Positions 1-64,000 of a DNA stretch of 64,000 nt are shown in pieces (the stretch's first letter is position 1; each line of letters begins with the position of its first letter). The position numbers and the translations under genes are program-made. This DNA is from Eledone cirrhosa (Eukaryota). The notes under the pieces are model-generated. The model was given only the letters and a program-made list of their open reading frames with translations. It searched no databases and was not told where the DNA came from. The stretch is taken from contig OZ024745.1 of NCBI GenBank assembly GCA_964016885.1, positions 114,452,001 through 114,516,000 on the forward strand. Reading direction: 5' to 3'.

Positions 1-1079
1 ACGACAAGATTACCTCTGATCATGGCAAAATCTACTCAATTAGGGAAACCAGGAGACTGTTTACACTCCTCACAAATGTCTGAATTATCACAGAAGTTTA
101 ACTGATTAAAAAAAACAAAAAGAAATTTCAGAGCCATAAGGGGTCTTGCACCCATAAAGAACTAAAAAAAAATTGGCTGAAAGAGGAAAACTAGGAGTTG
201 CGAGGATCAGCGAGTGTTCATATCTTGAGACATTCTGAATATAGGGTTGACCATGATACACATTTTCTGGCAGCAGAAAGCAAAACTATATTAGTGATTG
301 AAACATTATCTTGAAGAGATAAGCTGTATACTTTTAACAGTTGACTGCTGTTATTGAACACCAATACAAGCGGTGCCATTCACAATTTTGCTGACATTCT
401 CTCAGTCAATAAGATAAATTTCGTTGTAAAGTATGTGTTGAATGACAAGACATCTGTTACAAATACTCAATAGATGGGTATATGTATGGAGGACTTCATT
501 TAGCTAGATAACTCATGCAGCTATTCTATACAATATACTGATCTGTATCTTTTTTGCAACAATTTAAAAATGTCACAGTGTAACTCTATAGGGACAAGGA
601 TAAATGTTCAATTTGTAATTTCCATAGTAGATTATCGGCGATATCAATAGGAAAAAATAAGATTATAAATAATACTACTTATTTTTATTAGATGCTGCCT
701 GAAGACGTCAAAAGATTCCTATTCGAATCCTAGTGAAAGTGGTCCGGAAAAGTTGTCAGAATTCCGAAGTAGATCCCAACCCCGATTCTCATGGCTTGGC
801 TAACAAATTTCTGCTCCGGTATAAAAACAAGCTAAAGAGGTGTATTATACACCAGGCATCACTGATTGTTACTGTCTAGAACGGAACACACTGGCTGTGT
901 GGCCGGTATTAAGGTTACGCACCCCCTTTCCTTGCCTCGTACTGGAACTCAAATAAGCCTCAAACACAGTTTTAACGCTTATGTATGTGGGCTGATTAGC
1001 CTCATTTGCATACGGAGTATTAGGCTGGCTTGGCCTAAACAAGAAATAGAATTAGGGTGTTCGCTCCAGCATATGTAAG

Positions 1080-1146
1080 GTTTACTCTTTTACTCTTTTA
1101 CCTGTTTCAGCCATCCGGCTGAGGCCATGCTGGGGCACCGCCCTTG
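1080..1146 (-). mobile_element. SINE 3' tail fragment ending in (TAAAAGAG)n
   Basis: Reverse complement reads gtgccccagcatggcctcagccggatggctgaaacaggtaaagagtaaaagagtaaa; related tails at ~30210-30275 (-), ~37360-37405 (+) and ~49660-49720 (+). Confidence 0.6.
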
Positions 1147-1235
1147 TATATAAAATTCATAGATAAATACTTTCAAATATTTATTCGTAAACAAATCGTA
1201 TATTATTCGATATACAAACCTTACATACATGGATG

Positions 1236-1284
<49 letters not shown>

Positions 1285-1517
1285 TGTGAGGAGAGAAATA
1301 CACATAGATATGTGTTCGATTATAGGAGATATAAAACCACCAGTTGAACATATTAACCACCAGGTGAACATATTAACTACGGTTGAAACGGTGAATACAA
1401 ATTAATTAAAAGAATAAATCAAAGTGTACAAACCAGTCAAAAAGCTAGGAATTTGTTCCTTGCGCTTATTTGATTGTAGGGCATCACTGAGAGTTTTTAA
1501 CTCGACATTTTTTAATT

Positions 1518-5092
<3,575 letters not shown>

Positions 5093-5419
5093 ACAACATT
5101 AAATAAATGGAAAACTATATTTATAAAACCATATTTATTTCATTATATATATTTCGGGGATATCATATTAACAATATGTTATGCCTTCATCAGACAAAAT
5201 ACAATATAAACAGTTTTATAGATAAATATATTCGACATACCGTAATAAACATCAACTTCATTTGAAGAGGTTTACTCTAGCAGAGTTTAATATTGTAAAC
5301 CTCTAAAGAGGTTTAATATTGTAAATATTGTAAATATACTCCAAATATTTGTCGAGTGCTTTTATATCAGTTATAAATATTTACTAGTTGTAACCCAACA
5401 ATTTTAAATATAACTTTAC

Positions 5420-5420
<1 letters not shown>
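5093..5420. mobile_element. PLE-type pseudo-LTR fragment (family E3), rearranged, inside (TA)n
   Basis: 5093-5230 is the reverse complement of the HHR region at 8570-8710; 5325-5420 matches the 3' tail at 8700-8800 on the + strand. Confidence 0.7.
5136..5201 (-). ncRNA. Type I minimal hammerhead ribozyme motif (AUA triplet)
   Basis: Minus strand: tattttgt-CTGATGA-aggcataacatattgttaatatgatatcccc-GAAA-tatata-TA-atgaaata; 8-bp stem I with two G.U pairs, palindromic short stem III, imperfect base of stem II. Confidence 0.7.
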
Positions 5421-6610
<1,190 letters not shown>

Positions 6611-7190
6611 ACCCAGTACAACCTGTCGCATGGTCGGGTCGCCCGCGACTAAACCGGCAACCCCACCAAGTTTACTTGGTGAGGAGGGTTATTTTGGACA
6701 CCCTGCAGAACAAAAAAAAAAAACCTGACAAAGGGCGGAAGAACTCATAAGAGTCAACGGCCATCCAAAAGTGTGTAAAAATGTATATACGCATGTACAT
6801 ATGTATGTATATGTATATGTGTGTATACATGGGTGCATGTGTATGTATATGCGCGGGGACATAGAAATAGTCGGGCTGGACACCCGATCACGCGGTTAAA
6901 CCACTGGAGTGAAGGACCCTTAGCCGTTGTCAGGACATTCCTCTAGGAGAAGGCAACTCAGGAAACTGGGATAACTCCGATATAAAACCTGCGGCTCAGT
7001 AGTTACCGATGATGTTGATCTTTTCTTCTTTTCGGGTTATAGTTACTTTCGCTGAGAGTGGGATTGGCTCCGTGCACAGTCTTTCCTCACTTTAAAAAAT
7101 ATCTTCACGCACAGGCATTGCACGATAGAATTAATTAATAATGGTATATCGTGCAATGGCCATACTCGATAACGAGGTGGCAGCCATCAT
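6611..7190 (+). mobile_element. Non-autonomous RTE-derived element (5' part plus 3' tail), interrupted by a microsatellite
   Basis: 6611-6770 matches 10085-10230 (reverse) and 25800-25945; 6910-7125 matches 10250-10440; the tail atactcgataacgaggtggcagccatcat matches 10620-10650, which follows an RTE-type C-terminal zinc finger. Confidence 0.6.
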
Positions 7191-7978
7191 ATATATATAT
7201 ATATATATACAGTGGCGGACTGGCCAGGTCGCCAGCTTGCCTGATGTATATATGTACATATATATATATATATATAAGTGTGGGGGGGGGTTGTGTGTGT
7301 GTGTGTCTGTCTGTCTGTCTGTCTGTCTGTGTGTTATGCGCTATCATAGCTTTCTTAAAAAGTTTGGTGAGGAAAAGTTATATCGTCGATAAAACAATAT
7401 GTGGTGGGTTACTATATTTGGTAGCTGCATAACATTTATATTAAACAGTGTTTCTGTTTCTATGGCATAAATTTCATCATTTTAAACGTAAAAAGAAGCA
7501 AACCAACGAAAATAACACAAAAAGTATAAACACTTATAAAAGTATATAAACAGACTACTTAATGAGATTTTGTTTTTAGAAATGATGACAATCAATATAA
7601 GCCAAATACGTTTGTTATGATTACATTGATTATTAAATCACCTGACTACACTTACATAGAAATTCCAATTGACGTGTTTTCCAATGGATATACGTCATTG
7701 ATGACAGTGAATAGCGTCAGAACTGGAAAATACTATTTATGTGCCGAATTAAGGGAAAATACCATTTCACTTTATTTTTCATTCATTCATTCATTCATTC
7801 ATTCATCCATCCATTTTATTTACGTTCTTTTTGGCTTTATCTGTAGTATTCTTTGGAATTTTATTTATTTTTCTCTCCCCACCCTCTCTCTCTCTCTTCA
7901 TCTCTAGATATTCTAACGATTCTGAAGGATATTCAACCACTTCTCTTCCCGTGTGTATGTATAATACACACACACGCG

Positions 7979-8012
<34 letters not shown>

Positions 8013-8016
<4 letters not shown>

Positions 8017-8433
8017 AACGAGTAGGACCCCGACGGCTGATCTCAAGCCGTTTCGACGGCTAATTCAGAATTAGCTGTCGAAACGGCTTGAGCTCAGCCG
8101 TCGGGGTCCTATTCGTTCCTATTACCCACTCTACTACCCTAAGTATTGAGTACTTTGGTGCGTTATGGTCCACCTGGTTACTTACCACATTTCCTTCGTT
8201 ATATATATATATATATAAGTAAGTATATATATATATATATATATATATAGGAACGAGTAGGACCCCGACGGCTGAGCTCAAGCCGTTTCGACGGCTAATT
8301 CAGAATTAGCTGTCGAAACGGCTGGAGCTCAGCCGTCGGGGTCCTATTCGTTCCTATTACCCACTCTACTACCCTAAGTATTGAGTACTTTGGTGCGTTA
8401 TGGTCCATCTGGTTCCTTACCACATTTCCTTCG

Positions 8434-8435
<2 letters not shown>
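8013..8435 (+). mobile_element. Two tandem copies (period ~235 bp) of fold-back PLE-type element family E1 in (TA)n
   Basis: Each copy is a ~110-bp palindrome (ggaacgagtaggaccccgacggc...gccgtcggggtcctattcgttcc) plus an ~80-nt tail ending ccttcgtt-(TA)n; contains GAAA-stem III-GUC-stem I but no CUGANGA. Confidence 0.8.
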
Positions 8436-8465
<30 letters not shown>

Positions 8466-8474
8466 TTACTTATA

Positions 8475-8537
8475 GGAAAAGAGTCAGGACCCCGATGGTT
8501 GAGCTCCGGTCGTTTCGACAGCTAGATCCGAACTAAC
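8475..8537 (-). mobile_element. Family E1 single arm
   Basis: ggaaaagagtcaggaccccgatggttgagctccggtcgtttcgacagctagatccgaacta; homologous to the E1 palindrome arms. Confidence 0.7.
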
Positions 8538-8539
8538 CC

Positions 8540-8796
8540 AGCAGTTACTTTGCATTTTTTAAGGGTATGTCAATATTTATTTATAAAACTAACCTATATT
8601 ATATTTTATCTGATGAAAGCGCACTATAGTTTGTTCTGGTGGCCCTTGAAATATGTATAATGAAATAAATATGGTTTTATAAATATAGTTTCCATTTGTT
8701 AATATATTGTATATTTACTCCAATAATTTGTTGAGTTCTTTATATCAGTTATAAAAATATTTGCTTGTTGTATCCCAACAAATTACATTTAACCCC

Positions 8797-8800
<4 letters not shown>
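8540..8800 (+). mobile_element. PLE-type pseudo-LTR 3' end (family E3) ending in (TA)n
   Basis: Carries an HHR, then the tail atcagttataaaaatattt...cccaacaaatt shared with 5340-5420 and 15215-15312. Confidence 0.7.
8602..8667 (+). ncRNA. Type I minimal hammerhead ribozyme motif (AUA triplet)
   Basis: tattttat-CTGATGA-aagcgcac...gtggccctt-GAAA-tatgta-TA-atgaaata; stem I 8 bp, extended by tatttataaaact/ggttttataaata. Confidence 0.7.
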
Positions 8801-8852
<52 letters not shown>

Positions 8853-8860
<8 letters not shown>

Positions 8861-9540
8861 TGAAAATGAACAAACAAAACACAGGAGGCAATTGTACACA
8901 GCTATATTAGATTCACGCTTGGTAGAAGTGGAGGAGGTTTTGCCGATTTTGACGGAAGTCCTTCATCGGGAAAGTTCGGATAGGGGGAGGACAGAAACTC
9001 CGAGTGGGGGGCTGGGGGTAAGGGAGGGTTAAGGAGGGAAGTTGAAAAGTAAAAGGTAGAAAATAAAAGTAAAAATAAAAAGGATAGGGTGTATGGGTCT
9101 AGGCTGGGGGGGGGGGCATGGGTGTGGTAGTGTGTGTGTGTATCGAAGGGGAGAAAGCGGGAATTGGTGGAAGGTAGGGCTGCAAAAGTATAGTAACAGA
9201 CGGCAAATGGTTAAGTGTGTGTGTGTAGATGTAAGTATGTGTGCCTGTGTATGTGATGATGATTGTGTAGGTATTATTGTTTGTGCGGGTGGGGCACAAG
9301 AGTGTATGATGTTAAATATTTTTAGGTTGTGTGCGAGTGAAAGGAAAAAACATGTAGGAATGTGGTGTGTGTGTTAGTGTATTAGTGTGTGTGTATGTGA
9401 ATGATGTGAATGATGTTCATGTATGTGAGTGTGTATTTTTCTGTAGAGGATGCATGTGTGTGTGTGTGTGTCAAGATGGTCCGAGGTTTGAGGTAGATCG
9501 AGGTGAAAAGCAGTTGGAGGAGGTCAAGGCGGAAGTGAAA
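8853..9540 (-). mobile_element. Probable degraded PLE 3' region with degenerate HHR
   Basis: Flanked by (TA)n; minus strand has CCGATGA-aggacttccgtc-AAAA (~8945-8972), two changes from an HHR core. Confidence 0.35.
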
Positions 9541-9570
9541 TATATATATATATATGTGGGTGTATATACA

Positions 9571-9760
9571 GGGAAAAGTATGACCCCGACGGCAGAGCTC
9601 AAGCCGTTTCGACGGCTATTTCTGTCCAGAAATAGCCGTCGAAATGGCTGAGCTTTGCCGTCGGGGTTATACTTTTTCCTATTACCCACTCTACTACCCT
9701 AAGTATTGAGTAATCTGGTGCGTTATGGTGCATCTGGTTCCTTACCACAATTCTTTCGTT
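9571..9760 (+). mobile_element. Family E1 fold-back element
   Basis: Palindrome 9571-9680 with copy-specific sequence mirrored in both arms, plus the E1 tail. Confidence 0.8.
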
Positions 9761-9777
9761 ATATATAGAGAGAGAGT

Positions 9778-9779
<2 letters not shown>

Positions 9780-9860
<81 letters not shown>
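9780..9860. repeat. (GA)n/(GATA)n microsatellite
   Basis: Direct reading. Confidence 0.95.
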
Positions 9861-9864
<4 letters not shown>

Positions 9865-9879
9865 TGCGATATGAAGAAT

Positions 9880-9975
9880 CAATTCCAGTACTGGACTGGT
9901 ATTCAATTTACCGATCGCGAAGGGGTAAAAGGCAAAGTTGACCTCGGAGAGAATCGAACTCAGGGCGCAAAAAGC
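9880..9975 (-). mobile_element. tRNA-derived SINE group A, degraded
   Basis: aaaggcaaagttgacctcgg...gaactcag matches the group A body and B-box. Confidence 0.65.
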
Positions 9976-10002
9976 TGAAACGAATAAAGTATTCGATTTT
10001 AT

Positions 10003-10072
<70 letters not shown>

Positions 10073-10084
10073 TGTATGCCCATT

Positions 10085-10650
10085 GACTCTTAAGAGCTCC
10101 TTTGCCCTTTGACAGGTTTTGCTTTTAGTCCTGCAGGATGTCCAAAGTCACCCTCCTCACCAAGAAACCTTGGTGGGGTTGCCAGTTTAGTCGCCAACGA
10201 CCCGACCATGAGACAGGTTGTACTGGGATACAAAATCGCCGGGAGAGATGACCCCTTAGCCTTTGTCAAGGCAGAATTCTAGGAGAGGAAAACTCTGATA
10301 TAACACCTGCAACCCTGATGGGATCCAATGATGTTGACTTGTTCTTCTTTTTGGTAAATATCATCTTGATTAAGAGAGTGGGACTGGCTTTGTGCAATGC
10401 CTTTGCTCACTATAAAAGCTTCACGGCACAGGCATTGCTTTATATCTGGAGATCTCTCTGCACTTGTCGTCACATGGTACCATGGGCCCAGCACTGTGTC
10501 AATAATTGTCACAAGTGTAGTGTTTGTACCAGAGTTTTCAAGTCGCTGGCTGGACTAAAAAGTCACACTCGTTCAGCGCATCGGTAGGGGTTCTCCTACA
10601 TGGATATAAAGTAGTGGCCGTACTCGAAAACGAGTTGGCAGCCACCATGT
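10085..10650 (+). mobile_element. RTE-derived element with inverted 5' segment (10085-10240) and C-terminal C2H2-like finger
   Basis: 10085-10230 is the reverse complement of 6611-6765; 10510-10580 encodes [24 protein letters not shown] followed by a short tail into (ATGT)n. Confidence 0.6.
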
Positions 10651-10989
10651 ATGTATGTAAGTATGTATGTATGTATGTATGTATATATATATATGTATGT
10701 ATATATGTATGTATATATGTATGTATATATGTATGTATATATGTATGTATGTGTGTATGTATGTATATATGTATGAAATACATACATACAGAAATTCTTC
10801 CGGTTTTATTATTTTATAAATTTTCATCAACAGAGGGAGTGTCGGTTTCTAACAGAAACAAGACTCATTCATTGGAATTTAGACAACACCAACTAGGTAA
10901 ATACGTATGTCTGTATGTTTTTTTTTTTGGGGGGGGGGGTATGGGTCTTTACGTTTCAGGTAGAGGCGGTTTATGTCACTGTTGATGTG

Positions 10990-11835
10990 GAAATTTCTGG
11001 GGTCGGTTAGAATTTTCGGGTTTTAACATCAATGATTCGGATCTCATCTAATGTCCAGTCAAGTAGTCCAAATGTTGGACCATATTTTTCTTTTTCCCTG
11101 ATCACTCGTTCCTTGTTACAAATACCACCATAGGATATATTTTCACCTATACGCAAATATCTGTAGCAGTCCTCGTCAGATATTGGTGAAACAGTCAGAC
11201 CATTGATAAATGTATTGCTAGATTGGCTTGTAGTTTTTCCTCGCTTTACAATCACATAGGAAGATTTAGCCTCGCCAAACTCCATTCCTATAACTTTCGA
11301 GAACGTCGTAACCAGATCAAGGTTTTTCTTTATACCATTTATATTCTTAGCATAATGTTTCAGGTCGTCTACAGAGAAGCTATGTGTTAGGTTAGTGCCT
11401 TCCGACCTCCTGTGAATCAATTACATATCCTTTATATTTCCTCAACATAAAAGACAAACGGTTTATTGTCAGTATAAATAGCATCACAGTGAGACTGTCT
11501 CCTTGAAATAAACCCTTGCGACATTCTATTTTATCAGTGATAATATAGTCTCCCCTCTCTAATTTCGGGATGGTGGCCCAGGAAAAAAGTTATGTTCTCT
11601 ATGGCTCTGATAATGGTATCTAGGACTATAACGAGGGATCCCAAGCATCCAAGAGTAGGAAACACAATCGAATGCTTTCTTGTAGTCCAGCCAGATTGTA
11701 ACTAAGTTCCTCCTATGTCACCGCACCTCTTACATCGCAGTTTTGTTAATTAAGAGTTGCTTAGCACCCCAACTCCTTTTTTTCGAAGCTGCTAGCTCAT
11801 CTGTGATAATTTTGTTATTGCCACAGTGATCTTCG
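10990..11835 (-). pseudogene. R4/Dong-clade LINE reverse transcriptase remnant
   Basis: Frameshifted motifs QLLINK, TIWLDYKKAFDCV, KGLFQGDSL, SVDDLKHYAKN, FSKVIGMEFGEAKS, YRYL. Confidence 0.85.
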
Positions 11836-11989
11836 GGGAATAGCTTCAGACAAGCTGTATACATTTTATACACCAGGTTCTAGCATGCAATAGGTGGGAA
11901 GAATGAAGGAAGGTTTCCTTAAGATAGAAAGCTAATTCAAATGCTTCCAACGTTGATTTGTCCTCTAAAGGCACCGAAAAGCCAAGTGG

Positions 11990-12275
11990 TAGTGTTAGAC
12001 CGCGCGACGGCTTAGATCTACCACCCACAGTGGTCTCAGTGAGATTTGAACTCAGACACAAAGAGCTAGAAGAAATATGGGGAGGCATCTCGTTAAACAC
12101 TCTAAGAATTCCGCCAATGCGCCACCATTCTAAACTGATACTTTACTTTATTGATCCCGAAAGGCTAAAAGTAAAGTTGATTTCGGTGAAATTTGAACTC
12201 AGAACCTAGTGCGCTGGAACAAACGTAGTTAGGTATTGTGTCCTAACGTTCTAATGACTTCACCATCTCGCTGCA
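11990..12275 (-). mobile_element. SINE group A, about two degraded copies
   Basis: ctcagtgagatttgaactcaga and ttattgatcccgaaaggctaaaagtaaagttgatttcggtgaaatttgaactcagaac. Confidence 0.6.
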
Positions 12276-12445
12276 AACCGAGACCGAGAAACTCCAAGTA
12301 ACGACTTACACAGACTCAGCTCTGAATAAATGCTATACATACACCCATTCATGTGTGTATGTATAGGGGCTGGTTGAGTTGGGGTTTTAGCGTGTGTTTA
12401 TGTATGTATACATACACGCATGAGTGTTTGACTCTGTGTATGTGC

Positions 12446-12531
<86 letters not shown>

Positions 12532-12953
12532 GGCTTCTTTCCATTCGTCTCACTTTATCACAAATTTATTTATTTTTATTTTTTCGTTTTTATCCTTAAC
12601 TCGTTTATATGTCTTGGTCCACCTCTCTGTCTGCTTATCGTTATCTACGCGTATATTTATCTTTTCCTCTTTCTGTCCATTTCACTAACGTTTCCCTCTT
12701 CACGTATTTTCTGAAGCTATCTACGCCTGCTTCATACAGTCCTATCAACATCATATATTATTGCTTCCCCTCTCCTTTCTTCTATTTATTCTGGGTAATC
12801 AATATCTGTTGCATTCATGCATATTGATAGATGTATATATTGTATAAATAAGAACTTAAATGATGTATTTCTATGTATAACATTTCACACTCATTCGTTG
12901 AAATTTCGTCTTTTTAACTATTACTCTGATTGTCTGTGTTGTTGTTAGCCTTA

Positions 12954-13440
12954 CCGTATATACACGAATATAAGTCGATCCGAATATTAGACGACTCCCT
13001 TACGTCTGAGAAATGGGTAAAAATCCAAACCATGTGTATAAGTCGAAGCAGCTAATCAACACATCATGTTTAGATTGTGTAGTTTTGAAATTCTCATAAG
13101 TGGAGAATATATTTATGAAGTTTTAATATTTAAAATGTTTTAACTGTTATTTAGAGTATTGTTTTTGTTTCACAACTTCATTACATAATGATTTTTTTCC
13201 AGTTTCCGACTGTTTTGGAGTTCAAATCACATGAAAAAGAATAAGAAAAACGAGTTTGACCTCCAACGTGAAACCGGTGTAATATTCTCCTCCAAAGTAA
13301 AACTATTTTAGCACCTTATTTATGTACATTTTGAAGTTGGTGAAAATTGGCAAAATATTGATTTTGAATATAAGGTGTCCACCGTTTTGCTATCGACTTT
13401 TTTGTCACACATTTCTCGGCTTATATACGAGTATATACGG
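12954..13440. mobile_element. Tc2/pogo-like MITE with TA target duplication
   Basis: TA|ccgtatatacacgaatataagtcga ... tcggcttatatacgagtatatacgg|TA; 25-bp TIRs with 3 mismatches. Confidence 0.85.
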
Positions 13441-14619
13441 TAGATTGTATAGTATAATCCTAGGACCAGATCGTAGAACTAGAACAAGAGTAAGACGGAA
13501 ACTTGTTTTCTCCCAGATAGCTTCTAAACTAGAATCCATTTTTGTATGACAATATAAAAGAATCATCAGGAATTTTTCATTGTAAGAAATAATACTATAT
13601 TTTCTTACTAAAAATAATAATGCCAATGTGATTTAGAGGATCCATAATTATGCAGAAACAGTTTGTTGTTGTTTTTTTTGGGGGGGGGGGATCATGTGTA
13701 GCTTGTTAATACTTTGAAATGCATGTCAGTAGACAGTTTGGAATCGATGCCAGAATAGATACCAATAGCAAAAGAACGATTGAATGATATAGACCTTTGA
13801 GTATTTTATTCAGTAGCTGAGAGATGATTTTGGACGAGAGCCCGCTGCCTTGTTAATAACACTCTCAATTAATTATTTTCAAAAAAGGAGGCATTGTCAA
13901 TTTGTTTAGTCTACCTGTATGAATAGTTCTTGATAATTGTATTTGTCTGCAGTAGCATTGTGCTGATAGACTATTTAGTGTAATATTTAGTTGAGCACTG
14001 ATACAGCGTCACTTATAAATAAATAAACATACGGAGTCATATCCTTATGCATTTGTGTATTAACAATAGGGCTAAAATATGCCCCACGGGAGCGTTATGC
14101 ATCTATATACTACTAAATTTATCAATCTGAATTTCTGTTTGTGTTGACAACTTTAGCGAAAACAGTTCATTCATTGTACAGCAAGAATGTGCCGACAAAC
14201 GTATTCTTAGATACAAGTTCTTTTGCTTCTATCTTTCTTGTGTTGGGACATTTTAAACCAAATAAGGATTTCCCTTATTTTATTAACACGGAAAAGCCAT
14301 TTCCAGCCATTCATAGAAGAGAGACAATGGAAAGTAACGCGCGCTCACAATCAAACATACAAACATACATGCGAAAACAGAAACGCACGCATACATTCGG
14401 ACACACATATACATACAAACCCAAAACTTAGCTATAGTCTTGGACTCATACATAACACAACCCTCATTTAATCGCGAATGCCCGCTTTCTAACAAAACAC
14501 ATTGACAAGACAACTACACATACTTACAAACGCAACACATAGAGACTTTCACAAGATACCGACACAATATACACACGACTGAGAACATGCTAACAGAGTG
14601 AAATAAATACAAAAACAGG

Positions 14620-14755
14620 CATACATACATACATACATACATACATACATACATACATACATACATGCATGCATGCATGCATGCATGCATGCATGCATGC
14701 ATGCATGCATACATACATACATACATACATACATACATACATACATACATACATG
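14620..14755. repeat. Compound (CATA)n(CATG)n(CATA)n microsatellite
   Basis: Direct reading. Confidence 0.95.
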
Positions 14756-15012
14756 TGTTACATGCATGTATACATACATACACACACAAATGCATGCATG
14801 CAAAACTGAAGCACATGGACAAAACACATTATATATACGTCACGTTGCATTTGGCAAACGTGAAGAGATACTAATTTTATTTCAATTATAACTATAATGT
14901 TTTTCTTTAGATATATATTGTAATCATGTTTAATTTGCTACTTCACATTCACATTTTCAGCACACTAACATGAAATTTTACAACTATATATATATATATA
15001 TATGTATGTGTG

Positions 15013-15047
<35 letters not shown>

Positions 15048-15117
15048 TTTAGTAAGTAAGTTAATTTTATAATTTTCTTATTTTACGTCTCTCATATATA
15101 TATATATATGTATTGTA

Positions 15118-15170
15118 TAGAAGGAGCTTCTACAGGACTAGTACTGTTTCATTCAGATGAAATCTTCAAT
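15118..15170 (-). mobile_element. Family E2 single arm, HHR truncated at the core
   Basis: Minus strand tTGAAGA-tttcatctgaat-GAAA-cagtactagtcctg-TA-gaagctcc; homologous to 29850-29902, with the 5' strand of stem I lost at a TA junction. Confidence 0.65.
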
Positions 15171-15310
15171 ATATATATATATAATATATATCATTGAATA
15201 TATTTAATGTCATTGAATATTTACTCAGGAAACTGCTGAGTGCTCTAAATCAGTTATAAATATTTATATTTATATTTGTCGGATTTCCAACAAATTAAAT
15301 ACCCCTTCTA

Positions 15311-15360
<50 letters not shown>

Positions 15361-15589
15361 ATGAAATATATAACAGTTCTTTGATTCTTATATTTCATAT
15401 AACTGCTCTGTAAATCATCTGATGTTTTTACATTGAGCTACTTAACTTACTGGTAATAAGGTAGTAATACATTACTGCCTACCACTATTTAGGGTTTGTA
15501 TAAAAAATACATATAACTGCAAAAGGTTTTTGTATTTACATAACCATAAATAGTATAATTAATACTATATATATATATATATATATATT

Positions 15590-15772
15590 TCGTTTCTGAA
15601 TTTGTTTAACAAGATTCTTTATCTGAAATCGTGTGTTGAAACCGATGTTGTTATACTTTGGGAGGGTCATGTTGCCAATAAGAAACACACGCACCAGTTG
15701 CTTTCACTTCAATTTAAATGGAAGCAACTGGTGCGTGTGTTTCTTATTGGCAACATGACCCTCCCAAAGTAT

Positions 15773-15777
<5 letters not shown>
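15590..15777. mobile_element. Fold-back element in (TA)n (family E4)
   Basis: About 57-bp inverted repeat, 15648-15705 versus 15721-15777; the end atgaccctcccaaagtataacaa-(TA)n recurs at 29740-29762. Confidence 0.7.
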
Positions 15778-15820
<43 letters not shown>

Positions 15821-15822
<2 letters not shown>

Positions 15823-16019
15823 CGAAGGAAGTGTGGTAAGTAACCAGGTGGACCATAACGCACAGGTGGACCAGTAGTCGATACTTGGGGTAGCAGAGTG
15901 GGTAATAGGAAAAGAGTCAGGATCCCGACGGCTGAGTTCCGGCCGTTCGACAGCTCGCAGCGAAGTCAGACCTAGCTGTCGAAACGGCCGGAGTTCAGCC
16001 GTCGGGATCCTGACTCTTT

Positions 16020-16020
<1 letters not shown>
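15821..16020 (-). mobile_element. Family E1 fold-back element
   Basis: E1 tail (reverse) 15821-15905 plus palindrome 15908-16020. Confidence 0.8.
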
Positions 16021-16250
<230 letters not shown>

Positions 16251-17014
16251 TTTCCTTGTCATTTCTGTAAGAAATCTTTATAAACAATGTGGTGTCTGAA
16301 ATAATAAATTTCTGCAGAATAACTATGATTCTCGTTCGAAGAAATGGCCACTAACTGTATTTTTTATTTGACAGGCAATGTTGGGTATCATTTTTGTACT
16401 AAATATATCTTAGGATCTTATTTTTAAATTATTTTTACAATTACTAGACAAAACTCCACCTAAGGCTGTTTAAAATTGGAAAGCAACAAGCAAGGGAGAT
16501 AACATTAATAATACCAGCCTAGCGAAATTGCGACGAAGCAAATATGAGTGTATTTTGTATTTAAAGCCAACTGCTAAAAATAAACGTTAAGATTCGATCT
16601 TAGATCTTAGACCTTAGTGAAGCATATTTTACTCAGTTGCAACGCGGAGAAATGATCAGCATATATAGAAATAGGGAGAATGTAATGACTTTGGTTCGTT
16701 GAGAAGGGGATGTGTCATGTCGTTGTTTCGGATTACCATCTCCAACAAGTTCCAAGCTGATGGAAGCAATTTATCAATTACAAAACAAAACAAAAAAAAA
16801 AAAACAAAGAAAGGAAAATCGATTTTTGATAACACTTCAATGTGAGATGTAAAATTCCAATCTAACGATGCTACTGCTAAGCTATTGATAGCATTGTTGC
16901 TGCTCCTACTGCTGTTGCTGTAACTATAGCTACTGCTACAACTGATGTTGGAAATGCAAGTGCTGTCTGTTTCCTCATCATTATATTCAACGTTTTCATT
17001 ATTCCACGTAAAAC

Positions 17015-17415
17015 CAGGGCGGTGGATTAGTAATAATGGTAGAGCGTCAGACGTGCTCTGTGGCATATAGTTACAACCCTTTACATTCTGAGTTCAAATC
17101 CCGCTGAGGTTAGCTTTGCCTTTCATCCTTACGGGGTCGATAAAACAAAGTACCAGTAACGCACTAGGGTCGATTTAATCGACTTTCACTTCCCACAAAT
17201 TGGTAGCCTTGAGTCAAAATCAGAAACCATTATTGTTGGCAGAACCAGGTCGGTGGACTGGCAGTATCGGTAGAACGTCGAACTAAATGCTTTGCGGCAT
17301 GTAGTTATGGCCCTTTACGTTCTGAGTTCAAACCCGGCCAAGATTAACTTTGCCTTTCATCCTTACGGGGTCGATAAAATAAAGTACCAGTAATGCACTG
17401 GGGTCGATTTTGATG
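17015..17415 (+). mobile_element. Two tandem SINE group A copies
   Basis: A-box-like tggcagtatcgg, B-box gagttcaaatcc, body gcctttcatccttacggggtcgataaaataaagtaccag. Confidence 0.85.
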
Positions 17416-17471
17416 TTTTTAATCGATTACTTTCTTTAATCAGTCTAATTGAGAACAATGTTATATAATAT

Positions 17472-17622
17472 ATAATTGTTTCTACTTTTGGCACAAGGCC
17501 AGCAATTACCCAGTACATTACTGGTACTTTATTTTATCGACCCCGTAAGGATGAAAGGCAAAGTTAACCTCGGTGGGATTTGAACTCAGACCGTAAATGG
17601 ACGTAACTATGCTGGAAAGCCC
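17472..17622 (-). mobile_element. SINE group A, 5'-truncated
   Basis: Reverse complement of the group A body and the tail ggccttgtgccaaaagtagaaacaattat. Confidence 0.85.
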
Positions 17623-17624
17623 TT

Positions 17625-17890
17625 CCATTCTCACCAGATACAGAGCATTGCCTTCTTCGTATACTGACCAGTTTTGGAATAGCTGAAGGTGGTTCATTTC
17701 GTTTTCTCCACCGTTTACGCTCCACATTGTTGTAAACAATCCATCTTTCATCACTTATGATCATTCGTTCCAAAAATGGATCGTTTTTGTTTCGTTTAAG
17801 CAGAGAATCGCAGATGAAATTGGGCTTTATCAAATTTGTTTCCAATGAATTATGAGGCACCTCAAACATCATAGTGATTCACGTATCCAA
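17625..17890 (-). pseudogene. Mariner transposase fragment
   Basis: ICDSLLKRNKNDPFLERMIISDERWIVYNNVERKRW resembles the mariner TGDEKW region containing the first catalytic D. Confidence 0.85.
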
Positions 17891-18225
17891 GTATTGTCAA
17901 ACATTCTGTAACGCTTATGTGTGAAGTATCTCTGCAGATGAATAAATATCCTGAAATACCGGTGTTTCATGTTCTCATACGGCTACTGAGATAGCTACGA
18001 CATGATCACAGCTTAAAATACCCATAGAGAGAATTGTGTATATTTATTAGACTTATTAGCTTCTCTATCCTTTGAGAGCTTTGTGATTGACTCAGACAAC
18101 TCGATTAATACCTGGTGTATGGCGGCTACTACTTCGATTCATACCCAATATATATATATATATATACAATAGGCTTCTGTGCAGTTTATCTCTACCAAAG
18201 TCCACTAACAAAGTATTAGTCAATC

Positions 18226-18260
<35 letters not shown>

Positions 18261-18789
18261 CATATTTCCGTCATAGGGACTACGGCTATTTTAAGGCAAC
18301 ATCATCATGAATCAATTATATTGATCTCAATAATTAGTTTGGTACACTGTTTATTGGTTTCTTTTTATCGAATGGCTAAATCATTACTTCGAGTTTTACG
18401 TCATCGAACATCGGCAATGACTTGTCACGTGTTTCATTTCAATAGTTTACTTTTACTTGATTATTAAAATATCAATACCAGATTTCTTTTTGCTGTTGTT
18501 GTTAGCCATCAAGTTAGCCATAATGAAAAAACCTATAATCTAGTAGTGGCCACCCTCTCTCGAATGTCTATAACTGCATTGTCCAATCTTCATTTTCTTA
18601 AGTTTGTGGGATATTTGATTGCTATTTCTAGCCTGTGGAACAGTCGTGTTGAGACTCCTTCGTTTTCTCGGCTCCTTCGTTGGTTCATATTCCGTTAAGT
18701 CGAAATGCTGAAGTGTTGAAAGACTGAAAGAGAAGATAAATGAAGCCACTGTCTCAATCCCTAAAATAACTTTTAAAAAGTCTAAAGTC

Positions 18790-19062
18790 TGTCTCGGGTC
18801 CGGAGGATCATCAGGCCGGTGCTTGACCTGGTTTCTGTGGCGTGAAGCGACTGAGAGTACAATATTCTCCTTGGACGGGATGCTGGTCCATCGCAGGGAT
18901 AAACCCTCAGCTTGGTACTTATGTTCATCTAAGTATACTAGCGCAGCGTGAAATGAAGTGTTTTGCTCAAGAACACAACGCACAACTTAGTCCAGGAATT
19001 GAACCCACAACATTATGATCGGAAGTCCAATACATTTACCATTAGGCCACGTGCCTCCACTA
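18790..19062 (-). mobile_element. tRNA-derived SINE group B
   Basis: Minus strand gtggcctaatggta...gggttcaattcctgg...gttgtgttcttgagcaaaacacttcatttcac; related to 48235-48450, 60260-60500 and 60800-61045. Confidence 0.8.
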
Positions 19063-19299
19063 AAATAACTGGTACTATAAAGTGAACGTTTGCTCCTCCA
19101 ACTACGTACAAAACTGATCATCGAGGTAAATGTTTGAGGCGCGGTGTAAGAAATCTCGTTTACGAATAACAATCTGCTTTAAATAGTTTCCCTACCTTTA
19201 CACGGTTTTTGTATTTTCGAACCCTTTTTATTCAATTTTCTGTCGTTTTCTATCATTTCTATAAGTAGTTACTGTTAAATGTTCTTACATAATATCAAA

Positions 19300-19592
19300 T
19301 ACTCCGTTGGTTACGAAGACGGGTTTTCCAGTTGATATGATCAATGGAACAGCGTGCTCGTGAAATTAACGTGTACCCTTAGCGTAGTTCTCGAGGAAAT
19401 TCAGTGTGACACAAAATGTGACAAGGCTGGCCCTTCGAATTACAGGTACAACTCATTTTTGCCAGCTGAATGGACTGGATCAATGTGAAATAAAGTGTTT
19501 TACTCAAGGAGACAACGTACCGTCGGGAATCAAAATCATAACCTTACGCTTGTCATCCGAATACTCTAACCACTAAGCCACGCACCTTCACA
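19300..19592 (-). mobile_element. tRNA-derived SINE group B (different tail)
   Basis: Minus strand gtgaaggtgcgtggcttagtggttagagt...cttgagtaaaacactttatttcacattg; same head as 39797. Confidence 0.8.
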
Positions 19593-20039
19593 CATAATAT
19601 CTTATAATGTGGAAACTCTAACAAGTTCAAAGTCTTTGAAGATATATATATCTTTTTATACGTAGATGTTGCCTTTGACGCACATTCTCCACAAGAATTG
19701 TATACGGTCAACTTAACATTTTAGAATTTTAGCTTGAATATAAGACAAATGTTGAACTAAAGAATCTAAGTAAAACCACGCATTATAGAAAAACCACAAA
19801 CATCTACCAATCAGTTATCCTTTATAAATCGGATTAATCCGCCTGGAGATTTCTCCGTATAAAAAATAACTTTGCGAATGAAATAACGTACAAACCACAG
19901 GGAATTGCAGAAAAGAGATCAGGGAATATAAGAAATTGAACGTCAATGTTGATATTACATAATCTAATACGTTTTTGTATGGCTGTTATTGTTACGCTTT
20001 TGTACTAACTTGAAGAAGTAACTCAATATATTTAATTTA

Positions 20040-20225
20040 CATTTTTTCTTGTTTTCCTCCGTAACTCTTGAGGGTGTCGTTGGAGCGTATACTGTATTAC
20101 ATACAGTATTTCCTTCTCCAGGTCTGTCTGAATACAGCAGATTTCTTCCAGAGAAGGATGGAGAGTGAGAAAATGGAAATGAGAAGGAGATATAGAAGAA
20201 GAATTGACCCCAGTACTGACAACAC
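20040..20225 (-). mobile_element. Composite SINE tail (tccttctctggaagaaatctgctgt family)
   Basis: The same segment follows a group A SINE body at 23220-23500 (+), 55215-55390 (-) and 60085-60250 (+). Confidence 0.6.
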
Positions 20226-20344
20226 AGGTGATTTCTTCCATAGGAGAGAGAAAGTGAGGAGATACAGGGGAAGAATAGGCTCCAGTGCTGGACTAACAGC
20301 TGACCTACATACAGCAGCTCGAGTCCTTACGTACAAAGGAATAA

Positions 20345-20985
20345 TCTTCTACGTTGCTTGGTAGGCTCATCATGGAGTGCTAACACATCCATCCTACGTA
20401 CCAGTGCCCTAGCCTTGGTCTACAGTGTTGCGAATTACACCTCCCCTCTTTGGTGCAGGAGCTCCCACACCAAGATGCTAGGTACAACCTGAACGACACC
20501 TTAAAATTCATTACCGGATGTCTCCGTCCTACACCGGGTGTGCTTTCAAGCATTGCTCCTGCACCTCTTCCTGGAGAGCATCATACACATAGACTGGTCA
20601 CCAAGGCCTCAATAGACCCAAGTTATCTGCTCCACAACAAGGTCCGACTTGATATCATACCGCTCTTTCTCTCGTCACGCACCAAAGCTGGCAGACTCAG
20701 GTTTCAACACGCTTCAGACGTGGAGAACTAGCTGGCAACTGACATCTCGACCTCAATTGAATGTCAGCCTCAATACGGTCCTCCCCACAGGCGCTAACAT
20801 CCCTCAGAGGTAGTGTGTATCCCTGAATGGATTACGCACATGTGTCGGCCGATTCGATACAGCCATGGTGTACTTGTGGCTGCGTCCATCAGCCGCTTGT
20901 GAGTGTGGCTCATCAGAGCAGACTGCTTAACATATACTGCCCGGATATCGATCCACCTCAGTATATGGACATGACACACCCTAAC
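20345..20985 (+). pseudogene. Vingi/Ingi-like LINE 3' ORF remnant
   Basis: LVGSSWSANTSILRTSALALVYSVANYTSPLWCRSSHTK...LNDTLKFITGCLRPTP..VLSSIAPAP resembles the post-RT region of Vingi-type LINEs. Confidence 0.75.
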
Positions 20986-21069
20986 CCCCCCCCCCCCCGT
21001 GATCTGGTTACAACGTCAAAGGCAGATCACATAAATACGCACGAAGAAGGCCAAATCTCTTTATTGTCC

Positions 21070-21190
21070 TTGAAAGGATGAAAAGCAAAGTCGACCTCGA
21101 CGGGATTTGAACTTAGAACGCAGAGAGCCATAATGAATACCGCAAAGCATTCCATCTGATGTTCTAACAACTCTGCCTATTCAACACATA
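21070..21190 (-). mobile_element. SINE group A partial
   Basis: aaggatgaaaagcaaagtcgacctcgacgggatttgaacttagaacg. Confidence 0.7.
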
Positions 21191-21629
21191 TCTAAAACAT
21201 AGATATCTATCTTAGATAGCTCTGCTGCATGAAGAGTTGTAAGGTCCACGAGAATATCCCATACGTCATTAACAACACATTTTAATGTCTGTAAAAGAAA
21301 GCTGAGATAAATGGATGATGTAATACGAAGGGTGAATACTGTTGATAAGTGCGGAAGTGACTGGTAAGTTGTGTATGTTATACAGTCTCATTTCTGGATT
21401 AGGAAATATATAAATATCTCTCAAACTTATTCCCAGTTTCCTATGCATGCTAAGATTTGTTCCATTATAAAAAAGTAATAACAATTATTTATCTCAGCTT
21501 TCTATATTTATAAAATGGTAGCTTAGTCAAACTTAATATAAAGAATGATGTGCTCGTGCGCAGAGATGCTTCTTAAAAACAGACTAGCTGTTTTACTGAT
21601 CTGTTTATAGTGTCAATCATTCCAAACCA

Positions 21630-21810
21630 AAATTGATTTCTAATTTAGGCACAAAGACAGCAAATTTAGGGGTAGGACAAAGTTGATTAAATTAACCCCA
21701 GTACTTGACTGGTACTTTATTTTATCGATCTCAGAAAGATGAAAGACAAAGTTGAATTCGGTGAGATTTAAATTCAGAGTGTAAAGACCCGGAACAAATA
21801 CCGCAATTGC
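21630..21810 (-). mobile_element. SINE group A
   Basis: Body and tail match the other copies. Confidence 0.75.
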
Positions 21811-22189
21811 AGTTTATCAGAATCCAAACAAATCGACAGCATTGTTGCTATGTTGAAGAATCAACCAATATCACTGATTTCGATAACTCAAACATTCTTA
21901 TACTACTCACAGTTAATACAGTTAGCCAACAGAACGAAACAATAAAAATAGGGTACAATCGATACTTTAGATTCATCATGGATTTATAACAGTCCTGACA
22001 GTACCTTCAATCTCTCCACAACAAACCACAATAAGCTAACTGTATAAGGACTGTTTCTCAATCGGCGTTTCACTGTGAACGATACTAATTCCGTAAGGGG
22101 TCCTTAGTGTTTTCCTTGGGCTTGGACTTTCGAGCTTGTAAGCGACACAAATATCATTCGAGGTCTAAAGTGTTTCACTCATGTTTTAG

Positions 22190-22560
22190 GCATCGGATTT
22201 ATGAATGACGCAAATGCTGTTTTGAACGCACACTGTTTCACTTGAGTTTGAACTTCGGATCTGTGAATGACACAAATGTCGTTGAGTGTCCACGGTAGAC
22301 ATTTTTCGGGTCCCACTAGTTGTCATAGTGCCTTGATTATAATCAAAAGCGGTTTGGATGCACATGGTTTTCCATCGCATCTGAAACCAGTGACATTAAA
22401 CCGAGGGGACGGCAAAAGACCGAGTGATATCAGTATATTTCGGTTCCGATACGGTAATTCTCTAATTTGGTTTGCAACCTACAGCGATACATTCTCCATC
22501 AGAGATGGCATAGGCTCACAAAACAACACATTCAACGATGGAACTTTCTAGTAGTTGATT
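22190..22560 (+). pseudogene. CRE-like LINE C-terminal restriction-like endonuclease remnant
   Basis: HSALIIIKSGLDAHGFPSHLKPVTLNRGDGKRPSDISIFRFRYGNSLIWFATYSDTFS resembles the RGDGKRPDG...LxWDATxxDT motif. Confidence 0.7.
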
Positions 22561-23044
22561 TATCTAACCATTGTGGTAGCCAAACAATTTTATTTTTGTT
22601 TTAAAATGGGGTTCATAATTCAAATGACTAATTTTCCATTTATCCGCCCACAATCCAGTCGAAGCAGTTATGACTTGACTACTAATCAAACGCCTAAAGT
22701 TCAATCAAATTTGGCACATCAAACTATTTATATCTGATTTCTGATGTGTTTGTATTATCGATTTATTTTAAACATTGGTAAATCTTAATGTGCTCAGTAT
22801 TGTACAATTGCTAGTCTATTAGAGTCAATGGCTGTATACGAGTAGTTAATTATCTACTTTATGATGTTCGTTTATTAATCTATAACTCAGTACTCAGTAT
22901 AATGGTATATATTGTTCTTCAGCACCAGTTCAACTTTGATCGGGAAAATCTATCATGGAAAAAATTTCGGCCATAACAATTCCGTCTTTTAAAGGCTTTC
23001 TAGGAATACATTATCAAATTTGTTTTTCCCTGTTTAAGACAGTA

Positions 23045-23279
23045 TGGCGACGAATTGGATCAGTCGTTAGAACGTCAGATAGACTGTTTTGACGTATTTG
23101 TTTCCGCTCTCTGCTCTCTCAGTTCAAATAACGCCGAGGTTAACTTTGCCTTTCATCCATTCGAGTTGGATAAAAAAAAAAAAAAGTACCAGTAAACTAC
23201 AGGAGCCCATTGTTCCCATATATATCTTTCTCATTTCTTCTCTACCACTCCCTCTCTTCTCTACCACTCCCTCTCTTCT

Positions 23280-23337
<58 letters not shown>

Positions 23338-23500
23338 ACCACTCTCTCTTTCTCCTTCTGTGGAAGCAATCGGCTGTGTTCATCAGACCTGGAGAGGAGA
23401 TGGGCTCCGTCAGGTTTAAAAATGCACAAAAAACGTTGTATTTCACTACGGCGCCTCCATAACTCCCTCGGGAGTTGCGAGATCAAGCATGTCATCCATA
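23045..23500 (+). mobile_element. Composite SINE (group A head plus extended tail) with internal (CT)n
   Basis: B-box cagttcaaata, body gcctttcatcc, tail shared with 20040-20225. Confidence 0.65.
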
Positions 23501-24440
23501 TTTAAGTCAATGAATAAGATATTAGAAAGTGTGGGGTGCTTTTATTTTTTTCTAAAAGGTTGAACAATTTTATAGAGGCTCCCTTGTCGGTTCGGTTTAT
23601 TGTGCGTCTATATCGTTGGTGATTCAACATATATCGCTTTTGTTGACGGTTTAGTTTATGTATATGTAATAGTAAGTTTAGGCCTATGTTTTCTTAACTA
23701 GTGGTCTACCCTATGTATATGTAATCTGCTCTATATCTGCTTTCTAAGAGATGTAATAACTATCTATTGGGAGTAGGATAATGGAGTAGCTGATTTAGTA
23801 CGTGCTGAAATTTTGTTGGGATATCGTACAGGATATAAAAATAGAAAATTACATTTGTCTGACAAATATCGATTATGTTACAGTAGACGAAGCAGGTCTA
23901 TTCGATTCCACTAAGAACCACTAACAAATTAGGTAGGGACAATGTAGGCTATTTATAATTTCAGGTTATTGCCTATAGCGATCACACATTTTGATTGTGA
24001 CAATATTGGTAACTAATTAATACAAACTAACTAATTAATACAAGATAGTCCATAAAAAAGAGAGCCGATTTCTGGAAGTTAAATATCTCACATCTCCCTG
24101 CGTGAAAAGTCTACCCAGAATATTCTCTATGAAAGATAAAGAAAGGGCACACTTCCAGTAGTTCAATATGTATGCGTGCGCGGCATGTGAATGCATGTGC
24201 ATGGAGGTGTTTCGGTCCACACACACACACATATATATATATATATGATAATAATGGAGCTGCGGCGTTGCAAATGGGTTACATATGAAAAAGTAAGTCC
24301 TTCATCAGTGGCCCTCCAACCGTCCTAGGCATTTCATCGCTTTAAGGGCCATATACCTCAGGTTGGTGCGAACAACGGCTAAAAAAAGTCGTTGGGACAC
24401 GTAAATAAAGGGGACGTTAGGGTCAACAAACAAAATGGTT

Positions 24441-24553
<113 letters not shown>

Positions 24554-24742
24554 GAAAAATCAGAGATGCATCGGAACTCAAATTATTGTGTGTTACAGTT
24601 GTTTCCCCGGCGAACAGCTCGAGGTACGATCTGTATGTGGATCGACCTGACTCTAGACTCGCAGGTTCCTCGGACACGTCTATGGATTTCGGAGCATAGA
24701 GTGCTCAACCGGCATACCGCATATGGAAGCATCTTAGCTACC

Positions 24743-24801
<59 letters not shown>

Positions 24802-25081
24802 AAGTATGTCCATAGAATCATTTGATAAGATATATACACAATCTCCTCTCCCAATCACCATAATCAACCACACAAAAAAACAATTAAACCAGGCTATAAG
24901 ATTAAAAGGCACCTGTGAAGAAATAATAGATAAATAAACGACAGCCATCTATTCGCTACAACAGCTATAGAATATCTACCCAGCATTTCAATAGCACGTG
25001 GAAATCGATTAAATATATCGTCAACCATACACAATTAGGTATAAAATTAAAGTTAGAAGAAAAAATGTATATAAACATATC

Positions 25082-25446
25082 AAGCTATATCTGTATATAT
25101 ACAGAGTAGGTAACAGAGACTGCGCCAATGTGTGTATAAATATACACATGTGTAATATATAGACATGTAAACATGCCAGAAAATACGAATGTTTATCATT
25201 TTCTGTATATCTGTATATATACAGAGTAGGTAACAGAGACTGCGCCAATGTGTGTATAAATATACACATGTGTAATATATAGACATGTAAACATGCCAGA
25301 AAATACGAATGTTTATCATTTTCTCAATTTACGGGGAAATTCATATTTTCTGGTATGTTTACATGTCTACATATTAAAAATGTGTATATTTGTAACACCT
25401 TCATGCAATCTTGATTACTCACTCTGTGTATATTCTGATATAGCTT
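25082..25446. mobile_element. Fold-back MITE-like element with an internal 120-bp tandem duplication
   Basis: 25086-25204 is repeated exactly at 25206-25324; 25345-25446 is a diverged reverse complement of 25082-25185. Confidence 0.7.
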
Positions 25447-25473
25447 TATCGTACACTTCGGCTGTTTAGTGCA

Positions 25474-25541
<68 letters not shown>

Positions 25542-25609
25542 GCAACTACACACCTTAAATAGCAACTACACAGCCACTTCTATTCTCCATATATTTCATT
25601 ATATATATA

Positions 25610-25737
25610 TATTAGGATTGTTGCTCTGAAATAGCGATGTATACATGAATGTATGTATGGTATATTTGGCAACATACCGTATGTTTAATTAAAAGCATTT
25701 TGAAGACCTTGCGCTAACATTTTTAAAGTAGTGACTA
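25610..25737 (-). mobile_element. Partial copy of PLE-type family X tail
   Basis: ttaattaaaagcattttgaagaccttgcgcta...aagtagtgac aligns to 38640-38717. Confidence 0.6.
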
Positions 25738-26282
25738 TATATATATAAAGAGAGAGGGGTGGGGAGAGAGAGATTATGTCAGGTCACTTTCGTGCGTTAC
25801 TGGTAATGGTCGGCAGACTAAACTGACAACCCCACCAAGCTAGCCAGGTGATGAAGATGATTTTTTGTACATCCTGCAGGAAGAAAAACAAAACCCGTCA
25901 AAGGGCGGAAGAATTCATAATAGTCAACGGTCATCCAAAAGTTTACTCGGAGAGGGAAACTCTGGTAGAAAACCTGAAGATGAGTATGTTGCTAATCGGT
26001 TCCTTTCAGGAAGATGGAGACCAAGAACATGCATACGATGCACATAACTAAATCAGCAGCCAGTAGTCAACAAAGAGACAATCCACAAGATGGGTGACAG
26101 GCAGATGAAATATAGAAAAGATTAAAAAAGGAGAACAAGAAGTTCACTGGCACACAGAAATGACTGGAAGAAGGAAATAAAGTAAAGCGATGTAAAAGAC
26201 AAGTTTACACACACACATCTTCACCTTCATCAGCCCTCAAACCAGCAAAATGGTTTCGCACGATTAAGATATACATAAAAAA

Positions 26283-26872
26283 TAATAATTGTTTCTACTT
26301 TTTGGCACAAGGCCAGCAATTATCCCAGTGTATTACTGGTACTTTATTTTATCGACCCCGTAAGGATGAAAGCAAAGTTAACCTCGGCGGGATTTGAACC
26401 CAGATCATAAAGGGACGTAACTGTGCTGCAAAGCATGGCGTCCGACCCTCTACCGATACTGCCAATCCACAATGGTTATTGATTTAGGCACAAAGCCAGC
26501 AATTTGAAGGGGAAGGAAGAATTAGATTATATCGACCCCAGTGCTTACTGGCACGTAAGGATGAAAGGCGAGGTTAACCTCGGCAGGATTTGAACTCGGG
26601 TCGTAAAGGGACGTAACCCTATGCCATAAAGTATGTTGTCCGACGCTTTAATGACACTGCTAACCCTACATAAAAAATAATTGTTTCTACTTTTGGCACA
26701 AGGCCAGCAATTACCCAGTACATTGCTGGTACTTTATTTTATCGACCCCGTAAGGATGAAAGACAAAGTTAACCTCGGCGGGATTTGAACTCAGATCGTA
26801 AAGGGACGTAATTCTTTGCGTCAAAGCATGGCGTCTGACCCTCTACTGATACTGCCAATCCACCGATAAAAA
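26283..26872 (-). mobile_element. Three tandem SINE group A copies
   Basis: Three successive bodies at ~26283-26470, ~26475-26665 and ~26675-26870. Confidence 0.9.
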
Positions 26873-27265
26873 ATAATAATGAAAAGAAATACCTCGCTTT
26901 CTTCTTCTCCACAAAATTTATCAAAGATTTCTAGAGTTAGGGAAATGTTAGCATTTATATCTCAGGGTGTAGGCTTTGGATAAGAGGGAAGTAGTGGTTA
27001 GTGGTATATGAGGCCTATAAATTGACTGGTCACTTCAAGTTTTGGAAAAGGAAGGGAAATAGAAGCAAGAAGAGGGTTACTGGGGACAATGGATATAGAA
27101 CCAAATAGTGTGGTTGGCGCTTTTGTGGATAGAAAGGGAACAAAATAGATAGATATGATGTGGCAAAGTAATGAAATGAGGGTAGGTACTAAGTTCAGAA
27201 TAAATGGAAATAGATAGGATTTAAAGTAAAAAAAGGATAATCAAGTTCTAAGATGTGTAATTACT

Positions 27266-27442
27266 ATTATCGGTAGAGTGTCGGACGCCATGCTTTCCAG
27301 CATAGTTACGTCCCTTTACGATCTGAGTTCAAATCCCGCCGAGGTTGACTTTGCCTTTCATCCTTACGGGGTCGATAAAATAAAGTACCAGTAATACACT
27401 GGGTAATTGCTGGCCTTGTGCTTAAAGTAGAAACAATTATTT
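27266..27442 (+). mobile_element. SINE group A, young copy
   Basis: tatcggtagagtgtcggac...gagttcaaatcccgccgagg...agtagaaacaattatt; nearly identical to 61335-61518. Confidence 0.9.
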
Positions 27443-28308
27443 ATAATTTTAGTCTAATGAATAAATACATCTTTTTATGCAATTAAATCAGGAATAATGT
27501 TAAAAAATTATCGATTATTAAACAAAATAAACAAACTATTAAATGATTAAATTATGCAAAAAATAAATAAAACCGAAGGACTTGGATCAAACTAAGTGAA
27601 TAATGATAAATGCAGGATTTATTTAGTAAATAATTATAGGGGTGGGGTGGCTGTTGCAGCGGGTGACGCTGGCCTTTGACTGCGGGAATGCTTTTGTTGT
27701 CTAATCCACAGAGCGCAGCCCCTCACCACAGCGTCCTAGGCCCAGAGCCCATCACCCCCCTTCCCCTTCCGCTTCCTTCTCTTCTGTGACTCTAGATCCC
27801 TTGCCCTTCCCTTCCTTTTCCGTTCTTTTTATTTTCTTATTTTACATTCCATTCTTTCTTCTCAATCTATTTTATTCTTTTTCTATTAAATTGTTTTTAC
27901 TATTATAAAAAGAAATTATTGAAGTGTTCAATCAGGAATAAGTCTATAGGCTATTAAGTTGAATAAATAAATCCTCATTATACAATTGAGTAGGAATAAC
28001 ACTGACTGTGTTAATAAATATTGGTTATTAGACAATTAAATACTAATTCCAGAATAAGTGAACAATGTATAAATAAATGAATGAATGACTGAATAAGTAC
28101 GGCCTGAAGATATCTGTATATCTCTCCACCTGTTTACTTGCCTTTCCATCTTTCTGTCAATCAGCATGTCTATCTGTCTGTCTCTATGTATACATATTTA
28201 CCAAAGTATCTATTTTCGGACAAGATACAACAAATCACAAATCACAATAGTTTTCCGAAAATAGATAGATAGATGGATAGAGAGACAAACAGATAGATTG
28301 GCAGGCGG

Positions 28309-28372
<64 letters not shown>

Positions 28373-28491
28373 TGTTTCTTTATTAGCCACAGGGGCACAA
28401 AAGAAGGGGACAAATACAAAGGGGGAAATTTACATACAATAAAAACGTGTAGATAGATAGATAGATAGAACTCATCGTAATTTAGTAGATA

Positions 28492-28518
28492 CTAGCAGAA
28501 TTGCCAGCGTTGCTCGGG
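28492..28518 (-). mobile_element. Putative Helitron 3' terminus
   Basis: Minus strand cccgagcaacgctggcaattctgCTAG|t: GC-rich imperfect hairpin about 10 nt before CTAG, followed by T; 5' end not identified. Confidence 0.5.
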
Positions 28519-28876
28519 ATTCTAAACATAGATTGGCATGTTTATCCCTCCTTTCTGAAACAGTACAGAGAAGTACGGAATACCTCGGGATGGTGTCTAC
28601 ATTTTGTGCTTAGAAAAAAAATTTGTCGTAGATTACCAGGGTTTTTTTTGTGCGAAGAAAATCAATACTTTATCGCGAAATAAATACGTTTGTTTATATT
28701 TTGTCATTGTGTATGCAAAAATATCTGTACACGAATATATAATTATATATATATATATTAAAATAACAGATTAAAGTTTAAGCAAAGAATCGCTGCTTTC
28801 ACCCTTAACGGGATCTTCTGAGACTAAAAAAAATCAATCTGTGAACGCAGAAGTAAATATTTCGAAAATCGTTACA

Positions 28877-28924
<48 letters not shown>

Positions 28925-29056
28925 TATATATATACATATATACACACACACACACACATATAGCGTCATAATGTCGTAATGCAGCCAGCCAGACATACAG
29001 ACAGATATTATAAGGGCGCAACGTTATATCTATGTATCTATCTAAAAAGAAAGAAT

Positions 29057-29112
29057 TATCTTTACTAGTGTGTGTTTATATGTGTTTGTTGTTATTGTGC
29101 TTGTGTATGTAT

Positions 29113-29147
<35 letters not shown>

Positions 29148-29760
29148 TACTTCTCTTAGGTCAGTGTTGTTTGTTTGCGTGTTGTTATTCCATTCATTCT
29201 TTCTGTTTAGCCTTGGCCTTCTAAGTTCTATTTCACTGGCCTCTCTGATTTGCCTATCTGCTGGGTAAATAACAATACACATCTTCTGGGTCAATACACA
29301 AGCACAATAACAACAAACACATAAACACACACTAGTAAAGATAGAATACATTAACCAATACACAGTCACCCAATCACGAACACACATCAAACAAAACACT
29401 ATACACACACGCAAACGCATGCGCAAAGAAGACAAAATAAAATAAACAAATAAATAAATATATAAACAGACTAAATAAAGATGGCGTAGAAAATACAATG
29501 CAACGGGAGGAAACAATAGCACCACTGGCGATGTTGCAGATGTGCAACGAAAGAACTTTGATAGGCTATATATATGTGTTTGTGTCTATATTGTATCTGT
29601 ATTTTTGACTGTCGGTCAGTCAATGGCAACATTGAGGACCGAATAAATTATACCGATATAAAAGACACAGAAGCGAAAAGCGAAAACCAACCAAACAGTG
29701 AGTGTGTTCTGTTATTAATTCTGGTAATATTACACAAATATGACCCTCCCCAAGTATAAC

Positions 29761-29762
<2 letters not shown>
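29057..29762 (+). mobile_element. PLE-type fragment with inverted segment and degenerate HHR
   Basis: 29057-29108 is the reverse complement of 29294-29343; CTGGCGA-tgttgcagatgtgcaac-GAAA-gaac-TT at 29525-29558 (A6G core change); ends in the E4-type terminus and (TA)n. Confidence 0.55.
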
Positions 29763-29792
<30 letters not shown>

Positions 29793-29795
29793 GAT

Positions 29796-29848
29796 GAGAT
29801 TCTACAGGACTAGAACTGTTTCATTCATTAGAAATCATCAGGAATCTC
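29796..29848 (-). ncRNA. Type I hammerhead ribozyme motif (GUA), mirror copy
   Basis: Exact reverse complement of 29850-29902. Confidence 0.8.
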
Positions 29849-29849
29849 T

Positions 29850-29902
29850 GAGATTCCTGATGATTTCTAATGAATGAAACAGTTCTAGTCCTGTAGAATC
29901 TC
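29850..29902 (+). ncRNA. Type I hammerhead ribozyme motif (GUA)
   Basis: gagattc-CTGATGA-tttctaatgaat-GAAA-cag-ttctagtc-ctg-TA-gaatctc; stem I 7 bp, stem III 4 bp, stem II 3 bp above a U.U pair. Confidence 0.8.
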
Positions 29903-30060
29903 ATCTATATTAAAACGGTTATACTCTGCTATGTATTGAGTACCTTACTTACTGTGGTTACCTCCGATTCAACCCGGAATAACGTATATATATATATATA
30001 TATATACGTGGAGAAATATATAAAGGAGAACAAACCGTTAAAACATGTTTATTTAAAATA

Positions 30061-30102
30061 GCACCTACGTACGTTTCGCCCGAACGGGCTTCTCAAGGGC
30101 AT
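30061..30102 (-). ncRNA. Type I minimal hammerhead, U3-A8 core variant (GUA)
   Basis: Minus strand atgccc-TTGAGAA-gcccgttcgggc-GAAA-cgtacg-TA-ggtgc; palindromic stem III, weak stem I; AATAAA and (TA)n follow downstream. Confidence 0.7.
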
Positions 30103-30447
30103 AACAAATTAAAAAGCGTTCCTTACATGACCCCTAATGGGTTTTAGAGATAAGTTCACATCACAGTCCATTCTTCGTAAAAAACATGTATTGATTTTGC
30201 AGTAGTATCCATACTTTTACTCTATCACTCTATTACGTGTTCCAGCTGACAGACGGGGACCATGCTGGGGCACCAAGTGAACAAATATTTAATTGTACAA
30301 ACTATTGTACTCTGCTGATCAACGACTAACGTCCGACACGTTGAACTTTTTTATCTTTATTTCTCTCCCTTCATCCAAAGCATGAACCTAATAACACTAA
30401 TTGTTTTGTATCTCTGTGTTTGTCATTTTTTATTTTATATATATTTA

Positions 30448-30449
<2 letters not shown>

Positions 30450-30535
<86 letters not shown>
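30450..30535. repeat. (TG)n microsatellite
   Basis: Direct reading. Confidence 0.95.
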
Positions 30536-30536
<1 letters not shown>

Positions 30537-30782
30537 CAATAATACGTTCGGCAACACTAACAGCAATCGAAAATAGTAAAAATGAAAGTTCACCTGGATT
30601 CAACCATCACAAACCACCATCCCTTCCTCACTACACGAAGAAAAAAAACTGCATCCTAAATGACAATCTCTTTCTCTTATCCCATCAAACATAAAAGAAA
30701 CACATACACATGCCTACTACCAATAATGAGCGCAGAGGAAGAACATATATCAGGCTCAGGCAGAGTTCATCGAGTCCGCTTC

Positions 30783-30883
<101 letters not shown>

Positions 30884-31199
30884 CAGGGGAGAGAAGAAGA
30901 AGAAGATGGGGCCCTATTCAGAAAGGGATTAGGCTCTGATGCGGGTGGGGGTTTTTCTCCCCCGCCTCCCCCGGGCCCTGAGTACAACTAGGAAAACAGA
31001 TCTCTCAGTTCGGTTGCCTATCTGCGAGTCATAGGGTTGTTTGATCAGATCTGACCTGGAGCTAGAGACCTGGGGCAAGGAAAGGGACAACAACTACTTT
31101 ATTGAATGAACCGGCGTCAGATTGTTTACGTGATCGTTTGACAACTTTGCTATTTAAGCCAAGTCTTTTTTCAAATACACCTTCAAAATCTAAAATCCA

Positions 31200-31420
31200 C
31201 GGTCTTCTCACTCCCGTTGAAGGAACCCCTCCACCGCTTCCTATCTCTGGCCATATTGGGTCATGTGGGGGCCATGGTATCAGGTCAGACTGTCGTGCCA
31301 TCTTGCCTTTGGCCGCCCTCTGGTTCTTCTCCACTGCCTTAGTGACCGATTTATCGCTCTAATATCTATTGTCACTGAGACGAGAGACGTGGCCTACCAT
31401 ACTGTCTTAAAAAAGAAAGG
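31200..31420 (-). pseudogene. RTE LINE 3' ORF end
   Basis: Frameshifted GHVSRLSDNR...RQWRRTRGRPKARWHDSL...NMARDRKRWR. Confidence 0.8.
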
Positions 31421-31585
31421 GCATGTTGTGCAATGTAATTCCTGATATTCAAAGAAATGATGGTATGTTCACGATTAGAACAGTTTTGATCCCAAGTCTA
31501 CTTAAATAGGATAGACAGGGACTAAAGTTACCAGTGAGAAAACGTCCAAATTTCTTTTTTAAAAAAAGTAAAACGAAAAATACCG

Positions 31586-31629
<44 letters not shown>

Positions 31630-31661
31630 AGCTGCTGCTACTACTACTACTACTACAGCTG

Positions 31662-31699
<38 letters not shown>

Positions 31700-31725
31700 G
31701 CTGCTGCTACTGCTACTACTACTGT
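31586..31725. repeat. (TAC)n/(TGC)n trinucleotide repeat
   Basis: Direct reading; source of the poly-Y and poly-V pseudo-ORFs. Confidence 0.95.
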
Positions 31726-32161
31726 TGATAGTAATACATACGTCATATTGACTAAATTAGGCTGGCCATCCAATGTTTATACTCCGCACAATCTCTTCTT
31801 CATCCTCATCATCTTCCCTCTCCTCCTCCTCCTCCCCCTCCATCTTCTCCTCCACCACTACAATTATATTTATATATACACCTCTACACAACTACAACCA
31901 CTACTCTTCTTAACAGACAACAACACTACAAAATGACAGTTAAAAAGAAAATGCTAACGATCGTTATCGTAAACATTGATGTCGTAGAAAATGATGTGTA
32001 TTTATTAGTGTCGTCATACAAACCTTAGCAACGGCTTACCTTGACGTCAGAAAAATCTCCGTGCTCTTTCACAATATTGATTTTATATATTCTAAATTTA
32101 TCACATCACATCGAATCTTGTGTTTGTGCATGTGTGCCTACATATATTTATACACACCGAC

Positions 32162-32226
<65 letters not shown>

Positions 32227-32254
32227 CACACACATACATACATACATACATACA

Positions 32255-32343
<89 letters not shown>

Positions 32344-32607
32344 GGCCATTTATAGGTACATACATATAAGGGGAAGAGTGAAAGATAAACAAATACAAAG
32401 GTTGAGAAACAATGATGTTGGACAAAAAAGGAGAAAATAAGAAATTACTAAAAAGGCTATTAGAAAGATAAAACATACATACATACATATACACATATGT
32501 ACGTACATACATACATACATATACATATACACATATGTACGTACATCCGTACATACATACATACATATACATATACACATATGTACGTACGTACATACAT
32601 ACATACA

Positions 32608-32860
32608 TATCAAAGATTAGTGAAAAGGAGAATATTTATGCAGAACTGATGAGAAATCTGCAGATACTCCACCCTGATTACACCTTCAGATTTATGTCTG
32701 TGATTTTTGGGGCACTGGGGTATGTTAGTAACTGCCTCAATACAAATCTTGAGAAGCTAGGCTTCACAGGAACAGAAAGAACACTAGGAAATTACAAGTA
32801 CAATCCATTAATGGAACAGTAAAAATATGTAAAACATTCCAAAAATTTTGCATCTAATAA
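32608..32860 (+). pseudogene. R4/Dong LINE C-terminal endonuclease remnant
   Basis: [38 protein letters not shown]...LQVQSINGTVKICKTF. Confidence 0.8.
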
Positions 32861-32995
32861 CTGCATATACACATGTACAGATACAAAGCATATACACATG
32901 CACACATACAACTCAAAACATCCACATCCACACATACAATAACATCCATATCTACACATGCATGCATACATACATATCTCCCAAAGAAGTGCGAG

Positions 32996-33183
32996 CAGTG
33001 CCAAACTTACCATTGTGCTAAGGTGTGCTTAAGCTCAGGACCCCGTTGGCCAGGGGATGGGGGGGGGGGGGCATCTACCTGCCAAAAAGGTTTTTTTTAC
33101 CGAGCCTACTTCCTTCAAGGCTCAAGTAAGGGATCTCATAACTTAACTAACACCGGGCCTCATTTGTCCTAAATCCGGCACTG
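32996..33183. mobile_element. hAT MITE with perfect 8-bp TSD
   Basis: agtgcgag|cagtgccaaactta ... taaatccggcactg|agtgcgag; truncated reverse copy at ~56294-56449. Confidence 0.9.
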
Positions 33184-33234
33184 AGTGCGAGCGATAAAAA
33201 GTAAGTGAGGAAGAGATATAGAAGAAAAGATCGA

Positions 33235-33362
33235 CCTCAATACTAGACTGGTACTTTTTTATAGACCCCGAAAGGATGAAAGGCAAAGTTGACCTCGGCG
33301 TCATTTGAATTCAGATCGCAGAGAACCAGAACGAATACCGAAAGCATTCTATCCAACGTTCC
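33235..33362 (-). mobile_element. SINE group A partial
   Basis: aaggatgaaaggcaaagttgacctcggcg. Confidence 0.7.
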
Positions 33363-33760
33363 GTGTCGCAACTTCAATAACATCTTATGAAAAAGTTCTC
33401 GAAAATGTATGGAGATTCTACACTCCAAACAAATTAATAACTTTAAAACAAGAACTCAAGACATTGAATGAAAATTTTTGTTATCGGGAAAAAGTAACGA
33501 GCCACGAGTTTGCTTCTAATCCACAAACTGTTTAGCGGAAGAGGAAAAAGAAAAACAATATTGTCGTTAAAAATAAAAAGCTTTTCTCGAGATCTTAAAA
33601 CAATTTTGTCTAACTTCTGGAACAAAAGGAAAGATCTTAGTCAGAATGCACCATGGCTAAATACAATCAAGAAAGCACACTAAACAAATTATGGAAGCCA
33701 GATTTGTGTCGAATTGGGTTACCATAGCACAGATGAATCTTGTAACCAAGAACTAAAACA
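33360..33760 (+). pseudogene. R4/Dong-like LINE pre-RT remnant
   Basis: LKQELK...HEFASNPQTV...NFW...NAPWLNTI resembles the region upstream of the R4-clade RT; heavily decayed. Confidence 0.5.
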
Positions 33761-34419
33761 CTGACTTGGTAGAATACTATATGAGCATTGTTTTGCCTAA
33801 ACATTATGTATTAACTTTACAGAACCCGTCTTAAACAATTTCTCCAAGAACATTGCGAATCGAACATTATTGTGACTGATAAGTAGGCAGGTGAAAAGAG
33901 AATGTAGGGATACACTGAATAACTTTTGATAAATACAGTTGTGTTGTCTGAAACACAAAAACACTACAGAAGCCTTGTGACGGTATGTCTTGATTATTGA
34001 CGAGCATTTGTTTCTATTAATCATTCATAGTTACTGAAGTGACTACAATTGGCAAAAGTACTAGCATTATATTTTCTTCACGAGCTGCCAGTTTCTTAAT
34101 TGTTGCAATTATTCGGCTTCCAGATTGTTTGTCATGCTGTCACCTGACAGTACACGAAATACGACTAGTCGCCATTTCATCGTGTTTTGTCTTTCAGACA
34201 CACAACTATGGCAGCCAGTGGCCTGTTTGGGGCATCTGCTGTGGTATAAGCGGCAATTATGTCTTCGAAGATTGAAGCATAAATGTATAATGCAATATAT
34301 TAACAGTTAGTAAAAATGAGAATGGTAACTCTTTATTGAAGGAATTGTATTTGTATCCTCAACAATGTAAAAATTGGATTTGAAAGAAGGAAATAACATT
34401 ACTAACAAGTGCTAATAAT

Positions 34420-34925
34420 TATTTTAGACACAATGCCAACAAATCTGGGGGAAGGGCAAAATAGATCAACCCCATTTCTTGACTTGTACATTATTTTATC
34501 GACCTCGGAAGGTTGAATATTAAAGTTGAATCCTGCCGAGATCAACTTTCCCTTTTATACTTTTGGAGGTCGATAAAATAGAGTACGAGTCAAGTACTAG
34601 GGTTGATTTAATCGTCTTTGCCTTTCCCTCAAATTCTCTGGCCTTGGACCTTAATTAGAAATCAATAATTATTATAGTAATAAAGAAATACAACATAATA
34701 GTGTATACATAGATTTTCTATTCGTAATTAACTTCTCATCAAAAATTAGTATCAAGTAGTAGGTGTGAGAGATCTGTATTTACTACTCACTATTTGGAGA
34801 AGACGGTCTGAGGTCAAATCCAGCCGAGTTTAACTTTGCCTTTCATCCTTACGGGGTCAATAAAATAAAGTACCAGTAATGTACTGGGTAATTGCTGGCC
34901 TTGTGCCAAAAGTAGAAACAACTAT
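34420..34925. mobile_element. Cluster of SINE group A fragments in both orientations
   Basis: ~34420-34530 (-), ~34530-34670 (+), ~34805-34925 (+). Confidence 0.7.
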
Positions 34926-35084
34926 TTGGAGAAGACATTTCTCCGGAGGATAGCGAGGAAGGCGCGCTGGAACAGCCACTCCAAGTCATGTAGCTCGCAC
35001 TAGCAAGTAGCCAACTCTGCCTCAATTAAAGTGTGAGAGTAAAACGATTTTATTAAAAGATTCGAATCGATAAGATCCCGTACC

Positions 35085-35300
35085 CCATTCGCTTACCGAA
35101 TGGGGTGAAACTCGTCAAATCGAAACAAGGAAACAATGTTTCCATTGATCTTTCTAATTGATAATACCAGTCGCAACTCCTGGCAGAAGGAGCAACGCGA
35201 AATATAGTGTCTTGTTCAATGACATAATGTATCGCCCGACCCGGGAATCGAACTCACAACCTCATGACTGTGAACCCAACTCTCTAACCACTAAGCCACG
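35085..35300 (-). mobile_element. SINE group B
   Basis: Minus strand cgtggcttagtggttagag...gagttcgattcccggg. Confidence 0.7.
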
Positions 35301-35527
35301 ATAACATGGAAATATTCCTCTATAATTGCTGCGCACATTTGAACACAATGTGTTTTTTAAAGCCTTGTAAATCTCCCTTAGGAAAGCAGTTGATTATTAC
35401 CTTGACGTTTAGCAAGCAGAAAGTTCGTCAAAGAGAATCTAAACTATAATAAAGGAAGGTCTGCGGGATTGCGTACGGTTTTGTTTTTTTATCCCGTTTG
35501 TAAAATAAGTTGGATTACTTTGAATAA

Positions 35528-35703
35528 ATAATTGTTTCTATTTTTAGGCACAAGGCCAGCAATTACCCAGTACATTACTGGTACTTTATTTTATCGACCC
35601 CGTAAGGATGAAAGGCAAAGTTAACCTCGGCGGGATTTGAACTCAGATCATAAAGGGACGTAACTCTATGCTTCAAAGCATGGTGTCCGACTCTCTACCG
35701 ATA
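35528..35703 (-). mobile_element. SINE group A
   Basis: Near-consensus copy. Confidence 0.9.
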
Positions 35704-36368
35704 AATAATGAATGAATATTACATAATTTATTTGCTAAATTTAGTGGCTGTTGATTAAATATATTTTGTTTATTTAAAGATTCACTTCTTTAAAATTTCT
35801 AAAATGTCAACACTTCCGGTTGGCCATCGCTTAAATAAACATACTAATTTTCTCCTAATGCAGTTTATATATAATATCGTCTTTTTTAATATATCATGGA
35901 TTACGTTACTGATTAAATGGGAGACTGTAACGCAGTCTTTGTTCAATTTCTATGTATTATATATTGTCAATTACGATTTTATTTGATGTATCATATCTAC
36001 ATGTATATATATATATATATATACCTGCGTATAATATCAATATACAAATTACACATGCTAGCAGAAACCACCCGAAGGGTGGTTTTTCTGCTAGTTTTGC
36101 TAAAGCTGTTTTCTTGGCACAAGAATCATACATATTTTTCATCCCGTAAATTATGAACAATAAAGAAACAGTAAACATTATCAAATATGAGTATTCTTAT
36201 TAGTTAATGTAAAATTAAAATCATCAAATCATCAAATCATCAAATCCAACAACTCAGTATGTATATATTTGTGCATGTGCTTGATGTGTGAATATATATA
36301 ATGCGCATTTTAAGCCATCATAGAGAAAGAGAGGGGGAGGGGGCAGACAGAGGGATAGATCGATATAT

Positions 36369-36451
<83 letters not shown>

Positions 36452-36945
36452 GCATTGTGCTTTCATTTTTTGTTGATTTATTTATAATTGCTTTTATATC
36501 GAGAAAGTATTTTGATAGATTACGGGAGAGTCTGAATTCAACTACTACGTGGAGTTTTCAGGCAGTTAGATTCTTTAAAGATTTAGATGATTGAATCGTG
36601 GATTTTTACATTTCTATCTTTATTGCTTTTCTAAGCACAGTATTCTATAGACAAAGCGTTTAGAAAGGCAACGTATTCAGCAGTCTCTATTTTTTTAACA
36701 TTAAAAAGAAGTGGCATCTTGTACGTCACTACGACTTTAGAAAAGGAAAATATCAATACAGTTCTATTACAAAAACATATTCTCTTGACTAATTTCCTTT
36801 AGGGATTCTGCAATTTATTTCACATAATAGTTACTTATTGGTCGTTAGATTTAAATTTTATTTTTAAATATCTTTTAACCCTAGCTACTCTCCCTTGATA
36901 ATCACATCTTTATCACTGTCTTTCTTTAGATTCTGTTTCAATATA

Positions 36946-37020
36946 CAGCGTGTTCCAAAAAAATGTATACACATATTTATTGGAATGTTGTTGAAGCGTG
37001 TATATATTTTTTGGGACAAC

Positions 37021-37024
<4 letters not shown>
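36946..37024. mobile_element. Very short Tc1/mariner-like MITE
   Basis: TA|cagcgtgttccaaaaaaatgtatacac ... gtgtatatattttttgggacaacctct; imperfect TIRs. Confidence 0.5.
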
Positions 37025-37052
<28 letters not shown>

Positions 37053-37435
37053 CATATTTTTAATGTACCCTTCCTATTTCTTTCTTTCGCTTCCTTTCAT
37101 TTACTGAGCTATTCTATTTGAAAGGCAATTAGTTTTAGAATAATTTACTTTAATAAATTATCAGAAATATAACTATTCGATAAAGTTTTGAAATCAAAAC
37201 TATTCACAGGCAATAAATTATTACTTGATGATGTTTTAAAATTATGAATGAATGCTAGAAGAAAATTTGAAGATTTTTGGAGAGGTTTTTTTTTCACCAT
37301 TTTGGTTGTTTTATATTTCTTGTAATGTGTCTCCTCATATAAATATATCTATATAATGGCAGCGCCCCAGCATGGCCTCGGCCAATCGGCTGGAACACAT
37401 AAAAGGGTGTGTGTACGGCATTTTTATTAAAGTCA

Positions 37436-37780
37436 TAATTGTTTCTACTTTTGGCACAAGGCCAGCAAATTACCCAGTGCATTACTGGTACTTTATTTTA
37501 TCGACCACGTAAGGATGAAAGGCAAAGTTAACCTCGGCGGGATTGGAACTCAGAATGGCAAGGGCTGTAACTCTATACGTCAAAGCATGGCGTCCGACTC
37601 TCTACCGATACTGCCAATCCATGTCATAATGGTTTCTGATTTAGGCACAAGTCCAACAATTTTATTTTTGTATGGAGGAGCGATTAAATCGATCCAGTGT
37701 ATTACTGGTACTTTATTTTATTGACCCCGTAACGATGAAAGACGAAGCTAACCTCGGTGGGATTTGAACCCAGAACGTAT
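37436..37780 (-). mobile_element. Two tandem SINE group A copies
   Basis: Bodies at ~37436-37622 and ~37628-37780. Confidence 0.85.
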
Positions 37781-37825
37781 ATATATATATATATACATAT
37801 ATATAAATATGTGTGTGTGTGTGTG

Positions 37826-37879
37826 AAAAAATTCAGGTCCTCGACGGCTGAGCTCCGGCCGTTTCGATAGCTAGCTCCG

Positions 37880-37976
<97 letters not shown>

Positions 37977-38039
37977 TATGAAAAAATTCAGGTCCTCGAC
38001 GGCTGAGCTCCGGCCATTTCGATAGCTAGCTCCGAACTA
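37826..38039 (-). mobile_element. Two family E1 single arms in a local duplication with microsatellites
   Basis: aaaaattcaggtcctcgacggctgagctccggcc.tttcgatagctagctccgaacta at 37826-37884 and 37980-38039. Confidence 0.75.
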
Positions 38040-38052
38040 TATATATATATAG

Positions 38053-38104
<52 letters not shown>

Positions 38105-38531
38105 CTAGCGCATATACAAATAGATGTGTGTTTTGGTAGTTTGGGAAGAAAATATATAATTATTGGGCGGAGGGGGAGCATGCCCCCCCCCCCCCCCCCA
38201 ATTCCACCATTCCTGAACTGATTGAAATCACGCCGCACACTTTCACCATCTGTCATCTCCCTTTTGGCCGGCTGTGCCTCTCCTGCGGGACATAATGACT
38301 CTTTTGAGTCCCTGAGTTTGAGACGGCTGTGTAAGGTTTGACTCTTCCTTAAGCGGCTTGGGCCTGGTGGATGAGTTCGAATGTAGTTATTTGGATACGT
38401 TTGCCCGAGTTCGTGAATGACTTTAGTTTCATCTGTACGTATTTACGTTCAAGTTAAGGCAATTGTCAGTCTTGTTTACATATATCTATATCTATATAAA
38501 TATATGTACATGCATACATACATGTGTGTGT

Positions 38532-38578
<47 letters not shown>

Positions 38579-38639
38579 AAGGCGTATATATATATATATA
38601 TGGAAGGCGTATGTATATATATATATATGAATGTATATA

Positions 38640-38887
38640 TAGTGTATTTTGCAATATACTGTATGCTTAATTAAAGGCATTTCGAAGGCCTTACGCTATT
38701 GTTTTAGAGTAGTGACAGTCTCACTTACTTTAAATTTTCAGCAAACAGGGGAGATAAAGCTGACAGAGCTCTGTTTCGTACTGATTGGTACTTATCAAAG
38801 CCAAGTACTCCACCTGTTTGCTGAAAATCATGAATGTTTGATTCTTATAGAATTCTAGTAATAATCTATAAGAATCAAACATTCATA
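38640..38887 (-). mobile_element. PLE-type pseudo-LTR family X with fold-back 5' end
   Basis: Hairpin atgaatgtttgattcttataga/tctataagaatcaaacattcat (38830-38887), HHR, tail ending in TA repeat. Confidence 0.7.
38758..38802 (-). ncRNA. Type I hammerhead, U3-A8 core variant (GUC) with extended stem I
   Basis: Minus strand ggct-TTGATAA-gtaccaatcagtac-GAAA-cagagctctg-TC-agct; stem I continues past an internal loop into attttcagcaaacagg/cctgtttgctgaaaat. Confidence 0.8.
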
Positions 38888-39036
38888 ATTTGCATATCGA
38901 GTAAGTTAATCGGCCGGGTGCACCGAAAACGCCCGGCCGATTAACTCACTCGATATGCAAATTAGGCTGCTCAGCCGTTAATATGCATAAGGAAAGTATA
39001 TACTTTCAGACGTTCAATCATCTGGCAGGAAGGTAT

Positions 39037-39079
39037 ACGGTGCTGACGATAGCTAATAAGCTTGAAACTAGTACATCGT
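39037..39079 (+). ncRNA. Type I minimal hammerhead (GUA), copy 1
   Basis: acggtg-CTGACGA-tagctaataagctt-GAAA-ctag-TA-catcgt. Confidence 0.8.
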
Positions 39080-39344
39080 TCCTTTGTCAGTGTTGAACAA
39101 AAGGGCAACGATGGTTGCTAAACACTGTACGGCTTAATTCGGAATGTTTGTTTACAACTTATGTACATACTTATATTTAAGTAACAGCCGTACTAAGAGT
39201 GAGAAATGAATTTCGTTTCATTTTTTCCATTTATCGTTTTCGGTGCGCCCGGCCGATTAACCCACTCGATATGCAAATTGGGATACTCAGCCGTTAATAT
39301 GCATAAGGTAAGTATATACGTTCAACAGTCTGGTAGGAAGGAAT

Positions 39345-39387
39345 ACGTTGCTGACGATAGCTAATAAGCTTGAAACTAGTACAGCGT
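39345..39387 (+). ncRNA. Type I minimal hammerhead (GUA), copy 2
   Basis: acgttg-CTGACGA-tagctaataagctt-GAAA-ctag-TA-cagcgt. Confidence 0.8.
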
Positions 39388-39686
39388 TCCTTTGTCAGTG
39401 TTGAACAAACGAGCAACGATGGTTGCTAGACACTACGGCTTAATACGGAATGTTTGTTTACAAACACAACGAGCATTATAATAAATGTTCGGTGAATCCA
39501 TACGTACATATATATATATGTGTGCATGTATGTATATATATATACATACTACTGTACGTCTGTATACATATATGTATGTACGTGTACATACTTATATTTA
39601 AGTAACAGCCGTACTAAGAGTGGGAAATGAAATTTCGTTTCATTTTTTCCGTTTATATATATATATATATATATATATAAATGCAT

Positions 39687-39737
<51 letters not shown>

Positions 39738-39761
39738 GCATATACAAATATAAAAATGTGT

Positions 39762-39792
<31 letters not shown>

Positions 39793-39798
<6 letters not shown>

Positions 39799-40122
39799 CG
39801 CATGGCTTGGTGGTTAGAGCGTCAGGCTTACAATCGTGATGTTGTGAGTTCGATTCTCGGACCGGGCTTTGTGTTGTGTTCTTGAGCAAGACACTTTATT
39901 TCACGTTGCTCCAGTTCACTCATCTGTAGAAATGTATTGTGACGTCACTGGTGCCAAGCTGTATCAGCCTTTGCCTTTCACTTGGACAACATCGTTGGTT
40001 TGGAAAGGGAAGACAAGTATACTGATCTTCCACAAACAACCTTGCCAGGACTTGTGCCTCGGAGGGGAACTGTCTAGGTGCAAATCCCATGGTCATTCGT
40101 GACTGAAGGGGTTCTTTATCTT
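39793..40122 (+). mobile_element. SINE group B, full length
   Basis: A-box tggcttggtgg, B-box gagttcgattc, cttgagcaagacactttatttcac; tail related to 45295-45505 (-). Confidence 0.85.
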
Positions 40123-40144
40123 ATATATATACATATATATAAAA

Positions 40145-40323
40145 AACGAAGGAGGTGTGGTAAGGAACCAGATGGACCATAACGCACTCAATACTTAGGG
40201 TAGTAGAGTGGGTAATAGGAAAATGTTAGACCTCGACGGCAGAGCTCAAGCCGATTCGGCGGCTATTTCAGAAATAGTCGTCGAAACGGCTTGAGCTCTG
40301 CCGTCGGGGTCTAGCATTTTCCT
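40145..40323 (-). mobile_element. Family E1 fold-back element
   Basis: E1 tail (reverse) plus palindrome 40217-40323. Confidence 0.8.
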
Positions 40324-42329
40324 ATATATATATATATAAATATATATATATGAAGTCCTGTGTCTGAAGTAGAACGAAACATACGTAGAGTTGAGGAGAT
40401 ATAAGATTTTGGTCACTGATTCTGTGCTCCAGTTTTAATGATTTCATTTCACTCACACTTTATAAAAGGTATGAGCATCGCATGCTCACATTTACTTCTT
40501 CTTTACAAATATTAAGTATTGTATCCCTATAAGGAATCAAACATTTTTTGAACCAATGAAGTTAATTTCGTTAAGAACTACCCAACTTAATATTTTTCTA
40601 AAAATTAGCAAATTGACTACAGTTGGATCTTTAAGAATGACTATGCTGGTAGATTGTCTGAATTAATGAATTTAGATTCGTGTCCTTGAGTTCAAATCGA
40701 GTCAACTGCGTCTTTTTCCTTTTACTTAATCCATGCTTTATTATTTCAAACAAAACAATAGAAACAATACGAAAGCAAGTGAAAATCTTTCTCGGTTATG
40801 TTACTCGTCTTTGATCGATTATTATGTAAACAGTTCGATTATAACTTTAATTGTGAAACAAAATTCTATTTCGCAGAAAATTTAAACCTCATTATGTTCT
40901 CGTGAAAGGTTTCAGCCTGCAATTGAATATCATGTTTAAATTAAGAAAATAGCTTCAGGATAATCTTATTGCCAGGTATTAAATTTGGATAAACCAGAAA
41001 TCATGATTCACTGATGAGCATCAAATTACAAGGAAGGTGTGCTGATCAATGAATTTGTGAGGGAATTATGTTAAAACGTGCACTAAGAATTACCTCCAAG
41101 GGTTTTTCTTTTTTTATTTTTTATTCAATGAATCGAAAATTGATTTTACAATTTCACTGATAAAAAAAAATATAGGATTAGAGGCAAATTCTTTGTTGGG
41201 TGTTGTCGTGGGCCAAAACAATGAACGAATAGATATAATAAATTAAAATAGAATAAAGCAAAATATTCAATTATTCGATTCGCAGGAAAAGATTTTTTCT
41301 GTTAATGATAATTTAGACTTTTACTTTCGTCATGAATCCCCACCCCCCCTCTCCCCATCAATTCCATTTGTTTTTGTCATAAAATGCAAATAAAAGTTTC
41401 TATTATAGTAAAAGTAGTCTTTCATAATAAAATTTCTAAAGAATTTACATGAATATTTTAAATGACAAAAACACCCTTTTGCTTCTAGTTCTAGTATAAG
41501 ATAGCTCCCCATTTTGTTTTATAAGACTGAATGAAAATAATAGGCTCTATTTTGATAAAATACCCCATAGAAAAAGAAAGAAAGTGGTATCAAATGTAAT
41601 CTAATAAATTAAATCATTTTTGTTAAAAAAATCCATATTCAAAGAAAAACAAAATCATTTCCGATTTTTATTTTAAAATTTAATTTAAATCTGCTTTCAA
41701 CAAAAAATATCACTTAATCACTGAAATGTTTCATTGACAAATTATTTTCATACTTCATTCCACTTTCATTTCCCTATTGTTTGACCTTTTCTGGCAGTGC
41801 AGTATAAAGTTGAACGACACAACTCCATAGTAGGCTTCTCAAGATATTTATTCTGATACATGGTATAAAGTGGTTGAGAACACATACACAGATAAGATGA
41901 CTGCTTCAGTCAGCATCAGCAATCTACCGCTCCTCCTATTATAACAAAAACGATTATATATTCACCTAATTTTAAAGCAGTAGAGTAAGATTTTAAAATT
42001 TGACTGCTAATTGTAGCCGGTTTAGCGACCATGGGGAAAAGGCTCCTTCGTTAGATTATGAAGGAACATAACCAACGTAATAAAAACTAGAAACTCAGTA
42101 CATTAACATCATATGCACACGACTGAATCAAAACTCATCATTATATAACTGAATATGAAAATAACTTTGAAAAAAGGTAGAAAGACAGAAAACTGGTAAA
42201 TGTTTGTATCCAACACAGACCACCAAACAAACAATGAACTATTTATAGAGAGTAGTTAACAACCACAACAACAACAATGTTAATTTTAAATAACATATTC
42301 ACTATCCAACGCCCTTATTAGAAATCTCT

Positions 42330-43940
42330 CAAAATTCGGCCAACAAAAACCACTTAATGAAGACAAGATTACAAAACAAAACATAAGCCTTCTACTTAAA
42401 CTATGCTATTAACCTTCTCTTTCCATCAGACACCTAAAAGCAATAGGCAAATCCAAAATTTCTAAATTATCGGGCCTGATAAAATAACAAAATGAAATAA
42501 AAGAAACTTAGAGCCAATCTAATCTAATCCAGGGCCTCCACCGCTTTCTGTTTGGTTTTAGACATGGAAAATTGCGGGTCGATGAGGCTTTTTAACTCAT
42601 AGTTGAGAGTATACAACATCTTCAATATAACACTTTACCCTCTGGCTACTCCATTAAAAGACAATATATAAAAAAGATGAAGCTCGTCTGCGTCAGGAAC
42701 TAGAGCAAATGCCGTAAAATTCCAAGAATCTGGAAGCTGGGCAAATTCATAATTCTAAAGCTATAGTGAATAAGCTTCGTACAAACCCACCCTTTCTACG
42801 CACCCCCACAAAGATTTTATAAACGTTCATCCTTGACATTCACTTGCCTACACACCCCTGCTCCAAATAACTACACTGATTCAGATAACTACATTCAACT
42901 ACTTCAGTACTCATGAACCAACAATAAAATATCCATATGGACACCCTCAAACAATATCGTTCACAAATATTCAAGAACACGATACAGCTTTATTTGGAAA
43001 ATATAACAATGATGTCCACAACGCCAATGATAAAGACATGAAGAACCGTTAAATATCTCCTCCTTCTTCAATGTCATAAGTCCATTCAGAGAACATGGCT
43101 CAATATTTATAATCTTGCTGCGTAGCATTAAAAAATTATTTATGGAGTTAAAAGATTTGACCATAACATACGACATCCATATAGTTGTAATTAAGGAAAC
43201 GTGTTTACTATCTAAATACAAAATTCCCAGAATTCCAAATTACACTGACACTGGACTAAACAGATCCTTGCGCAATGCAGCGGATAAGAAATATATAAAA
43301 TATAACTTGCACTCAATATATAGATTATCACAAATGACGTTCGTAATAGTGATATTAGATTAGAAATTCGGGATTTCAAAATATAAATCAGCACCACGAA
43401 TCTCATTAATACAATAATTATATATGCTACTAATGGCATCACCAACCGCCCATCAGGTTACACAGTACAACGCTTCCAAATGCACCATCACTGGGCGGCT
43501 TCAATGCACTCAACAACTGAATTTAAAATGATACAGATAAAAAACAATATACAACATATTAGCATCACACCTGAACTCGCTTTACATCCTAATCAATCTA
43601 TCCCAACACATACACACACTCTTACTCACACACACACACACATATACCTCACCAAGTCAACTGCAACACCTCTTCCCAGATATTACCTTCAATTCCTAGC
43701 TACAACAAATGTTAAGCAAAGAATTCTTTAAATCTCCTCGGTCCACATACCCATTAACATCATAAAACATTCACCCATCAACGAAGAGAGAATAAACATT
43801 TATATAAATTTAAAGAAGTCCAGTGGAACTTGTTCCACCATAAATTAGAATCAAGGGTTTCAGAATGAAACACCACGCTCACCAACAGAAGATGAATTCA
43901 ACAAAAAAATCATAAACATTCCACCAAGCAGCATAATAGA
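42330..43940 (+). pseudogene. Highly decayed LINE remnants (AP endonuclease and pre-RT pieces)
   Basis: ELKDLTITYDIHIVVIKETCLLSKYKIPRIPNY (APE N-terminus-like); SGPDKIT and PRIWKLGK (pre-RT-like). Confidence 0.55.
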
Positions 43941-43944
43941 ATAA

Positions 43945-44172
43945 TATCTACTGTAGGCACAAGGCCAGAAATTTGAGGAGAGGGGGGAAAGTCGATTAAA
44001 TCGACCCCCCCCCCCCCCCCCCCCCCCCCAGTACATTACTGGTACTTTATTTTATCGACCCCGTAAGGATGAAAGGCAAATCTAACCTTGGCAAAATTTA
44101 AACTCAGAAAGCAAAAGGCCATAACTCTATGCTGCAAAGCATGGTGTCCGACGCTCGACCGATACTGCCAAA
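43945..44172 (-). mobile_element. SINE group A with poly-C expansion
   Basis: Group A body; another degraded copy at ~44540-44690. Confidence 0.8.
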
Positions 44173-45084
44173 TATAATACTGACCCAATTGCATACCAGA
44201 TATAGCCAACCTTAAACAATACTCCAACTACACACACAACCGAAATTAGTCTTAGAAACAAATAACAAAATAATAAAAGAAATACACAATATAAAGCAGA
44301 AAACTTATATATATTTGTATCCAACGTAAACGGCCAAAACAGTTGAAATAACTTTATAGAGTAGTTAGCAGTAACATCAACATCAAGAACAACAGTAACA
44401 CCACACCTTATGTCACGATAACAACTTCAAATAATATATATTGCAAAACCAAACAAACGACCTTATCAGTAGTTCTCAAATATCAGCCATAACTAACAAA
44501 ATCACACAAAAACGATTGCTACATAAAGCAACGAGTATATACCAGTACTAAACTCGTACGTGTTTTATTGACTTCGAATGGATGAAAGGCAAAGTTGACC
44601 TCGGCGAGATTTGAACTCACATAGCAAAGAGCCGAAACCAATACCACAAACCACTGAATCCGACGTTCTAATGACTCTGTAATTTTGCTGCCTGTTATAA
44701 ATACCATATCTCCGCCTGAGAATCATACATATGATGAGGAATGATATGGAGTGCGAGTACAATAGGATAGTTCCAATATGTTGCATACTCTTCATTGTCT
44801 AGGCTGTTTCTACACACGAATTGTTATTGCTGTCTTTAGCTCCTATTCTGTCTTAATCAAAAACATTCCAGTCGTGATCATCTCGTTATTTTTTTTTTTT
44901 TCGGGGATCGGTTGGTGGGAGTTGTTGGTATATCCAGACCAACATTATCTAATGTGTTTTTCACCTCATAAAAAGGGGATCGAATCCAGTAGAATTGCGA
45001 CCATTTAGACATTCTGTCTGTAACAATCCCATTTTTTTTTCAGACATAGTATATCAAGAACTACCTTATCTAATGCGACATGTC

Positions 45085-45244
45085 TTCGTAAGAAATCATC
45101 AGGACTTGGTGATTTCTTATGAATGAAACAGTTCTAGTCCCGTAGAAGTCATTTCTATAATAAAATAAAGATGCCTACTCTACTAACGTATTGATTACCT
45201 TTTTTTCACAGTTGTCACCTGCCGATATATAACGGGAATCCACC

Positions 45245-45245
<1 letters not shown>
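45085..45245 (+). mobile_element. Family E2 degraded fold-back copy
   Basis: ttcgtaagaaatcatcagg-a-cttggtgatttcttatgaatGAAAcagttctagtcccgTAgaagtc plus an E2-like tail into (TA)n. Confidence 0.65.
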
Positions 45246-45286
<41 letters not shown>

Positions 45287-45589
45287 GTATATATCGTAGG
45301 CTCCCTTCGGTCACGAATAACCATGGGTTTTGTACCTAGAAAGTTCTCCTCCGAGGCAGAAATCTGAACAGAATGTGTTTGTGGAAGACCCACCAGTTGC
45401 CCATTCATACCAGATTCCTTTCTCCACGCCACTGATGTTGTTTAAAGGAAAGGCAAAAGCCGATACAGGTGTCGATGACGTTGCAACTCATTTCTACAGT
45501 TGAGTAAGGAAGTGTACCTATAAACACAGCATGATTATATAGACATGATAGAATTGGGGTCCCGTGTATTAAAACATCATCAAGGTGTG

Positions 45590-45905
45590 CCTATTGCACT
45601 GTTAGCAATGACTCGTTCTCTCCAGTCTGTTGGGTCTGCTATTGTTCGTGGTAGGTCTTCTCGGGTGCACTCAGAATCCTCGTACAGTTGCTTTATGTAA
45701 GTTTGATGTGGTTTACCAACATTTGCGTACCCATGCTTCGGTTCCGAAAGAAGAACGTCGCTGAGGATCTCATCCTTAGCTCTCCAGCAATGTCCAGCAA
45801 ATCTTATTCTTCTTTCTCTGATGACATGTGATATTGATGGTAAATTACCATGGAGAAGTTCTTTCGTAGGGTGTTGTCTCCACGAGATATCCAGAGCAAC
45901 TTGCG
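45590..45905 (-). pseudogene. RTE-like LINE 3' ORF end
   Basis: ALDISWRQHPTKELLHGNLPSISHVIRERRIRFAGHCWRAKDEILSDVLLSEPKHG...GKPHQTYIKQL. Confidence 0.85.
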
Positions 45906-46889
45906 AAGTATTCTTATATAAGTTCCGTGATAAACACTGTTATGGGGTGCAGCTTTATAGAAGGTCAATTAAACATATGACATGTGTTCTGTAAAAACAA
46001 TAATAAATGCTAATCAAATGTTGCTTTTGTTTGTTTCTGTTATGCAATAGGTTTGACAGAAATAATATTCCGTTCATATATGTGACTTGCCCACTTTAAG
46101 TATTATTTAATGAAAAAAATGAATCATTGTTAATTTAAGGAGTAGTCTCAGAAATAATTAAGAAGGCATGCATTCTTTGGAATCCAATCTCTTTGTTTAA
46201 GTGGCACTCACTAAAAATAAACCACAAACCTTTGGGAGGAGAAATAAAACATAGACACGCTGAATAATGCACAATTGTCTTTTGATCATGTATATTGTAG
46301 TTGCAGCTTTATTATCAGAAGCAATGGCATCCCCTCCTCTTCCCCATCATCACTACCATCATCCTCATCGTCATCATGTCATTTGTCTATCACATAATGC
46401 AGATTTATTTTATTATATTTTAATGTTCATGTTCTTATGCACCAAATTTTATAGTACATGTTATATAAATTCATATTTATGGAGTTGTTTCTTTAACAAG
46501 GGAGGAACAGTCTAACGTATGAGAAGACTCGTTTGTTCAAGTTCAGAAAATATGTATGTGTATGCATAAATATGTATGTTTATATCCCACAAATGAACTC
46601 AAATAGAAATTGTAGATTCAACTAGTTCGACGTAGTGAAATATTACCCATCAATTTGTAAAATGCCTCTTAGAATTCGGGAAAACATTCACCCCTATTAG
46701 TGACGCTGATGTTGCTATAATTATGAACTCAAAGGGGTTATTCACAACGACTTCTTATGATTCAGTAACCATGAAAAGTGCGTATCTACAGTCGTCTAAA
46801 CCTATGACATGTGTACTGTAAAAACAACAATAAATGTTATTCAGATGCTGCTTTTGTTTGTCTTTATTATGTAATAGGTCCGACAGCAA

Positions 46890-47470
46890 GTCTCCGAATA
46901 AACCAACTTACACATCCCATACATACTAGAATACTTTCCCTAGCCTGGAGCTACCTACTAGTGATGACTTTGTCTCACACAATATAAATGACCATAGAAT
47001 TGATTAATTCAAGAAAACGCTAGTCTACTTATTGACACAATCGTAAATTTCACATACATTACACTAGACGGAGAAACACTAAACCTAACGAAAACTAATC
47101 AAAGAAAGAATAAAGAATTAAAAGATCTCCACATCCTCCTCTTTCCTAAATCATAGACCGGAAATCAGACCTACCATCAGATGGGGAAATATTCAACAAA
47201 GACGCTCCTATTACAACACCGTATCATCAAGAAGTGGATTCAGATCAAATGTGAAGTACATGAAACAGGCTACACGAAAATGTTAGACAGAAAATTCATC
47301 TTGTATAATCCTCTAAACAGTATGAATGTTTATAACAAAAAACAAGGTATCACCTTTAAAGTATACATGGCATGATCAATCTTGGACAGAGTCAACCCAT
47401 ACAATAATAGTTCAAAACATTACACAAATAATGAACACATATGGAATACAAACTTGTGCTTGAATTAGTC
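46890..47470 (+). pseudogene. Penelope-like element ORF remnant (RT thumb and GIY-YIG C-terminal pieces)
   Basis: SDLPSDGEIFNKDAP, RSGFRSNVKY, RKFILYNPLNSMNV and SILDRVNPYNNSSK resemble motifs I recognise from invertebrate PLE proteins (IFNKAAPYY, IIWYNPPYS, WSILDRAKPY). Confidence 0.65.
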
Positions 47471-47799
47471 ATCTGGAGGTGAATCATTCCCAAGTAAATA
47501 CTTCGAAGCATGTCTATAGTGGCATAACACCCCAGGGCGTTTGTTTAATTTGCACATGTTTTGAAGTAATTTAAATATTTTCTAGCTTGGGCAGATTTTG
47601 CAGTTTAAATTTAAATGAAAACTACCTTGCATATATAGGATGGTGAGGATGAGAAGTGACTATTGGATTTTAACTGCTGCTGGTCCTGTTTCTTTTTAAA
47701 CCCGAGAGTGTTTGCAAGTGGTTGGAGAATATCTTTTTTTTATTTTCGAATTCCTTGAATGTAATTTGACAATAGTGAAATTTAAAACTATAAAAACAT

Positions 47800-48165
47800 C
47801 CTTATATATGCACTCACATCTTTACATAGACGACAAACCAGCACCTCGTGCGCATTTACGTACATTCGTGTTTAAATCCTAGCACAAGGGCAGTTTTAAA
47901 ATTAAATAAATATATTAATAAACAGCGACCAGGAAAGACAACCTCCAATTTCTTCGAGGTTTATCCCTACGGATGCCCCTTGATAATAGATGGTAAATCC
48001 GAAATACTGGGACTATAAATTAATAACGTGACAATCAGTCATTCTTGTCTTTTTATTTTATTCCTCCCATTCTTAGTGCTTTACCTCCCCTTTCTCAATT
48101 CCCCCTCGACCTTGTTGCCTTGGTATTTCAAACCCACTTGCATTGTCACGGCTTCCTAAACATAT
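47800..48165 (+). mobile_element. Probable PLE 3' end with degenerate U3-A8 HHR
   Basis: gcccc-TTGATAA-tagatggtaaatcc-GAAA-tact-ggg at 47975-48011 (stem III and triplet damaged); ends at a TA-rich tandem repeat. Confidence 0.4.
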
Positions 48166-48234
48166 ACACTTTTCATATATATATACACACTTTTCATATA
48201 TATACACTTTTCATATATATATATATACACTTTT

Positions 48235-48447
48235 CATATCCTGGGTTGGGTTGCGTGTTGTGTTCTTGAGCAAAACACTTTCCCGTTGCTCCAGTATACT
48301 CAACTGAAAAATGAGTACCAGCAATAACTGGTGGTTTAACCCTGTAATGGACTGGCGTCCTGTCCAGGGGGAGGTCTCGTACTCTCAGTCGCTTCACGCC
48401 ATGAACCCGGGATAAGCACCGGCCTATCGAACCTTCTGGCTTAATAC

Positions 48448-48450
<3 letters not shown>
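48235..48450 (+). mobile_element. SINE group B, 5'-truncated
   Basis: gttgtgttcttgagcaaaacactt...aaatgagtaccagc...gactggcgtcctgtccagggg. Confidence 0.75.
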
Positions 48451-48509
<59 letters not shown>

Positions 48510-49521
48510 GTATGTATATGTGTGTGAGTGTGCGCGCGCATGCGTAAAGGATACGAATGTCAGCCCCTCGGTTGGAAGTCCATCACTGCTTCAATTTAGC
48601 CAGATGTCACTCGCGGCATCATGTTGCAATACTTATTTCAATGGATCCAATAATACAACAAAACAGAGAATAAAAGCAAAAAGTAGTTGTTAAAAATTCA
48701 AGTGTGAAATTATGAAAAGTTCAACAACCTAAAATAAAATTATGGAATTAGGGAGATGGAACTAAAAGTAATAAAGGAAATTTGAATGCGATTTATTACC
48801 CATTGAAATTGCCAAAATACAAATAGAATTTTCTTTTGTTCACTTTCCTTTTCTTCTTGAATATATGACCATAGGGTGTTATGGGATGAATTCCATATAA
48901 ACTTTTCAGTATCAATGCTACTATAAAACAACTATTTAGTTTTTTCAAAAACATTTTAAAATACCTTTGTTATTCGATATTGTGAAAACAATTCATTAGC
49001 ACTATAATCAGTACAAGTATTCGAAAAGGACATGAAATATGCGGAATTCCATTAAAAACAATAGTGAAACGAAATAAACCTAAAATTTATTATTTAGCTA
49101 CTAATATTGTTGGCTTATTGTCTTAAAGGTATTAAAAAAAATGTCATAATTGACAATGTAAGCTCCTGGCGAACTGAACCAGTTGTCTGAGTTCCAGTTT
49201 AGTCGTTGGTATCTGACTTCACTTACGCCGTTAATGAAATACTACTCCTGTTTCTCCCGCCTATCAAGTAGATATTCTCTATCTCTTCCACCGCTTTTCA
49301 CTTCTTGGCTAATCAATATGTTGGCCCTCGCTGATATCTCTTCTTTTTAGTTGCAACACCTAAGTTTGGAGCATATTTTATATTATTTAGTCCATGTGTT
49401 ACTGTCCCATGTGTACTAAAGCAAGTTGAATTGATCTTAGAGCAGCGAAACAACTTATCTCTAGCGCTCGACTGATGAGTTGGCACTGGTTGTGTTTCGT
49501 TTGTTATTTTGTCGTCTTCGC

Positions 49522-49571
<50 letters not shown>

Positions 49572-49967
49572 TTATGTCTGGTAACTTCGACAAAAAACAG
49601 GGAACAATGAAATAAGTATCAGACTTGAAAAATGTAAATACTGGCGTCGATTTAATCAATGTGATGCCCCAGCATGGCCGCAGCCTGCTGACTAGAATAG
49701 ATAGAATAATAATAGAATATGAAACATACGTTAGTTACAGAGAAAGGAAAAGCAATTTATTATGATAATAAGTTCATCTTCGAGTGATCATTCAAACATT
49801 TTCAGTTAGTAAATAATTCTAGGGGGCGAGGTAAGAGCCATTCACCCACAGACAAAATTTCGCCAGGTGTCAAATGGTTTAAGTTGCTTTCCTCACATCA
49901 TCGCTAAATTTCTGGGAGCTTTAATGTTTGTCTTGTGGCATTAATTAGGAGTCGAAATATCATATAA

Positions 49968-50160
49968 TGGTTTCTGATTTAGGCCCAAGGCCAACAATTT
50001 TGCGGGAGGGGCAAGTCCATTAAATCGACCCCAGTGCATTACTGGTACTTTATTTTATCGACCTCGTAAGGATGAAAGGCAAAGCTAGGCTCGGCGGGAT
50101 TTAAACTCAGAACGAAGCAAAGTGTCCGACACTCAACCGATACTGCTAACCCACCGCCCT
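49968..50160 (-). mobile_element. SINE group A with ~19-bp TSD
   Basis: Flanked by agtcgaaatatcatataatg and agtcgaaatatataatg. Confidence 0.85.
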
Positions 50161-51329
50161 TAGTCGAAATATATAATGAAATTATTGTGTACAATGCTCA
50201 GGTACGAATTGGTGGCGTAACAGTCAGTGTTATCGGTTGTAGCATTAGAAACTAAGTACAATAGTGTTCAATGCTGGCAACATTTACCGACTATTTGCCT
50301 CTTTTCATTAAATATTTTAAATTAGCGTTATTAAGATAATAAAAGTGACACTTTCTGTAACGATATATTCTAGTAAAAGGAAAAGGAGTTGACAATGAAA
50401 GCTCTTTGTTCGATGAAGAATAGACAGGTAATTATTTAATTTGCGATAGCATTAAGCATAATAGGGGTGTATATGAAAGTATCTGCTATATGTTTATATA
50501 CAATAAACTATTAGAGCCTCGCTATCAAAGAAAAAATATTTTTTCGTAATGAAAAGAAAATGTTTTTCTTTTTTGTTCTGTGAACATATTACTGATATTT
50601 CAGTAACCGGTGAGAATGCCAGACAGCTGTTTCAAGGTTCGTTAATCTCTCATTAGTGAAATTCACTCAGCTAGTACTGAGATGAAAATAGACTCGACCC
50701 TGTATAGCTTTTGCGTGATGAATATTTGCTGCTGATGCTCATTTGTATATAGCAATTAGAAAACATCAGCTGGATAATTATATGTACATAGAATATTCGA
50801 TTTCGTTTACGAAAATATAAAATCTTGAAGGCTGCGAATTGAGTAGCCATAAGGAATATGAAGAACTGAAACGAGACTCGACGTTTAAAAAAGATAACAT
50901 TTTTAAATGAATCGGATTTCAGTTACCAGCTTTCTCTTGTGTTTTATAGTTCTCTTTGACATGACAGAGAAGATTAAGGCCGAATGTTCGTGCGAAATCC
51001 TATATGCTATTGCGTTAGTTTTTACAGCCGAATCTATAAAAGAATTTCCTGACAGAAATCGAGAGGCTTCAAAGAAATCTAAGCGAAAATTGAAATTTTA
51101 ATATGGCCGTGCTCAATTTGCAAAAAGTAGTAGGCTAAAATTCTATACAGTATATGTGTGTAAACTATGAACAGACTAGAGGTGCCGTAGGATCAGAAGC
51201 AGTCGAACAGAGAAAGTACGCTTTATTTGTGGCAAATACACAGGTTGGCACTAAGAATTCGTGTGAAATTAGTTCGTTTCAAATGTTCAGGAGACTTACT
51301 AGAAGTGCATAGCTTTTGTTACTTATGTG

Positions 51330-51790
51330 GCCTAGTTAGCAGTGGAGGTGGGTGCACCAAAATATATTAAACAAAGCATGAACGGAGTGGAAAAGTTCAG
51401 GAAGCTATTACTTCTACTAGTTACAAGGGGCCTCTTTCAGAGTAAATGGCAGATTGTATGATGCTTGTGTACGAAGGGCGATGCTACATGGTAACAATGT
51501 ATCCATTTCAATGGATAAAAAGGAATGAAGCGAACATACTCTGTTGGATGTGTAATGTTTGAACATAATATGAGTGTGTTTGAGCTGAGAGAAAAACAGA
51601 AAATAAAAGGGTATGTGATGATTCGTATGGAAGGATGTCAGTTGCCTAATGAAGTGCTGAGCGCTTAAAGTGAATCTAAAAACTCTAAATTTTATGAAGA
51701 CGAGAAAAAACCGTGACAAGTAACGACATACGAAGCTGGAAAAGACCTGATCACTTGTGCAAGCTTGCCAAAACGGTTCTTAAAATGTTG
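51330..51790 (+). pseudogene. RTE-like LINE post-RT remnant
   Basis: WKKFRKLLLLLVTRGL...GRLYDACVRRAMLHG...CWMCNV...ELREK. Confidence 0.7.
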
Positions 51791-52020
51791 ATTGAAGTTT
51801 GGATGTATAATGTAATCTATATTGGATACTTCGTCCATTGTTTCCTGTTAATTTTCCGTTCACTACCTTCTTTACCCTCCTATCCATCAAAAACACACAC
51901 ACACACACACACACTTCCTCTCCTCTCTTGCTGATATTACAATAAAATATTCCTAGTCTACTCTGAGACTGGAATGGCGAACAAATAAAACCAACATAGG
52001 ATAGAGGAAACTCTCTAGAT

Positions 52021-52265
52021 CAGGCGTGGGCAACCTTTTTCGAGAAGCGGGCTCATCATCAGGTGGGTCGCAAGCGCTAATTTACATTCGTGCCCACATT
52101 TTAAAAAAAGGTGGTAAATCAGGTTGTTTTGATTTATTTCTTCAGAATTCGTATATGCTGTTTGCCTCGATCGTAAAAATGATAGAAATATAAATTACGA
52201 CTGAAAAGTTAGGGTAAAAAAATCAGAAAGATTTCACTTAGGTGACTTAGGCAAGCCCACGACTG
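52021..52265. mobile_element. hAT-Charlie-like MITE
   Basis: ctctagat|caggcgtgggc ... gcccacgactg|ctctagag; NTCTAGAN-type 8-bp TSD (7/8 match). Confidence 0.8.
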
Positions 52266-52814
52266 CTCTAGAGTAATCACGACACGATAAAATGCACCCA
52301 GTACACTCCTGAAAAATGGTTGATGTTAAAGAAACCACCCAACTATACAGATCATGCCAAATATTGAATGTGTGCCAATACACATGATTATTACTCCCCC
52401 AATACCTTGAAGACTGAGCGTAGTTAAAAATACTATGGAGAGAAATATAGATTTACATAAAACTATGTATGGCTACGGCACCTATGAATGGTTCTCTGTT
52501 GAATCTGACGTTGCTAAAAACGTGAAAGTAACTTACCAGAACTGACATATATGTCATGGTTACTACTTTGTGTATCTAGGAAGTGGTGAAATGTGCATGT
52601 ACCAGCTGCGGAGAATGTCAAGCGTAAAAAAGTAAGCATTAGATGTATGTTTTTTCGACAACATATATTTATACATACATATATTTATATATATATATTT
52701 ACACAAACATGTATAGTTATACAGACATTCTTATGTATATATGAGAGATGAGAAATATCTTCCTCTCTTCTCCCACACACAATGTTGACAAGACATATCC
52801 ACCCAGATAACGAG

Positions 52815-52850
<36 letters not shown>

Positions 52851-52853
<3 letters not shown>

Positions 52854-53387
52854 AGTTAAGAACTCAGAGTAGTCTCTTACAATTAAATAGCTCTAAGAAA
52901 GAAGCTTTACCGAGCCGTACAATATAATTGAATAAACAAGAGAGATGAACAGTAATATAAACATACATGTGTTCGAATCGTAAGGACTAAAATTTGCTAG
53001 GGTGGAAAAATAATAACTACAGCAATATAGTTTTTTATCTTTAACTTTAAATATTAAATTAAGAAAAATTAAGAAAAATAACAGACCTATATCGGGCAAA
53101 AATGCCTGGTAACAACTAGACAGTGTTGGAGACTGTTTCGCAACGACTTATTAAGTGAAGTCTTCACGTTTCTCTGCTCCTCAGTAGTTGTTAAAAATAT
53201 TAGAAAATGAATTGTGTACGATATGAATTATCGCACGTGTCATTTGGAACCCAGCTTATCTCGAAATTCCCTGCCGCTAAAAATAGCAGCCTGGCTATAT
53301 TGCTGTAGTTTTCACCCTAGCAAATTTTAGTCCTTACGATTCGAACACATGTATGTTTATATTAGTGTTCATCTCTCTTGTTTATTC

Positions 53388-53392
<5 letters not shown>
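52851..53392 (-). mobile_element. PLE-type element in (TA)n with ~100-bp inverted 5' arm
   Basis: 52921-53030 is the reverse complement of 53294-53393; an HHR lies between the arms; both ends abut (TA)n. Confidence 0.8.
53110..53193 (-). ncRNA. Type I hammerhead ribozyme motif (GUC) with long stem II
   Basis: Minus strand taacaacta-CTGAGGA-gca...gactt-cacttaat-aagtc-gt-tgc-GAAA-cagt-ctccaac-actg-TC-tagttgtta; perfect 9-bp stem I and 5-bp stem III. Confidence 0.85.
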
Positions 53393-53456
<64 letters not shown>

Positions 53457-53458
<2 letters not shown>

Positions 53459-53965
53459 GGGTAGGTGGAAGGAAACTCCCTATTTCAAATTTATTAATTA
53501 TTGGTCGATTTTCATAAAACATTTTATTTTTAACGGTGTAAAGGTAGAAGTACAGTGCATTGTTAAAATTCTACATAGGTACCAGTGTTGTCCACTAGTG
53601 TTTATAATCGTTCAGGTATATCCTCAATTGACTTCATCAGGAACTCAGGCAGTATGTTGGTCAATACAAGACAAATGCCTTCCTCCAATTGAGTCTGAGT
53701 TTTGGGTTTTAGCTATAAACTTCTTCATACACCCACACACCACAAGAAAAACATCGCATGGCGTTAAGTCAGGGCTTCTTGTGGACCTTGACGACCCAGT
53801 CAACATCCTGAAAATTGGACATCAGGCCACTCACGGACAGTGCGTGAAAAATGAGGAGGGGCCCCAATTTACATGAATATGAAGCCATTGATGTTGTCCC
53901 AAGTGGTCACAGTAGACCAAGAATTATAAGTAATTTTCAATAGGGAATTTCTTTCCACCACCTTG
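53457..53965 (-). mobile_element. Internally deleted Tc1-like transposon
   Basis: TIRs cagggtaggtggaaggaaactccctatt / aatagggaatttctttccaccaccttg; minus strand PPHFSRTVREW...GRQGP..RSPDLTPCDVF (WPPRSPDLTPCDFFLWG-type motif). Confidence 0.8.
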
Positions 53966-54414
53966 TGTGTGTGTATATATATCGTTAAGGGTTATTGCCC
54001 GACAGTGAGTGGGCACCAATATCTATCTTTCTATCTACGGACCAGAAGCCTACGTACGTTTTATCAGAGCACCAGCATTAGGGAGGTTGTTATGTCTTGA
54101 ATATAATTGAAAGGTCCTTCCAACCCTTTGAGTGAGTGAATAAGTGTGTGTGTGTGTGTGTGTCTGAGTCTTTGTTTACAATAACAACAGCAGCATAAAT
54201 AGCAGCCTCTTATCTATTGCCCTTATCAATATATTCATTAGCTTTTTCTTTTCTATCTTCCACTGTCTCCTTTCCGTTGCAATTCACGTTTCGCTAAGTT
54301 TCTTATATACACACAGATGTATATTAGATGTATATATTATTAAGCAGTACACTCATTTTCAGTAATAATTCTTATCTAGTGTTAAATGTCTTATATACAC
54401 ACAGATGTATATAT

Positions 54415-54528
54415 TAAATCCCGCCGAGGTTGACTTTGCCTTTCATCCTTACGGGGTCGATAAAATAAAGTACCAGTAATGCACTGGATGATTGCTGGCC
54501 TTGTGCCTAAAGTAGAAACAATTATTAT
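54415..54528 (+). mobile_element. 5'-truncated SINE group A inside a local duplication
   Basis: Flanking 54300-54382 is reproduced split around the SINE (54388-54415 and 54522-54567). Confidence 0.8.
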
Positions 54529-55214
54529 GCAGTACTCTCATTTTCAGTAATAATTCTTATCTAGTGCTCAGACTAAATTAATATGTATTCCTTCTTATAG
54601 CAAGCCATCAATACTTTACGTTTCATCTCTCTCTCACTGTTTCTCTCTATCTATCTATCTCTTACTAAATTAACTACTTTCAATACCACCATGTCTTATT
54701 ATACTTTAATAGTTGCTGATATGTAGCCCAGGTCTGCTCAAATTAAGTACACTTATTGAACTCTGATGGCTATATTTAGTTAACATCTGTATTTTAAAAT
54801 GTAATAATCAATTTATTGTAAAAGTGTTAAAAATATACTATACAATATTCAGTGCACTGGGATTCAATAACGACCGAATTTCTTTTATTTCATGAATAGT
54901 TAAGAAGTAGCGATTGATTGAACTAGTAACCTAATTTTGTGAAGTTTATATATAGTTCTGATTATTCCCTGCCTTATTCCTGAAAATGTTAATAATCGCC
55001 ATTTTATACAGCAATCTTCATTGTTGACAAACTATTTTATAACTACACGATTTTTTATTTTCCTGTACATAAGCCATTCTAATTTCATTTCTTTTTAATC
55101 GACGACAATTAATTTATAACCCAAAAATATATAGTTGTAATTTTGATTTATATATTTGATAGTTTATTTGCCTATCACATTCCTGAAAAATGCAATAAAT
55201 GTTTTATACGTTTG

Positions 55215-55520
55215 CCTCCTCAACTAGGCATTGTTTTAGAATCCGTAACTCCTGATGGAGACATATTGGCGAACGGCGTTTCTTGGGCATTTTAAGCCTG
55301 GCGGAGCCATCCCTGAGTACAGCACATTTCTTCCAGAGAAGGATAGAAAGTGAAAGAGGGGAAGTGAGAAAGAGATAAAGAAGAATCGACACCACTACTA
55401 TACTGGTACATTTTTATTGACTTCGAAATGATGAAAGGCAAAGTTGACCTCGATGGGATTCGAAACGAATACCACAAAGTATTCTATCCGACACTCTAAC
55501 GACTCTGTCAATTCACCACC
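55215..55520 (-). mobile_element. Composite SINE (group A head plus extended tail)
   Basis: Head 55390-55520; tail matches 20040-20225 and 23340-23500. Confidence 0.65.
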
Positions 55521-55616
55521 TATAAACATTACCTTCTGTCAAATAGACCATAAGATACAGCCTTATACGAAAGGGTATAGCTTACAATACAGACCTAACA
55601 AGCGAGTATTTTGAAA

Positions 55617-55704
55617 CAATATTCATTATAAATCAGCCATACGACGTTTATTCTAAATGTCAATATTCATTATAAATCAACCATACGACGTTTATTCTAA
55701 ATGT
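55617..55704. repeat. Two-copy ~44-bp tandem repeat
   Basis: caatattcattataaatca(g/a)ccatacgacgtttattctaaatgt twice. Confidence 0.9.
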
Positions 55705-56293
55705 AACCATTCTTTACAACATTAAAACTTGTTATAACTCCTATCTATCAGAGAATTTATATTATTATGGTAACTGGAGCTTTGAAAGTCCCCATGTTTT
55801 CATGCCTAGATAAACAAGGATAATAATAGATAAAACAATTTGTAAATGGAATTCCATTTCTGAATATTAGATGACATATATGTTATAGTTTTATTTTATT
55901 GTCAAACCAAACCACAGAAATAAGCAATAAGAATGTTATTGTCCTAATAGCATTTTTTTTTAATACTCTTTCATTTAGACATGCCATTCTAACGGTACAT
56001 AGAACTTAAATATTTATAGAATTATGGAAGATATTTATTTTTTTATTTTACTCAATGTTTTTTTTTTCATTGTGTCCATTCTTGTTGGCATTTTTGTTAT
56101 TAAAGTATTGAGAATAGGAAAATACCATTGCTGTTAAGTAACACAAAAGCATTTTTGTTACAATAAATAGCAGATATTTTAAATTAGACTTAATACTAAT
56201 AGTAATAAAATTATAGTAGGACCCGTGCTTGATATGAGAATAGATAGCGACGTTATTTGTATGTGTTTAAAATATGCTTATATTTATAGTAGG

Positions 56294-56449
56294 GTTGTTA
56301 AGTTATGAGGCCTCTTACTTGGGCCCTGACGTATGTAGGCCCGGTAGGCCTACACAGGCAGGCACACATGCTCAGGGAGATGACCTCCTTCCCGGCCAAC
56401 AGGGACCTGTGCTTAAGCATACCTAAGCACAATGGTAAATCCGGCACTG
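56294..56449. mobile_element. Truncated hAT MITE (same family as 32996-33183)
   Basis: Ends cctaagcacaatggtaaatccggcactg; reverse complement of the 32996 copy. Confidence 0.75.
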
Positions 56450-56667
56450 GATTGAGTGTTAACTCAGATAGAATTTGCCATCAATTAGGTTCAATCTTTA
56501 TTTAAAAGAAATACTATTGATCTAGACCTTCAAATCTTACTTCAAATATGATTGGCATTGTTTAGCGTCAAGAGTCGGTGACTGATAAAAAAAAAAGGCT
56601 TAAGTCAAATGAGGTGACACAAGATAGGAGTGTGGATAGGTCAAAACTAAACTATTTTGAAAACTTA

Positions 56668-57050
56668 TAGCTATGAAAATAATTGTTTCTACATTTGGCA
56701 CAAAGCCAGTAATTTGAAGAGAAGGGTGCAAGTCTATTAAATCTACTCCAATGCGTTAATGGTACTTTATTCTATCAATCTTGTGAGGATGAAAGACAAA
56801 GCTAACTTCAGTGGGATTTGAACTCAAAAAGTAAAGAGCCGCAAAGCATGTTGTCCGACGCTCTACTATTATTGCCAATCCACCACCCTTAGCTATGAAA
56901 ATAATTGTTTCTACATTTAGCACAAGGCCAGCAATTTGAAGGGATGGGGAAGTCGATTAAATCTACCCCAGTGCTTAACTTTATTTAGTCGAATGATGAA
57001 AAGCAAAGCTAACCTTGCTGTAATTTGAACACAAATCCGCTGCCTTTCTT
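56668..57050 (-). mobile_element. Two tandem SINE group A copies separated by a duplicated target
   Basis: tagctatgaaaataatt precedes both copies. Confidence 0.8.
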
Positions 57051-57064
57051 TGTGTATATATAAT

Positions 57065-58350
57065 GATAAACTATCCATTCCTTAATGAGGAGACTGCGGA
57101 AATAGATGAAAGTGTTCCAAATAGGAGAGAAGTTGAGTACATGTTAAAGAGATTCAAAAACAACAAGAGCTTAGGAACTGACAAAGTGAAAATAGAAAGC
57201 CTAAAGTAGAACAACAAGAAGTATTTAGTATCTGCAATACTTGTGCTCCCAACATTGATATGGAACTTGATAGTGGTACCAACTAAATGGTTACATGCAA
57301 ATATCACATGTCTCTTCAAGAAAGGAATAAGAAACTTAGCAGTTAGCTATTCAAGGCCTATCCATTTGAATTAATATGAACAGGATTCTAGCTAAGATTT
57401 TAATTGGAAGGTTGAAGTCATGAGAGAAACATAAATGAAACACAGTATGGATTCCGCCAAAATCACTCCACTGGTATATTTGTTGCTAAGAATGTTATTG
57501 AAAAGTATGAGGACACATTAATTGCAATGCATATTGATTTGACTGCAGCATATGACCATGAACAGGAACAAAACATTTGATTGCAATCTTGCAAAAGTTG
57601 CATAAAGGTACCACAGAATCTATTAGTGATACAAAGGCTAAATTTGATGTCCTTGTTGGCTGGATTCTATATGTTGATGATGTAGTACTGTTCTGTAGCT
57701 CAGTGGATGAAGTCGAGAAATTGCTCAATATCATTAACAGACATGTAAAAGTATAGTTGAAAATATGAGATAATTTATTTAGAAGAGATCATTCCTAGTG
57801 ATCCAAAATCATTTTCAGTAGAGCTGTGAATACCAAAAACAACAGCTAAGTTTAATGAACTGAGAACAGTACTAACAGACAACAATGTTAATATGAACAC
57901 AAGAAGAAAGTTGCTTGAAGTATTTGTGAAATCTCGACTGACATCTGGTATAACGTCTTGGCTTCCAAAAGAAATTCAAATGCGGAAAATGAAAACATGC
58001 TGGATTCAATTTCAAGGGAATATTGTTAAAGAGTGTTGATGAAGAGTTAATTGTGATGACAGAGACTACAATTTTGTATACACTAGTACAGACATGTAGA
58101 ATATTGTCAGAACTCCCCCTTTATGAAACTTCATCTATGCACAACAACGCAAGTATGTTTAACAGAAAATACAATATACACAAAGGAATCATTATTTCCT
58201 AAACCAACAAGAAGATATTATCAGGATCCATGGCTGAAGTATGTAGAAAATTCTTAACCTGACTGTTGGTGAGGCAAAAAAGTTAACACAATCAAAATCT
58301 GAGTTAACCAAGTTAGTCAATGACAAAAGCTTGCCTCAGGGTCTTCAGTG
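57065..58350 (+). pseudogene. LINE RT remnant (RTE/RTE-X-like), internally deleted
   Basis: LKRFKNNKSLGTDKV, VPTKWLHANITCLFKKG, ETQYGFRQN, IDLTAAYDH, ILYVDDVVLFC. Confidence 0.8.
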
Positions 58351-58527
58351 AAGTTGATGGCGGATCTCTTGGAATGGAACAGATCAGTGAAAGTTGATTT
58401 TGATAACGGTCTATAACTGCCAGGCACCTAACACTTATTGTTCATCTGTTCTTTTCCTTTCCACGCATATAGTCATACACTCATATATATATATGTATAT
58501 ATATATATATATGTGTATATACACACA

Positions 58528-58700
58528 CATCATCATCATCATCACCATTTTACGTCCGCTTTTCCCTGCTTGCAGGGTGGGACGGGAACTGATTTGGCTT
58601 GATTTCTACAGCTGGATGCCCTTCCTAACACCAACCTCATTTACAGTGAGTGCTGAGTGCTTTTTTGCCGTGACACCTCCTCGACCACTTTGCAGTGGAA
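58528..58700 (-). mobile_element. SINE/LINE 3' tail ending in (GAT)n
   Basis: catcatcatcatcaccattttacgtccgctttcc...ggatgcccttcctaacacc; related to ~61695-62050 and ~53985-54130. Confidence 0.55.
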
Positions 58701-59059
58701 TGATAGGGACCCCAGTCCCTATCATCTCATTTCTATATATAACCACTAAGCCATATATATAAATGTGTGTGTGTGTGTATACTCATTCTGATCCAAGAAG
58801 TTATACACAAATACACACAAACTTATGTGTTCATGACATTTGTCCCTTATCTATTTTGATCTTTACAATGAGACTGTCATTTCGGACAAATCTCTTGAAA
58901 GTTATAGTTCCTAAAGCATTGCGAAGTGATTCACTACCTATTGTTGTATCCTGGATAGCAATATTTACAAGGTACTTAAACAGTAAAAATAGACATAGAT
59001 GTCAAGCAGAGAACATTCCTTTCTTTTTGTTTCCAAGTCACTTTTAACACCGTTCATAT

Positions 59060-59490
59060 TTGTTGTAAGGCATCAAAACATTCTCCTAGTTTTGTCAAGT
59101 TTCAAGTTCAGTTTTCCGTGTACATTTTGACTAACCCTTAAAGAACATTTCCTTTAATAGAAGGCATTGCATATAATTGGATGAAAGACACCCTAATTCT
59201 TTGCTTCAGTAGTAAATCTGCAGTATATTGTGACTTGCTCAACTCTACTGATATTCGATGTTTCATCATCAATAATGCAATATTCTGATCACATTTCCAT
59301 ATCATTTGCTATGCTGGATAAAGCCACCCCAGCATTTGATATATAACAAAGTTCATTTCGGACAATAGATGAAGTCCACTGCATGTGTGAATCTAATTCG
59401 CTTTTCAGTTTATCTCTTAATGAAAGAATATTCTTAGACTGGTGATGAAGAAGTTTCAAAAGGTTACCATGTCTAATATCAGAAACCTAT
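59060..59490 (-). pseudogene. hAT transposase remnant (ZMYM1/Tip100-like)
   Basis: HGNLLKLL...WTSSIVRNEL...*SEYCIIDDETSNISRVEQVTIYCRF resembles GNFLELL...YTSxxIQNEL...FSIIADETTDISxxEQ. Confidence 0.75.
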
Positions 59491-60259
59491 GTTACCACAG
59501 TCTTCTGCGTGTCTTCATTGACCTATGTTTTGTTGAGTAGTGAACATAAGAGTTTCCATAAAAATTGATGTTGTTCCATAGAACCAAAAGTGGTTTTGGG
59601 TTGGCCAGTGTCAAAAGGGTTAAAGTGACCTGAGGATCACAAGTCTCTCTGCTGGTATATATTGATAATAATTTGTACTGATGCCACAATAAAATCCACC
59701 TAGTACATTCTGTAAAACTGAATATATGAGCAAGATGTGGTTCTGATATGGCTAGTCTCAGACCATGATAACCCATCCAACCCATGCCAGAAACAGAAAA
59801 CAGATGTAAAAACAATGAAGGTGATGATATTATTAGAAACTTTATGGATTTTCACAAAGAAAGGATTTGAAAATGTATCACTTGGAGAAATTAACGTCAA
59901 CAAACTGTCATGAAATGCCATTTTTACTTTCATTAAAATTCTTTCTTTCTTCAGTAGTTATGTTCAATCCTCTCCTTCACTTAAACACCTTATTAATATC
60001 AATGAAGACTACAGATATTTTTATTTTATTTATTTGTCCTTTCGAGGTTACTGAAAAAAGTACCAGTCTAGTACTGATGGTGATTTTTCCTCTCTATCTT
60101 TTTCACACTTTCTATCCTTTGCTGGAAGAAATCTGCTGTGTTCAGACCTGGAGAGGGATGGGTTCCACCATGCTTTAAATGATGTATGTCAATATGGCAT
60201 CCTTACAACTGCATCAGGAGTTACAGAACCATACCATACCATATCTCCACATAAAGATG

Positions 60260-60500
60260 CTCATCAAGCTGGTGTTTATCCTTGGTTTCCTTGGAGTTAA
60301 GCAAAAGATATTATAAGACTCTCTCTGGTTAGAATGCCGATCAATCGCGGGATTAACTCCCCAGCTACTCACTCTCTGCTGAGTATATCAGAAGAACATG
60401 AAATAAAGTGTATTGCTCAAGAACACAATGCAGCAGCCTGTCCAGGAATCGAACCGACAATATAATGATCGTATCTCAAGCATCTTAACCATTAGGTCAT
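60260..60500 (-). mobile_element. SINE group B
   Basis: aaataaagtgtattgctcaagaacacaatgc...ggaatcgaacc...taaccattagg. Confidence 0.75.
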
Positions 60501-60799
60501 TATAACATTCATATAGCCATTCAGATCCTTATGTTCAGGTATTTTCTGTTATCATCTTAGTGCACTTCTCTTCCAACAGGTATTTTAATTTGCCTCACTC
60601 TTAGTGTTTCCAAATTCATTGCATAATACAAAAATATTCTGCTAATTTTTGGCAATATCCAACATTAAAACAGTAAGCCAACTAAGCACACATCACCACA
60701 ATTATCAAATTATTGTACTGATCTATCGCCCAAATGTTTAGGCATTAATTTCATAATTTTTATTTAGGAAAATCTTCAGTGATGATGAAAACCACATAT

Positions 60800-61045
60800 G
60801 AGTCATGAGCCTGGAGGCTCATCAAGCCGGTGTTTATCTCGGTTTCCATGGCATGAAGTGACCGAGAGTACAAGACTCATCCCCCCAGCTATTGCTGGTA
60901 CTCATTTTAGTTGCATATACTGGAGCAACATGAAATAAGGTGTTTTGCTCAAGAACACAACACACAACCTAGTCTAGGAATCAAACCCATGACATTATGA
61001 TCATAAGCCCAACACCCTTACCACTAGGCCATGTACCTCCACTAT
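60800..61045 (-). mobile_element. SINE group B
   Basis: gtgttttgctcaagaacacaac...ggaatcaaaccc...ccactaggccatgtacctccac. Confidence 0.8.
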
Positions 61046-61226
61046 GACAGTAATAGATGTATCACTGTTGTAGCTTAAATCAATGAGCAATCATAAGTGC
61101 TTACTAAAACCAAGTTTGATTCTCTTACTTATTCCACTAACTTTTATTGGTTGGGTATTAACAACATGAGTTAACAATGTTTCTCCCTTATGACAGAGTT
61201 GATAGGTTATTTGTGTGCATTATTGT

Positions 61227-61518
61227 ACATCCTTACGGGGTCGATAAAATAAAGTACCAGTAATGCACTGGGTAATTGCTGGCCTTGTGCCTAAAGTAGA
61301 AACAATTATTGTACATCATGTACAAAAAAAGGGCAGTGAATTGGCAGTATCGGTAGAGGGTCGGACATGCTTTCCAGCATAGTTACGTCCCTTTACGATC
61401 TGAGTTCAAATCCGGCCGAGGTTAACTTTGCCTTTCATCCTTACGGGGTCGATAAAATAAAGTACCAGTAATGTACTGGGTAATTGCTGGCCTAGTGCCT
61501 AAAATAGAAACAATTATT
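61227..61518 (+). mobile_element. Two SINE group A copies at the same target
   Basis: Truncated copy 61227-61310 and full copy ~61331-61518; attattgtacat(catgta) occurs three times as flanks. Confidence 0.9.
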
Positions 61519-62561
61519 GTACATCATGTAGTGATCCTTTTTGTCTCTAATTTGGCAAGTGCAGAGAAGGTTATGCTTCACTGAAGAGGTCTAATAATAC
61601 TGAAACAGGCCTATAGTTATCACCTGTACTTGTCCAAATATAATGATATTAATATATTAGTCATTAAGCTAATGTTTTCTCCTTATCACTTCCTGTCATC
61701 ATTGTTTAACATCTGCTTTCCCAGCTAGCTAAGGTTGGACTAGTCGTCAGCAGACCAGGTCAGTTCTCAAGCGAAGGTACTGATCTTATGGATGGGCCAA
61801 GAGCCTGCATCTGGCTCATATACTTTCCTGCACTCTACTGTGAGCTTTGAGTGGTTAGTGGCCCACAACTTGTTTACGTACATCTTGTGCTCTACCAAGT
61901 ACATTTTATTATGACATCAGCACTAGGGAGGTTGTCATGTCTTTGACACAATTGAGTTCTCTCAACCCTTTGTTTGGCAGGTTTTCTATGGTTGGATACC
62001 CTTCCTATCACTAATCACTTTACAGGGTATACGGGGTGCGTTTATCATGTAAATCACCAACAACAAGTATTTATTAATTATTTAAATTTTTCCCTTCCAT
62101 GCTTGAAACAGACTCTGAAATACTGTAAAACAATACAAATAAATCATCAATGAAAACAAACAAGTAAATTATTTATTATATTTATATATATGAATATATA
62201 TATAGCACGTATATATATACATATATATATATCTTTATTTTTATAACTTAAAAATACCGTTGTGGTACATTTTCTAAATTTAATGCTATTTTTCTTTTTT
62301 TGTTTTCTTTTTTATATTTTTTCATGATTTTCAATTCTTTGCCAGCAATAGAATATGCATTTGTTTTAATGGAATATTTTTTTTAACAACGTTTTTTGTA
62401 AATTTTTATTTTTTGAACAACATAAAGGAAAACATGTTCGAATTTAAAATACATGCAAATATATATAATCCATAAATTACAAATACATACATATATAATA
62501 TAATTTATAGATTTTATACAAATATATGTATGTAAATCCAAATATGGAGGTGTGTGTGTGT

Positions 62562-62600
<39 letters not shown>

Positions 62601-62648
62601 TATATACATATACATATATACACACACACACATGCATATATATATATA

Positions 62649-62679
<31 letters not shown>

Positions 62680-63234
62680 GCATACACACACTTATACACC
62701 TACATATATATAGATAGATATAGATATATGTCTGTGTAAATATGTGAGAGTGAGTGCATGTATATATGTATTCATGCACGCATGTATGAATATATACATG
62801 CATAATTTCAAAGAGTATCAACAGTAGCACTGAAGAGCTAATAAAATGTTTATATGTACACAACAAAGCATAAAAGCAACAATTTCATAGGGGGCAGCAT
62901 TTTTGGATCACATTTTCAAAAATGATTTATTTTATATTTTTAATTTATTTTTAACATTTTATTATAATTTTCCAGTTTAATGATGTGCATTAACTTTAAA
63001 AAAATATATCTTTTTTAGATTCCTTCATTTATCAAATATATATATATATATATGTTATATATGTGTGTTTGTGTGTGGATGCCTGCATATATTTTGTGCA
63101 AGTATTTGTATGTATAAATATAGTGATACACACATACATAAATGCATATATGCACACACACATACACACTTCCATATGATGCATGAATTGTTCAAATGTG
63201 TAAGCATAAATGCAAACATATAATTTTATATGAA

Positions 63235-63275
<41 letters not shown>

Positions 63276-64000
63276 TATATAATATGTGTGTGTGTGAATA
63301 TGTGTATGTATATATATATATATGTACGTACGTATGTATGTGTGTGTACACAAATATATATTCCTTTTAAATTAACATAACTGTTTAATTTATTAATTTG
63401 TAACTATTTGGTTTGATTCAACTGGCAACATGTTCAAACTAACACAGATACACCCACTCATACACGCTTAGAGGTAGAGGTAGAGGCAAAACAAGGTTTC
63501 TTTAATTTTGTTATGCAATAAGATGCTGATGTTATGCAGTAGAAAATATTAGAACCATGAAAAATACAGAATTTATTTTCTTCTATTTGATTTAAACATT
63601 TGGATTATTCTGAGAGATCTATAAGAAAAGCATAAGCTTCTTCATCTCTTCTGTAACAATGTAAATGATATATGATAAATATAATAACAATAAAGTATTC
63701 TATAGCTCTGTAAAAAGATAGATATCACAACTAAAAGGTTGAGACATCTATACCATTATATGGAGCTTTAATAACAAAGATGAAGTGATTTCAACTAAGA
63801 TTTGAATAACAGATTCATTTAACAAGAACTCAACACTATACTAGATGAACTTGCAATAATAATAACAATAACAATAATAATTATTATTATTAGTATTATT
63901 ATTATCATTATTATTATGGTTCACTTTTGAAAATCTCAGACACTTAGATGTTAAACGATCTGGACATTTCAGTGAGGGAGCAGTCAACAAGTTGACAAAG

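What the first reader, a model, noticed from the sequence alone, without database searches (positions are those of the whole stretch)
38640..39657. Ribozymes in both polarities: one antisense HHR head-to-head with two tandem sense HHRs that would release a 308-nt RNA
Seen: three consecutive long hairpins (38734-38965); a minus-strand HHR (38758-38802); two plus-strand HHRs with predicted cuts after 39073 and 39381, releasing 39074-39381 (308 nt). The two sense copies differ at a paired stem I position, G.U in one (acggtg/catcgt) and U.G in the other (acgttg/cagcgt), so pairing is kept. Stem III is the palindrome ACUAGU, the form known to favour dimeric cleavage. Known: metazoan non-LTR retrozymes are tandem HHR repeats of a few hundred nt that yield circular RNAs. 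Inference: this could be a retrozyme-like circRNA source. The opposite-polarity HHR makes it look viroid-like, though two PLE families joined head-to-head is the simpler reading.
Basis: partly seen in the sequence, partly recalled or inferred. Interest (0 to 1): 0.75.

Follow-up and report, generated by a model that had tools for sequence, protein, structure and literature searches.

The report
Two ribozyme retroelements pasted head-to-head
The three self-cutting-RNA motifs are real but belong to two unrelated, many-copy jumping repeats, likely pasted back-to-back into one DNA break by a Penelope-type enzyme copying more than one RNA; this is not a viroid-like unit, and the 308-base spacing is a local splice of a repeat normally about 420 bases long.

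Summary
All three hammerheads, the cut sites (39073, 39381; minus strand 38762) and the G·U/U·G swap are confirmed. They belong to two unrelated non-coding repeat families: X (unit about 320 nt, 449 ribozyme matches) and Y (unit about 420 nt, 18,683 matches). Both fit metazoan non-LTR retrozymes. The 308-nt spacing is unique to this locus and joins two Y subfamilies. The antisense ribozyme lies outside it, so the ambisense-viroid idea fails. Both-strand copies are routine within each family, because insertions are two-armed with both 3' ends facing outward into (TA)n and usually one tailed end, the Penelope footprint. This scan found that footprint before on other DNA. The added result is that mixed arms recur. 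Five of 162 other X loci join X directly to Y, each at a different breakpoint (at most 0.2 expected), and X or Y arms also join 3' arms of four GIY-YIG retroelement families. The two ends of one break can therefore likely be primed on different RNAs. Cleavage, expression and circles are untested, and no sequencing-run contig bridged this junction.

The parts
38620..38866 (-). Left arm: 5'-truncated copy of family X (unit about 320 nt); its 3' end faces left into (TA)n at X end site 1 (no tail)
   Evidence: 1.3% from the family majority
38758..38802 (-). Type I hammerhead of family X, U3-A8 core, palindromic stem III, predicted cut after 38762
38733..38829 (-). Hairpin 1: extended stem I that encloses the X hammerhead; a family-wide feature
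   Evidence: z -7.1; paired changes in the relative in L172
38867..38886 (+). 20-nt fold-back copy of the X arm; makes hairpin 2 (38830-38886); formed at the insertion junction
   Evidence: other X copies continue into the next unit here
38887..38931 (-). 45-nt inverted piece of family Y (unit positions 74-118); makes hairpin 3 (38886-38965); the X-Y junction is at 38886/38887
   Evidence: junction unique in the genome
38932..39157 (+). Partial Y copy (unit positions about 85-302), stem I subfamily G·U
   Evidence: 100% to L063 over 228 nt
39037..39079 (+). Y hammerhead 1, predicted cut after 39073
39158..39161 (+). 4 extra bases at the jump from Y position 302 to Y position 1; about 113 nt of the unit are skipped, which gives the 308-nt spacing
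39162..39582 (+). One full 421-nt Y unit, stem I subfamily U·G
   Evidence: (D11, spacing 421)
39345..39387 (+). Y hammerhead 2, predicted cut after 39381
39583..39656 (+). Start of the next Y unit, ending at Y end site 2 (61-nt tail); its 3' end faces right into (TA)n

Best explanation
The stretch is a two-armed insertion in a (TA)n tract whose left arm is family X and whose right arm is family Y, two unrelated hammerhead-bearing repeats, and it was likely made in one event by a Penelope-type reverse transcriptase/endonuclease that primed the two DNA ends on different RNAs. Shown: family membership, unit sizes, outward-facing 3' ends at fixed sites, short fold-backs at the centre, and recurrence of mixed arms. 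Inferred: the enzyme cuts AT-rich DNA on both strands; one end is extended on Y RNA from its tail site and jumps to a second Y subfamily, which gives the 308 spacing; the other end is extended on X RNA from its upstream site; fold-back and microhomology join the two cDNAs. The families would cycle as retrozymes (multimeric transcript, hammerhead cleavage, possibly circles), but this hybrid locus is likely a dead-end product.
For: Families: 18,683 Y and 449 X ribozyme matches, controls 0; Y units 418-437 nt in 27 of 30 spacings; X units 311-326 nt in 17 of 19; longest ATG frames 53 and 62 aa. Footprint: outward end pairs are one tailed plus one untailed in 41 of 50 X pairs and 23 of 24 Y pairs and in 27 of 30 X pairs of a second sample; the tails are 41 and 61 nt. 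This matches the PLE inverted copy, one-sided tail and (TA)n targeting in PMC8557442, and the both-strand extension from two internal start sites in PMC11167929. Mixed arms: direct X-Y junctions without an intervening (TA)n at L134, L135, L139, L151 and L246, 5 of 162 X loci with the window excluded; 0.04-0.2 expected. All have outer ends facing away from each other. L151 mirrors the window's order of arms and short inversions. Four of the six X-Y hybrids, window included, have exactly one tailed end. X arms also join 3' arms of GIY-YIG elements (L098/L281, L162, L221, L225, L256) and a Y arm joins the 3' end of a 938-aa RT plus GIY-YIG element (L074). All three templates here are young, with best matches of 98-100%.
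Against: No target-site duplication can be read in (TA)n, and no empty allele was seen, so a single event is inferred. Two of the six X-Y hybrids (L139, L246) have no tailed end, and three X-PLE hybrids (L221, L225, L256) pair the X tail with the longer PLE end, so the one-tail rule is not general in hybrids. Four of four canonical cases could arise by chance about 1 time in 16. Same-family arms share variants far more than unrelated loci do (X 10.6% vs 1.1%; Y 35% vs 11%), so most insertions use one template or near-identical templates and mixed arms are a minority route. The chance model assumes uniform placement. X and Y show no clear sequence similarity to the PLE termini examined in 50 GIY-YIG loci, so the mobilising family is not pinned down.
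Confidence: 0.75

Rival explanations
1. X and Y inserted at different times into the same AT-rich spot, and a deletion or the second insertion removed the DNA between their 5' ends.
For: Both families target (TA)n and often sit near each other: 11 of 77 X loci had Y within about 1.2 kb and 8 of 60 in a second sample. The window is the only 1 of 34 multi-ribozyme Y loci that mixes the two main subfamilies, which a nested Y insertion could also explain.
Against: Independent neighbours meet tail-to-tail across a (TA)n tract (L087, L117, L239, L272). The hybrids meet at their inner ends with no TA tract, neither element continues on the far side of the other, and the centre carries the same short fold-backs as same-family two-armed insertions.
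Confidence: 0.16
2. The stretch is an integrated viroid-like ambisense RNA with ribozymes in both polarities and a 308-nt monomer.
For: Three intact cores in two polarities, and long hairpins.
Against: The antisense ribozyme is outside the 308-nt piece. The antisense strands of the Y unit and of the 308-nt piece have no core. Both junctions are unique and the hybrid breakpoints differ at every locus. Two of the three hairpins are junction fold-backs. The 308-nt circle folds worse than a Y unit (z -2.3 vs -6.7) and would re-form stem I with a U·U mismatch.
Confidence: 0.02
3. The X-Y junction is an assembly or library chimera.
For: Fold-back hairpins are a known source of chimeric reads (recalled).
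Against: Five other loci show the same architecture with canonical element ends, and each arm differs from other copies like a genuine insertion.
Confidence: 0.05

Closest known systems
Metazoan non-LTR retrozymes (Cervera and de la Pena 2020, PMC7229834, parts 2-4 of 6 read; Li, Clavereau and Pollet 2026, bioRxiv 10.64898/2026.07.22.740005, parts 1-3 of 5 read)
   Same: Non-coding tandem units of a few hundred nt, one type I hammerhead per unit, GC below 50%, structured predicted circles. The Y ribozyme has a 1-bp stem III with a palindromic loop like axolotl Amex1 and a U·U at the base of stem II like Amex2.
   Different: Circular RNA and cleavage are not shown here. The sections read do not describe two-armed insertions or arms from two families. 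X and Y show no clear similarity to the PLE termini tested.
EN+ Penelope-like element insertions (Craig et al. 2021, PMC8557442, passages; Frangieh et al. 2024, PMC11167929, parts 1-2 of 4 read)
   Same: Inverted 5'-truncated arm, a tail often at one end only, (TA)n targets, two internal start sites, extension of both strands in vitro.
   Different: No ORF. The Y tail is 61 nt against the 30-40 bp reported. The passages read describe inverted arms of the same element, not of another family.
PLE hammerhead variants (Cervera and de la Pena 2014, PMC4209133, parts 1-2 of 4 read)
   Same: U3-A8 core variant, as in the Schistosoma Cercyon element, and pairs of hammerheads 100-700 bp apart on opposite strands, both already reported.
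   Different: The X ribozyme has a full 5-bp stem III and a long stem I, so it is not a minimal hammerhead.
LINE-1 twin-priming chimeras (PMC13174262, passages)
   Same: Two different RNAs joined in opposite orientation in one insertion, attributed to priming from both ends of a break.
   Different: A different enzyme class. There is no poly(A) or readable target-site duplication here, and both partners are ribozyme retroelements that start at fixed internal sites.
Hammerhead viroids and viroid-like circular RNAs (recalled; search listings only)
   Same: Hammerheads on both strands of one DNA stretch.
   Different: The two polarities are not part of one unit-length RNA and come from unrelated genomic repeats.

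Membership tests
Metazoan non-LTR retrozyme | Type I hammerhead in each repeat unit | tested here: met
Metazoan non-LTR retrozyme | Tandem units of about 150-450 nt, many copies | tested here: met
   Y 418-437 nt, X 311-326 nt; 18,683 and 449 core matches
Metazoan non-LTR retrozyme | Non-coding, GC below 50% | tested here: met
   longest ATG frames 53 and 62 aa; GC 0.38 and 0.33
Metazoan non-LTR retrozyme | Signs of selection on the ribozyme fold | tested here: met
   Y stem I position paired in 108 of 116 copies, though this reflects only two or three events; X stem II variants with changes on both sides; C3-G8 in the X relative in L172 against U3-A8 in X
Metazoan non-LTR retrozyme | Self-cleavage in vitro | not testable with these tools
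   Folding the active form costs about 7 kcal/mol for the Y ribozymes and 2.6 for X in local context
Metazoan non-LTR retrozyme | Expressed as linear and circular monomer RNA | not testable with these tools
Penelope-type insertion footprint | Inverted 5' arm with outward-facing 3' ends | tested here: met
   51 of 77 X loci carry both strands
Penelope-type insertion footprint | Two fixed end sites, tail usually at one end | tested here: met
   41 of 50, 23 of 24 and 27 of 30 pairs
Penelope-type insertion footprint | AT-rich or (TA)n target | tested here: met
   flanks printed
Autonomous PLE or solo pseudo-LTR | RT plus GIY-YIG ORF, or identity to a PLE terminal repeat | tested here: not met
   no ORF in the units; in 50 GIY-YIG loci X and Y matched only separate retrozyme insertions; the PLE sample is partial
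Viroid-like ambisense RNA | Ribozymes of both polarities within one unit-length RNA | tested here: not met
Viroid-like ambisense RNA | The same unit recurs | tested here: not met
   hybrid breakpoints all differ

The most novel reading that the evidence does not exclude
Penelope enzymes prime the two ends of one double-strand break on two separately loaded RNAs, which can be different retrozyme families or an autonomous element. The few per cent of mixed-arm insertions then form a genome-wide record of which RNAs share which enzyme, and give direct physical evidence that retrozymes ride on Penelope machinery.
Probability: 0.5. Interest if true: 0.65.

Novelty: new variant of a known kind. Interest (0 to 1): 0.45.

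Why it matters
That PLEs mobilise animal retrozymes is proposed from co-occurrence and terminal-repeat similarity (PMC7229834; bioRxiv 10.64898/2026.07.22.740005), and how PLEs make inverted arms is called undefined (PMC8557442). Insertions with one retrozyme arm and one arm from another retrozyme or a GIY-YIG element would tie these RNAs to the same integration event and show that a second, separate template can be used. That can be tested in the existing in vitro PLE system. It also warns that hammerheads in both polarities in animal DNA are an expected insertion footprint and no sign of a viroid-like replicon.

Tried and rejected
Rfam at gathering thresholds: no hit. X against Y at word size 7: best E = 0.61, unrelated. 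I first read the 45 nt at 38887-38931 as a segment shared by X and Y; it is an inverted Y piece. Target-site duplication: unreadable in (TA)n. Sequencing runs: no RNA holder listed. Contigs of runs X1-X3 (one sample) and RAD reads of X16 gave no record bridging 38867-38886, although X1 holds the left flank 38187-38471 without a difference; a hole proves nothing, so the junction is neither confirmed nor refuted by reads. A composite X+Y query returned no second copy of the composite among 40 scored candidates. Search for the autonomous partner: no clear sequence match of X or Y to the termini in 50 GIY-YIG loci, and mixed arms involve four families, so none is singled out. L116, L123, L124, L117, L087, L239, L244 and L272 were dropped from the hybrid count because microsatellite or other DNA separates X and Y. 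Four overlapping or duplicated loci were removed before the 162 count; still counts one duplicated pair. The first X ribozyme regex was too narrow and was corrected. Paper searches for mixed-arm PLE or retrozyme insertions and for cephalopod retrozymes listed no such description by title or abstract start; only six papers were opened and no supplements were read.

Full report
Observation. The sequence and a descriptor scan confirm the three type I hammerheads. The scan gave 7 hits in the window and none in 10 shuffles. The plus-strand cores at 39043 and 39351 have predicted cuts after 39073 and 39381. The minus-strand core at 38798 is the U3-A8 variant, with a cut after 38762; that variant was reported in Schistosoma PLEs (PMC4209133). 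The three hairpins are far more stable than shuffles. Rfam finds nothing at gathering thresholds.

Two families. The window lies in a 3.0-Gb genome; earlier notes of this scan call it octopus-like, which I did not test. The sense part belongs to family Y, with 18,683 ribozyme matches at up to one mismatch and cut-to-cut spacing of 418-437 nt in 27 of 30 cases, the other three being larger. The antisense part belongs to family X, with 449 ribozyme matches, 3,523 matches to a 3' segment and spacing of 311-326 nt in 17 of 19 cases. X and Y are unrelated in sequence. Both are non-coding and fold as structured circles in silico (z -5.4 and -6.7). They meet the sequence criteria of metazoan non-LTR retrozymes (PMC7229834). 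Cleavage and circular RNA are untested; in the 2026 preprint only 1 of 9 predicted dimers cleaved.

The 308-nt piece. Copy 1 (38932-39157) stops at unit position 302 and is joined through 4 extra bases to a full 421-nt unit (39162-39582). That junction occurs once in the genome. The G·U and U·G stem I forms mark two Y subfamilies: 62 U·G, 37 G·U and 8 A-U of 116 copies. The window is the only 1 of 34 multi-ribozyme Y loci with both main forms. A released 308-nt RNA would be a subfamily hybrid that lacks the long AT-rich rod of the unit, folds less well (z -2.3) and re-forms stem I with U·U. It does not contain the antisense ribozyme.

Both polarities are routine. X lies on both strands in 51 of 77 loci, with intact cores on both strands in 15 of 98. 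Opposite-strand pairs 100-700 bp apart were already noted in PMC4209133. Insertions are two-armed with the 3' ends facing out into (TA)n. Each family has two fixed end sites, 41 nt apart in X and 61 nt apart in Y, and outward pairs are one of each in 41 of 50 X pairs and 23 of 24 Y pairs and 27 of 30 X pairs in a second sample. This is the PLE footprint of PMC8557442 and fits the in vitro behaviour of a PLE protein that cuts AT-rich DNA and extends both strands from two internal sites (PMC11167929). Hairpin 1 is the family-wide stem I of X. Hairpins 2 and 3 are fold-backs at the central junction. Earlier notes of this scan describe the same two-armed footprint in other families; I saw them.

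Mixed arms recur. The exact X-Y junction is unique. Among 162 distinct X loci (27 chosen by score, 135 mostly by position of pattern matches), five join X directly to Y with no (TA)n between: L134, L135, L139, L151 and L246. The 95% interval is 1-7%, and uniform placement predicts 0.04-0.2. Breakpoints differ each time and the outer ends face away from each other. End types are X1+Y2 (window), X2+Y1 (L134, L151), Y2+X1 (L135), and two cases with no tailed end (L139, L246). X arms also join 3' arms of elements that carry a GIY-YIG domain: 1.8 kb of one family ending at its terminus (L098/L281), and two further families (L162, L225, L256; L221). A Y arm joins the last 108 nt of a family with a 938-aa RT plus GIY-YIG frame (L074). 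RT was confirmed by Pfam only for that family. In three X-PLE hybrids both ends are the longer form, so the one-tail rule does not hold throughout.

Mechanism. Likely sequence of events: a PLE protein cuts (TA)n on both strands; the right end is extended on Y RNA from its tail site, runs through a full unit and jumps to a second Y subfamily; the left end is extended on X RNA from its upstream site; the cDNA ends fold back and switch templates at short matches until they anneal. An X cDNA and a Y cDNA both had to be made at this site if it was one event. Same-family arms share variants much more than unrelated loci do, which agrees with earlier notes that one template often serves both arms; mixed arms are the minority route. 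LINE-1 chimeras in opposite orientation are explained the same way (PMC13174262).

Limits. There is no empty allele and no readable duplication, so sequential insertion keeps about 16%. Run contigs did not bridge the junction. The mobilising PLE is not identified. Paper searches listed no description of mixed-family arms; supplements were not read and may bear on this.

Verdict. The locus is a hybrid insertion of two new retrozyme families, of interest mainly as one of a recurring class of mixed-arm insertions. Interest 0.45.

Noticed in passing
window 29797-29907: Fold-back of a third hammerhead family with intact cores on both strands (29841 minus, 29857 plus); the same family appears in L206 and L215.
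   Followed up: partly
window 52851-53391: Two-armed element between (TA)n tracts with a minus-strand hammerhead at 53184 that has a 38-nt stem II region.
   Followed up: no
window 40145-40325, 37828-37884, 37983-38039: Fragments and a 55-bp fold-back of another repeat that, by eye, carries the 3' half of a hammerhead; related pieces lie beside L008.
   Followed up: no
L172 2438-2871: A relative of X at 73-81% identity with a canonical C3-G8 core and paired changes in the long stem I, inserted as two arms beside a PLE end.
   Followed up: partly
L201, L202, L210, L212; L171, L195, L219: Two GIY-YIG element families also carry U3-A8 hammerheads; L201 has an intact 938-aa RT plus GIY-YIG frame between repeats 4,979 nt apart.
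   Followed up: partly
L004, L070, L152; L094, L111; L097; L132: Further direct junctions of X or Y arms to two unidentified repeats and to PLE pieces; the ends were not fully checked.
   Followed up: partly
window 38811-39238, run X1: Single contigs join X to Y at other places (38860 to 39238, 38861 to 38978, 38811 to 38895), with only 21-31 letters on the short side; a weak hint of more hybrids.
   Followed up: no
X loci: Same-strand tandem X units differ more from each other (7.9%) than copies from different loci (5.3%), unlike Y (3.4% vs 7.3%); unexplained, possibly an alignment effect or driven by a few old arrays.
   Followed up: no
window 39795-40120: Repeat that looks by eye like a tRNA-derived SINE, just right of the insertion.
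   Followed up: no
window 11007-11420 (minus): A 137-aa frame that by eye resembles a LINE reverse-transcriptase fragment (resemblance recalled).
   Followed up: no
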